A stretch of 62,673 bases of DNA, counting the filler, from Globobulimina sp. (taxonomy: Eukaryota): assembly GCA_003354225.1 (NCBI GenBank). It is 32 parts of 32 records of this genome, joined end to end, with 100 filler letters (N's around TTAATTAATTAA, not from the genome) between each part and the next. Parts side by side here need not be neighbours in the genome. Positions count along the whole stretch, not along the records: positions 52,971 to 54,831 come from PIVH01011140.1; 31 more parts are not named here. The stretch is one strand, 5' to 3'. Made by a program: the position numbers and the translations under genes. This document shows positions 1 to 62,673 of this stretch, in pieces. The stretch's first letter is position 1, and each line of letters starts with the position of its first letter. The notes below the pieces were generated by a model. That model worked only from the letters and a program-made list of their open reading frames with translations, was not told the DNA's origin and did no database searches.

Positions 1-83
1 ATTTAAAGTTGTTAAATATAAAATTTCAAAAAAGTATGTTTTGTATGGAAGATCGGACAAACAAATAATGTTTTTAAAAGAAA

Positions 84-410
84 ATGCAACAAAGGAGGAA
101 TAAAATCGAAGATTTAGAAAAAGAAAATAATATTAAAATTAAATTATTTGGAAGGTGGTACATTGAATCTACAAGTTTTGAATATCAAATTTGTAAGTAT
201 GTTAAAGACAAAAAGACAAAAGAATATGTTAAGCATATTATTGGTCATTATTCTAATATCATATCTTTATTGGAACGCTTACCTGATCAATATTTGAAAC
301 ATAATTCAAATGCTGAAACTGTTCAAGAATTAATAAGTGATGTTAATTTTATAAAAGATGTTATACTAAAATTTAAAAATAGTGTTACAATAAGAGTTTC
401 TAAGCATTGA
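84..410 (+). CDS. Phage-like hypothetical protein (DUF5405-like)
   Basis: Tightly packed co-directional prokaryote-style ORFs. The pattern WYIES..YQICK...IIGHYSNI..LL...ETVQELI resembles small phage DUF5405-type proteins. AGGAGG at 93-98 suggests the true start may be 105. Confidence 0.6.
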   Translation: MQQRRNKIEDLEKENNIKIKLFGRWYIESTSFEYQICKYVKDKKTKEYVKHIIGHYSNIISLLERLPDQYLKHNSNAETVQELISDVNFIKDVILKFKNSVTIRVSKH

Positions 411-517
411 TTTAAACGTATCAAATTGATTATGTATACGTTAGTATGTATTTTAATAGAAAATCGTTAATTTTGTGTTGTTAGAACGTCAAACATGTAT
501 AAAAGGAGATTATCAAA

Positions 518-1246
518 GTGAGAAAATGTGATGGCTGTAGATTTTCAAAGAAAAATAACAATCAAAATATTCCTTGCGGTCAGCTTAGAACAAGGATGGG
601 TATAGAAAGGCATGAATGTAAAGGAGATGTAAATACATCATTTGAACCTTTATTAAAACTTAGAATGAAGGTTCAAATTAGACCTGAATTATATAGTAGA
701 TTTGAGTTAAACAGTAATATAAAAGAAAATACAATATTAACATTGAAGTCATATTCATGTCCATCTTGGAGTTTTGAAAAACATTCAGGAAATTATAATG
801 AATGGTGGTTTCAAGAATGTAAAAGTAATTTTAAATTAACACATGAAGGAGAAAAACAATTGGATAAGTATGAATTTAAAGGTGAAGTAAACATTGGTGT
901 TATTGTGAATGATGCTATTGAAGAGAATAAAAGATCATTTATTATTATGGGTAAAAATAATTCTGTTGTTGGAATTTTAAGAGACACGATAGCAAATGTT
1001 GAAAACGGAAAGGATGATGTGATCTATAATTATGGAACCGGTGAATTTGTATCTATTGTTACTTCTAATGAATATCCTTTCATTTTTAAAATTATTGAAA
1101 ATGAAAGTGTCAATAGTTATATTAAATTGCTTCGTGAAGAAAAGAAACAATTTTACAAAAAACTTAGAAAAGAGAAAAAAAGAATCAAAAATCTTTTTCG
1201 AAAGGGTGAAAATAAACAAAGTAGATTTAAAGTGTTTGCAATATAA
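518..1246 (+). CDS. Phage-like hypothetical protein, N-terminal CxxC...C...C
   Basis: AAGGAG Shine-Dalgarno upstream of the GTG start; 242 aa, no introns. Confidence 0.7.
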   Translation: MRKCDGCRFSKKNNNQNIPCGQLRTRMGIERHECKGDVNTSFEPLLKLRMKVQIRPELYSRFELNSNIKENTILTLKSYSCPSWSFEKHSGNYNEWWFQECKSNFKLTHEGEKQLDKYEFKGEVNIGVIVNDAIEENKRSFIIMGKNNSVVGILRDTIANVENGKDDVIYNYGTGEFVSIVTSNEYPFIFKIIENESVNSYIKLLREEKKQFYKKLRKEKKRIKNLFRKGENKQSRFKVFAI

Positions 1247-1271
1247 AATAATATTAAAGGAAGATTAAAAA

Positions 1272-1610
1272 ATGCAAAGAGATTATCCAGAATTAGAAGG
1301 AACGGAAGCTATTAACATGTTCAATGTGAATTGTATTGTAGCAGGATGTAATTATGATGTGGGAATTACATGTGTTGAAAAAGATAATACAGACAATGAA
1401 GTGTTTTGTATAAATGGACCATCTTCTCCTCATTATGATGAACATTGTAAAGGATGGTGTGATTATCATGAAAAATATTCCGAATTGTTTTATCGAACAA
1501 TTGAACTTTTAAAAAAAGGAATTGTAATTGATAATGAAGAATTGGATAAAATAGTTAATAATCGGTATCGTTCTGGATACGGTGAATTATTGTGCGCATA
1601 TAAAGGATAA
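1272..1610 (+). CDS. Phage-like hypothetical Cys-containing protein
   Basis: AAGGAAG upstream of the ATG; 25 bp after the previous ORF. Confidence 0.7.
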   Translation: MQRDYPELEGTEAINMFNVNCIVAGCNYDVGITCVEKDNTDNEVFCINGPSSPHYDEHCKGWCDYHEKYSELFYRTIELLKKGIVIDNEELDKIVNNRYRSGYGELLCAYKG

Positions 1611-1613
1611 AAA

Positions 1614-1863
1614 ATGAAGGCAAAAATAAATATTAATTGGGGCGTTTATGCTTCAAAAGATTTGAGTTATGATGATGCAATTGCTCATATAGAACGATTA
1701 AAAGAAGAAGGACATTTTAATGAAAATCATCCTGTGTGTACTCCTATATATTCAATAGGTCACATTCTTTTTAATGACAACAAACAAGTACTTAGTGGAT
1801 ATTCAGACTCATGGGTTGTAGATGCAGGTATGCATCCATATCCAGATAATAGAGATGATTTTG
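1614..1863 (+). CDS. Phage-like hypothetical protein (3' truncated)
   Basis: AAGGA within the upstream gene's 3' end, 3-bp gap; runs off the contig. Confidence 0.65.
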
Positions 1864-1963
1864 NNNNNNNNNNNNNNNNNNNNNNNNNNNNNNNNNNNNN
1901 NNNNNNNTTAATTAATTAANNNNNNNNNNNNNNNNNNNNNNNNNNNNNNNNNNNNNNNNNNNN
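1864..1963. other. Artificial contig linker (first of 31): N44-TTAATTAATTAA-N44
   Basis: The identical 100-bp spacer with stops in all six frames recurs about every 1,962 bp. Contigs start at 1, 1964, 3927, 5890, 7853, 9816, 11778, 13740, 15702, 17664, 19626, 21588, 23550, 25512, 27474, 29436, 31398, 33360, 35322, 37283, 39244, 41205, 43166, 45127, 47088, 49049, 51010, 52971, 54932, 56893, 58854 and 60814. Confidence 0.99.
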
Positions 1964-2196
1964 AGAGTCCAGACTCGGAGGATGGCAAAGAATCGTTGGA
2001 CATAAAACAACTTCGTTCGGAAATTAAAGGCATAAAGAAACAAAACAATAAATTAGAGGATCAATTACGGCAAACAACGATGGGCAAAGGCATTGAGAGT
2101 AATTTTATCCCCCATGGAGGACAAAGTATTTGTTCTTCCTGGGGTTCTATGTCGTTTAGAGTGAGCTAGTTTCATTTTATTCGGAAGACGACTCAA

Positions 2197-2271
2197 GACG
2201 ACAAAAGTTGAGGATGACAAAAGTGGAAGACGACAAAAGTGGAAGACGATAAAAGTGGAGGATGACAAAAA
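2197..2271 (+). repeat. 16-bp tandem repeat, about 4.7 copies (GAYGAYAAAAGTKGAR)
   Basis: Units start at 2197, 2213, 2229, 2245 and 2261. The period is not a multiple of three, so it is probably non-coding. Confidence 0.9.
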
Positions 2272-2561
2272 TACCAAATTAAGCTCTCAAAATACAATAG
2301 AACAAGAGTTATTGGCTAAAAACATGAAAAAATCTATCCGTAGCCATTTTCTGCATAAAAAACAAAAAATGCATATTATAAAAGGCACATTAGGCCTCTC
2401 CGATTAGTACTGAATTTTTAAAAACTTTGTCAAACACCTTTCTCAATTCCGATCAGTTCGACAACTAAGTAAACTTCGTAAACGTCGCTAAGCCCTTTTT
2501 CAAGAGATGGCAAAACGAAAAGGCAAAGATCCATCAAAAGATTGGATCACGCTACGAATGG

Positions 2562-3176
2562 ATGGTGAAGGAAAGCCCTTTAACCAGGGATGCTGTGATG
2601 AAAGGCATGATATTAATGGTGAGTGGGTCGCATGCTGTTATGATACCGGCGCTGCAGATCAATCCGGTATTATATTCTATTCATTTACAAATGTTTGAAT
2701 TTTACACACATATAAAAGGTCGCTGTGATGTATGGTATTGGAAGGAATGCGTTCAATACGCAGAGGGATTAAATGAAGGCGAATTAGCTATTTTGATGTC
2801 GGCAGATTGCGAAATATTTCGTTGTTTTGGGCATCGCGAGAATGGGATGAATTTGGCAGAGATCAGAGAGGCTGCAGCGGCTTTGGAGGATGAAAAGGAA
2901 GTTATGGCCGAGGTGGGATTGTATGCGTTTACAGACAGCGATGACGAGCAAAGTGAGGACGACGACGACGACGACTCCGATTATGTCATTATGAATGATA
3001 CGAAACGGCCGTATTTGCCTCCGGCAAAAAAGAAACCCAAAACGACCCAAAAAGCCGTAGTTCCAAAGAAATCAAGCAAAAAGAAACCAAAAAAGAAGAA
3101 AAAGAAAAAGAAGAAAACAGAGAAACAAATCGCAAAAGAAACAGCGATGGGTTTGTTCCATTTCTATTCAGTTTGA
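2562..3176 (+). CDS. Hypothetical protein with acidic tract and Lys-rich NLS-like tail
   Basis: 204-aa ORF with DSDDEQSEDDDDDDSD followed by PPAKKKPK and poly-K. Start uncertain because an ORF at 2507 overlaps in another frame. Confidence 0.55.
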   Translation: MVKESPLTRDAVMKGMILMVSGSHAVMIPALQINPVLYSIHLQMFEFYTHIKGRCDVWYWKECVQYAEGLNEGELAILMSADCEIFRCFGHRENGMNLAEIREAAAALEDEKEVMAEVGLYAFTDSDDEQSEDDDDDDSDYVIMNDTKRPYLPPAKKKPKTTQKAVVPKKSSKKKPKKKKKKKKKTEKQIAKETAMGLFHFYSV

Positions 3177-3266
3177 AACTATAAATGACGCAAATTCGCA
3201 TACATATTTACGCGCAATTGCGCATAAATATAACCACACCACACAGCCAAAATCGATGAATTTAGA

Positions 3267-3635
3267 ATGAATTTATTGAGCCCGAAAGCAGTGCCAATTG
3301 CAGTGGCTAAATTAGGTGTGAGCATTGTGGAGGATTTGCAGAAATATTGGCGTCATCCGGGGAGTGCGAAGCAATTAGTTTTAGATATTAGGCATTATCA
3401 AAAGACGAAAGGACAATTATTTGGGCAATTTGATGAGGTTTCAGGGGGATTTCATACTCGTTATTCCCCGGCAGAGAATGGTGTGTTATTTGCAGCATTA
3501 ATATGGTATTCGCAGTATGGACATTTTGTTGGCAGTGACACAGATCGTAATGTGGTGTCAGCCTCAAATTCGCATATTTTGTGTCGTATATTTCATGGTT
3601 TGATTCGCGCGGAAGGTATTTTGTGTATAGTTTGA
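3267..3635 (+). CDS. Hypothetical protein
   Basis: 122-aa ORF of coding-like composition; no recognised family. Confidence 0.4.
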   Translation: MNLLSPKAVPIAVAKLGVSIVEDLQKYWRHPGSAKQLVLDIRHYQKTKGQLFGQFDEVSGGFHTRYSPAENGVLFAALIWYSQYGHFVGSDTDRNVVSASNSHILCRIFHGLIRAEGILCIV

Positions 3636-3775
3636 AACTGAAAATTGAATTTTTCGAATCTAGTTTCAAACTGAATATGATCTCTAAATCCAAAAAATAA
3701 TATAGTTTCAAACTGGATTAGATTTGTGATTTAGTTTCAAACTGAAAATGAGTCAAAATCAATCAGTTTGAAACT
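3629..3775. repeat. Array of five 11-bp interrupted palindromes AGTTT(G/C)AAACT
   Basis: Copies at 3629, 3662, 3704, 3733 and 3765; a sixth at 3170. Confidence 0.9.
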
Positions 3776-4044
3776 AAAAATTGATATTTTTTTATAGTTT
3801 TATAATGCAACAACGAGACTGTGGGGNNNNNNNNNNNNNNNNNNNNNNNNNNNNNNNNNNNNNNNNNNNNTTAATTAATTAANNNNNNNNNNNNNNNNNN
3901 NNNNNNNNNNNNNNNNNNNNNNNNNNGGACAAATTTTTAATTGAATCACCACAGGCAAGGTTAGAACGGGAAAAAATATTATCAATTCGCGAAGCCGTTG
4001 CCGAAACTGTTACGCCAAACTTCAAACCCTTTTTTGATGGCAGG

Positions 4045-5460
4045 GTGATGCATAAAATCAATGCACAGGTTAATAACGGAAATGAATTATTGTGGCAATT
4101 ATTTTTTGGTCAATTTCGTAAAGTAGTCCTGCCTACAATGATCATTATCCTGGCTTTTATTTCATACAACATTGGAACTGGTGATGCATTTAATATAGAT
4201 ACCATTGGCGATGTAGATAAATTATGCAACACCGGATTTAAAGCCATTGTTGAGGGCAAATGTTGTGTCATAATATTAGCCGGCGGCCAAGGCAGTCGTT
4301 TGGGTTTTAATAAACCAAAAGGTTGCTATGATATTGGTTTGATTTCGCATAAATCCATCTATCAATTACAAATTGAGAAGATATTAGCCGTTAAAATTGC
4401 TGCCTGCAAAGCGATGGGCATCAATGAAACCGACAGACAAAAAATACGCTTTCCAATTTATTTTATGACCTCGCAAGCCACCAATGACGAAACGCAAAGC
4501 TATTTAAATCAAAATCGATATTTTAAATATGATTATATCGATGTAAAATTATTTCAACAGGAAACCTTTCCTTGTATGCGGGAAAGCGATGGTGCATTTG
4601 TCATGAAATCCGCCTCCGAGATAGCAATGAGTCCCAATGGGAATGGCGGCATTTATTCCTCATTGGTGAAGAGCGGAATATATGGCGAGATGTGCAAGAA
4701 TGGCATTGAATATGTTCAGATCTTTGGCATCGACAATGTATTGGCGAGGGTAGCGGATCCATTATGGTTTGGCCATATGATTGAATGTGGCGCAGATTCG
4801 AGCAACAAGACCTGTATAAAAAAAGACCCCCACGAAAAGGTTGGTGTTATGTGCTTAAAGAATGGCAAACCGGGCGTGACGGAGTACACTGAGTTGACCA
4901 AAGATATGATCGAATTGCGGCAAGCCAATGACGAGAATAAAGATTTAGAATATTGCTATGGCAATTTAGCAATGCATATGTTTAACATGTCATTTTTAAA
5001 AAGGATTTGTGACAATAAAGATAATAAATTTCTTTTACCGATCCATATCGCGAGGAAGAAAATCGCATATTACGATTCAAAAGAAATGAAAACCATCAAA
5101 CCACAACAAAATAATGGAATAAAATTAGAATTTTTTGTATTTGATACGTATCAATATTCCACCAAATGTACGGTTTTTAATATATTGCGAGAAGCAGAGT
5201 TTGCAGCAGTTAAAAATGCAAAAGGTAATGATTCGCCATTGACGGCACGGATGGCACATTCAAATTATTGGAAAAAAGAAATTATTAAAAATGGTGCAAC
5301 ATTTTCAAATGATGAGGATGATAAAAAAGAGAATGATGATAAATTATGTGAAGTGTCGGCGTTATTTGCTTATTTACCATATGGCGATAACGGAGAATTT
5401 AAAAAACGTGTAAATGGTAAAACATTTGCATTACCGATTCATTTTAGTTCTGATGATTAA
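4045..5460 (+). CDS. UAP1: UDP-N-acetylglucosamine pyrophosphorylase (5' end apparently foreign)
   Basis: LAGGQGSRLGFNKPKG nucleotide-binding loop, MTS..T, SPNGNGGIY, IDNVLARVADP, EYTE, GIKLEFFVFD, EFAAVKN. Confidence 0.95.
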   Translation: MMHKINAQVNNGNELLWQLFFGQFRKVVLPTMIIILAFISYNIGTGDAFNIDTIGDVDKLCNTGFKAIVEGKCCVIILAGGQGSRLGFNKPKGCYDIGLISHKSIYQLQIEKILAVKIAACKAMGINETDRQKIRFPIYFMTSQATNDETQSYLNQNRYFKYDYIDVKLFQQETFPCMRESDGAFVMKSASEIAMSPNGNGGIYSSLVKSGIYGEMCKNGIEYVQIFGIDNVLARVADPLWFGHMIECGADSSNKTCIKKDPHEKVGVMCLKNGKPGVTEYTELTKDMIELRQANDENKDLEYCYGNLAMHMFNMSFLKRICDNKDNKFLLPIHIARKKIAYYDSKEMKTIKPQQNNGIKLEFFVFDTYQYSTKCTVFNILREAEFAAVKNAKGNDSPLTARMAHSNYWKKEIIKNGATFSNDEDDKKENDDKLCEVSALFAYLPYGDNGEFKKRVNGKTFALPIHFSSDD

Positions 5461-6464
5461 TATCATCACTACAAATTATACAATAACCTAACTTTTTTCT
5501 TTTTTTTTTTTTTAAGTTTTTAGGATTTAATATGTAAACTAATAATATAGCTTTAATATAATAATAATATCCTTGCACTGATGGACAAGATAAAAAAAGT
5601 AAACACTAAAAAGACAAATGACTTTTTAGGCTTAAACTTCTAAACACTTCTTTTGTGATTGGCAAGGTTTTTCGGTTAGCTAGAGTGGTTTTCAACCTAG
5701 TATTCGAAGTTGACCTAGTATTCGAATCCTAGTACTTTAGAATAGGACGTGTTTAGAATATTGCCTTTTGGAAATTTTTGATTTAAAGANNNNNNNNNNN
5801 NNNNNNNNNNNNNNNNNNNNNNNNNNNNNNNNNTTAATTAATTAANNNNNNNNNNNNNNNNNNNNNNNNNNNNNNNNNNNNNNNNNNNNATATCGCATCG
5901 CGAAGATCATATGAAGCAACATTCTCATTTTTTTACTGACTTAATCCGCGAAAAGAAAATTCTTAAAATTGACAATGCCACAAATTTGGATTATATTCCT
6001 TATTCAGAATATTATGCGCAAGAAAATATTTTATATCAAGTCTATGTCGCACAGAATAACATGGCGTAAAATCAAATAAAATAAAATGAAAACTGGCAAA
6101 TAATCATTGTACATAACTTTTTAATTTCAAGGGGTTGTGTTGTTTTCGATGCTTTTTATTATTAAATAAATAAGATTTTATAGTTTATAATTAATTTTTT
6201 TATTTTTGTTGTTTTTTATCGGTATTTTATGTGCATTTTTGGATATTTGATGAGAAAATGTTAACGAATTCCTTTTAATTTGTGTATAATATTATTTTGA
6301 ATATCTGAAAAGGTTCCTATTTTAGTTCAAAATTGATTTTTATCCTTGCACAGCTTATAACTTTTCAAGTGGTTAAAATTCTCTTTTCCACAGCGGTCGT
6401 TTTTATTTTCTTTTTTAGGATTACAAAGTTTTCCCACTGCTGCACACATTAATATATTTGCTCA

Positions 6465-7160
6465 ATGTCAACTCAAGATTACTTTGCAAGTCGTTTTGTA
6501 GGCAAACAAGTGCAAATAAAAGCAAATGGCAAAACAATTAGTAAGACAGGCAATAATCCTCAAACATGTTACACACAGAAATTAATTGCATCGCAAAATA
6601 GTATGATTTACAAATGGTATTTTAAAATTAATCGACGTGATCACGAGTTGGTGATCGGCATTGCATCGAATCACAAGACAACAGACAGTGCATTCCACCG
6701 TAATATGAAAGATATTAATTACGGATATTCGGTGGAAAACGGACAAAAAGTATCAAAAAATAAGTATTCAGATTATGGATGTAAATGTAATAAAAATGAC
6801 AAAATTGAAATGATTCTTGATTTGAGAAAAAAACAATTATCATTTATTGTCAATAATATCGACCAAGGTGTCATTTATGATGATATTGAGCAACATAAAA
6901 ATATCAGATATCGCGTTGCCATTTTTATTCAAACAAATGGCACTTCAGTCACATTACAAAAATATGAAGAAATGAAAGTTGATGGCCGTACGCAATATGA
7001 ATATGAAGAAAAAGCGGGAAAAATACCGGTTATGCATACAAACACAAATAACAAAAACAATAAAAACAGTAAAAACAATAAAAATGATAATAATATTACT
7101 ATTCATAAAATATTAAAGCAATTAGAAGGACAAAAAACTGTGCAACAAAAAATGGATAAA
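6465..7160 (+). CDS. SPRY/B30.2-like domain protein (first exon; continues after an intron starting at 7161)
   Basis: YKWYFKI...LVIGIA...YGY..NG...YG..C..NDKIEMILDLRKKQLSFIVNNIDQGV...YRVAI is a SPRY-like pattern; GTTAGG donor at 7161. Confidence 0.75.
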
Positions 7161-7957
7161 GTTAGGTTTTGTTTTTGTTTTTTTGTTGTATGCGTGTTTA
7201 ATATTTGAATATTTGCAAGAGATTGAAAAACATAATGGAAGCAATAAAAGATATAAAATCAACATTGGATCAAAAACAGAATTATGTTGCCTCGAATTTA
7301 GTAAATTGTCCACACACAACCGACACAAATGCACCTTCAAAGTGTTCAATTATTTGTTATATTATTTTTGTATTAATGTTAATTATGTTCATTGCAACAT
7401 ATAGCTACGGACAATATTTTGGAATCAAACAAGACTTATAACCAAAAAACATGATAATATTATAAATAAAATACACTTACAAACATGATAACTCATGACT
7501 TAATTCATTGTGTGGTTACTCCCTCTTGCTCATATTCGAATTCTTCTGACTGCGAAACAGAAAGTTTTTTTATCCGCAGGTTACTGACTTTTAATGCAGT
7601 TCCAAAACAAACAAAAAATCCAATAACTCCGCTACATTCAATTCGTTGATTAGGATGTATTTGTTGCAAATTCTTGAACACTTGTTTTTGATCATGACAA
7701 AAACTACAAAATGTAGAGATGTTATACTTTACCCTATTGACTCCTTCTTCTTNNNNNNNNNNNNNNNNNNNNNNNNNNNNNNNNNNNNNNNNNNNNTTAA
7801 TTAATTAANNNNNNNNNNNNNNNNNNNNNNNNNNNNNNNNNNNNNNNNNNNNTTTGGGGATAACGAAAACTTTAAATCGGTGGCAACACCAATCAGTTCT
7901 CGCCAAAGATTTCGATTATCGACCCTGATTAGCATTAGCATTAGCATTAGCATTAGT

Positions 7958-9403
7958 ATGTCAACTTTTACCTCCCTCACTGATCATGATAAAGAATTCC
8001 AAGAAGATGTAGAATATACAAATCTTTATTTATGTATCCTGGCAACATTAGCGGCGATATTTCTAACAATGTGTTTAATTCATACTATACAATTTGTTCG
8101 GGAAAGAATGAAAGCATTGGATGAATTTTCGTGGATATTAGCAACTGGCGTAGTGTCAATGGCATGTTTTGTGCTATCAATCACGTTTTTAAGTTTGAAT
8201 AATTTAATATTTTTCCTCATTTTCCGTCCATTCAATATAGAATCGGATCATATCCAATATGAATTTGCGGAACAAAGCCAAATCTTTCGTTTATTAGTTG
8301 AATCGTTTTATAATTTTGGCAAGTTGGGTTTGTATTTTTTATTCATATTACGTTTAACTCGGCCTTTCTACGGATCTTTTTGGCAATTACCCAATCTCAT
8401 TTCGCGTGTCTTTCTTTCGTTGTTTGTATCAAATTCCGTATTATTTGAAATCGCAGTTGTTTTATTAAATTTTAACACGACAAATGGTGTTGGTAATGAT
8501 GCACATTTACTATTTGTTATCCATTATTCACTGGATATGGTGTTATTGTCATTATGCTTATATTTATTTAACTTACAATTATATAAAGTTATCAAACATA
8601 ACATTACGACACAAATTATTGCCCAAGCAAAACATAGTAAATCCGATGTAAAAAGAGATCCATCCCAAGAGTCAAGAGACAACTCTCAAAAAAGACGTGC
8701 CAAAAACAAGATGTTATCTGAAATTATGGAGCAAAGTTCAGCTAAGTAATGCATATAACTTTATTTTTAATATACGTATACCACAATTAATATTAATATG
8801 TTGTTTTCATGATCCACAAATTAATATGTACAGTATACAATATTCTGTTTTTAATTTTTGGTCAGAAACAGTCTAAATATACGATCATTAAATTATTTTA
8901 ATTGTTTTTATTTTCTGCCTTTGTAGATGTCGACAATGTTGCTGGAAACAATAACGAAAGCAACGGTATTATCATTTGTGATCATATTTTTCAGTTTATT
9001 CCTTGGCTTAAATCAACTGAGTCATTTTTTTGGTGGAAGATTGCGTATTTATCCGAGTATAATGACATTTTTGGATAGTTTTGTAAATTGTTTGTTTATT
9101 TATTTAGGATTTAGTTTGTCTCAGAAATGGTACAATATGGCATGCAGTGTATGTCATAAACAATTACAAAAATGTTTTAAAATTTGTATTCCAAAAGCAT
9201 TGGGCGCAGATAGTTTTTCATCCACATCAAAATTAACAACAAATACACGCCAAACAATGGAGTTGTCGGGCACTGCAGAAGCACCCCGATTGACAAAGAT
9301 TGAAGTAACTCAAATCTCCGCAACGCCAAATAATACAAGTAAAGAAGCAATTGTTACTAATATTATTGTGCAGCAAACAGAAGAAAAGGAAGAAGGTTCA
9401 TGA
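7958..9403 (+). CDS. Orphan multi-pass (about 7TM, GPCR-like) membrane protein, intron-containing
   Basis: Five hydrophobic segments in 7958-8745 and two in 8927-9403; GTAATG donor at 8746 and TTTGTAG acceptor ending at 8926. Exon structure between them is uncertain. An (ATTAGC)n microsatellite lies just upstream of ATG 7958. Confidence 0.65.
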
Positions 9404-10758
9404 CAAAACCGGTTGACAAATGTTTGTTGTGAACTAAAGTGTCACTGTGTCAGCTAGCTGACAATTATTTATTGCATGTGTTTTTTATTGCATGTGTTTT
9501 TTGAATGAGTGTTTTGTGTGTTTGTTTGCAGTCATTTTGTTTTGTATATATTATATATATTAACATCAGTGCAACTGTATTACACATTGTTAAGCATAGG
9601 AAGAAGAGGTTTGTATGTACCTTAGAAACGATCGTGTAAACTATAAAGAACGAAATATCTGAAAGTTGATGAAATAGAAACGAAAAAGAAGTTTATTATT
9701 AATAATATATGTACTNNNNNNNNNNNNNNNNNNNNNNNNNNNNNNNNNNNNNNNNNNNNTTAATTAATTAANNNNNNNNNNNNNNNNNNNNNNNNNNNNN
9801 NNNNNNNNNNNNNNNATAATCCTTTGAATATAATAAACATTTATAAAATGCATAAATAATAATTAATATTGGAAACCCGTATAAACCGCCGTCTGTCACC
9901 ATAACCCATGCCGCATCATCTACAAATACATTGAATAGAATAACAGAAACCGTTGCTGTGCATAGATAGTAAACGCATATTCTGGAAGATACCCATTTTG
10001 TGTTTCCGAACCTATGTTGATTGTTTAAAAACCAATTTGTGTTGAATCAATTTTTGATTTCCAAATTTTTTGATTGGATGCAAGTAAATATTGCAATGAA
10101 TAATAAATCAACCAAATTCTGGCAGCTTCTGCATTTACAATGAAATGAGATAAAAATGGATATAATGTTTGTAAAATGTGTTCAGAATATACTGGGCGAT
10201 ATAAAAAAGACGTATGCAGTAAATTTGCACTCATCGATGGAAGTGTAAACAGCAAAAAAAATACAGTCACAATAGCTTCAATCATTACAATCTGAGGGAA
10301 ACGTTTTCTAATAATCAGTAGATGTTTTATTGAATGGAATTTATAAATGCCATACAGCTGTAAAAAACCTAAAATATACTGAATAATGACAGCAACAATC
10401 CATGCACCAATATGTATTTATTTGATATATGCACCAATATGTATTTATTACTGTTACAAATTCTATGAAAATATGGATAAAATTTATTTTCTGAGAGAAT
10501 AAAAGAGACTTTGTTCTTTATGTTCATAATTGGGTCTTGTACAAACAAATAAAATAGATTGTACTTTTATTTATTTAATGCCAAATTACTTTCTTCATTA
10601 AATTAATGTAAACTAAATATTTTTCCATAATGTCCCATAAGTCTTAGGCAATACATATGTAATATATATTTGTACTTATTGGGACTTTTGTTTTTTCAAG
10701 CAGACCGCTGTTTTTTGTTTTTTTGGTTAATCAGACATAATTATCGATAACCCAGACA

Positions 10759-10889
10759 CACGGCAGTCACAACTATTGAGCTAATTTTGGTGATCGGATT
10801 TTAGCTTTTGGAGTTAATCTCTCACCACAATAAATTAGCTCAGTAGTTGTGACTGCTGTGCAACTCCAAAATTTGAAATCTGATCACCA
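10759..10889. repeat. Interleaved inverted repeats (MITE-like)
   Basis: 10759-10787 pairs with 10832-10860 (27/29); 10788-10815 pairs imperfectly with 10862-10889. Confidence 0.75.
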
Positions 10890-11558
10890 CACTCACCACA
10901 ATCTTTTTTTGAAACATAATTTTGAAACATCTTCCGTGTGTGCGAGGATAATGACTATCGGTTCTAAGCTCGTTTGAAAAATCCACATTATCCAAACTCG
11001 AGCTCGTTTGAAAAATCCACATTATCCACATCTGCAGCTGTACCATACACAATAACTGATCTTGGCACTGATGCATTCAATTCAAAATCTTTATTATCAT
11101 TGTTGTTATAAATGTGATTACTGTCCGTATATATTCTGTCCATGGTCATATTTTGTGTGAAAATTGCTGTGAAAATTGCACACATTCAATAAAACAAACG
11201 ATAATCTCCAGACTAAATTCATATGATAAATGTTCAATAAATGCTTCTAAATCATCCTCCGATGCCAAAAGGTTTCTTAATTTGTTATGTGTTGAAATCT
11301 GTTTATTCTCATCAATCATCATTCATTTCCATCATCATTATACGGTTCGGTCGCGATGGGATAATACCATCATTCCATACATATTGCGACAATATTTTCT
11401 TTGGGATCCATAGTGTACTCATCAATGATACTAAACACACAAAGTTGCCCGCCATAATGTTCATAGTTCGACTGACATTAAAATCAAAATGAACTACAAT
11501 TTGTGAGACTAAATATATTGTCACAGCACAAATTAATATAATTGTTGTTGTTTTGAAT

Positions 11559-11677
11559 ATAATCCTTTGAATATAATAAACATTTATAAAATGCATAAAT
11601 AATAATTAATATTGGAAACCCGTATAAACCGCCGTCTGTCACCATAACCCATGCCGCATCATCTACAAATACATTGA
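11559..11677 (+). repeat. Exact 119-bp direct repeat of the contig start (9816-9934)
   Basis: ATAATCCTTTGAATATAATAAAC...CTACAAATACATTGA is identical at both ends of contig 6. Confidence 0.95.
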
Positions 11678-11777
11678 NNNNNNNNNNNNNNNNNNNNNNN
11701 NNNNNNNNNNNNNNNNNNNNNTTAATTAATTAANNNNNNNNNNNNNNNNNNNNNNNNNNNNNNNNNNNNNNNNNNNN

Positions 11778-12295
11778 ATTTTCTACATTTTAATCGTAGC
11801 ATTGGTATCAAGCCATAAATAAAAACCTTTTCTAGATCTAAATCTAATCCATTTTGTAATATCAATGGTTGTAATACTTGTTTAAGCACAGCCAATTATC
11901 TGCAATTATTTGCAATATAAAATGCAAGAAATATTGCGGTTTATCCAATCGATTTGTTTTCACATTGAAATTAAAATTATACTCAAACCGTTTAATAATT
12001 GGCGCTAAAAAAGTATCCAAAACCCACGATTTATTCTTGTTTGTTTGTGACACAGAGTTTGTAATTTCTAATAAAATTTGATTTTCATTCATATATTGAA
12101 TGTAATATTCCAGTTTATTTTGTGGAGTTTGCTCGAAAACATCAACATTATCATCGATAAGATTTGGTGCTTGTGGTCTGTGCTGTTATGCTTTATTTTG
12201 GATAAAATATCTTTGATTGAAAATAAAATATAAAATAAGCGTAATATTTGCGATGGGTTCGATTTAATGCCTTGTTTAATATCATTGATTTCCAT
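11778..12295 (-). pseudogene. RINT1: RINT1/Tip20 family fragment with frameshifts
   Basis: PIIKRFEYNF...KTNRLDKPQYFLHFILQII matches the RINT1/Tip20 RF.YHF...TNRLDKPEW motif; frame breaks near 12090 and 11862. Confidence 0.65.
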
Positions 12296-12549
12296 TTGAT
12301 ATTTATGTATGACATCATATTTGGATTCAACATATTTTTGAGATAATATTTTATGAAAATGTAAGGTTTGGGGAATAAAATTGTTTTGACATTGATTGGT
12401 TAAAAAATGGTTTGCTTTTTGTGTTAATTGTTTTATTTTTTGTTTTTCAGTTTGAATGGATTGATGTAAAATTATTATTTCTTGAGATAATGCATGTTGT
12501 GCACGAATCTGCTGTTTCTTTTAATTGTATACATGATTGCGGCACAAAA

Positions 12550-13106
12550 ATGATTTTACGTGGACAATCCCTTCAATATATGTGGGAACAGGAGGCAGAC
12601 AGACAAATTGATATATTTTTGAAAGGAAGTTGTAACTTTCAAACGAGTACAACAAATATGTTATTGTTAATTTATGGATATATTCATCAGATTAAAGATA
12701 AAAATTTATATGTTTCTGTTCCTGAAAGTATTATAAAAGAATGGATTTAGCATTTCCAATTGGATTTAAATATTGGTCTACGGCAATACCACTGTTTGCA
12801 GTGCGACAAATATGGAAAGTAAAAATATTGAATCCAGAAAACAATAAAATATCGTTTCAGTTAGGAATAACAGATAGGAAATACAATAATTTGTTGACAG
12901 GAATATCAATCAATGTGTTGGATGGAGCCATATGTGACAAAAGCATGAAGGCAATGCATGTTAAACATAATGATATTATCTCAATAATGTTGATTCAACA
13001 GGGAATGGATAAAGGAACAATAAAATTTGCGGTTAATGGCAACATTTTCTTTTCGGAACTGGTGATAATATTTCATGATTATTTTTCTGTCAAAATTGTA
13101 TACTGA
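12550..13106 (+). pseudogene. F-box-like motif plus SPRY-like protein, frameshifted near 12745
   Basis: LLIYGYIHQ...VPESIIKE, then in another frame WKVKI...FQLGI...NDIISIML...TIKFAVNG. Confidence 0.5.
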
Positions 13107-13165
13107 ATTCTGTGACAATATCGATATATTTTGTACTTATACAAAAAACGTGTTAGTGAAGAAAA

Positions 13166-13636
13166 TTAAAAAACGTACATTGTGCGAGGATATCGATTAG
13201 AAACACAAACAAATAATGAAACTATCACAAAAAATACAATCAAAACCATAATTGTTATTGGTTTTTTCTTCACTTTTACTTGTTTGATTTCTTTGTGTTT
13301 TATTACTTTTTCGTGCGGATTGCTGAATAAGTGATTGGTTCGGTGCTTATTACGAAGTTTGAGGCTGTTTGGATTGTTTTTCTTTTCTAACTTATTTTTC
13401 TCTTTTAAAGCTCTTATTTTTTCCCTCTGTTTCTCGATTTTTTCATAATCCGTTGCCATTTTCTCTGTCGCTTTCCTGACAGCTCGCATTTTTTCATGTG
13501 GATTGTGGGTAAATTTCCTGTGCGTATTGCGTTGTTTTAACATATTTTCATTTTGTAATTTTTCTAATCTTTTTTTCTCTTTTAGAGCTTTTATTTTTTC
13601 CCTCTGTTTCTCAATTTTGCCATAATCAGTGCCCAT
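13166..13636 (-). CDS. Lys-rich tail-anchored protein with a 59-aa internal repeat (probably 5' truncated)
   Basis: M(G/A)TDY(G/E)KIEKQREKI(K/R)ALKEK...NPHEK occurs twice; C-terminal hydrophobic helix ITIMVLIVFFVIVSLFVCV. Confidence 0.7.
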   Translation of the reverse strand: MGTDYGKIEKQREKIKALKEKKRLEKLQNENMLKQRNTHRKFTHNPHEKMRAVRKATEKMATDYEKIEKQREKIRALKEKNKLEKKNNPNSLKLRNKHRTNHLFSNPHEKVIKHKEIKQVKVKKKPITIMVLIVFFVIVSLFVCVSNRYPRTMYVF

Positions 13637-14105
13637 TCGNNNNNNNNNNNNNNNNNNNNNNNNNNNNNNNNNNNNNNNNNNNNTTAATTAATTAANNNNN
13701 NNNNNNNNNNNNNNNNNNNNNNNNNNNNNNNNNNNNNNNTTGATGCACGGAATAAAGTAAACATTCTCAAACTGCAACAATGTAATAAGTCGCCATTGAT
13801 ATCCAATATTTTAAATTCATAATTTTCCTCTTTTGGTTTCATCGAAAAGCAATGCATAAAAAATATCCTCTTTCACAAAATATGGATTTCTGTTCTTTAC
13901 ATTCATATATCTTGGGGAATATATGGGGAATATATGGGGAAGTTTTGGAATCAGAAAACAAGCTAACACTTGTGACTCACTTTGCCCTTGCTACGTAAAC
14001 ATATGTTCGAAAGTTGAACTGCGATTCAATGAACAAGCACAAATTAACACGCTAAAAATACCAAACAAGCACACGTCAAAACAAACCAATGAAAGGAGAT
14101 TTCGA

Positions 14106-15407
14106 TCATTGAATAATTCCGACATTCTCCCATTGTTGTAAATCAATTAAGTTATCATTATGGTCATATGCCTCATTTATTGCAATATCAATTTTAAAAT
14201 ACACCGCATCCTCCATATCTTCCCGTGAAATGGTACCAACACTGCACCACCAAAACAGAAACGTGTGTTTTTTATATGAGAAAATTTGATTTTTCTTTTT
14301 TGCCACCAACCGATTATCCTTTGGGTCAATCAGTTGCGTCTCAACAACAATTCTATTAACCTCCATCGGTAAGGCCAACATTCTGACATAGCCATGAATT
14401 TGATTCCGATCAATACGCTTAAATTTCAAACACCAATTATTATCACATCCAAACTTCTTTGAACTGTACGTTTCATAAAAAAAATCATTCGTTGGCTCAA
14501 AACTGGTAAACATACGCTTCAGCGATGAAAATTTTATGTCATATGTTACTTTTTTATTTATTTTGCATGATTTATTATCCAGTCTATAGCCATCATAATA
14601 ATTCATTTGCAGTACATCGAACATACAGTCATATTCAATACAGACTGGGTTTTCCAATTGTTTTTCAATGGCGTTTCTCGTATTTAATACCCATAAATAA
14701 ACTATATTTATATCCTCCTTTGTCAGTGTTTCAATGCCATGGTATTGTAAACATCGTTGATAATCATAAAAACTGTATGTTACAACAACGTTTTTGATAT
14801 TGTACGGAATTTTGTTTATTCTGAACCCGGTCCGAACAAATCCGACGTTTTTTTTATATTTTTTATCCATTACATTTGGATATAATACGGCTGAACATTC
14901 AAAGCCATTGAAATTCCAAATGGGACTGGTCCAATAAGCGATATTCTCGCGGAATTTCTGCAGATTTATGATATTTCGACCGAATGTACAGTTGAATTTG
15001 CGTTCGATGTATTTGATAATTGTATCAATAATGTCCATTGAAATAAAGGATGCGATGTTTGATTGATGGATAAATCCATATGTTAATAGACGGTGAAATT
15101 CAATATAATTTTGTTTTTGTTTGCGTCTTAATTGCGATTGGAATGACTTGTTTGTTCTGTTTTTGTGTTGAATGTTTTCTTTGTTTTGTTGCAAAATCTC
15201 TGCGTTTCTCTTTCGAACATGTTTGTAATATTTCTTGCCGCAAAATAAAGTAAGGTAGGCAAGAACTAATGCACTGCCACATGCCATCCGCAATTGTCTT
15301 GGTGTCATGAAACGGGATGATGCAGTTTTTGTTCTTTTTGTAGGACTTGATTCAATTTTATTAAAAGACGGACCATAATGAATAAAAGTAAACACGTTTG
15401 GCAGCAT
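14106..15407 (-). CDS. Hypothetical protein: N-terminal TM, F-box-like motif, MATH-like beta domains
   Basis: 433-aa intact ORF with LLTYGFIHQ...ISMDIIDTIIKY, WTSPIWNFNGFECSAVLYPN and YSSKKFG..NNWCLKF. The MATH-like call is tentative. Confidence 0.7.
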   Translation of the reverse strand: MLPNVFTFIHYGPSFNKIESSPTKRTKTASSRFMTPRQLRMACGSALVLAYLTLFCGKKYYKHVRKRNAEILQQNKENIQHKNRTNKSFQSQLRRKQKQNYIEFHRLLTYGFIHQSNIASFISMDIIDTIIKYIERKFNCTFGRNIINLQKFRENIAYWTSPIWNFNGFECSAVLYPNVMDKKYKKNVGFVRTGFRINKIPYNIKNVVVTYSFYDYQRCLQYHGIETLTKEDINIVYLWVLNTRNAIEKQLENPVCIEYDCMFDVLQMNYYDGYRLDNKSCKINKKVTYDIKFSSLKRMFTSFEPTNDFFYETYSSKKFGCDNNWCLKFKRIDRNQIHGYVRMLALPMEVNRIVVETQLIDPKDNRLVAKKKNQIFSYKKHTFLFWWCSVGTISREDMEDAVYFKIDIAINEAYDHNDNLIDLQQWENVGIIQ

Positions 15408-15701
15408 TGCTAGTTTGTGTATAATAAAAACTTTGAAGTAAAGATCCTTTTACTTGAACATTTCGACCCCACCACCTCACCACATGGCACGCTCTCGCAG
15501 TTTAAGTTGGAAAACAATATTTGTAATTTGTTTCGTAATATTATGTATTTTATTATTGTATGGCAATTCTTTGTTTGTGTGGAGACAAACCACCATTATG
15601 ANNNNNNNNNNNNNNNNNNNNNNNNNNNNNNNNNNNNNNNNNNNNTTAATTAATTAANNNNNNNNNNNNNNNNNNNNNNNNNNNNNNNNNNNNNNNNNNN
15701 N

Positions 15702-16161
15702 ACACCAAACCACAATGATTGGTCAGCAACCATTAGAATACCAATAATCAAACAGACTAAACCAATAATAAAACATCCACATATTTTCCAAACATCTTTA
15801 CATTCGCCATCCGCATGAAAAAACTTCCATAAAATAAAGCCTTGCCATATTAAAAATATTATACCTAAAATAATCAATATTATACCAACAATAATAAAGA
15901 CATCGCTACAATTTTCTTGTACATCGCATTCACAGTCACCTAAACCTCCCGAACCCACACATTTATAACAAAATACACAATCGACCTGCGAGTTCCATAA
16001 ATCTGATCTCTCCGTTACGCAATCCTGAAATCCTGCTTCTCCGCCACGGTATACATTGCCATCATGATCTGTGCATTGCCAGTTTTGTATCGTTGATCCG
16101 CATGAACAGTCTACTTGGCCAAGCACAGTATTTATATTAATTATACAGATGCATCCAAACA
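15702..16161 (-). CDS. Small Cys-rich membrane protein (signal peptide plus 2 TM; truncated)
   Basis: Hydrophobic N-terminus, Cys-rich ectodomain, two TM helices. Confidence 0.65.
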
Positions 16162-16515
16162 ACAAAAACAATATTCCTATCATCCTGTGCGAATTTGCGA
16201 GAGTAAATCTAAATATTCTACACTTAACACAATTAGGTAAAACTAGATTATATATATTTAATCAACCACAAATATTGTTGTATCTATCGAATTCTTCCTA
16301 ACGAAAGGATGCTGTTTCAATTATTGTGTTTTTCTTAGTAGGTTTTATTTGTTAGTTAATAAAGCCAAAATGTCTATTTATTTCTCTATTATTTTCGTGA
16401 AATTTGCATACTTTTCGTGGATATCAAAGTTGTGAAATTACAGAACATTTTCCTGTGAAATTTAATTTGAAAAAAGTAATCACGATACAGTTTAAACGCA
16501 CAAAACTTAAACTAA

Positions 16516-17563
16516 TCACAACAAGACAAGGGCAACTTGATCCGGTGTCAAATCTTTGCATTTCCAATTAAACAAATAATACTGCAACTGGCCATCCCCA
16601 ATCTTAAACTTCAACTCTTTCACAAACTTGGAGTTCTCCATCACATCCAATGCATTAAACACATCGAAATCAAGTTTGGCCGCCAAGATCAACGCATCAT
16701 TCATGATCTGACTCCATGGAATGGTGCTACACACATTATAATAAGAATAGGCCGCTCTCATCCCAGTATATTTCGGATGGTTCATGATCGACGAAGGCAA
16801 CTCATAAAAAGATATAAAATCCGTAATCTCCCCTTTCTGTTTGTTCTCCACCACATAGGAATACACCACGCCTTCCCGCCGCAAAAAGCAATGCCGAAAC
16901 TCATCCAAACTGAAATGAACGTGCAATCCAAACCGATTCAAGTATCCTTGCAATAATCTATGCGCACTCTCACAGTCACCGTCCACCATTGGCCGCAAGC
17001 CCACAGTCACAGTCTTCTTCGGCAACTTATACAATTTCCGCAAACGCGGCTTGGTCATCCGCTTATTCATGGAACTGAAGCCCACATCCACCAACTTCTC
17101 TGGTTTGAGCGAGCGATGCCAATATCGATTGGACGCGATCGGTTTCGGGATCACAACGCCGGCGGTATACACCGCCTGCCACCGCTCCTCCATATTGACG
17201 CGGCGCGTGATCTCTTTGATGAGCACCGGCGCCAAGCGGTTACTGCGCAATTTCTTGTGTACGCACAAGAAATTGATCTCCACCATGTTGACGACGCGCG
17301 CATAGATCTCCACTGTGGCGGGGATCGCCGTGATGCAGCCACACAACGCTCCACTTTTGACCACGCGAACACCTGTTTAGTATCGGTACACATTGCCAGT
17401 CATTGCGAGTCACTGTGAGTGCAAGGATGGTGATGGTGACATATTTTCATACCAATATGCCAATGTTTTTTATAGCCCGGCACCATTAAAGCCCATCGCA
17501 GGAAAGGTTTGGCGTAATTGAATCGAAAGAGATTGTCGTCGTCTTCCACGTAATGATTGGACA
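16516..17563 (-). CDS. NMT: Glycylpeptide N-tetradecanoyltransferase (5' truncated; intron 17373-17452)
   Basis: HYVEDDDNLFRFNY...FLRWAL, EINFLCVHKKLRSNRLAPVLIKEITRR, FDVFNALD, GDGQLQYYLFNW and C-terminal VALVLL. Splicing GTATGA...AAACAG restores WHIG-VRV. Confidence 0.97.
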
Positions 17564-17663
17564 NNNNNNNNNNNNNNNNNNNNNNNNNNNNNNNNNNNNN
17601 NNNNNNNTTAATTAATTAANNNNNNNNNNNNNNNNNNNNNNNNNNNNNNNNNNNNNNNNNNNN

Positions 17664-18256
17664 TTTCTGATAAATTCATCTTTTTGCTTTAATTGATTGA
17701 TATGCTCATTCTCTAATTTTCTAATTTTTAATTTAAATGCAAAAGTTGGATCATACTGTTTTGCACATTCTGCAATATGTTGATTTAATAAATCTTTAAA
17801 CTCTCCTTCCCAATGACACGTATTTTCATTTTTTCCAAGCCCCTCTTTTTCATCTTTACCAATTGTATCAATTACTTGTTCATCATCGATAATATTACAT
17901 CTCATTTTGTATTGGGATGAAAATGGACACACAACTATAGATTTTAATATTTGTCGTCGTAGTGCGCGGGCTGCAACAATCAGAGGATTATCATGTCCGT
18001 CTATTATACATTTACTATTATTATCCATTACTAATTTATGTAAACAACCTCTACAATACAAGCATATTTCGTCATCGTCATGTTTCAAATGACCACATCC
18101 TAATTCCACAGCATCACAACAAATCGACTTGCAATGTGTACATAAACATAACGATGCCCGTTCCGTGTCCTTAAATAATGCAATATTCCATCCTTTATTA
18201 TAAACCTTTAATAATGAATATATCTCTTCTTCTTTTTTGCTGATATGCTGTGCCAT
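17664..18256 (-). CDS. RING/TRAF-type zinc-finger protein (3' truncated)
   Basis: CTHCKSICCDAVELGC.H...YCRGCL...C....H, then VVCP...CHWEG...HIAEC, then coiled coil. Confidence 0.75.
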
Positions 18257-18546
18257 TCACTTTTACATTTGGCCCCTACTAGTGTGAAATGACAAATTTT
18301 CTCATCCCTGACCACCAAATTTTATCAGTTTCGCTCGGTATCACCATTATTTGGCATATCTGTGAAAACCTTTATACAATGAAATATATCGTTAAATCTG
18401 GTCATTTATATTGTGGGTATAACAAGTAATTAAATTAATATCCCCACCCTTTGTTCACTTATTACACACACACACATATTTATTATTTTTCAATATATTT
18501 ATAAATCTTCAAAAAAAAAATTAAAAATAGCTACCAATCAAATTGT

Positions 18547-19525
18547 TTAATTAATACTTTTATTATTCTCAATAGGAAGAACAAGATTAAAATCCTCTGA
18601 AACACAGCTGTTTAAGCTTTTAATTTTCGGATTACTTAATAATAGCTCACTTAATATTTGCTTTTCTTGATCTTCACCAATTTGCTTACTTAATAGTTGC
18701 TTACTTAGTATTTGCTTTTTTTCTTGTTGTTTAATAATCTTTTTCTTATCTAAATTCTCATTGGTTACAACAGATAAAACAGTGCTTATAAGAGAGCAGC
18801 CTCCCATAAATATTACATAATAAAACCATCCATTAAATATTTCTTGTTTATATTGAGTAATAATAACAACTAATAAACTCGCGGGTGCCTCACACCAAAT
18901 AAATAAACCAACGATGGAACCTGTATATTTTGCACCAAATGTATTGGACACACAAGTTGGTAAAAACCCATATTGACAGCCCACACAAATCCATATGCAA
19001 CACAACCAAATTCCAAACATAGTTTCTGAAGAAGCAAAATCAATATAATTTATGCATGGTAATGTCGCCACAAATAATCCAACGATAAATGTTTGTAATC
19101 CCATTGATATCTTAACGCAGAAAAAACAAAAACACCATAATTTTTATATAATATTTTTATTTATATATATAACAAAGGGGTACGCAGCCGGAAAAAATAC
19201 AAAAAATTCTGAAAAAAAAAACATTTTACTTTTGCTTAGGGTGCGAATGGAGGCTGTTGATATACAAAATAAAAATAATAAGCACTAAGTATACCTTAAA
19301 TGATTTATTCCAATCATAAAAGACTCCCCATCCAAATCTACCAATACCATTAAATAACGCACCTAAACTTCCCATTAACGCTAAATAATTATCACTAGTT
19401 ATGTTTAAATGTTGATTGGCAAACTCTTTCCATTCCGCAGCAACAAACATTAATACATATGAAAACACAAAATTATTAATCCAAAATATCCAGAATGTGG
19501 CTGTACGCACAGATTGGCCCACTGT
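18547..19525 (-). CDS. MFS transporter, oxalate:formate antiporter (OFA) family, C-terminal half, intron-containing
   Basis: TFWIFW, GALFNGIGRFGWGVFYD, LPTCVSNTFGAKYTGSIVGLF; AT-rich intron between about 19110 and 19294. Confidence 0.8.
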
Positions 19526-19679
19526 NNNNNNNNNNNNNNNNNNNNNNNNNNNNNNNNNNNNNNNNNNNNTTAATTAATTAANNNNNNNNNNNNNNNNNNN
19601 NNNNNNNNNNNNNNNNNNNNNNNNNGTACAGCAATATACAACCGTTATATATAAAAATCGTGGCATTATACCTCGCAAT

Positions 19680-21377
19680 TTGGAAAGTCGCGCATTCCGA
19701 CTTCATGCGCTTACCTTAAACAATAATATCACACGAACATTCGATAAAAACGTAAACAAAAACACAAACCGTGGTAACACCGATGATATTGAGCATGCAA
19801 TTGATAATACGGAAAAACCTACGAATAATGTTCAAGATGAGCCGAATAAGACGATTGTAATCAATTTGGATGACACAAATGAAGTAAAAGGCGCTGATTC
19901 CGACATATCAATGGAAAATAACGCCGTCACTGACCCGAATCTAAAACAAATGCATGATACGAATGTGATAAAAGAGACTGTCCAAAATACATCGGTCTCA
20001 TTGGCAATGAGTACACGTGACTCTGTTTGTAATATTTGTGGCCATTTACAACAAATTCCTTATAATTCTGATAAATGGGCTTGTAATTCGTGCACATTTA
20101 TAAATATTATGAATAATGATAAGAATAAGGATAGAAACAGCAAAAACGTTCCTATTCCTGACTCTGATGAAGATTCGATATCTGATATTGATGATAATCG
20201 CAATGCAGAATCTGATGCTAATTCTGATAGCGATACACTTTCTGGCTTTGATGATCATGAAATACGTATAATTTCCGCCTCCGATTTAAATATTAATGCC
20301 GCTGCATTTGTGCCATCCGATAATAAATTAATTAATAATGATAAACAAGAAATTGATGCATCAAATTCGCCACATTTTGATGATTTGCCGTCGACATTAA
20401 TAGATACGCAATTAACTGCCACTTTGATTGATGATACTAATTTGCAATTAACAATGACAAATTCGCCGACATTTGATGATAAATTACCAAAAAACGATGA
20501 TAAATCATCAGAAAACGCTCCCGATAATAATCCCGATAATGATAAAAAATCACAGGCACTCTCTAACGATGACAGTGAAGGATCCAATGATATAATCAAA
20601 CATTTTTCATCTTCTCTTCAATTAAACATTAATGAATCGCCGTCGCTTAAATTTGATATTAATGACCCATCGCAACGCCGTACTCGATCTGGAATGATAT
20701 ATAATTCACTCCCGACGGATAGTAATGACTTGTTAGTGACTGTGGATAGCAATGATTTGTTGGTGACTGCAATTAGTGATATTGCGCCCATGGACGTAGA
20801 TGGCGATAATAATGACCAATATGGCGATGATAATAACCAATATCAAACACAGAGTACTAATATTATTGATATTGCATCACAAAATCAATCACCTCTCCAC
20901 TCATTGTTAGAGAGCCCTGATGAGACTGCCAGTAAACGAAAACGAAGCTTAATTTCTGAAAAACATTTTGGAGCTTCAACTACTGGAGACAGTGATATTG
21001 GTTATCTTTTACAGAAACAAACACCAAAAAACAAATATAAATCACAAAATAAAAATAATTTGCAACCAGATAACAATTCACAACCAGATAAAAACACAAA
21101 TATGTACGTTAAACATTTGCCTGCGAGTCTTAACAAACCCAACAGACCGCAATATAAATCACGACGGTCACAATATAAATTAGAATTAGTTGATATTGTA
21201 AAAAGGAGGGAAAAGGAAAACACAAACAATAAAACTTACCCTTATTATATACAACGACAACAACAACAATTTGATCATAAAGATGAGGAATATCGTGATG
21301 ATCAAAGAGATGAATATCGAGACAAATATAATCGCCGACCCAAAGACTACAAGGTAGAACTTGTTATCATAGAGTAG
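19680..21377 (+). CDS. Low-complexity N/D/S-rich protein with RanBP2-like zinc finger and PAM2 motif (ends uncertain)
   Basis: CNICGH...WACNSCTFIN; SDLNINAAAFVPS. The last ~40-70 nt may be chimeric. Confidence 0.65.
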   Translation: MESRAFRLHALTLNNNITRTFDKNVNKNTNRGNTDDIEHAIDNTEKPTNNVQDEPNKTIVINLDDTNEVKGADSDISMENNAVTDPNLKQMHDTNVIKETVQNTSVSLAMSTRDSVCNICGHLQQIPYNSDKWACNSCTFINIMNNDKNKDRNSKNVPIPDSDEDSISDIDDNRNAESDANSDSDTLSGFDDHEIRIISASDLNINAAAFVPSDNKLINNDKQEIDASNSPHFDDLPSTLIDTQLTATLIDDTNLQLTMTNSPTFDDKLPKNDDKSSENAPDNNPDNDKKSQALSNDDSEGSNDIIKHFSSSLQLNINESPSLKFDINDPSQRRTRSGMIYNSLPTDSNDLLVTVDSNDLLVTAISDIAPMDVDGDNNDQYGDDNNQYQTQSTNIIDIASQNQSPLHSLLESPDETASKRKRSLISEKHFGASTTGDSDIGYLLQKQTPKNKYKSQNKNNLQPDNNSQPDKNTNMYVKHLPASLNKPNRPQYKSRRSQYKLELVDIVKRREKENTNNKTYPYYIQRQQQQFDHKDEEYRDDQRDEYRDKYNRRPKDYKVELVIIE

Positions 21378-21487
21378 ATGCATGAAGAAAAGCGCAACAA
21401 GTGTCGCTTTAAATCCGGCAATCATCATAGCTATCACAAGGTTCCAGGCACCAAGATCAACTTGAGCAACCGTTACAGTAAATATGG
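21305..21487 (-). CDS. Bacterial cytochrome c oxidase subunit IV family fragment
   Basis: TVTVAQVDLGAWNLVIAMMIAGFKATLVALFFMHLLYDNKFYLVVF contains the K...V..FFMHL signature of prokaryotic COX subunit IV. Confidence 0.85.
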
Positions 21488-21902
21488 NNNNNNNNNNNNN
21501 NNNNNNNNNNNNNNNNNNNNNNNNNNNNNNNTTAATTAATTAANNNNNNNNNNNNNNNNNNNNNNNNNNNNNNNNNNNNNNNNNNNNCTGCAGCTTTAGC
21601 TTGCGACTAAGAGCCATGAAATGATGACTGTAAGTTGAGTGTATCTTTTTAAGTGAAGTATTTTGAAAAAACTTTCATCCAAGACTTAATTTCGGATTTT
21701 CAGACTTAAACTTCAGATTTCCAGACTTAATTTTCGATTGGACTTTGTTTTAAGACAAACTTATTAAACAATAAAGAATCTATAGTTATGAACCAAAAGT
21801 GACACCATAGGTTAGAATTACAATTTATTGTTTTATTTAGAGTGGCCATTATTGTTGGTCAAAAAAAATGTATCGTGAGGACGGAAATCAACAGTTATCA
21901 AA

Positions 21903-23449
21903 TTACACGAATCCTATAACAATATCAACAGATAACGTATTACTAGCTATTATGTCAGTATCTGATATTATTATCTTTTGTAATGCACAATGACTATGAT
22001 CTGATATCATTTCAATTTGTAAATCTGCATAAAAATTCTTTACTGGATTTATATTGGTTGATATTGCAAGATTTGGAATTTTAACACAAAATGTTAAATA
22101 CTCACTTTTCTCCAAATCTTTTAGCCATTTGTTTGTCGAAAACAAAGTATATTTCAACTCTTTTTTATTTGCAACATTCCTCTCAAATATTGTGATTTTT
22201 AGTCGTGGCTCAATAAAATATGCATACTCCGACAGAATAATACATTTAATGGGTATTTCAATTGGTGCCAATGGATGAAAATATATTTTATTTTGTTCCG
22301 ATTTGAGTTGAATTATATTTGTTAATGAATTATATTTATTTGAATTGCTTAACTCATAAATTAATTCATTATATTCCTCAAAACAATTCATATATTTTCC
22401 CATATTCATATTAATAGCAAATATCTCTTTGATTGCTTGCCAGAGAGAAATGTTTTTATTTATTAAATTATGACAGATATTCATAATATTATTTTTATTC
22501 TCGCCATCCACATTAAAATTATTATCAATTTGAAAATCTTCTATTTTTATTTTAATTTTTTCATCATTACAAACAATAAAATATAAACAACACGCAAATG
22601 ACAACAATAATTTTGAGAGATTTGTTTTATTGCATTTCACGGACAATTTATATAAAATAATAATATGATGTTCCAATTTAATCAATTTTTGCTGCAAAAC
22701 AAATGCATGATTTGCACAAACATTCAATTCAATTAATTGCAAAATATCATTCAAAATGTTCCACAAAGATAAGAATGAATGAATATTAATTTGTTTATTC
22801 ACACAATGTAGTTCCTTAATAATTGTATTCAATAATTTCAAATCACACCAATTCTCTCGGAATAATTGCATAAAACACTGATGTAATGACTGTAAATCGG
22901 AGGACATAGCAATATGCATATTGCCATTATGAGTTACTTGCCGTTGAAGCTTCGCTTGAATTTTATTCATATCATATTTAAATATATTTTTATATTTATG
23001 TTTGCATTGATTGAGATAAATAGTGACAGAGTTTGAGATTTGAGACAATAAATATTGATTTGAAATGGATCCATAATGAATAGTCACCGCCAAACACAAA
23101 TGTTTTAAATTGTTAATAGATAACGAACAATGAGAAGGTACTAATTTGTTTAAAATGGCTTCTAATGATCGAGAATGTTTATATGATAAAATAGCTAATG
23201 AATACAATAATTTTTCCTTATCGTTGGGATATCGCACAATGGAGTGATTTAACGATTTGATCACCGATAATAATGATAATGGTTTGGACAAATATAAATA
23301 TTGCAAGGTTTCATAAGAATTACTCCGTATTTCTTGAATAAAATCGGCAGTCATTATCTGAATTAACGGCAAAAAATCATCTCCAAATTTTAAATAATCA
23401 CTGCCAAATATCATTATCTCTTTTAATATCAAAAGTGTTTTTATTCGGA
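21903..23449 (-). CDS. Integrator subunit 4/SIEL-like protein, C-terminal part
   Basis: EIRSNSYETL...SLNHSIVRYPNDKEKLLYSLAILSYKH resembles the INTS4 region IREALHELL...LLKNLTKYPTDRDSIWKCLKFLGSRH (recalled); helical region followed by a beta-rich C-terminus. Confidence 0.5.
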
Positions 23450-23549
23450 NNNNNNNNNNNNNNNNNNNNNNNNNNNNNNNNNNNNNNNNNNNNTTAATTA
23501 ATTAANNNNNNNNNNNNNNNNNNNNNNNNNNNNNNNNNNNNNNNNNNNN

Positions 23550-24547
23550 GCATACAAGGCACAAGTGATGATGGCGAGGATGAAAAAGTCTATGCCTTTG
23601 CCAATCTGTTACATGCTCATTTACTCGGAACACAATTGACATTAAGACATATTAGAAACGGTCGGGAATTGCGTCCATTAGATATGAATTTAGCTTACGA
23701 TTTCAGTTAAAAACATTTCAACGTTTTCTGTTTTATCATGCAAAAGAAACACAAATATTAAAACAGATTATCAACAGTTCACATCGTTTAGCGAAGTGGT
23801 GGAGATATGGCCGGGCGACGAGTTAATTGTAGAATGCGTTTATGACTCAACAAGTGCTGATGCAATGACATGGGGCGGAGAGTCGTTAAGTATTACTTAT
23901 ATTTTATAGTAATATGTGGCTATTTTTGGTATAAATATTTGACCAGAACCAAGGAGGAAATGTGCTTGTCATTTTTGATGGTGTATCCAAAACCAAAACT
24001 GGCATTCTGTACTAGTACATTTTTAGGAGATTATGACGAAAGTGGGCAATTTACAGAGGATTTGGGTAGGTTTTGGAGTGAAGCAGATGAGCGCGGTTAT
24101 GTGAATATAAGTTCTCCAGCTATTTATGATGTAAACCAGGAGGGAGCATTGCAATTTTATACGGACTTTCAGGAAGGTAATATATATACAGATAATCATG
24201 GAAATGGCGCATTGAGAGCTCAGCTATGTTTAAATTATAATAATGAACGTATTGTTGATGGCATGACAGTAAATTCTGTGTTGCGATCCGATGTTGAATA
24301 TAGTTCTTTTGGTGATGATGGATATTATGTTTGTGAGATGGATGAAGAGGAAGGATTTCAATGGGATGGGTGGTATGTTTATCTCGTTGGGTCGTTGCTT
24401 GGTGTAATATTAGTTGTATTGTTTGTGTATATTATATTCAAAATAAAAACTAAAAACCGAACAGAATCTGTTTATCATCAAGTATTAAATAAAGAAAAAC
24501 ATTATGGGAGTAATCGAGAAATATCTATGCAAGATACTCGGATGTAA
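23550..24547 (+). CDS. Copper type II ascorbate-dependent monooxygenase (DBH/MOXD1-like), C-terminal part with TM anchor; introns 23706-23766 and 23885-23946
   Basis: LLHAHLLG (CuM His ligands), YDFNYQ, PGDELIVECVYDS and GGESTKEEMCLSFLMVYP (CuM Met) after splicing. Confidence 0.92.
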
Positions 24548-25511
24548 AATGAGAGTGTGTGACAGTTATTCTTTGTTAGTACTTAGTACTAAATGTTAAT
24601 TATTAATTAATTATTCTTTAAAAAACTGTGAAATCTTTACATTTTACAATGTCAGCATCTAGTGCCCTAAAATATGAGTATTGTCCAGACTACGATAGTT
24701 TTCTCTGCGACAGCAAACAAAAATTGCAGGTTCAATTTGTATCTGATCGGACCACTATCAACAAAAACTGACATCAAAACGTTAACACACAGGAAAGACT
24801 TGTCCTTCATCATAATCTCAGAGAACCATTAATCCACAGAGCTGTTGCAAATGTTACGTACAAAAACTCCACATTCCTTCAACCACTCATGACACAAAAA
24901 AAAAACAGACGGTTGCTAAAATTGAAGATTTAGGCTATGAAACATATATCGATGAAATAATGCCAGATTATAATTTTTCTTTCATTAATCACCAACAAAT
25001 TAATAAATATATTGATGAATATCGCGGACCTGAAATATCTGCTAAATACAGGTCCAATTTTGCCGATCCCTCCAGCCCAACGTACCGCAAACATATCGGT
25101 TTTGATAAATTCCATAAAGACGCCGTAAATTGGCAAGACCAGTCCTCGTATAAAGTGACTGGCAAATATTTTTTTGCGCCACATATCGAAAACATTAACC
25201 CTTTACGCACGACCATCCTACACAACTTTGACCCTGTTTATAACAAAAATAAAAACGAATTTTTCATGAACAAAAATATATAACAATAATACAACAGAAA
25301 CAAAAATAGTCAAATAGATATAACAGAATATTCTGGCAAATTGATGCAAATCATAAGTTCAGATCGAAATTCAGATTGCTGTCGCATACTAAATTTCGAT
25401 CGTTTCTAAACNNNNNNNNNNNNNNNNNNNNNNNNNNNNNNNNNNNNNNNNNNNNTTAATTAATTAANNNNNNNNNNNNNNNNNNNNNNNNNNNNNNNNN
25501 NNNNNNNNNNN

Positions 25512-26806
25512 TGATATTTATGGGGGCATTCCAAATGAAGATGATATATTTTGTGCAGATGGACCATGTTTCCATGCAAATGCATCTTATGATGCAAATA
25601 CAACAATGATTATAACTACTTATGATTTAGATGCATATAATATTATTAGTGGAGTATCAATGAGTGGCATGATGGCAGAATTTGAAACAGCTTTTATGCA
25701 TAATTTTGGTGTGGATATGAATGTGGAAATATTTGGTATGAATATATTACTGATTGATTATAAATTTTATATATATACAATATACATTATATATAGTTGT
25801 AAACATTGATGATAGAGACAGTGTAAACATCGATGTTAATCCATTGTATTATATGATTATTATTGTTGGAGGTATATTGTTATTATGTTGTATTATATTT
25901 TTATTAATATATTTTTGTTGCCGATTTGGACGACGCAGAACAAATAAAAAGATATCAATATCAGATGGATACAATGATAATGCCACACAAACTCAACATA
26001 AACCAAGAAAACAAAATAGCACTGATTCTGGCAATTGGGATCAAGGAAAAGGACCGATATCATTTGAGAATGTTAATGATGAGGATCTTGGAGTAACCAC
26101 GCTAAGTAATGATGAAAACATAGTACCTCTCTCCATTGCAACAGTTGAAACAATTGAAATGATCACATATAATAAATTATATACCGACGGTCTGAGGAAA
26201 AGCCGACCAAATTATATGTCATCAGATGACGAACAACCACCAATCCCTTTGCACGAGGATTGGAACACGCAAATGTATGCAAATGATGATTGGAAAACAT
26301 GTATTAATGCAAATGTTGATTTGATGCAAATGTGTGCTTTTAATACATATCTTAATGCAATGAATCAATATCAGGAGAATGTATATATGCAAAATAATAT
26401 GAATTATCAACCTGAACTACGTCAATCAATCGGAATAAAGTCAATTCAACCAAAGATTGTGAATAAATTAACCAAACAATATAATAAAAAAGATAAAAAA
26501 GATAAAAAAAAATATAAAACTCAAAGGAAACAATCTGAGCGTATTGAGGATGAGATTTCTGTGTCGAGTGCGAGAAGCAATGATAACTCAGGTAATGATA
26601 ATGAGGATGTATTGGAATTGGATGATGCTATTAATAACAAGGCAGACGACGATGACGATAATGTATTATTGAATGATGTTATGAATAACAAGGATGGTGA
26701 TGATGTATTAACAAATATGACCGGATTACTTTCATTCCAACATATTGACTGTGCCTCAGTGGATGATAAAAGAGCAACTGGCTCGGTTATTCTTCATATA
26801 GATTGA
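25512..26806 (+). CDS. Single-pass membrane protein, C-terminal part, intron-containing
   Basis: Ectodomain fragment, intron at about 25736-25795, TM YYMIIIVGGILLLCCIIFLLIYFCC plus RRR, long acidic/basic tail. Confidence 0.65.
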
Positions 26807-26998
26807 AGTATTTATTCTACACAAATTACAGCATATAACAGATATATATATAAGACATTAGATTTTAATAATTTTCATTGTACGTTTACTTCTTTTTTTA
26901 TACTAAAGATTGTTTATTTGTATATATTCTGTAATTTCTTTTTTCTAGATTTCAAACAAGTTGACGCAACATATCATGATATGACAATTTAAAATTAA

Positions 26999-27373
26999 TT
27001 ACCAAGCCGCTAAATCAGTCAACAAGAAAGATACCACAACAATACCAACATCCTGAGGGAAGAAATCTAGCACAGCTTCAACAAATTGCATATTATACCA
27101 ATCTTTCTTCAACGATTCAACCGTTAAATGAAGCTCTGTTCGTTTATTGCAAATTGTTACAGATTGATGAATATTTCTGATTCGAATATATGACATTTTA
27201 TTTGCGAATACTTTTTCTAGCACGATTACAAAGTATGACAATACCGCAAAATAAGTCATGTATAAAAGCAGTATACTTTGAAAGAAGATGGAATAATAAT
27301 AATCCAATGAAATTATAGATTTCCAAAAATACACTGACCACAAAATAGGAAATACATATGAAAGCATTGATGA
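26999..27373 (-). CDS. Membrane protein C-terminal fragment
   Basis: Hydrophobic ORF open from the contig end. Confidence 0.5.
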   Translation of the reverse strand, partial: SSMLSYVFPILWSVYFWKSIISLDYYYSIFFQSILLLYMTYFAVLSYFVIVLEKVFANKMSYIRIRNIHQSVTICNKRTELHLTVESLKKDWYNMQFVEAVLDFFPQDVGIVVVSFLLTDLAAW

Positions 27374-28002
27374 NNNNNNNNNNNNNNNNNNNNNNNNNNN
27401 NNNNNNNNNNNNNNNNNTTAATTAATTAANNNNNNNNNNNNNNNNNNNNNNNNNNNNNNNNNNNNNNNNNNNNTTTATCATATTCGCGATGGGACAGCGA
27501 CATTATTATCATTATGGTTTGCATCGTTAACTTGAGATGCCATTATTAATCTGCAATTATAATATCGGAAAATTGCGTGCATATACAAACAGTTATAATA
27601 TCGGAAAAATGTGATTTATAACTTATGTTGTGATATTCACAGAAGATATGAAATTTTGTAAAGCTATGTTTCAAAATTAGGTTATTCAAATTCTATTGAA
27701 TCATAAGTTTGCAAAAAAGTGCGGCAAACTGTACGCAGGTTTCATTTTGGGCACAGTTTTAATGCCACAGAAAATAAACTGGGACTCTAAATCCTCTAAA
27801 CCATGGCAACACGAAGTCGCAAACGAAGATTTGAGGACTCAGATGATTCAGACTCACCTAGTTAGTATGACTGTGTTTACACTTTGAATGCCTCATAAAT
27901 AAACTTAATACAATAATACAGCAATCATAGCATCTCCCAAAGTCTCTTTTACATTCATAATCTCATATATGTGTTATTAATTAATATGACTTTTCTAAAC
28001 AA

Positions 28003-29335
28003 AAGAAAAAGCGAAGAAGAACACTGCAATTAAGTCAATCCGATGAAGAATCTACGAAAAAGAGCAAAACAACTAACAATACAAAACGTAAACACAAAAA
28101 ACCAACAAATAGAACAGTTAATCGTACACCAAAACCGTTGAAATTAACCGAAGCAAAACCAATGACACCGATATCGATATCAGCACAACCTGCCAGTTAT
28201 AATAACGTATCATCACCGTCGCCCTTATCACCACATAATACAAATGCGAATACGAAGAAAGTGACTTCGGTGACCTCCGCGAAGAAGAATACAGCAAAAA
28301 AGCAAAAAACCCCACCAAAATCGCATGATATTCGCAATTTTTTCACTCAATGTTCAGCAAAGGATTATTTCTCAAAATTTGATAACAAGCCAAATTATAA
28401 CAATCTCAAAAAACAAACATCTGCGGTTAAAAATATACAAAATAAAAATAAAAATAAAAACAAACCAAACGGAAATATTTATAAAAAAGATGAATCTGAG
28501 CCTGATGATGATGATGACAATGATTTATATGACGAGGACATTGAAATGAAATCAATCTCAAAACCAAACGAGAATTCACCATTAAAAAGACGTAAAAAAT
28601 CACCCTCTCCAAAGAAGAAAAATAAAAATCCTAAAAATACAGCAATTAATCATACATTTGCAAAATTATCATGTGACGCAACTCCAAGTGCTAACCTACT
28701 AAATACGAACACAAATACCGACACAAACAAAAAACCAGACAAACAAATGACTGATCCCAAACCCATTCCACCTATTCCACCTATTCCAGTCTCAACAGTG
28801 TCCAATGGACCAATAACTGGTAAGAAACGTAAATTAGATGAAATATCAAATGAGAATACCAAATCCGATGATAATCCGCCAAAAAAAGCTAAAAAATTCT
28901 ATCCCGGATTTAGAAGGAACGATGCTCCGCCAATGCATGGAAAGACCCCTATTCCCACCGGGAAACCATACTGTTTATCGGGGATTAGGTTTGTTATCAC
29001 CGGGCTGTTGCCGTCGTTGACCAGGGACGAATGCTCCGATTTAATCATGGAATATGGCGGAAAGTTAACCATTTTCATACTTATATTCATACTCATCACT
29101 ATCAATAATAACAAACAGAACAACCAAAGCCGTTTCTGGTATGACGCGGTACTTAGTGGCGGGCGAGGAAGCGGGCCCCAGTAAGCTGCAAAAAGCAAAG
29201 GACAAGAAAGTGACAATAATCACAGAGAGCGACTTATTAGATTTAATCCGTACAAACCCGCAAGGAAAACCTGCACAGACCCGCGCTAAGAAAAAAACTA
29301 AAAAAAACAATAATATGTTACCAAATCGAGGCGCA
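28003..29335 (+). CDS. RFC1: Replication factor C large subunit, N-terminal region with BRCT; intron 29064-29118; start uncertain, 3' truncated
   Basis: HDIRNFF near the N-terminus; after splicing PTGKPYCLSGIRFVITGLLPSLTRDECSDLIMEYGGK-TTKAVSGMTRYLVAGEEAGPSKLQKAK...ITESDLLDLI. Confidence 0.9.
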
Positions 29336-29436
29336 NNNNNNNNNNNNNNNNNNNNNNNNNNNNNNNNNNNNNNNNNNNNTTAATTAATTAANNNNNNNNN
29401 NNNNNNNNNNNNNNNNNNNNNNNNNNNNNNNNNNNG

Positions 29437-31297
29437 CCGTCACCGCCACCAACACCAAAACCTAAACCTAAACCGAAGCCTAAACCTAAGGCAAAACCCA
29501 AAGCAACGCCAAAACCTAAACCTAAACCTAAACCTAAGCCAAAGCCCAGAAACCTCAAAAAAGCTGCATCCACGGCAACGTTCTCTATGCGGCCGCCACC
29601 ACAGAAAGTTGTTCCTAAACCAAGACAAAAGGCGAAAAACATCAAAAAATCCGCTTCCTCGGCACTGCTAACCGCCAAATACAGAGAGGGCAAATGTGGA
29701 GAATTAGAAAAGCAGGCATTTACTGCCTGTAATGAGGCCGAAAAATTCGAGAAAAATAAATCATTTCGTAAAGCTATCAAATTTTATTCCTTTGGCATAA
29801 TGAAACTATTTCGTACCATCCCTTTCATTAAAAAAGAGAATGAGCAAAAACAGAGAATCAAACAAATCGATGGCTACAAAGTGAAAAAACAGCGTTGTGA
29901 GTTCACGTTAAACCGCGATAAAAAAGCTCGGCGAGAGAATGAAAAAAAAGGTATGGAACTATGTCTATTGGCGTTTGAGTATGAATCGAAACAAGGCTAT
30001 GAAGCCGCGGCTAAATACTATGAGAAAGGCATTCCGTTTCTGAGTAAGTCGCTGTTAAATTTAGACCATAAATTATCGAAACAATATAAATGTAACAGAA
30101 TACAAAGATATCGCGACCATTTAAGCAAATGCAAACAAATGATATATGCGGGAAATAAGTGCAAATATAATAACTTGTTCGATTACGTCGTGAATGGTAA
30201 CATTGACAGCAACATTGTGAGTGACTGCGAAATACGCGATTTATACTTGATTTTACCAGTGTTGATATCGGCGATATCGCAGATTCCAATCTCTTTTAAA
30301 AAGTGTTTCCGGTACAAATTATTGGCGGAATTGAACACAATCATTGAAAAGCATGGGTTATTAGAACAGAGATTGCGGTGTTATCTATTTTCATACTCGT
30401 TTGATAAACACATTTATGCCAATTCCTCATTGAAATCCATCTACAGATATCACCCAATGATGCCACAATTATCGTACAACATATTCGAAAACGACGATGT
30501 TGACACTGAAAAGGGCGATATTTTCGAGTCGTATTATTTTGAGAGAGATTGTATTTCGTTTTTGCGCACTATGACCAATAACATGTCGCTAAGCAACAAG
30601 ATCAGTCACAAGATATTTGGCAAAAATATAATTAAGGCCATTGATGACGATATTACTATTTATGATTTATTTGGAGAGAATGTCGCGTTGTCATGCATTG
30701 AGATCATAAAAGTATTCAAATCCAATGCCAAACCGCTATTAATCAGCGGCGTGCCATCGGACGATGAGAATAATGGTTGTGATTATAATTACATTGTGAA
30801 GTTAGGGGACGATTTACGCAGAGATGAAGGCATAATCTCTATGTTCAAATTAATGAATTATTTCTGGGAGAAACATGGATTAAAATATAACAATCACTAT
30901 GCGGTACAATGCTTGATTTACAATGTCGTTCCAATGGGTAATGATTTTGGTGCAATTGAATATATTTCGGACTGTGTGCCGTTAGCAAATATTTCTACGT
31001 TACATCGCGATAAGAAGCTAAAACAAATTATAAATTGCGATAAATATCTCTCGCGGTTAGTATCCACCGCTGCGGCGGCATACATTTCGTCCTTTATTTG
31101 TGGAATAAGAGACCGTCATTACGACAATATATTAATTCGTAAAACGGATGGTACGCTGTTTCATATTGATTTTAATTATTTGTGGACGAAAGTAGGCTTT
31201 TTGGATGCGGCAAAACTAGCAATTACGAAAGATTTGAAGATGTTTATGGGCGAACATCATTGGAACGGCTTTGTTGACATTGCAGCCAAGGCATATT
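29437..31297 (+). CDS. PI3K/PI4K-family kinase with (PK)n tract and two MIT-like domains (both ends truncated)
   Basis: FKSNAKPL, IVKLGDDLRRD, GAIEYI, GIRDRHYDNILI, LFHIDF. Confidence 0.9.
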
Positions 31298-31400
31298 NNN
31301 NNNNNNNNNNNNNNNNNNNNNNNNNNNNNNNNNNNNNNNNNTTAATTAATTAANNNNNNNNNNNNNNNNNNNNNNNNNNNNNNNNNNNNNNNNNNNNTGC

Positions 31401-31478
31401 TAAATAGTAACTAAATAGTTGCCAATTTTCGTTTTTAGTCTGAAATAGCAACTAAATAGTTGCGCGGCAACTATTTAG
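31401..31478. repeat. CTAAATAGTTGC direct/inverted repeat cluster with a perfect 12-bp hairpin
   Basis: Copies at 31411 and 31452; 31452-31463 pairs with 31467-31478 around a GCG loop. Confidence 0.8.
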
Positions 31479-31517
31479 GAAACCTAGGCTCAACTTTTCG
31501 CTGTTGAATTTTCGAAC

Positions 31518-33140
31518 ATGGTTCCGTTGCGAGTGTTAGCTTGCTTTTCTTTGCTCTCACTATGTATCAAATGTTTTGTTTCAATTGAATTAGAATTATT
31601 ATTAAATGAACTCGATGATAATTTGAATGTAACTATAATATTTAAAGGTGATGAAGAATTTGCCAAAGAAACAAAACAATTCTTTGAAATGTATAATGAA
31701 TTAATTCCAAATGCCATTATTCAATGCAAATCAGAAAATGACGTAATTAAATCAATTAAATTTTTAAATGAAAACCAAAACCAGGTTTCATTCCGTATTC
31801 GTAGTGGTGGCCATTCATACGGTGGATATTCAAGTTGTGCAACCCCAAAATGTATTGTTTTAGATTTATCGCAACTGAAAAGTGTACACTATGATTCAAA
31901 TCATAATTTACTGTCCGTAGAACCAGGTGTCACTCAATTTGAGTTTGTAAATAACGAAGTTCATGAAATGTATAATATATCAGTGCCGCATGGTAATTGT
32001 CCGACTGTTGCGTTTGGTGGGTATTGCCATGGCGGAGGGTTCAGTTTCATGATGAGACAATATGGCCTAACTATCGATTATTTAAATGCTGTGAACATTG
32101 TTTTATTCGATGGCAGTTTAAAACAAATCTCTTCATCACAATGTACAGATAATTATAACAACGATGATAACTCAGATTTATTCTGGGCAATACGGGGTGG
32201 TGGAGGAGGAAACTTTGGTGTCATTACCAAATACCATTTCAATCCAATAATAATTCCCGAAAAGATTGCATTTGTTTCACTCAAATTTGAAATTGATGAT
32301 AATATCGATACAATAAAAAATATATTTAAAGCTTACAGATGGTATTTTGATCCAAATAATAATCCGTCTCTCAATTATGAGGCATATTTAATATTTGAAA
32401 TTGAAAAAGATGTCGATATGTTCGAGTATGGCTATTCTGTGCATTGGTGGTCGCTGTATACGCCCGATAATGACATGACTGATGATGTAGTTATAAATAA
32501 TGTGAATAACATTGTTAGCTCTATAAATAATTATTTATCCTCGCAAAATATGTATTGTGTGAATGAAAAAACAGTTATAAAATTAGATACATATTCAAAT
32601 ATATATAATGAACATATTTTCGGTAAAAATGATAGCTATATCTGGGGGCCATGGAAAGCTGTTGTAACGTCGAGATATATTAATGAGATAAGTGATTTTA
32701 ATGATGAGTTTGTTGATAAATTAAGCCAGAAATTGTATGCTGACATTGTAGTTGAAAATAGTTGGAATAAAAAAGGATATGGACCGCATAATATTATTTT
32801 TGAAGCTTTGCATGGCAATATACAAAATAAAGAGGATGCGAATTTTGAAAAAACTAGTTTTTATGGACGTGAATCGTGGGTTGTTGTACAGAATTCAATT
32901 CGTTATAAAACCGGTGATAATTATAAGCAAGCAAAGAATATGTTGGTTGAGTATGATAATATTTTTGCAGACAATATTGAAAATTGTCCGCGGTTTATTA
33001 GTTATATGGATAGCATTGACAAAGATTTATCATTGTATTATCCGAATCAAACTACATTTAATAAATTGAAAGCAGTTAAAGCTAAATATGACCCACATAA
33101 TCTCTTTAAATTTGATATGTCCATTCCATGCGGAAATTAA
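31518..33140 (+). CDS. Secreted berberine-bridge-enzyme-like FAD-linked oxidase
   Basis: Signal peptide; RSGGHSYGGYS, GNCPTVAFGGYCHGGG, DLFWAIRGGGGGNFGVIT and C-terminal LKAVKAKYDPHNLF; complete intronless 540 aa. Confidence 0.95.
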   Translation: MVPLRVLACFSLLSLCIKCFVSIELELLLNELDDNLNVTIIFKGDEEFAKETKQFFEMYNELIPNAIIQCKSENDVIKSIKFLNENQNQVSFRIRSGGHSYGGYSSCATPKCIVLDLSQLKSVHYDSNHNLLSVEPGVTQFEFVNNEVHEMYNISVPHGNCPTVAFGGYCHGGGFSFMMRQYGLTIDYLNAVNIVLFDGSLKQISSSQCTDNYNNDDNSDLFWAIRGGGGGNFGVITKYHFNPIIIPEKIAFVSLKFEIDDNIDTIKNIFKAYRWYFDPNNNPSLNYEAYLIFEIEKDVDMFEYGYSVHWWSLYTPDNDMTDDVVINNVNNIVSSINNYLSSQNMYCVNEKTVIKLDTYSNIYNEHIFGKNDSYIWGPWKAVVTSRYINEISDFNDEFVDKLSQKLYADIVVENSWNKKGYGPHNIIFEALHGNIQNKEDANFEKTSFYGRESWVVVQNSIRYKTGDNYKQAKNMLVEYDNIFADNIENCPRFISYMDSIDKDLSLYYPNQTTFNKLKAVKAKYDPHNLFKFDMSIPCGN

Positions 33141-33359
33141 ATGTTTTTTTCTTGTATATATATAATTCAATAATTATTAATATGCAATATCTAAATAACT
33201 TTATAACAAGATTGGATTACTATAATATGCATCAAATGTCATATATTTCTTGTCTTTGCNNNNNNNNNNNNNNNNNNNNNNNNNNNNNNNNNNNNNNNNN
33301 NNNTTAATTAATTAANNNNNNNNNNNNNNNNNNNNNNNNNNNNNNNNNNNNNNNNNNNN

Positions 33360-33939
33360 AGATGTCCGCTGTGGGTTGGAACATTGAAGGATAGAATAAG
33401 GAAATTCTCTTTCTTTGCGAATATTTATGTTGATTGATATTCAATTTGTAATAAGTGCTGGAAGCTAATAATGCATCCTTCAAATTGTATGCAATCATCA
33501 CTTGATGTTCAACCACATGTTGATTGATATCAAAATCCTCTGCATCGCAGGTTAGCAAATCTCTTTCGATTTGGACGATTGTATAATTATCAAACGTTGA
33601 CAAATATTTTAATTCCCAATTTTGTACTTTATCCATCAACGGCAACACAAAATCATTGGAATGTAGGTCGTAAATTGTGTCGTGATACAAACTGATTAAA
33701 GCAATATCAGCTCCTTTCATGCCGCCCGTATCCGAGAGACCAATGGCAACCCAAGCTGTAGGGTCATAAATTGGAGCGATGATTTCCAACGAAATCTTCA
33801 TTATATCGATATTGATGGTCCATGATAGTTTTACATTAATTGCTTGGAAATATTCAGTTCTGTCCATTCTTACGGCGACATGCTGGTCGCTTACGACTAT
33901 GGACAACATCAACAGAGACGATATCGTATTGAACAACAT
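33360..33939 (-). CDS. DOMON-domain protein (DBH-like monooxygenase N-terminus; 3' truncated)
   Basis: Signal peptide, LSW, WVAIGLSDTGGMKGADI, PLMDKVQNW, RDLLTCDAED. Confidence 0.88.
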
Positions 33940-34199
33940 GGCTGGATCCAAATCAACTTGGAATTATGTTGATGGTTCACGGGACCAATTGTCAACAAAA
34001 AAGGGAGAGTTTTTCAGGTGCTCAAGAATAATCTGACATAATTATAATGGCAGTTTCTGAATTAATATGGCACTAAATGGAAAAGGTTGACATCGACGCC
34101 ACGTGATCAACGCCTACGTGTTCTCCCTTGACTCAAAGAAAATGAAGCAACACACATCTACTTTCTTTAGTTTTTTAGCGTGTTTCAGTGAAGTACGAC

Positions 34200-35221
34200 A
34201 TGTCGACATCAGACATGTCAGCCTTTGTATATTATCTATTATTATTGTACAAAGTATCCACAGCATACACACCAACATACGACGCACCACACACCATAAA
34301 CTGGATGAAATCAGATGTATCCATTCCAGTACCAATTACAAATACAATTACAATTTATTACCACGACTATTTTATTATTTTTGGAGGCTTACTTCCCCAA
34401 AATTCCGGGGCTTCCAATAAAAATATTTTTCTTGGATATACCCATTATACGCCAGCACCAACTCAAACAGCTGGCTATTCCACTACGGCCTCTGCACCCA
34501 CAGCTCTGGGGACGCCTACATCTGCTCCAACAAGAACACCAACTGCAGACTATGGCTCTAAAAGTATAGTAAGCTGGAATCGAAATCATACACTCGCCGA
34601 AAGCGCAGAGGTAACCGGATGGGTTTTAGATCCATTTAGTTGTGACAGTCAATGCTATTCCACCAATAATATGGGTACGTATTTCATGACTAAAGATGTA
34701 CCAACGTGTCGGGGGGATCTATTTTTATATCGATTTGATCAATCAGCCTTAATATATTCTGATATAGTCCGATTTGATAGATACAATTTATCCAAATTCT
34801 TTTATAATAACTCTAACCCCAATAACTGTTTCTATTCCAATATGATAACTTATGTGAACCCTTGTGTTGCTACCAACAATGACGACTTTTATTCAACACA
34901 AACAGCATACATTGTGCTCGCAGACAAAGTATTTGTATATAACATCAGCGAAGATACCGGCTATTTCAGTAATAATCATTTCGTCTCAATGCAGCGGCAT
35001 TGTGGCACTGATGACTTGGATTGCCGTTACGAATCTACCAGACTTAAAATATTCGAAGCAATATGTTTATTTGATAGAACAAATAAGTATCTATGGGTCA
35101 GTTCGAATGAGCCTGGTTGGGGAGGACAATTATGGAGATATAGTGTTGAGGATAACGTCATAATTGATGTCTCAGCTCATTACGTCGATGCATCCAACAA
35201 CCTTCGGCTCAATGCAGATAT
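34200..35221 (+). CDS. Secreted protein with APT repeats and kelch-like blades (3' truncated)
   Basis: Signal-like N-terminus, IIFGG, TPAPT/SAPT repeats, CVAT...YIV and CLFD..NKYLWV. Confidence 0.65.
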
Positions 35222-35601
35222 NNNNNNNNNNNNNNNNNNNNNNNNNNNNNNNNNNNNNNNNNNNNTTAATTAATTAANNNNNNNNNNNNNNNNNNNNNNN
35301 NNNNNNNNNNNNNNNNNNNNNGACAAAAAGTATCATCTGATTTGTCTCATTTTCGAACCTTTTTCTTCCTCTTTATTCAGTAAGATCGTGTACAGTAGAA
35401 ATTGTATTTTAATGTGCATGTAAATCATTTTAACTATAAAACAAAATGTCACATAATGAATATATGTATGTACTACAGTAACTGCACAAATAACAAAATA
35501 CAATACACACAACTAACGATAATACCTAATAATAAACATGTACCACCAACCCAACGATACCTTCATTTGTCATACATAACAACCAACTCAGTTGCAAAAG
35601 A

Positions 35602-36891
35602 TTACAAATCAGACAAATTCATGCAAATTTCAACATCCCCTTTGATACATTTATATGTACATTCCTTTATAACAATTTCTGCATTGATTCCATGCTTGTT
35701 ACTCAAACGGCTAAACAGCTTATTATGATATTTCTGTTTTACTTTCATTCCTAATTTGAATTTATATGCCCCATGATGACCATTGAAGTTATCAATAATA
35801 TTTGATATTGTCGATGCAACAGTCTCATATCTCCATACAGCATATTGAACATTGAACTCTTTCAACCTAGGAAATACTGTGGAAATAGTTTCAGCCAAGT
35901 TTATGCAAAGGTCATCTTCATAGTCTCCGACATAAAGTCCCAGTGTTTCAATCATTGATCGCAGTTCAGCTGTAAGGGCATTGACAAATTGAGGCGGCTC
36001 AGCAATAGCCACATAATGTGAGAGGCATTTCAAATGATGCAGAGAATTGCACAGATTGGCAAAGTTTAACATGTCTTGAGTGATAGATTCTTCATTATAT
36101 TCACCAACATCAACAACATCATCATCATCATTATGGTTAGCTTTGCTGTATGATTTAGTGTCAAATATTAGAGTTTCGATTTTTGAACAATTTCTGGCAG
36201 CATCGCAAACGTCCCCAAAATCTGATACCAAATCTGCCTTTAGAGCGAAAAAGCACAATTCTGGGCTGTTCAAGAGCAGCTTGCAGAGACAAGCAGATAA
36301 TTCATCACTGCAGTAATGGTCACCATTATCGAAATCCAATTTTGTTACTTTGGACATGAGTCCACACGCCACCAAAGAATTGACGAAAATGTCACAACAG
36401 GGTCCTCTACAATGGTAAGGTTCATTTACAAATCGAATGGTTTCAAGATGGAATGAATTGTTGTTTTGATTTATCTGATCACAAATTATCTTCATGGCAG
36501 ATACTCGCAGATTGACTTTGTCATAAATAACATGTCGAACAGTGATTCTTTTGAGAAGAATGGACAAGGCCTCTGATGCTCTTTGACCACTATTATCATC
36601 ATCTTTAAATTTTACTCCATTAATTTGGATAATATTATTATCATTTTCAAGGATAAGATGCATATCAAATTTCCAACAAGTCCAGTGTGTAATCCTTGAT
36701 CGAAACTGTCGGCAAACTAATTCCAAACGCATTTTGCCTCTGGTATCACCAGTAATTCGGCGAAAAATGTAATCAGTCACATCATGTGGCAAATTTGAGA
36801 ATGGAGACATACCATCAGGTAGGGGAATAGTAGGATCCTGAGGAAGAGAAGCTTTCGCGAAACGACGCCTTTTTCGAGCTGGTTTAGTCAT
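35602..36891 (-). CDS. F-box protein with degenerate LRR region
   Basis: PFSNLPHDVTDYIFRRI...LELVCRQFR F-box; N-terminal RKRRR; repeated L..L.L segments. Confidence 0.85.
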   Translation of the reverse strand: MTKPARKRRRFAKASLPQDPTIPLPDGMSPFSNLPHDVTDYIFRRITGDTRGKMRLELVCRQFRSRITHWTCWKFDMHLILENDNNIIQINGVKFKDDDNSGQRASEALSILLKRITVRHVIYDKVNLRVSAMKIICDQINQNNNSFHLETIRFVNEPYHCRGPCCDIFVNSLVACGLMSKVTKLDFDNGDHYCSDELSACLCKLLLNSPELCFFALKADLVSDFGDVCDAARNCSKIETLIFDTKSYSKANHNDDDDVVDVGEYNEESITQDMLNFANLCNSLHHLKCLSHYVAIAEPPQFVNALTAELRSMIETLGLYVGDYEDDLCINLAETISTVFPRLKEFNVQYAVWRYETVASTISNIIDNFNGHHGAYKFKLGMKVKQKYHNKLFSRLSNKHGINAEIVIKECTYKCIKGDVEICMNLSDL

Positions 36892-36986
36892 GCCGAAATC
36901 TGAAAACAGGCACTCTTTTCATATGATGATGATTAATCGGAACAAAATTATATGTATTTTTTTATTGTTCAACTCTACATCGACCA

Positions 36987-37182
36987 TAGAGGTGTGCGCG
37001 GCCTGCCAGAAAATTTTCAGGCCCAGGCCCGGCCCGCCAGGTCAATTTCGAAGGCCCGGCCGGCTTTTTCGAAAATTGAGTTAAAATATGCAAATTTTTG
37101 CAAAATTGGCCCAAAATCGTCCAAAAAGTCGTTATTTGGTCCAAAAATGCTATAAAATAGCCGTTTCGGCGAAAATTTCGCG
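36987..37182 (+). mobile_element. Possible DNA-transposon (hAT-like) terminus
   Basis: Abrupt GC rise starting TAGAGGTGTGCGCGG, with repeated GGCCCG subterminal motifs; the other end is not in the contig. Confidence 0.35.
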
Positions 37183-37282
37183 NNNNNNNNNNNNNNNNNN
37201 NNNNNNNNNNNNNNNNNNNNNNNNNNTTAATTAATTAANNNNNNNNNNNNNNNNNNNNNNNNNNNNNNNNNNNNNNNNNNNN

Positions 37283-37666
37283 GTAACATTACAATATTAT
37301 AAAGCAACTGATAATGGAGTGGTTAGTCAAGAGATCATGGACGATATTGTGAAACAGTTGGAGTGTTCTCAGAAACAAGCGGATTTTATGGGTTCTTTGG
37401 TGACTGAATATGATAAGAATAGAAGCAGTAAATGGGTGGATGCTGAGGCAGATCAGGATGATAAATATAAACAGATTAGAAAAGCATTGGAGGTGAATTG
37501 TGGGGAAAATTGGAAAATTTATATGGGGAATTTTGAGGAACAGGAAGTTGAAGATAGAGATGTGGATAAATTAAGTATTGATGATTTAAAGACTTTAATT
37601 CCTAAAATTGGACCTAGGAATAGATTTAATTCATGGATTGATTCAAGAAAACAGATACAGTTGTAA
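37283..37666 (+). CDS. C-terminal SAM-domain protein fragment
   Basis: WKIYMGNFEEQEVEDRDVDKLSIDDLKTLIPKIGPRNRF is a SAM-like pattern. Confidence 0.75.
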   Translation, partial: VTLQYYKATDNGVVSQEIMDDIVKQLECSQKQADFMGSLVTEYDKNRSSKWVDAEADQDDKYKQIRKALEVNCGENWKIYMGNFEEQEVEDRDVDKLSIDDLKTLIPKIGPRNRFNSWIDSRKQIQL

Positions 37667-37801
37667 TCAAATGCACAATGCTTCATCATTTGACGAAAAT
37701 GTGACGGCAACTGCGTAGCTGGTAAAATAGTTTTCACGTATTTTTTATTTCTAAATTATTTTGAGCTCAATTTTTACTCTGGAAGTGCATGCGGCGCGAT
37801 C

Positions 37802-39143
37802 ATGACTTTTCAAAAAGAGAATTTTGACGACGTAACAGTACCATTAAAAATAGTCGCACTTTTAACACTGATTTTATTGTGGGGAATGTTAACCCCAATC
37901 TCCTTAGTATATGGTTTTAGATTTTGGGTGTTTCGCCAATGCCAAGTCCTTAAAAAAAGATATTCCTTCATTGCCTGTGTCGAAATATTATTTGTATTGA
38001 TTGGTTTCTTCACCAATGGTTGTATTATTTTAGCAGACTCCCAACATTCCACATGGCTGCGCCAATTATCCTTCCATGTCACCATATTCATCCACTATTG
38101 CATCATTTATTGTTGGTTATGGAGATTCTGGTTGATATATTACGACATGAAATGGATGGTTGCATCCTTATCAGTGTCCTGGAAACGCTTAATAAATCCC
38201 CGCAGTCGCCATCATTTACCCTCCATTGGCGCCACCGATTGGTTCTTAGATCATAAAAATACGTTTGGTAATCGCCACTGGATTGGAATTCGCATCGGAA
38301 TATTTGTGTGTTGCTGCAGTATGTTGACAATAATAATTCGCTATGTTTGCGATTTTACTGCCGGTGAACCAATTGGTGAAAGTATATATTTATTTTTTTA
38401 TTTTGTCCCTTTTGTTGGTTTAGGAATATTACGCTTTAAATTACCTCATTTCGAAGATACCATTTACATTCAACAGGAGATGAAATATATTATGTTTCTG
38501 TTGCTGTTGATTTTGATTGCTTTCGGCGTTCAAGAAATTGCGGAGGGAAATTTTAAAGAAACACCAAACTCGCAATTGATTATAAATATATTATTTTATG
38601 TTGCGATCGAATGTTGCAATTTTTTATGTATTTTAATTACGACACGTTATGTGTTGAGGAAAGTTAGTATTTTGTTATCGGAGCAAATGAAGTCTGCGGC
38701 TGGAGCTGGAACTGGGGTTAAACCAGAAAGTAAAGATAATTATGTACCTTTGACAGGTGATTATAATGATAAAATTTAACAGAATTTTAATTTAAATGAC
38801 AAAGACATTATGTTAAATTTTATTATTATTAACAAGGAGATATTGAAGATAATAAGCAATTGCATGAGCAGTTAGTGCAATGTTTATCAAATACAAAATC
38901 GTTTGATTTGTTTATGAGATTTTTAGCCAAAGAATTCAGGTGTGTTTGCCATGTATTTTTTGGTATTTTTCTATGATAATAATATATATATTGAAGTATT
39001 GAGTGTTTATTGAGTTACGTAGAATTTGTGCAATTTAAACAATATATGAGAAAGAGAAAGGGCAATGAGAGTGGGAGTGAAGAGCATGAGAATTCAGATT
39101 TGAATATAATATTTACATCATCGGTACCGAATTACGAGCTTGA
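37802..39143 (+). CDS. 7TM-RGS protein (introns 38757-38836 and 38940-38996; 3' truncated)
   Basis: Seven hydrophobic segments, then after splicing LSNTKSFDLFMRFLAKEFSIECLLSYVEFVQFK, which matches the RGS F..FL..EFS.ENL.F...V..FK pattern. Confidence 0.88.
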
Positions 39144-39243
39144 NNNNNNNNNNNNNNNNNNNNNNNNNNNNNNNNNNNNNNNNNNNNTTAATTAATTAAN
39201 NNNNNNNNNNNNNNNNNNNNNNNNNNNNNNNNNNNNNNNNNNN

Positions 39244-40552
39244 GATTTTGTTCATTTTGCTCAGAATATTGTTTCCATTTTTTACTGACTGCTTTCGTAT
39301 GATATAAGCCACCAAACCATAAAATATATTGAATGATATCTGAAGGGAATATCTCATCTAATTTTCGTAATTTACTTTTTCGTTTTTGCAATACATTGCG
39401 GATAAATTCCACAGTGTTTTCATCTGTGGTTCTTTTTGTATTTCCTTTATTTGCGTGAATATATTCACATTTTAGCAATTTGTCCTCACTCACATTATAA
39501 TTTAAAAAGGTACAAATCCGTTTCAACTCTGCATGTAAATCATTGTTTAAATTCTCCAATTCAATAATATAAAATTGTTCTTTTGAAAATCTCTGCAGCC
39601 ACCATCCGAAATGTTTATCATACAAACTTTGTTCAATTAAACTGAATCTATCCACCAAATTAATGCTTTTTGGCAAGTTATCATTAACTCCGAGACTTTG
39701 CAATTTTCTCCGCTCATCTTGTATCAATTCAGATCTTTCAATTTCAACCATTTTATGAATATCACTGTTAAACGCTGGATATTGTTTCAACCCAAAGCCT
39801 TGAAATAATTCGTTTAACCGATCTTCATGTTGGAAATTGGAAAGTATTCGTTTTATCGGATCGCGTATTAAAACCAAAAATTTTGCATTTGGCGTTGATT
39901 CATATATTCTGTCACGAATATGCGGCAAATGAAAATATCCAGGATCAGCATCAAAAAACAGTGTGTTTTTAAAAAATATTTTCCGGATAAATTTGAATGG
40001 AAAATGTAATTTATAAACAGAGTGATGAGTGAATGATATATTTAATCCTAAAAAGCCCGAATAAAAATTTGATTCTTTGCTGTATAAACCAATATTATTC
40101 CAATATGTGAATGGACCATTTAAACCGAGCGATAATAGATGTTGCGCTAATGTGGTACTACCAACTTTTTTCGGTCCAAGAAAGTAAATGTCCGGATATG
40201 ATCTGAATGGATATGTTATATATCTGAATATAGTGCCGATAGTGTTGAACAATAAGAAGGGGCTAATAATTCGAAAATATATCCAATACTTACAGATGTA
40301 CGCTAATGTGGATTGATTGTGATTCGGTTGCAAAATGAATTGACGTTGAAATCCAAGCGATAAAATAAAAAAATTAACAAACAATATGAGTGCAAGAGAA
40401 ATGAGTAAGCAATATAGAATATAGTTTGATATATTGAAATAATAAAATATCACAATCAATGGTATTATGATAAAATTGTAAGATAATTCATCCCATACAT
40501 TTGAATCCCATACATTTTTTTCTTGTAATTTCTGTTTGTTGTCCTTGTCCAT
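39244..40552 (-). CDS. Membrane-anchored PAPS sulfotransferase (heparan-sulfate sulfotransferase-like fold)
   Basis: 5'-PSB PDIYFLGPKKVGSTTL, KESNFY, DADPGY, 3'-PB LIRDPIKRILS, W...FSKEQFYII, ICTFL; N-terminal TMs. Confidence 0.9.
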
Positions 40553-41204
40553 TCCAAATGATTTTAACCAAAAAAAACTTGCACTTTAAAAAACTCTCAT
40601 ATCATTTCGAGACATGTACAATTAAGAATGACTATTAATAATGCTGCTTTTGCATATGATAATCCAACTGTTAGTATCGATGAGTTCACATTGGGAGATT
40701 TATGTACAATCACTGCAGTTTTCATGTTTTGCACTTTTCCAGTCATTTGGTGTTGTTTCAGGCATAAATCTAAAGCTGAATCTCCACCACAATCACCAGC
40801 AAACTATCCACAAATTTCACAAATACTCGATAATTTACATGCGCTGCGGCTAAAAAATGCGTTCAAATTTATCATTGTTTCCTGGATACATTTCATAGAT
40901 GAGCTTTGCTAAAAAATCGTTGCTTGAGCCTGCAAATATCATAACAATCAATGTGGTAACAAATGGAGTGAAGTGGGAGGAGCCTTTTATTGGTCCGGAC
41001 ACGGATGCTCTACGAAATCTTTTTATATTTACCAAAAAAGAGGCCGTTTACGTGGCCTAGGGACAGTAAAATAGAAACGTTTTAAGAATTTGTACATGCA
41101 GTAANNNNNNNNNNNNNNNNNNNNNNNNNNNNNNNNNNNNNNNNNNNNTTAATTAATTAANNNNNNNNNNNNNNNNNNNNNNNNNNNNNNNNNNNNNNNN
41201 NNNN

Positions 41205-41577
41205 TATTTGAATTCAATGTAGCAACGTTCTCAAATATGATCGAAAAGGAACAGTTGAAAATGAATTCAATCACATTCATGTTGTCAGTGGAAAAGATAT
41301 CGGAGGAATTTGCATAGAGTAAATCTATAAATGGTTGCGGGAAGTCATCGGATTCGAATAATGAGTCTAGACGGTCCGGTGGGTCGTCATCTTCTTGTGA
41401 GTTGTCTTCGGGCGGTGGCTCTGCCACTATTTGCCGACCGTTGCACAGTGATTCTATGCCGTAACATAAGCGTTCGCAGTTAAAATCGATGCCTGCGTCG
41501 CCTGGTTCGGTGGATACAAAACGGACACCGCTTTGCTCAATGTCTTTGGCGCATTTGTAAGCTTCATCTGACATGAT
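41205..41577 (-). CDS. Hypothetical acidic protein (3' truncated)
   Basis: Open to the contig end; divergent from the ATP-grasp gene. Confidence 0.5.
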
Positions 41578-41647
41578 GAGAACAGGTATTTTTTCACTTC
41601 ACTAACTACACAAAAACTGCTTCCAGTTTTTTACTAACGTCCGCGCT

Positions 41648-43065
41648 ATGACAGAGTCACATACTCCCTTCTCTCAACCACCAAAAGACTTAGTCCTATT
41701 TCTCGGTGGGTCTTCCAAAAAACATAATTATTTACGCACCCATTTCGAAAAAGTATGCTCTACAACCAATACCATGCAACGCCATTACCCAACCTCCTCC
41801 AAAACATGCAGTACAGCAAGAAACCGCTCCAATGTCAAAACATTTACACATCGCAGTGCCACAAGCATGGATATAAAGCCTACAGCCAACATTTTAAAAA
41901 TAAAAACATTCAAATTGTAGCCATCTGTCCATTGATGGATAGTTTAATTCCTTTCACCGATTCAATGAATCAATTATGGCATATACCACATAATAATACC
42001 CAAACGAGTCAAATCCGCCGTAATAAGGCCTTAATGCACGACACAATCCGCGACAAAACCGATAATAATATTCGCTTTGCTGTATTTTTCTCCATCGACG
42101 GTCATTTGCAAAGCAAACAACTCTTTGAATCTCAAATGCAAAAACATAACTTATATTATCCCGTTGTGATTAAACCGCCCACTTCCGGCGGTACTGACGG
42201 TGTACGCTTATGTTACACGTTTGAAGCCGCTCAGAAAGTGGTTCGACGACATTTAAATCAAGAAAATGGCGAAAAAAATACAAATGTAACTATGATGGCA
42301 CAGGAATTCTTAGAGGGAGAGGAATATGTGGTTAATACAGTCAGTTTTAAATCCAATCATAAATTCACAGATGTTTGGAGAGCGCATAAGTCATTTCATG
42401 TGGACAAAACACATAAAAATGGCAATGATGGAAAGAGTGATAATAAACAGCCAGAGGCAGATGAGGAGGATAAATATTATCCGTATTCGATTTTATATGA
42501 TTATCAAGAGTTTGAGTGTGAAATTGTGAAGCAAGTGAAAAATAAATTGATTGTGGAATATGTAGAGAATGTATTAAATATTTTAGGCGTGGAATATGGC
42601 TGCGGTCATAGTGAAGTAATGTTTTTGCCAAAAGAGAAAAAAGTGTGTTTGATTGAGTTGAATGCGAGAATGCACGGTGGCTTACCGAGAGCTACTTCTT
42701 TGCTCAAATATGACCAAATGACTTGCTTAGCGTTGACACATTGTGATGTCGATAAATTCTTGAGTGAAATACCAAAGTATTATAGTGTTAAGACTGAGGA
42801 GAAGGATGGAGATGTGGTGAGTGTGAGGGCTGTATTTTTAAGGAGTAAAGTGAATGGCAAAATGGATATGAATAAATTGATTGGATTGAAGAAATTAAAA
42901 ACGTTTCAAAGGTTTGCAAGGTCGCTATATGATGGAGTCAAATCTTGGTTGGAATATCAACTGCAAGTCGCATATTGTAAAACAAAATTGCAGGAAATGG
43001 AGGATGATGGAAATAATAATGTGCAGGAAGTAGGTGATGAAGAAGATGAACACAAAGATATAGCA
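41648..43065 (+). CDS. ATP-grasp carboxylate-amine (L-amino-acid ligase-like) enzyme; frame change near 41750
   Basis: RRNKALMH, YPVVIKPPTSGGTDGV, QEFLEGEEYVVNTVS, GHSEV...LIELNARMHGG. Confidence 0.88.
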
Positions 43066-43165
43066 NNNNNNNNNNNNNNNNNNNNNNNNNNNNNNNNNNN
43101 NNNNNNNNNTTAATTAATTAANNNNNNNNNNNNNNNNNNNNNNNNNNNNNNNNNNNNNNNNNNNN

Positions 43166-44640
43166 CCGTAGCCATTTGGCAAAAATTCTTAAGCCTTTAC
43201 TTGGACTGTCCCCTACACATCTAAAGGATCGTAATGATTTTTTGGCACGATTGAATTCGGCGAATATAGACTGGTCAAATGTTGTAATGGCATCCTTTGA
43301 TGTTTCTGCCATGTTTTCTAACATAAAGTTGGAAACAGCACTTGATATTTTGAAAAAACGACTCAGAAAACACCCTAATTTATGGTCAAAGAACACAAAT
43401 CTAACAGCTTCACGAATATTGAAACTGGTAAAAATTTGTGCACTGACACCACAATTTGAGTTTGAGAATAATTTTTACAAACAACTGTTTGGTCTTGCCA
43501 TGGGCAGCCCATTAAGTCCATTTTTGGCTGCTTTGTTCATGGAAGAATTTGAATCACTTGCTTTACAATCAACCAAAGAAAATATAATCTTCTATGCTCG
43601 TTATGTTGACGACTGTTTCCTAGTGACAGAAAGAGCTGAAACACTTCATAATTTTCTGTTGGAACTCAATCAACAAGACGAAAATAAAAGAATCTCATTC
43701 ACTGCAGAATTTGAAGCAGATAAAAAGTTGCCATTTTGGACTGTCTATTGGACCGGACAAATGGCACTTTAGAATGCACAGTTTATCGGAAGAAAACTGA
43801 CACTGGTCGATTTACTCATTTTTCATCTTTTCAACCGGTTACACACAAAATTGGCACTGTTGACTCCCTTGCCAGAAGGAGTCATCAAGTTTGTTCCACA
43901 CTTGATTCATTAATAAAAGAGAAGTCACAAATTGAAAAGAATTTTATGAATTGCGGTTATCCTAAGCATCTAATCAAGAAGAAAATGGACCCCATTAGAC
44001 CTGCTATGAAACCAAAGGAAAAACCAGAAATATCACTTGTATTACCATTTTATCCGACCTTAACCTGTGAAATATCCCGATTTCTGTCAAGATTCGGAGT
44101 TGAAACGTTTATTTCCAAAGGAGTCAGTTTGGGACATTCCTTATATAAAAACAGCCCGAAAATTGAACCTAAAAATGTAATCTACCAAATCAAATGTAAT
44201 GACTGTGATGCATGTTATATTGGAAAGACTTCGCGACATTTAAATTATCGTATCAAAGAACATCAAAGAGAGGTTGAGAAGAAAAGATCTGCCAGTCACC
44301 CCTTACATAAACATGTGTCAAGTAGTGGTCATTCTATCGATTTTGGCAAAGTATGCGTGTTGGACAGAGCCCAATACCCTGGGGTGCTTGACGCTAAAGA
44401 ACAGTTATTGATAGAGACTACAAAGAGAACCGTTAATTTGCCAGACAGACAGCCCCACCGTTGTTTAACGACTGCTGCCATGATATAAACGAGCGTTTTT
44501 GTACTTGTTATTTTGCTAGTTTTACATGACTTTTGAGCTTCTTAATGTTACGTTTTTGAAACAAATAATATTGATTGTTGTTGTTTTAGGGTGGACCTGA
44601 TGATGAGGTATACATTTACTTCGAAAATTTGTCAATAAAA
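43166..44640 (+). mobile_element. Penelope-like retroelement: reverse transcriptase plus GIY-YIG endonuclease, one frameshift at about 43735
   Basis: SFDVSAMFSNI, YKQLFGLAMGSPLSP, RYVDD, LPF/LD, VYRKKT; VIYQIKCNDCDACYIGKTSR..RIKEH...HV...GH; stop at 44488. Confidence 0.95.
44594..44633 (+). ncRNA. Minimal type I hammerhead ribozyme-like motif of the Penelope element
   Basis: GAC-CTGATGA-T-[GAGGTA tacatt TACTTC]-GAAA-ATTT-GTC, immediately followed by AATAAA. Confidence 0.7.
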
Positions 44641-45126
44641 AGTTTTATCAGTTAGTTGCCTGAAGCCATTTATTCCTAAATTCAAATTACAAACTCACAG
44701 TGACAACAATTGAAGAACAAGATCTCGTTGGAAAGAAATTTGAGTTTGTCCTCGGTACTAAAAAAGTAATCTTAAAATACTTGAGATACCCAATCGAAAC
44801 AATGATTGAAGATTGACTGTTAAATAGAATGAGTGATAATTTTGCTGGAATCAATGTCCAAATATGTAATTTTTAAAATGTCGTTAATTGATACTTCTTA
44901 TGATGCCACCATTTGCTATATCCTGATAATTGGAATCCAATTACCGAGACCTATCGAAATTTAAAATTTTTAAAAAGTAATAAAGTTGTTTTCCTTGCTG
45001 TTCTAGGTATCTCATGGTTTTGGTTTNNNNNNNNNNNNNNNNNNNNNNNNNNNNNNNNNNNNNNNNNNNNTTAATTAATTAANNNNNNNNNNNNNNNNNN
45101 NNNNNNNNNNNNNNNNNNNNNNNNNN

Positions 45127-46987
45127 CAAAGCTTACTGAAGGGCAACGATATTCTGATTTTGTGAACCAAATTGAAGCTGACCCAGTGACAGTACATCTG
45201 TTGCAGGTCGCTGAAACAGAACCCGAATGTCCCGAATTAGTCTTTGCTCCAAAATATATCAAAATTCTTAACATTCCAAACACTGAAATTCAACAACAAG
45301 CTCAACAAGAACAGCATCTAGACCCTTTTTTATCAGCTATGTTAGCCTACAAAACAGACAACAATCTGCCTGACGATGAATCGTTAAGCACTTCAATTTT
45401 ACTTCAACAACAAAACTTTATTATATTAGACGACATTGTATACTACGATCACAAAAAGAATAAAGATAACAGTGTTAGACGATTGCCAATTGCAGTACCT
45501 AAACATCTAAGAACAAAAATTCTAGAAGAACAACATGGAACGGAAAGTTCCGGTCATTTTGGTTTAAGCAAACTCTGGAGACGACTAAAACATCAGTTTT
45601 GGTGGCCAAACATTCGGGGTGATTTAAAAATGTGGGTCAGATCCTGTACTCGTTGCGCTTTTCAAAAGGGCAATAGAAATCAACCTTTATCCCCCTTGCG
45701 ATCCATGCCTATTCCAGAAAAACCATGGTTACTATGTGCAGCAGATTTAGTTGCTTTTACCCGTTCCAAGAAAGGTCACACTTATGCTCTTGTAGTAGTT
45801 GACCATTGTTCAAAATATTTGGCCGTCAAATCATTGTTTGATAAACGTTCAGCCACCGTAGCTCGTGCTTTGGAGAAAATACTCTCTAGTATGGGGAGTA
45901 TGACTACTTTATTGACTGATTGTGGCACCGAATTCACTGGGGCCCCTTTTCAAAATTTACTTAAAGCTTATAGTGTCCAACACATTAAAGCTACCCCCCA
46001 CCATCCACATGGCAATGGTTTAGCTGAAAGAACTATTTTAACCCTCAACACCATGCTCGCCAAAGTAGTTAATCGTTATGCATCTGATTGGGATGTACAC
46101 TTGCCTAAAATTGCGTGGGCTTACAATAAAGCCCCCCAAGCTTCAACAGGTTTTTCCCCTTACTTGCTTATGTTTGGCAGAGAGCCTAATATGGCAAGCT
46201 CAACCGCTATTGGCAAACTACAACCAGAAAAATTTCAATTAGACAACGATTATTTTGCTGACTCTACATTACAACAATATTATCTCGACCGTGCCAAAAC
46301 TATCAATCAATCAGCCAAAAATCAACAAAAACGTTCATATGACAATCAATATCATGTCAAAGCTGACAGGTTTCTTGTAGGAGACCGTGTTTTATTATTT
46401 AATCCAGCAATTCACAGCCACAAATTGGATGCGAAATTTACTGGACCTTACATTATCCTTGATATAAACGAAACAAATGCTTACATCCGCCGAGTAGACC
46501 AAACTGATGCTCGACCACAACGTGTACATTTCGACAGACTCTCAGCATGCTATCCAGAACTCCCCAATAATTTCTTCTCAGGTTCCAGAAAACAACCAGT
46601 CCCATCCATGAGGGCATTGGATGGAAAAGAAACCGGGGAAGCTGAGACTGAAGTCGAAGCTGACCTTTCGATTGAAGAAACGCCTATTAAAACGTTGTTT
46701 ACACCTCAACCTTCGGAAAGATCACTTTCTGGAGATTTTGATTCTGATATTTCTATACTTCCTGATTCAGTGTCTAATATTTCTTTAAATGTAGATTCTC
46801 AACTCCATCCCTCTTTGACTGCTAGTAGCTCTAAGAATTTACAACTAGATTTAGATCCTTTAGAAAGTATAGATTATGACTTCAGTTATTGTCTACCCCA
46901 TTTGTTTGCGTTCGCGCCTGTAAAAGGAGCTGACAATGATATCAAATGCTTAAATTTTCAATTTATTTCAGAATCTCAACCATCGTG
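45127..46987 (+). mobile_element. Ty3/Gypsy LTR-retrotransposon pol, integrase region
   Basis: H..SSGHFG...CTRC zinc finger; AADL, TDCGTEF and NGLAER (DDE); KFTGPY (GPY/F); VHFDRL. Confidence 0.96.
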
Positions 46988-47089
46988 NNNNNNNNNNNNN
47001 NNNNNNNNNNNNNNNNNNNNNNNNNNNNNNNTTAATTAATTAANNNNNNNNNNNNNNNNNNNNNNNNNNNNNNNNNNNNNNNNNNNNTG

Positions 47090-47452
47090 ACCAAAGAGGA
47101 AAAATGCAGACAAATAGTTGGCAATGGATTTATAACTGGAAATGGTGCGGGCTGTGCTTGGGTAATAACAAAACCCTCAGATTCAAACAGTTTAATTCGA
47201 TCATCGGTGGCTGAATCACGATATGGCTCTCCAATTCAAAATGGTGGTGATATTGTTGATATGATTTTTGATTTTCATGATAATGCTTCTCTTTCTTATA
47301 AAGTGAATCATACTCCTTATGGTTTGGCACAGTTTTGCATGAATGGCCATTATTTAAACAATGCATTTGATTATGCAAAAAAATATCGAATGGGAATAAC
47401 ATTTAAAGGAATACCGAATCAAATCGAATTGATTGAATACTTTGAGAGATGA
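47090..47452 (+). CDS. SPRY-like domain C-terminal fragment
   Basis: YG..IQNGGDIVDMIFDF...LSYKVN..PYG...KYRMGIT; frame open from the contig start. Confidence 0.6.
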   Translation, partial: TKEEKCRQIVGNGFITGNGAGCAWVITKPSDSNSLIRSSVAESRYGSPIQNGGDIVDMIFDFHDNASLSYKVNHTPYGLAQFCMNGHYLNNAFDYAKKYRMGITFKGIPNQIELIEYFER

Positions 47453-47863
47453 TTTATTTTTAAATTATTATAAAACCAATAAGTAATTATAGAATATACT
47501 CTGTTTCGTGTTCGGGCTTAGTACCCTCTCAAAATTAAAAAAACAAAGTAACCTTAAAAAAAAGAATGCAGTCGTTTAGCTTCCAAGACTTTAATCGTCA
47601 AACAGTTTGTTCGTTAACTTCGGTTCGTATGTCATCTGCAACGGCAACCGATACATCATTAGATGATGGAGATGGTTCAGGTTCTTCTGAATCGTCATTG
47701 AGCGGGATTTGGGGCTCAAACATTATGTGTATGCGGTAATTATCTTACCAGCAATATAAAATTCATTCAAAAACATCGCTCTCTGTGTAATCATCGGTGT
47801 ATGTCAATACTGTATAACATATTTGTTATTTCTAGAAATTTCTAGAAAAATTTCCTATTTGAA

Positions 47864-48475
47864 ATGATAAAAATACATACTACATACTACATAGTCGTAT
47901 GCTGTCATGAATGTTTTAAAATATTTGCAAACCGAACTGAGCTACTCACACATCAACAAAATACAAATCATGCAATAAATGCTAAGCACGATGAGAGTCC
48001 GAGAGTAGATCCAACAAAACGAAGAGTTTGGAATTGTAATTTTGATGGATGTTATTCATCATTTTGGCATAAATATTTATTGAGGAAACACAGTTTAAAT
48101 CATAGTAAACCACATAAATGTTTATTTAATGGATGTGGCAAATCATTTGCATCCAAATCATATTTATTGAGAATTCATGTAAAAATACATGAAAATGAAA
48201 GGAATTCAAAATGCAAATTCTGTGGTAAACGATTTACAGATCCATCGACATTAAGATCACATTTAAAATACATGCATGCGCCAAATGCATTAAAAACGTT
48301 TATTTGTAAAAGATGTCAAAAACACTTTAAAAAGAAATCTTTATTACAAAAACATTTTGAAACGCATGAAAATAGGAATAACAGACTCTTATTTCATTGC
48401 ATACATTGCAATGATAAAACATTCACATTAAAATCTAATCTCAATCGACATTTAAAAAATTTTCATTCATACTAA
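47864..48475 (+). CDS. C2H2 zinc-finger protein (about six fingers)
   Basis: Repeated C-x2/4-C...H-x3/4-H, e.g. KPHKCLFNGCGKSF and CKFCGKRF...LRSHLKYMH. Start uncertain. Confidence 0.9.
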   Translation: MIKIHTTYYIVVCCHECFKIFANRTELLTHQQNTNHAINAKHDESPRVDPTKRRVWNCNFDGCYSSFWHKYLLRKHSLNHSKPHKCLFNGCGKSFASKSYLLRIHVKIHENERNSKCKFCGKRFTDPSTLRSHLKYMHAPNALKTFICKRCQKHFKKKSLLQKHFETHENRNNRLLFHCIHCNDKTFTLKSNLNRHLKNFHSY

Positions 48476-48948
48476 CTTATTTATTTTGTTTTGTTTTCTT
48501 TTCGTTGCACAGTTGCACTCAGACTCAGACTCAGTTAGTAATGTACAATTTGTGAGGTTATTAATAATCAGGTTATACAACAGACTGTTAACACATTTCA
48601 TAATCTCTAATTTTTCTACGCTTCTTTTTTCGCGGTTTCTCATTATCATCCAATTTTTTTTTCTTTTTCTTTTTTTCTGATTTGTCATTATTTACTGTCT
48701 CTGTCTCCAATTTGTTTGTTGCATCATTTAATTTTATTTCCTTAAGAATATCAACGATAGAAATAAAATTTTGCTTTTCATCAAATATTCCAATGTTTAA
48801 TTGTCTCGGCAATGTTCCTTTTATCTGTACCATGTTGATTTTATTATACTGATCGTATTTATCAATTTGAAATGTAATTTGTTGTCCAATTTTAAAGTAC
48901 GATTGCAATTGTTTAAATTTTCTAAAATCAGACTCGTTAACTCCCTTA
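48467..48948 (-). CDS. C-terminal fragment with possible S1-like repeat and Lys-rich tail
   Basis: LQSYFKIGQQITFQIDKYD; poly-K tail; end at 48588, or at 48467 if frameshifted. Confidence 0.35.
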
Positions 48949-49167
48949 NNNNNNNNNNNNNNNNNNNNNNNNNNNNNNNNNNNNNNNNNNNNTTAATTAA
49001 TTAANNNNNNNNNNNNNNNNNNNNNNNNNNNNNNNNNNNNNNNNNNNNACAATCAACACAATCACGATTCATTATTAAACATGTGTTTGAATGAAATTGA
49101 TTATATTTCATACAAAAATTCGTTAATAAATCCTGATCAGACACGCGGTGTAATTGCATCAGAACAC

Positions 49168-50909
49168 TCAACATTCAACAGAAACATTTAAATATTTATT
49201 TTTTGATTCAGATTTTGTAATACTTAGCGATGGGCGGCTCTCATCAGTATCGGAAACATCCATACTCGCAACATGACACATTTGCATTTGTGGCCCCGGA
49301 GCAGGAGTGGCTTGTTCATCATGTTCAAGTTCACCATGTTCAATTTCTGACAGTTGTTTGTTTAAACGGGTTTTTACCGGCGACTGTTGCTTTAATAGCG
49401 ACGATTGACCCAATTCAAATGTCATACTATTGTGAATTTCTACTTTAATTTGCATTTCGTTATCAACGCTGGTTTGTTTTAACATTTTCAACCGCGAATT
49501 CCACCAACCCTCAGCACCATGCAGCTCCCACAAAACATGATCATCGCCGACAATTTCCAATATTCCAGCTCGCCTCAATATATTTGTAACCTGCGGCTTT
49601 AACTTGCACAAAACCAATGTCATTCCCTTTTCTTTTGCCTTTAATTCCAGAAAAAATGCCTTTAACACTTCAGCTCCGGTAAAATCCACATCATTTACGC
49701 CAGAAAAACATAACACTAAACACCATCTTTTGGGATAGTTATGTTTATCTAAATGGCGACCGATATGTTTACGGATCCTGGTTTTGAAGGATTGAGCATT
49801 GGCAAAAAATATTGTGGCGTCCCAGCGAATAATTAATAAGTCCTCACGCGTCTAAATATAATGAATACAGACAACTTTATGCCGCAGAAAAAATGTTTAT
49901 ATATACATTGTATACCTGTGCATTTGGGAAATGTTTTATATTTCGGTAAACATGGATTTCTTCGCCAGGCAGTTTACCCAAGACACCATAATGTGGCTTA
50001 GCCGCACGTTGAATGAACAATATTATGGAGACCACCACACCCAAAGCAACGCCATAATCGATCCCTAAAAACAATGTCACCAAAATGGTAATCATCATCA
50101 CAAAAAAGTCCCTATGATTCACTTTCCATATTTCTTTCATTTTGGGTATGTCCACCAAATTAATAATACCAACCAACACAATGGAACCTAACACCGGTTT
50201 AGGGAGCCACTCGAACAACGACAACAAAAATGCAGTACAGAAAATCATGCCACATCCGGCCATGATGCTGTACAAAGGAGTCAGAGCTCCCGCTGCTTCC
50301 ACCACGGTCGCTAGAGACAACACTCCCGACACCGGATAGATTTGAAACCAACATCCAACCAAATTACATATACCCAAAGCAATTAACTCTTGCGATGCAT
50401 CCACAGAATAATCATGTTTGTCGGCGAATTTTGTAGCCACTGCAATGGACTCAATAAAAGCTAATATCGTAATGAATAACGACGCAATCCACAATTTCCA
50501 AAAATCATCGCCGTCTACGTACTGAAAGAAATTGACAAATGATGGCAGCCCTTTGGGTAACGGACCGACAATGTCCCAGCCAGTGGACTCGCCATTTGTG
50601 GAGGATATAAATGTGGTGACAACCACTAAAATCAATGCAGAGGGTATGAACTTTGCATATTTGGATGCCGGCACATGCCGAAAACACAAGGTCTCATCTT
50701 TCCAAAATTTAACTAATAACAAGAAAGAGATGCAGCAGATTGCTAATAATAAACTTAACATATGTGCTTCGCCAATGTGCCTGGAAAAATTGATCAATTT
50801 CACGATCAACTCTTCGCCTTCAATGTGTATTTGAAAGACGAAGGTTAACTGACTCATTCCTATTAATATTGCTGCAGCAAAAGTAAAGCCGACAATGACA
50901 GGGTCCGCC
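49168..50909 (-). CDS. SLC26/SulP anion transporter with STAS domain (5' truncated; intron 49852-49915)
   Basis: VGFTFAAA, VGPLPKGLP, ESIAVATKFA..HDYSVDASQELIALGICN, LPKPVLGSI; STAS IIRWDATIFFANA and FSGVNDVDFTG. Confidence 0.95.
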
Positions 50910-51493
50910 NNNNNNNNNNNNNNNNNNNNNNNNNNNNNNNNNNNNNNNNNNNNTTAATTAATTAANNNNNNNNNNNNNNNNNNNNNNNNNNNNNNNNNNN
51001 NNNNNNNNNGTTTCGAGACGAAACGACAAAACATAATAAAAACAAAGCATGGAATATGAACAATGAAAAAAGTATTATAAAATAATAAAATACAGAAGAA
51101 AAAAAAAGAGCATGAAAGAAAAGCAAACAAACACGCAAAACAATTTACACGCAACAAATAAAAAAGATGATAGATAACAAAAGTAGTCAAAAGGGATAAA
51201 ATGCAGTCATTCAGTCACTAAAATCCAATGGATGCAAACAAAAACATTCTTTTTTTTTTACCTTTTTAATAATTTTTGTTTAAAATAATGGAATATTAAT
51301 AAATATATGATTAACATGCTAATGATTTTGATATTTAATTTTCAATCACTTTTTTTCTATATCAAAATGATTATTTATGACAACAATAATAAAAAAACAA
51401 TAACATAAAACAAAGGGGCAGCTATTATACTTTATTTATTGCATATAATAAATTAGATTTTGTGCAAAAAAAAATACAAAAATGTAAATATGA

Positions 51494-52870
51494 TCAATCA
51501 TCGGCCTGTTTGTTTAACAATGCATCGTATTTCTTTGCCCGTAATTTGCAGTCCGGATGTAACGACCACCACTGATTTGGATGTGTTCTCTTCGTATGTC
51601 CATTCAACGAGGATTTACTGGCAAATTTCTTGAGACACAATGGACAATCAAATGGTTTCTCGCCAGCTTAATATATCAAAGTTAATTATTTAATATTCGT
51701 CTTATTCACAGTAACAAATAGCAAGAAACTTAACTGTGTAATCTGCGATGAACCACCATGTTATGTTTCACTTTAAATGTCTTGCCACAGAATTCACACT
51801 CGTATGGCTTCTCCCCTGTATGTATTCGCACGTGGTCCTTTAGACTGTGTATATACAGACACATATACATACAAACACAAATAGCTTTGATAGGTTAAGC
51901 ATATATATACATCAATACCTATGTGATTGCTTGAACGACTTACTGCAGAAAGCACAAATATATGGCCTCTCACCAGTATGAACCCGTAAATGTTGCGTCA
52001 AATTAGATTTCCGTGCGAATTTTTTACCGCAATGCGGACAGCAAAGAGCTTGATCCGTATGAATGATGAAATGTATTTTCAAATTGGATTTGTGCTTAAA
52101 TGATTTGCCGCAATCACTACATTGATACTCAGGCTTGCCATTATTAATAGTATTTATTGTATTTATTGTGGAGGACGAACAATTTGAGTCAATATCAATG
52201 TCGCTGTTACCGCTGGCACTCGAACTGGCACTCGCACTCGAATTGATATTCATATTCATATTATTCATTATCATCTCTTCACGCTTCGTAATGATAATTT
52301 GTCCCGGATTGTGCGGATTGAATGATATGGTCCGATGAGTGCTGAGATTGTGACTGCTGTCTGCTTTGATTTTCAATTCTTTGCAAGTGCGACTAGTATC
52401 AAACATATTTGGTGAGGTGTAATTGGATGAGATTAAGGGTGATATCTTAAATAATGGCGAGGTTATGGACGTATTATCAATGGATGGCAATAAGGGGAGC
52501 TTTAAGGTGGAATTGATGTTGTTGTGGATGGAGGTTATTGTGGATGGTATTTGTAAGTGTAAAGGTATGGGAGGCGGTAATAAAGGCAATGTAGTTTGTT
52601 GTGTTGCTTGTGTTGCTGTGGAATTAGTATTGGTGTTGGTATTAATATCGGTGTTATAAAAAGCTATATTGGATGGTAATGGCAGTGGCAATGGTAATGG
52701 TGATGGCGTATTTATGTTATAATATGGTGTGTTGTGTGTATTTGTGGTGGATATTGGCACTAAAAACGAGTATTGACTGTTTTGAGGGACAATTGCAACT
52801 GTTTTGTTATTGTTAAGATCAGCATTTCCACGATAGTATAATACGGCTGGTGAGTCTGGAGCATGTTTTA
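51494..52870 (-). CDS. Kruppel-type C2H2 transcription factor, five fingers (introns 51845-51918 and 51667-51734; 5' truncated)
   Basis: HTGERPY, HTGEKPY and HTGEKPF linkers after splicing; low-complexity N-terminus. Confidence 0.93.
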
Positions 52871-52970
52871 NNNNNNNNNNNNNNNNNNNNNNNNNNNNNN
52901 NNNNNNNNNNNNNNTTAATTAATTAANNNNNNNNNNNNNNNNNNNNNNNNNNNNNNNNNNNNNNNNNNNN

Positions 52971-54604
52971 GAGACATTATTAAAATTCACAGTTCGTAAT
53001 AAATCTGTGGTTATTAAAACTCTCGTACTTCCACAATGGAATTCGTTCATTATTAATTCCCTCTCTTTTTGTTGCATATTGCCGTGCATTGCACTAACAG
53101 TATAATCACGGTCTTTCATTTTATCAGCTAACCACATTACTTTCCTTCTGGTATTACAAAAAATAATAGCTTGAGTTATTGTCAATGAGTCATACAAATC
53201 GTATAATGATTCTAATTTATAATCTTCTTTCTCCACTGCTACATAATATTGTTGTATACCATCCAATGTTAATTCTTCTTTTTTAACTGCAATATGTACC
53301 GGATTACACATGAATCTTTCCCTTAATTGTAGTATCTCGTTGGGCATAATCTCAGTAAATAATGCTACTTGAATATGAGAAGGCAAACACTGAAAACAAT
53401 CATAAATTTGTTCCTTTAATGTCCTCCCCAGCATATCATGGACATTATCTAAAACAAATATTTTTAAAGATTTCATGGAAAACACTGCTTCAACTGACTC
53501 CTCACATTGTTCACACTTCTCCTTGGATTGTTGGTGTCTAATTATATTTGTGCAATGATAAACGAAACGACCAGGTCTATTAAGCATATCACTGACTCGT
53601 CCTGGAGTACCAACGACGACCTGAACACCATTGACTAACTGCTGGATCTCATCACGAATAGATGTGCCACCGACACATGCTCGAGTTACTACGTTTAAAT
53701 AAGTACCTAATGATTTCATGAGCTGTTTATTATATATTAGGTTGTGTGACTGTGACACGATATATTGTGTTTATTATTCACTTACTTTATGGATTTGTTG
53801 AGCTAATTCTCGCGTAGCTGCTATAACTAATACTTGACATTGAGCGTCATTTAAATCTATTCTTTGTAATGCTGCGATGGAGTATGTTGCAGTTTTACCA
53901 GTTCCAGATTGAGATTGAACTACAACATCATGTTCTATATTTATTTTATTTTATTGTTATAAGTGAGAGGTTTATTTTGTATGATCGATGATTTAACTTT
54001 GAATAATCTGACATATACCACGTTGTTGAATAGCTGTTGGTTTTTCAAATCCGCAAGCATAAATACCGCGTAATAAATCGTGTCTCAATTGCATATCATC
54101 AAAAGACTCATATACTTTAATACCATTATCAAAATAATCCTGTTTTTGATCATAGTCATTCATCATCAGATTGTGTTGTTTATCATTAAAAACGAGTCCA
54201 TTAAATTGGCACACTGGTAGTTCATGAATGGCTGTTTGTGAATATTGCTGTTGATCAACAACTTTGTTGCAACCCGTTTCAAATTGATTATTACGATTCG
54301 TATCATTGGTATTATATTCATCTTCAGCATCATCATCATTTTCACTGTCCTTAGTATCGTCAATTTGATTTAGTGATGTTGTTTTTGTGCTGATATGAAT
54401 GTTCAAGTTACCTGGCAAAAATGATGAAATTGCAATAATATCGCCATCATCATCTCTGAAACACTCAATATCGTGAATTTTTGTGATTTGTTTGATATTA
54501 CTAATGATATCATCTGTTGGAGTTCCTTGATATATTTTTACTTTCCATTTGTTATTGCCATGGTGTATGTTTAATGTCGTTTTGGTATGTTTTGGCTGTG
54601 CCAT
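52971..54604 (-). CDS. PB1-like domain fused to a divergent eIF4A-like DEAD-box protein (introns 53935-53997 and 53723-53785; 3' truncated)
   Basis: [60 protein letters not shown] and [12 protein letters not shown] are eIF4A-like; motif II reads DNVH and motif III reads TEI. Confidence 0.88.
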
Positions 54605-54663
54605 TGATTGGAGTTTATATAATATACATATATCCTCAAAAACCAAAGAAAAACTATAAAAAT

Positions 54664-54831
54664 ATGGAAGAGTATGTCCGCAGGGCTAAGTTATTAATAT
54701 TGCTGCAAAATATGGGTTTTGATGAAACATATATTCAACGAGCTTGCACAATATATGAGAAAACATACGGAGTCAACTATGAAAGCAATACAAAAGTAAT
54801 GCGTGGCATTATTGCGAAATTACAAAATAAA
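54664..54831 (+). CDS. UBA-like N-terminal fragment
   Basis: [15 protein letters not shown] (MGF motif); runs off the contig. Confidence 0.55.
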
Positions 54832-54932
54832 NNNNNNNNNNNNNNNNNNNNNNNNNNNNNNNNNNNNNNNNNNNNTTAATTAATTAANNNNNNNNNNNNN
54901 NNNNNNNNNNNNNNNNNNNNNNNNNNNNNNNA

Positions 54933-55925
54933 GTGGTTTGTACAGGTGGCAATTCTGGCATTGGATTATCAATTTGTTCTGCATTCGCATCTATATCACA
55001 CATTCAATATGGCAAAATTAAGAAAAACAAACTTAATAAACAACAATGTCATATTATAATGGCATCACGGAACGCAACCAAATCTAAACAAGAAATCTCA
55101 AACATTTTGAAGCAATATCCGTTTGCCAAAATTATGTATATTTCTTTGGATTTATCCAAATTGGACTCCATCATACAATTTGTAAACACTTTAAAATATA
55201 AAATTGATGAAACCATTCGGAGAAACATCCGGATATTAATAAATAACGCTGCTGTTTCATTGCTAAAACAACCTCAATCAACAACATTTTATAAAAATAA
55301 CAAGAAAGAATATGAATTAGCATTCTCTGTAAATTATTTAGGACATTTTGTACTAACTCAGTTGATTTATGACCATATATTTATTCCCAATTATAATAAA
55401 AACGGAGATTATCGGATTGTGAATGTCTCATCTTCGGCTCATGTGTTTTGCGATAGTTACTCAGTGAATGATGTATTGGATTTTGAACGAATTGAAAATT
55501 ATCATAAAAATAAAAAATACGACTATTGGATGAGTTATTCGCTCAGTAAAATGTGCCAGGTGTTACATTGTAAAATGGTGCATAAAGAATATAATAAAAA
55601 TAATGTATTATTTAATTCATGTCATCCCGGTTCGACTATTGATACAACGATGGTCGGTCAACATATTAATCCCAATAATTTTATTATATCATCAACGATG
55701 AAATTAATATGGTTCGCGCTAAAAACTAATGATAAATGTGCTGCAACACCTGTTTTATTAGCAGTTGATCCAAAAATTAGGGAAAACCAAATCAGTGCAA
55801 AGTATTTTAGAGACTGTGGGCAAATCCATTCAAGCAAACATTCCAATGATAAAAACCTAATGGAGAGATTGAAAAAATATAGTTTTACTATTTATGACAA
55901 CATTGCATTAAAATCAAAACTATGA
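54933..55925 (+). CDS. Short-chain dehydrogenase/reductase (retinol dehydrogenase/WWOX-like), C-terminal SKL
   Basis: TGGNSGIG, LINNAA, VNYLGHFVLT, RIVNVSS, YSLSK, HPG; ends in -SKL, a PTS1 peroxisomal signal. Confidence 0.93.
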   Translation: MVCTGGNSGIGLSICSAFASISHIQYGKIKKNKLNKQQCHIIMASRNATKSKQEISNILKQYPFAKIMYISLDLSKLDSIIQFVNTLKYKIDETIRRNIRILINNAAVSLLKQPQSTTFYKNNKKEYELAFSVNYLGHFVLTQLIYDHIFIPNYNKNGDYRIVNVSSSAHVFCDSYSVNDVLDFERIENYHKNKKYDYWMSYSLSKMCQVLHCKMVHKEYNKNNVLFNSCHPGSTIDTTMVGQHINPNNFIISSTMKLIWFALKTNDKCAATPVLLAVDPKIRENQISAKYFRDCGQIHSSKHSNDKNLMERLKKYSFTIYDNIALKSKL

Positions 55926-55994
55926 CTGTTATTCATACACTTTTCTGTGAGGATTTTTTCTTCAAACAGTTCCAAAAACATCTCTAGTTCCGTC

Positions 55995-56700
55995 ATGTTC
56001 TCCTCTTTAGTTCGAAGAAGCAATTCTCGATTGAATCATGTGTCACTCCGTAGATTCAGCAAACAAAACCAAAAAGTAGTGTGTACATTGTACCCCGGAG
56101 GAGAAGCCGGGCGACGAAACCCAAACATTTTAGGCTGTGATACAAACGAATTAGCACTCCGATCTTTTTTAGAATCGCAAGGACACGAATTCATAGTCAC
56201 CACCGACAAAGAAAATGAATTAGACAAAAACGGAAATGTAATTCGTATCTGTGAGTTTGAAAAGGAATTAGAAACCGCAGATGTAGTGATTTCGCAACCA
56301 TTTTACCCCGGATATGTGACCCCTGATCGAATCAAAAAATCTCCAAATTTGAAATTAGCCATCACCGCTGGCGTAGGCTCGGACCATGTCTCGTTGCAAG
56401 ACGCCTGGGATGCGGGTATTATCGTGGCCGAAGTGACCGGTTCCAACGTAGTCTCTGTCGCGGAACACGTGGTTATGGCCATATTATCCTTAGTCCGTAA
56501 TTATATTCCTGGCTATAAACAGGTCATCGAAGGCGAATGGGACATTGCAGGTATTATCTATATGAGATATGGTATATTTATGCATATAATCTAATACAAT
56601 ATGAAATTTCTAGCAATTGCGGATCGGTCCTGGGACCTCGAAGGCAAAGCAGTGGGCACAATCGCAGCGGGCCGTATTGGTTATCGCGTGATGCAGCGGT
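55995..56700 (+). CDS. FDH: NAD-dependent formate dehydrogenase with mitochondrial-type presequence (intron 56551-56613; 3' part missing)
   Basis: KVVCTLYPGG, ISQPFYPGY, ITAGVGSDHV, AEVTGSNVVSVAEHVVM.IL.LVRNY, WDIAAIADRSWDLEGKAVGTIAAGRIG. Confidence 0.95.
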
Positions 56701-56892
56701 TTGCCGCTATCCTTCTCCCAGACGCCGGGTGTAACCTCCACATACGAGTCCCTTCCGACGTGTCCGAACCCGGAGAGCTCGCCGCCGATGACNNNNNNNN
56801 NNNNNNNNNNNNNNNNNNNNNNNNNNNNNNNNNNNNTTAATTAATTAANNNNNNNNNNNNNNNNNNNNNNNNNNNNNNNNNNNNNNNNNNNN

Positions 56893-57077
56893 CATATTAA
56901 ATAGCCAAACGTGCACGATCGTATCCAATTGGATGCACTCGCGTTTTTCCTAACAACACATATCATTATATATATAAATATCGGAGTTGATATAAATACT
57001 GCTACGCATGAAAAGAAGACGAGCCACAACCATTCATCTGTAGTTGCTATTTTTCTTGGGAGTATGTTGGTGCCCAT
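56893..57077 (-). CDS. Membrane protein N-terminal fragment
   Basis: Met followed by a TM helix; runs off the contig. Confidence 0.5.
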
Positions 57078-57127
57078 TGTTTCTTAGTTAAATTAATTGA
57101 AGTACGTATTTAGTAAAACTAATAACA

Positions 57128-58402
57128 ATGGCAAATTATCCATATTTCATTCAAAGAAATGGATTTGAAAGATCGCTGGACGAGAAAAGTGATGAAACCT
57201 TATTAAACATATTGGATTCGTCATTAAAGCGATGTGATTATGATATATCTATGGATATTCAACGGATAATTTTATATTTTACACCGTTTTCAACTATAAG
57301 TGATGCCGCAGATATTATCGTATCACTTGAAAGTTATCCAATGCCGCCCCCAAATCTAGAGCGAGTGGATGATATTGTGAGTGCAATGAGACATCGCAGA
57401 TAGCGGTATCCAAATTAGTTTAGATCAAAAAATCCAAACAATGCATCCATTTTGGTATTATGTGGCATCATTTACATATCGTCTTAGTTATGGTAGAAAA
57501 TTAAACATCAGATCCGACGAAATATTTATGTTAACTCGTGAATTATTGCTATATGGAAGGCCACTATTTTCAGAGACAGATTTCATCAAAGATTCTGATG
57601 ACACATTGCCAAAACAATATGGTCAATTCACCTCAAGCAAAAACAAAAGATTTTGTTCTGCATTGCTTGCATATTGGAATCAGAGCAAAATCAAAAATTT
57701 AAAGAGAATTGCTGACGATGCACTAAATATATTAGCTGTGGATTATGATAAATTGTATGATGGATTGGTACAAAATAATTCTCCAATTTTAAACATGAAC
57801 ATACCTCAAAATTGTTTATGTACAGATACAAATATAACATCACAGAGAGAAGTAATGGGATCGGATATGGCGAGCAATATATTACAATGGTTCAATGCAA
57901 ACATGGACGTACGACCCAAAGGTATCTATTTTATGCACATTTCTTTGACAAAATTAGTTGACCCAACCTGACTTTTGAAGGCTATGTGACGTCGGCTGCA
58001 GAGGATGAGGTGAAGCATTTCTTTGAGAGTCTTGGATTGGAATGGTTTCGAGTGGTCAAAGTTGCGAGGAAATCGGCAACGAACTTATTGAGGAAATCAG
58101 AAGTAATGATGATGTTTTATAGATTAGTGGGTGAAGTTTTGAATGATGATTTCCAGCAAGCAATGCTCAGATTGTATGTTAAGAATAGAACAGAGATATT
58201 GTCGTTGGACATGCCGTCATATGATCCATTGTGTAAATTGGTGTCTCCTCCAATCAAAACAATATCGAGAGCAAGGTTTAAAATCAAGGAAGATTATATG
58301 AAGGATGCGCAGCCGGTGGAAGGTTCCGTTTTGGACTGGGTTCGATGTGCAATTATTGTCGAAAATGATATTGAAATGAAAAGTTTTTTTGATTTATACT
58401 TG
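57128..58402 (+). CDS. RelA/SpoT-like nucleotidyltransferase-domain protein (frameshift at about 57389; intron 57922-57980; 3' end unresolved)
   Basis: PPIKTISRARFKIKEDY...VLDWVRCAIIV resembles synthetase motifs 1 and 2; GTATCT...TTGAAG splicing joins ORFs 57441 and 57986 in frame. Confidence 0.65.
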
Positions 58403-58555
58403 GTGGGATCTATAATTATTTTTTTTATAATTATTATTGAACGGTGTATATCTTGTATGGATATTATTTGTCTGAATACTAGGTTCAGTGCAGCATGAAC
58501 TACAGCACACTGTGCAGCCCATGCTCTACTCAAAGAAAATACTGCATGAAGCTAG

Positions 58556-58753
58556 AAAACAGTACGATTAGGGGTTGTTCTTATATTGCGCAATATAAAT
58601 TGGGACCTAGGTACCATGATCTTGCAATTAAGAATCCCTAGACATGGGAGCACTACGCTCCTTCAAACTAGTCTATTGCAATTAAGGATGGCCTAGGGCC
58701 TAGGTCCAATTTATATTGCGCAGTATAAGAACAACCCCTAATCGTACTGTTTT
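58556..58753. mobile_element. MITE-like foldback element with about 55-bp terminal inverted repeats
   Basis: 58556-58611 versus 58699-58753: one mismatch and one indel; 87-bp spacer. Confidence 0.8.
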
Positions 58754-58950
58754 NNNNNNNNNNNNNNNNNNNNNNNNNNNNNNNNNNNNNNNNNNNNTTA
58801 ATTAATTAANNNNNNNNNNNNNNNNNNNNNNNNNNNNNNNNNNNNNNNNNNNNAAAGAAAAAAAATAATATAAAAAAATTAAAAATAACGTTGGAGAAAA
58901 AAAATATACTAGTTTTAACAAATTAAAATTAAAAAAAAAACAATTTATAT

Positions 58951-60713
58951 TTATACGGCCACTACGTAAGGTGGTAACGTCTGGGTTGGCACTTGCGGAG
59001 GTTCTTGCGGTGGCGATTGAGGAGGAAGCGGCGGAAGGGTCACGATGCCGGGACCGGGCAACAAGCCTATATTTGAAACATCACACGGTACGCCGGGCAC
59101 ACCCACGGCAGTCGTAACGGTACACCCTTGGCACGCATCTGGATTACAATAAATGTCTCCAAAATCAACATTGGTGCCAGTAATGAAAGTGGCGTCTTTG
59201 CATGCTTGCGGCGCGGAACATTCCATCTTCTCGATTTCCAATGCTGTCGCCATCTCATTATTGATAGTAAACGTGGCGCCGTCACAGGCATTTGGTCCAT
59301 TGCACATAATGCCATCGAGCATGGATGGATTTGATCCCATTGAATCCAAATTAATTGTAAATTGAGCACCTTGTTTTATGTGTTTTCAGTTAACAATCTG
59401 AATGGACACCGCACGACAAACGAAAAAATAGACAAACCTTGACACGAATTGGAAGAAGCACATTTTAATATAAATCCTTGCATAGGATTGAAAATTGTAC
59501 GTACAGCGCCACGGCAAGAGATTGGGTCCGGACAGAAGGCGGCTTGTAAGTTTTCAAAACATGCATCGATGCCAGTGACAGATTGACACGATTGGCCACA
59601 TTCGCACTGATCGATTTGAACGTTACTACCAAAATCAAACACTGCGTTAGTACACGCGTCGTGTTGTAAACAATCAACATTCTCAATTTCAACCGGGAAA
59701 TTTGCATCATTTATAATCTTAAACGATAAATTCTCACACGAGGCTTGACCGCTACATGCAATTCGCGAGATCGATAATTTACTTCCGAATGGTGTAGTAT
59801 ATCCGGGCGGTATTATTAACTCTACACTTAAATCTTGACACGATCCCATTCCTTACAAACACAAACACAAACACAAACATTAAGCATCACGGTCGCATGG
59901 TTTGGTCACTACAAAGTTTTTTTCTCAGTAAAGTACAAAATGAGAAACGCTTTGTTACGCAAAGCAAAGTAAACATACAAACCTATACAATCAAGATAGA
60001 AATGTTCAACTGGGGAATATACGCGAATGGTAGCACCTTTGCACCCGGCAGCTCCGCTACAGTCTAAACCACGAATATTCGCTCCATTAATAACAGCATC
60101 TTGACACGCTTCAACACCTTTACACCCAACAAGCGCACCACCAGACTCAGGATCTCTGCCTTGAATATCTACGTATTGTACACCAAATAACCCAGAATTA
60201 CCCACCGTAAATGTGCCACAATCGTTACACGAGACAGAGCCACATAAACAACAATCATAATCTTTCTCACATTTTATAAATTCTGTATTCGATATCTGTT
60301 GTCCGACCGCTTGGCATTGTGCGTCCACTAATGGTTCTGCACACAATTGGCCATAATAACCATGTAAATAACCAGACGATGCTGTTGTTGCAGGCAATGG
60401 TAATGCTGGATTGGTTGGAATCGCAGGTCCTGGTTGTGATGTTACAGCAGGTACGGCCGGGATAACTGGCTGGGTTGGCACTGGAGGAACGGGTACCGGT
60501 GGTACTGGGTTCGCTGGATTCGTTGGAATCGGTACAAATGGGATAGGTGGCACTATAGGCGGTGTGATTGGAACAAATGGTGTTTCGGTTTGGGTTGGCA
60601 CGGCTGGTAATGGTGGTATTTCTGGTTGTGTTACTGCGGGGATTACGGGTATTTCTGTCGGTATGGTGACTGCAGGAATGACGGGCTGTATTGGTTGTAT
60701 TGGTTCGGGAGGA
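58951..60713 (-). CDS. Pro-rich and Cys-repeat extracellular protein (introns 59852-59982 and 59370-59437; 5' truncated)
   Basis: PVIP/PTQ tracts; repeated C.G..AC..A.(I/F) units; both splices restore the frame. Confidence 0.85.
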
Positions 60714-60894
60714 NNNNNNNNNNNNNNNNNNNNNNNNNNNNNNNNNNNNNNNNNNNNTTAATTAATTAANNNNNNNNNNNNNNNNNNNNNNNNNNNNNNN
60801 NNNNNNNNNNNNNAGCCTGTAGGTGATCGTGTGTTAGCAAGTTGTATTGTACAAAAAACATACTTTAAAAAACTGCGCAATTCATTTATTTTAC

Positions 60895-62519
60895 ATGGGC
60901 ACAACAATGTCAACAATGCTGGGAACATTTTGGATCTCTGCATTGTGTATCTTGACATTATGCGAAAATATTAATTGTAATAACGTAGACCCATGTGGCC
61001 CGTGTGTCCTCACTGACACATGTGTCTTAGATTGTGGTGCTAACCGTGCATGCAGATATAATAAATTAATATGCGCAGACAATGCCCCATGCGACGTCGA
61101 CTGTGCTGGCTTTGATGCGTGCAATTCTGTGACCATCATTGGTCCAATTGGATATCCGTTGAATGTTCATGCTGGCACTGAAACTTTGTCGATGCGAGTA
61201 CTTAATATTTCTGCTCCAATGGCAACGGATGTAGCAGCCACCTGTACGGGAGAAAATCAATGCGATAATATGTATATGCGCTGTGGTACAGGCAGCTGCG
61301 ATATCACTTGTTCTACTGTTCAATCATCGCCGTGTTCATTAGTTACAGTCGATGCCACTCTATCAACAAGCTACCAATGCATTGGTAATGATTGCAGTGA
61401 TATACAAACTGTACTGACTGCGCAACCAACCAAGGCTCCAACCACTGCTTCCCCAACAACAGCATCTCCAACAACTGTTTCGCCAACAACAACATTTCCA
61501 ACCTCTTTTCCAACCACATTTGCTCCAACTACTGCAACTCCAACAGAAATGCCAACTATAACAGCAGCTATGGCAGCAATGGAAACAAGTATGTGTATAT
61601 ATTTATATTTATGTACACGGATCGATAGCATTAGGTATTAAATGATCATAATGTAGCAATGTATGAAAGTACAACTACAGATTTACATTTTGACACTGAA
61701 CAACAGATGAAATCAAAGGATGTCATAATATCTCTGTTGGTGGTTATCGTCATCATTGTTTTTGTTAATATTGTATTTTGTATGTATCGTAATAATAGAA
61801 AATCAGTTGCAATGTTACCAGTCATTGCAAACGAAATGGCTGTACATGTTGGTAGCGGGTTAAACAGTGGTATTAGTTCCGAAGGTATATAATCAATAAA
61901 ATGCGTGTTACAGATTTCCAATTGTGACCTATGATTGCGTACTGTGCAATATTTTTCGTTACAATTATATATAAAAATTGATCATGAGGTAACAATTTGA
62001 AATCTGGATTGAAAATAAAACATTGTTATACACGGAAAAGGTGATAATATGATCATGATCAAGATGGCCGCTCCAAATGACATGTCTGATCAGATCGTTT
62101 TGGATGTTGATAATATACAAAATATAGAAATAATAGAATCGCCAAATGATAATGATTTAGTGGCTATGGTTGATACAATAAACATTGATTATGGTGATAG
62201 TGCTGAAAAGCCGGATGTTGGAGTTGTGACAACATCCGGCTATGTCGATAAAGAAAAAAATGTAAGTTTGGCGAGAATGTTGTCGATTGCAAAGATACAA
62301 TCAGCACAAGCAGAGGAGTTGGAACTGATGGCCGAAGCGGAAAGAAATATTAATCGAGAAGAGTACGACGAAGAAGGTTTTGACGATGGAATGTTTGTTG
62401 ATTGTGAAAGTGAGTCAGATGAATTAAATGATAATAATAAGCAAACTAACAAAACAACTGATGATGGAGGTACAACTGCTGGCGGTGCGGATGATGTAGA
62501 TAATCAAAATGCAAATTGA
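60895..62519 (+). CDS. Cys-repeat surface protein with PTT stalk, TM and acidic tail, intron-containing
   Basis: Signal peptide, C.G..AC repeats, (SPTT)n, intron 61589-61657, TM VIISLLVVIVIIVFVNIVFCMY, further intron from 61885. Confidence 0.8.
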
Positions 62520-62589
62520 TTCTTGTAAAATATTTGTAATTTCTTCAACTCAAAGGATTTGTTACGCTTGCTCAAAATGTCATTTGTAC

Positions 62590-62670
62590 TGTACAAAAAA
62601 CTTTAAAAAACTGCGCAATTCATTTATCTTACATGGGCACAACAATGTCAACAATGCTGGGAACATTTTG
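62590..62670 (+). repeat. Diverged copy of 60848-60931 (promoter and start of a tandem paralogue)
   Basis: Same CTTTAAAAAACTGCGCAATTCATTTAT.TTACATGGGCACAACAATGTCAACAATGCTGGGAACATTTTG, with a 4-nt indel and a substitution. Confidence 0.9.
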
Positions 62671-62673
62671 CAC

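Follow-up and report, generated by a model that had tools for sequence, protein, structure and literature searches.

An apparently transcribed eIF4A paralogue of Globobulimina sp. with an N-terminal β-grasp domain: a candidate pseudo-helicase

We lean toward the view that a gene carried by a 62,673 nt stretch of Globobulimina sp. DNA (the window, meaning the whole stretch that was analysed) is an expressed, lineage-specific foraminiferan eIF4A paralogue that has turned into a pseudo-helicase, i.e., a non-catalytic adaptor or competitor. Few eukaryotic proteins are as strongly conserved as eIF4A, whose catalytic motifs count as invariant in textbooks. The window copy still shares about 74% identity with the functional enzyme; it is apparently transcribed, has shed its ATPase and coupling motifs and has gained a protein-interaction fold, and as such it would be a natural counterpart of the dominant-negative mutants made in the laboratory. 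It offers a possible entry to translational control in foraminifera, for which we know of almost no molecular genetics, and its N-terminal domain belongs to a family absent from Pfam, with varied fusion partners. Since this is one truncated gene from one fragmentary assembly, with no orthologue and a case made at the level of sequence, it is presented as a lead rather than a result.

Layout and transcription of the gene

The window is made up of many short contigs, of about 1861 bp, separated by spacers of the form N44+TTAATTAATTAA+N44 (N-block map), and what flanks the helicase gene in the window thus does not flank it in the genome. The gene lies on the minus strand, starts with an ATG at 54604, and has three exons encoding at least 502 residues; its 3' part is cut at the contig end, 52971, just past the motif V region, with motif VI and the stop codon lying beyond. 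Exon 1 holds the start codon, β-grasp domain, acidic linker, eIF4A N-terminal peptide, 48-aa insert and Q motif. The features are:

52971..54831, no strand: carrier contig, 1861 bp, with artificial N/TTAATTAATTAA linkers on both sides (N-block map, sequence)
54664..54831, plus strand: start of a divergent neighbour ORF that stays open for 56 codons to the contig end and begins with an ATG 59 nt away from that of the helicase gene
53998..54604, minus strand: exon 1, aa 1-202 plus 1 nt (translation; end set by the 53934/53998 junction of the X2 and X3 contigs)
54386..54583, minus strand: N-terminal β-grasp (ubiquitin-fold) domain, aa 8-73 (phmmer family, AF2, fold searches)
54290..54385, minus strand: acidic low-complexity linker, aa 74-105 (translation), without partner columns in the eIF4A alignment
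54113..54256, minus strand: in-frame insert of about 48 aa, between the eIF4A N-terminal peptide (54257-54286) and YESFDDM (foraminiferan consensus alignment)
54026..54052, minus strand: Q motif GFEKPTAIQ, intact, S to T at one position
53935..53997, minus strand: intron 1, 63 nt, GT..AG, phase 1, exactly skipped in X2 and X3 contigs
53786..53934, minus strand: exon 2, with motif I SGTGKT (53891-53908) intact and motif Ia ATRELA (53801-53818) replacing PTRELA
53723..53785, minus strand: intron 2, 63 nt, GT..AG, phase 0, exactly skipped in X2 and X3, kept in X1 record 5 (genomic form)
52971..53722, minus strand: exon 3, covering the remainder of RecA1 and most of RecA2 and truncated at the contig end (translation, Pfam DEAD and Helicase_C)
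53489..53575, minus strand: in-frame insert of 29 aa (aa 302-330), between motif Ib and motif II (alignment A1)
53417..53449, minus strand: motif II and post-II stretch, with DNVH at 53438-53449 and post-II GRTL, where 91/91 relatives read DEADEMLSRGF
53348..53356, minus strand: motif III, TEI for SAT
52982..53002, minus strand: motif V, LL-RTVNF for LLARGIDV, one residue missing and G, I and D replaced (confirmed by X1, X2 and X3 contigs)

Both introns are exactly absent from contigs of runs X2 and X3, which represent two studies, and a spliced contig of 954 nt (X2 record 12) spans 53423-54502, so that the β-grasp domain and the helicase core with its DNVH lie on one contig. These spliced contigs look like cDNA, and we infer an RNA origin for them (the library type is not on record); the helicase gene is apparently transcribed and spliced. 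The preliminary description had proposed an open frame interrupted by two canonical introns, and an N-terminal fusion to be checked across 54100-54400; the 502 open codons, the exact removal of both GT..AG introns and the cover given by the spliced X2 contig bear out both proposals. Several slightly differing copies of the gene occur within the same runs, among them two sequence variants in X2 (records 10 and 11) that both keep DNVH, and the sole coding indel among copies is of 6 nt and in frame. No further copies were found elsewhere in the window by tblastn.

The last 30 bases of the contig, in the motif V region, show 0 to 1 other letters in contigs of X1, X2 and X3 (two samples, two studies), and X2 and X3 hold contigs that continue past 52971, by 447 nt (X2 record 9) and 771 nt (X3 record 14). 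An intron beginning in the final ~20 nt ahead of the contig end (GTGAAT...) was considered and was not supported, the X1, X2 and X3 contigs passing this point without a joint or a loose end, although retention is possible. The 29-aa insert is missing in 13/13 aligned relatives (alignment A1), and in canonical eIF4A FETNWDKVVESFD is contiguous at the place where the window copy carries its ~48-aa insert (foraminiferan consensus alignment). An unspliced intron was likewise considered for the 87-nt insert at 53489-53575 and rejected, this stretch being contiguous in X2 record 12, from which both real introns are gone; both inserts are present in that spliced contig, so neither is an intron. The divergent ORF gave no Pfam match; X2 record 13 covers its 54771-54831 portion and continues beyond the contig end.

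The helicase core and its motifs

The helicase core nests within the foraminiferan eIF4A clade with support of 98/95, is 74-75% identical to the eIF4A of Bolivina, Elphidium and Nonionella, and has human eIF4A-I as its best solved relative (E 1.5e-71), with eIF4A-III behind at about 3e-68; its earlier assignment as an eIF4A paralogue is thus upheld. Pfam DEAD was matched by exon 2 at 52 bits and by exon 3 at 46.7 bits (cut-off 26), and Helicase_C by exon 3 at 52.8 bits (cut-off 23.5). An AF2 model of the exon 3 fragment built with A1 had a mean pLDDT of 52.5 and was too poor to use; the 29-aa insert reached about 32, with no confident structure.

Among the hallmarks of a DEAD-box protein, the Pfam domains, the Q motif and the P-loop are present, whereas the glutamate of D-E-A-D, S-A-T and ARGID of motif V are absent. 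The intact Q motif and SGTGKT, and the substitutions DNVH, TEI, ATRELA and LLRTVNF, had all been read from the window beforehand; each was found on the minus strand where it had been placed, and comparison with 91 relatives indicates that the substitutions are not ordinary variation. In those full-length eIF4A relatives LDEADEMLSRGFK is invariant (91/91), and the window copy differs at 7/13 of its residues; PTRELA is likewise invariant (91/91), and SAT is present in 89/91. The motif II glutamate is present in 120/120 listed relatives and is lost in the window copy only; the one listed match of the 120 that lacks the string DEAD has DEGD, with the glutamate kept. The GG and TPGR motifs are intact in the window copy, and motif Ia has lost its proline. 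When the columns of motifs II/post-II, III and V were pooled, 7/21 were kept vs 223/288 elsewhere (Fisher 5e-5, for motif windows picked after seeing the data). The catalytic motifs appear to have been lost selectively, and the copy is apparently unable to burn ATP.

The N-terminal domain

The AF2 model of the N-terminal domain (pLDDT 83) has the order ββαββ..β without a second helix, and its topology, together with structural matches to UBL domains in fold searches, points to a ubiquitin-like β-grasp fold. Thirteen homologues, aligned in A2, were retained from 19 phmmer matches, and with one of them, P0124, the N-terminus aligns from residue 1. The six matches left out (P0125, P0127, P0129, P0135, P0136 and P0139) were multi-stretch and lay in proteins whose Pfam matches were Ig-like-repeat, RCC1 or miscellaneous. 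The named members are foraminiferan, and the other C-terminal partners among the homologues, by Pfam, are C1q, F5/8-C, ubiquitin/Rad60-SLD, Tudor-knot and PWWP domains; the family is absent from Pfam and has so far turned up in foraminifera only. A sequence profile of A2 run against the PDB matched SUMO/SMT3 only, via the C-terminal SUMO-like parts of some members (profile positions 82-187), and left the N-terminal domain unmatched.

The preliminary description had called this domain PB1-like, with an acidic motif of OPCA type. That proposal is borne out in part only. The domain models as a β-grasp fold, but Pfam PB1 scored 13 bits on the window domain (E 0.1, cut-off 23.6), although it was the only Pfam match of the 80-aa piece; across the family PB1 was matched in 2/14 members, sub-threshold and at best with 17.1 bits; and ubiquitin-like, SUMO and doublecortin domains scored as well as PB1 in fold searches. 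The first half of an OPCA-type motif is present as FRDDDGD (54440-54460), but the acidic residues that the motif consensus would place after it are missing. Nor is the DDDGD cluster conserved across the family, whose hallmarks are G-T-P and L-S-S-x-L-P-N-G (A2). In PB1 domains of type A the acidic motif sits between strands 3 and 4. PB1 domains (PF00564; NBR1, p40phox/p67phox) have in common with the window domain the β-grasp fold and an acidic D-D-D-G-D hairpin between these strands; the window domain is unlike them in its score below the cut-off, in the model lacking a second helix, and in an acidic cluster that is not a family trait.

Decay, residual activity and the proposed role

A young duplicate becoming a pseudogene, still transcribed and spliced, under relaxed selection after the loss of catalysis and with no function of its own, is a possible though rather unlikely account of these data. 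It would fit the alteration of five helicase motifs or stretches, the two inserts, the several slightly different copies in the same runs, and an end branch of 0.49 vs a median of 0.075 (6.5 times the median). Variation among close copies is weakly constrained (ω about 0.5-1) and not separable from neutral: among X1-X3 copies or alleles, nonsynonymous changes numbered 13 and synonymous ones 6 (ω about 0.54, with p 0.16 for a departure from neutrality), and a more distant copy in X6 gave 8 and 2 (ω about 1). A dN/dS near 1 had been named in advance as the sign of decay. The long branch and two inserts, as in a relaxed duplicate, and the near-neutral ω also speak against the pseudo-helicase reading. 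No orthologous fusion was found in other organisms by protein, phmmer and metagenome searches, so that long-term conservation of the derived state cannot be demonstrated: none of 139 candidates from a word-based search for longer proteins matching the N-terminal 150 aa reached E <= 0.1; a metagenome scan with the window protein gave 6 loci of 195 pattern matches, all to residues 133-203 only (the Q-motif region, from ordinary eIF4As) and none with the N-terminal domain; the ESM Atlas gave no usable match; and no description of the fusion or of the N-terminal domain family was found in literature on eIF4A in foraminifera, on ubiquitin-like domains in Reticulomyxa and on pseudohelicases, where none of the papers listed concerned eIF4A. 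Against decay, the 502 codons are open, whereas unconstrained substitution simulated to the observed 26% amino-acid divergence produced a mean of 7.5 stops with 0/2000 runs open (79/2000 were stop-free at 10% divergence), the splice sites of both introns work, and the coding indel is in frame. Furthermore, substitutions spare universally conserved positions outside the catalytic motifs: of columns at least 98% conserved in 91 eIF4As, outside motifs II/post-II, III and V, 109/121 were kept, as compared with 114/167 variable columns (Fisher 8e-6). RecA2 is the better kept domain, with 83/99 positions (84% to the canonical consensus) vs 143/200 (72%) for RecA1. Because the conserved positions are kept and the frame is open where no simulated frame was, the gene looks like a pseudo-enzyme rather than plain decay.

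Two further accounts would leave the protein some action on RNA or ATP. E-to-Q DEAD-box mutants shut on RNA together with ATP and do not let go, and eIF4A-III is locked in this way in the exon junction complex. The window copy might be a similar clamp, ATP-dependent and hydrolysis-dead, with the β-grasp domain recruiting effectors to the RNA that it grips; we judge this distinctly unlikely. The intact Q motif, P-loop, GG and TPGR would suit such a clamp, as would the missing motif II glutamate, its loss being the classical trap of the ATP state (a general statement in the excerpted text of PMC12063893). On the other side, motif III, motif V and the post-II stretch contribute to the closed state and are degenerate here, the motif Ia proline is lost, and motif VI is beyond the visible sequence. 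We consider it very improbable that the protein is still active as an ATPase or helicase, with DNVH as an unorthodox motif II resembling a DExH-type box. In favour are the retained Q motif, P-loop and leading aspartate of motif II, and an H in fourth place as in DExH boxes; against it, the catalytic-base glutamate found in every listed relative has become asparagine, and SAT and motif V are lost as well.

We return to the pseudo-helicase reading. The ATP-burning residues are lost and an extra ubiquitin-fold domain is present, so the copy is probably a non-enzymatic adaptor. It has kept the eIF4A scaffold with its pair of RecA domains, the Q motif and the P-loop. From motif II the catalytic glutamate and the final aspartate are gone; motif III and the post-II SRGF are lost as well, motif V is degenerate, and the N-terminal β-grasp domain and the two inserts have been gained. 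In the mechanism that we propose, nucleotide binding may persist, with ATP hydrolysis and its coupling to RNA release no longer possible; the better-kept RecA2 may still dock eIF4A partners, e.g., MIF4G- or MA3-type proteins; and the β-grasp module could link the pseudo-helicase either to itself or to some further partner. On balance the protein would serve within the eIF4A interaction network as a competitor or non-catalytic adaptor. The preliminary description had it as a putative translational decoy or scaffold that would bind ATP or eIF4G-type partners. A more elaborate version, which we offer as speculation and consider unlikely as a whole, is a natural eIF4A of dominant-negative type that binds ATP, is dead for hydrolysis and docks eIF4G- or PDCD4-type partners via RecA2, its PB1-related, self-associating or partner-binding β-grasp domain serving to switch or localise it; such a protein might be a brake or relocaliser of cap-dependent initiation, e.g., in dormancy or in the reticulopodial network, and its β-grasp domain might represent a new foraminiferan adaptor family that also wires SUMO-like, Tudor-knot, PWWP, C1q and discoidin domains.

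The nearest known system is canonical foraminiferan eIF4A of the eIF4A-I type (e.g., that of Bolivina argentea, Elphidium margaritaceum and Nonionella stella; transcriptome proteins P0020, P0030 and P0033), which belongs to the same clade, has the same two RecA domains, Q motif, P-loop, GG and TPGR, and whose consensus is identical to the window copy at 230/309 aligned positions. The window copy departs from it in DNVH, TEI, GRTL, ATRELA, the degenerate motif V and the 29-aa and ~48-aa inserts, and adds an N-terminal extension of ~105 aa with the β-grasp domain. P0043, a divergent eIF4A paralogue of the foraminifer clade, is like the window copy in its clade, its longer branch (0.16) and its degenerate motif V; however, it keeps DEAD, SAT and PTRELA and is without the N-terminal domain. 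According to the excerpted text of PMC12063893, an eIF4A with motif II changed from E to Q has neither ATPase nor helicase activity and behaves as a dominant negative, and eIF4A binds eIF4G mostly via its C-terminal domain. The engineered DQAD mutants described there resemble the window copy in that the catalytic glutamate is lost and the P-loop kept, whereas the window copy is a natural gene with several further motif losses and an added domain. Utp25/Def, a validated DEAD-box pseudohelicase (as given in the portion of PMC9539457 consulted), likewise keeps the DEAD-box fold, has catalytic motifs that are unneeded or lost, and carries an N-terminal accessory region; by the same portion of that source, Utp25 is an ancient, conserved and distantly helicase-like ribosome-assembly factor, whereas the window copy, ~74% identical to eIF4A, would be a recent offshoot of it.

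Gene structure and spliced contigs

The 62673-base window strings together about 32 contigs, each 1860-1863 bp long and apparently ordered by length (as read from the map of N blocks), with artificial linkers between them (44 N + TTAATTAATTAA + 44 N, e.g., the N blocks at 52871-52970 and 54832-54931); the eIF4A-like gene sits on the contig at 52971-54831. Since the window is not one stretch of chromosome, adjacency within it has no genomic meaning; the zinc-finger frame below 52922 and the dehydrogenase-like frame above 54888 lie on different contigs and are not genomic neighbours of the eIF4A-like gene. Translation of the gene gave 502 stop-free codons, the C-terminus including motif VI lying beyond the contig end, and a sequence check located all motifs named in the preliminary description where it had placed them on the minus strand.

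Features of the gene and the open frames around it (window coordinates)
54604, minus: start codon, first ATG (translation)
53998-54604, minus: exon 1 (translation)
53786-53934, minus: exon 2 (translation)
52971-53722, minus: exon 3, open to the contig end at 52971
54113-54256, minus: 48-aa in-frame insert, contiguous in spliced contig
53489-53575, minus: 29-aa in-frame insert, contiguous in spliced contig
54664-54831, plus: divergent neighbour open frame on the same contig, ATG 59 nt from the helicase ATG, running off the contig
51912-52922, minus: C2H2 zinc-finger repeat open frame (ORF list), other contig, unrelated to the gene
54888-55925, plus: short-chain dehydrogenase-like open frame (ORF list), other contig, unrelated to the gene

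Six listed public sequencing runs contain part of the gene's contig, and four of them were aligned to it (runs are designated X1, X2, X3 and X6, and their individual contigs are numbered records). In contigs of X2 and X3, two runs from separate studies, precisely the stretches 53723-53785 and 53935-53997 are absent; each is 63 nt long and bounded by CT..AC on the plus strand (GT..AG on the strand of the gene). Because the introns are precisely removed we infer that these contigs represent transcripts, library types not being on record; intron 2 (53723-53785) was retained in X1 record 5, the genomic form. X2 record 12 (954 nt) carries 53423-53722, 53786-53934 and 53998-54502 in one piece, so that a cDNA-type molecule links the N-terminal domain (FRDDDGD, 54440-54460) to the core up to DNVH (53438-53449), in agreement with the fusion initially proposed. 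The start codon region was covered by X3 record 20 and X1 record 8; the final bases before 52971 were matched by X1, X2 and X3 contigs, with records 9 and 14 extending past the end. Both inserts run uninterrupted through the contig from which the two introns had been removed, and are thus coding; their reading as introns was rejected.

The 29-aa insert (AF2 pLDDT about 32) shows an H-C...H...C-x2-C arrangement that, speculatively and judged from sequence alone, could bind metal. The first 56 residues of the divergent frame have, by eye, the look of a small helical UBA-type module; a Pfam search with them returned no match. The end of this frame was covered by an X2 contig (depth 44.8) continuing past the contig end.

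The helicase core and its motifs

The helicase part matched Pfam DEAD and Helicase_C. The closest of 120 matches listed were eIF4As, their raw identity being 67% (74% when counted over aligned columns), and the named ones among them belong to the foraminifera Bolivina argentea, Elphidium margaritaceum, Nonionella stella and Bulimina marginata; the best solved relative was human eIF4A-I (E 1.5e-71). A maximum-likelihood tree of 30 rows placed the gene within the foraminiferan eIF4A clade with support 98/95, which together with the human match upholds its assignment as an eIF4A paralogue, on an end branch of 0.49 compared to a median of 0.075 and to 0 to 0.03 for canonical foraminiferan rows. 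The motifs were compared with 91 full-length eIF4A relatives.

Motifs altered in the gene under study
Motif Ia: PTRELA in 91/91 relatives; ATRELA in the gene
Motif II and post-II: LDEADEMLSRGFK in 91/91 relatives; differs in the gene, with DNVH for DEAD
Motif III: SAT in 89/91 relatives; TEI in the gene
Motif V: ARGID or SRGID in nearly all relatives; -RTVN in the gene

The Q motif, P-loop and GTPGR were preserved, and the motif changes first noted (DNVH, TEI, ATRELA and a degenerate motif V beside an intact Q motif and P-loop) were borne out in this comparison. The string DEAD was absent from just one of the 120 relatives listed, which reads DEGD and preserves the glutamate.

Divergent eIF4A duplicates seem, from the sequences compared, to be common in the foraminifer clade: the paralogues P0043, P0045 and P0089 (protein database matches) have long branches (0.16, 0.23 and 0.36) and single motif changes (respectively a degenerate motif V, GAT for SAT, and STT for SAT), with DEAD preserved in all three.

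The N-terminal domain

A phmmer search with residues 1-105 against 1.84 billion representatives gave 19 matches at E ≤ 1e-3, 13 of which share an alignable domain of about 65 residues, marked by G-T-P, D-I and L-S-S-x-L-P-N-G features; the other six were set aside as repeat-protein noise. Named members of the family are from Bolivina argentea and Nonionella stella. Their C-terminal parts vary (by Pfam: C1q, F5/8 type C, ubiquitin/Rad60-SLD, Tudor-knot, PWWP), and Tudor-knot or PWWP suggests a possible nuclear or chromatin role for the members carrying them. In several family members (database matches P0132, P0138, P0141, P0142) the β-grasp domain follows a basic N-terminal stretch and is accompanied by a SUMO/SMT3-like domain at the C-terminus, which ends in G-S, and some have Tudor-knot or PWWP as well; the PDB profile matches to SMT3 (E down to 4e-7) stem from that C-terminal part. 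Pfam found no helicase domain in any of the phmmer family members, so that within what could be searched the eIF4A fusion is unique to this gene.

By its AlphaFold2 model, confidently predicted with the family alignment (pLDDT 83, pTM 0.66), the N-terminal domain is a β-grasp module, with strands at 8-15 and 18-25, a helix at 30-41, a strand at 46-50, a short bridge at 56-57 and a strand at 67-73. Foldseek gave no match to it at E ≤ 1e-3, and the best rows (E 8e-3 to 5e-2) were a mixture of PB1, SUMO, ubiquitin-like and CIDE-N domains. The N-terminus had been called PB1-like on account of its acidic cluster: PB1 was the sole Pfam match of an 80-residue piece, at 13 bits where 23.6 is the cut-off, whole exon 1 gave no Pfam match to PB1 at E ≤ 1, a PB1 match of any kind occurred in 2/14 family members, and the DDDGD cluster, in the strand 3-4 hairpin, is replaced in relatives by e.g. 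KRKDG or DINNN. The modelled domain is possibly a distant PB1 relative, its PB1 score lying below the Pfam cut-off.

Constraint, decay and the role of the protein

The gene agrees with a consensus built from its 30 closest eIF4As at 230/309 aligned core columns. With motifs II/post-II, III and V set aside, it retains 109/121 of the columns conserved to 98% or more in the 91 eIF4As, versus 114/167 of the variable columns (Fisher 8e-6); the columns of these motifs were kept at 7/21 versus 223/288 elsewhere (Fisher 5e-5, a flattering p since the windows were set post hoc). RecA2 was better preserved (83/99) than RecA1 (143/200). When the core CDS was substituted without constraint, with an AT bias taken from non-coding parts of the contig, none of 2000 frames stayed open at 26% amino-acid divergence (mean 7.5 stops), and 79/2000 did at 10%.

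The dN/dS comparison called for in the preliminary description was run among close copies and gave no clear constraint. Near-identical X1-X3 contigs differed from the window by 13 nonsynonymous to 6 synonymous changes (ω about 0.54, p 0.16, neutrality not rejected) and a 90-95% similar copy in X6 by 8 to 2 (ω about 1); the counts exclude two differences (53254, 53255) of an X3 contig of very high depth, since it matches just partly and is probably another paralogue. This variation argues against strong constraint. At 53342-53422 (minus strand, aa 353-379) a second version occurs at about half depth in X1, X2 and X3, with 7 differences in 81 nt (6 nonsynonymous, 1 synonymous) and DNVH preserved (records 10 and 11), the rest of the gene differing little; it looks like a second allele, a paralogue or a conversion tract. 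The loose end of an X3 contig at 53420, read by eye, encodes canonical D-E-M-L-S-R-G versus H-D-M-L-G-R-T, so that this run also contains a copy of eIF4A nearer the canonical form, with at least 90% identity in the adjoining bases. An X6 contig (records 21-23) is a third copy, 90-99% similar, in which the motif III codon for I377 differs too; its post-II sequence is uncertain, as the loose end is in frame only if a 6-nt gap is assumed. Taken together, the placing of the substitutions, the open frame and the variation among close copies indicate that the gene diverged mostly under selection to keep its fold intact, with the catalytic motifs freed from it; constraint at present appears weak, with too few sites to measure it. 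Plain decay of the gene is the less probable explanation, though one to be taken seriously.

The gene encodes an eIF4A scaffold in which the motifs for nucleotide recognition are intact, the catalytic glutamate is lost and the motifs for coupling and closure are degenerate, and this scaffold is fused to a β-grasp module. According to PMC12063893, changing the motif II glutamate of eIF4A renders ATPase and helicase inactive, with dominant-negative behaviour, and eIF4G binds eIF4A mostly at its C-terminal domain. Retained activity of the protein is very improbable. It would be unable to turn over ATP and would act by binding; it could compete for eIF4A partners, or link them to whatever ligand the β-grasp domain binds. 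Clamping of RNA is improbable, given the motif losses beyond the glutamate. We somewhat favour, from the sequence, a pseudo-helicase or adaptor, a case that rests on one gene truncated by the contig end. No description of the fusion or of the N-terminal domain family was found in the literature searched. DEAD-box folds can persist as non-catalytic pseudohelicases, e.g., Utp25 (PMC9539457); the gene itself is related to known kinds of protein, namely paralogues of eIF4A, pseudohelicases of the DEAD-box type and adaptor domains with a β-grasp fold.
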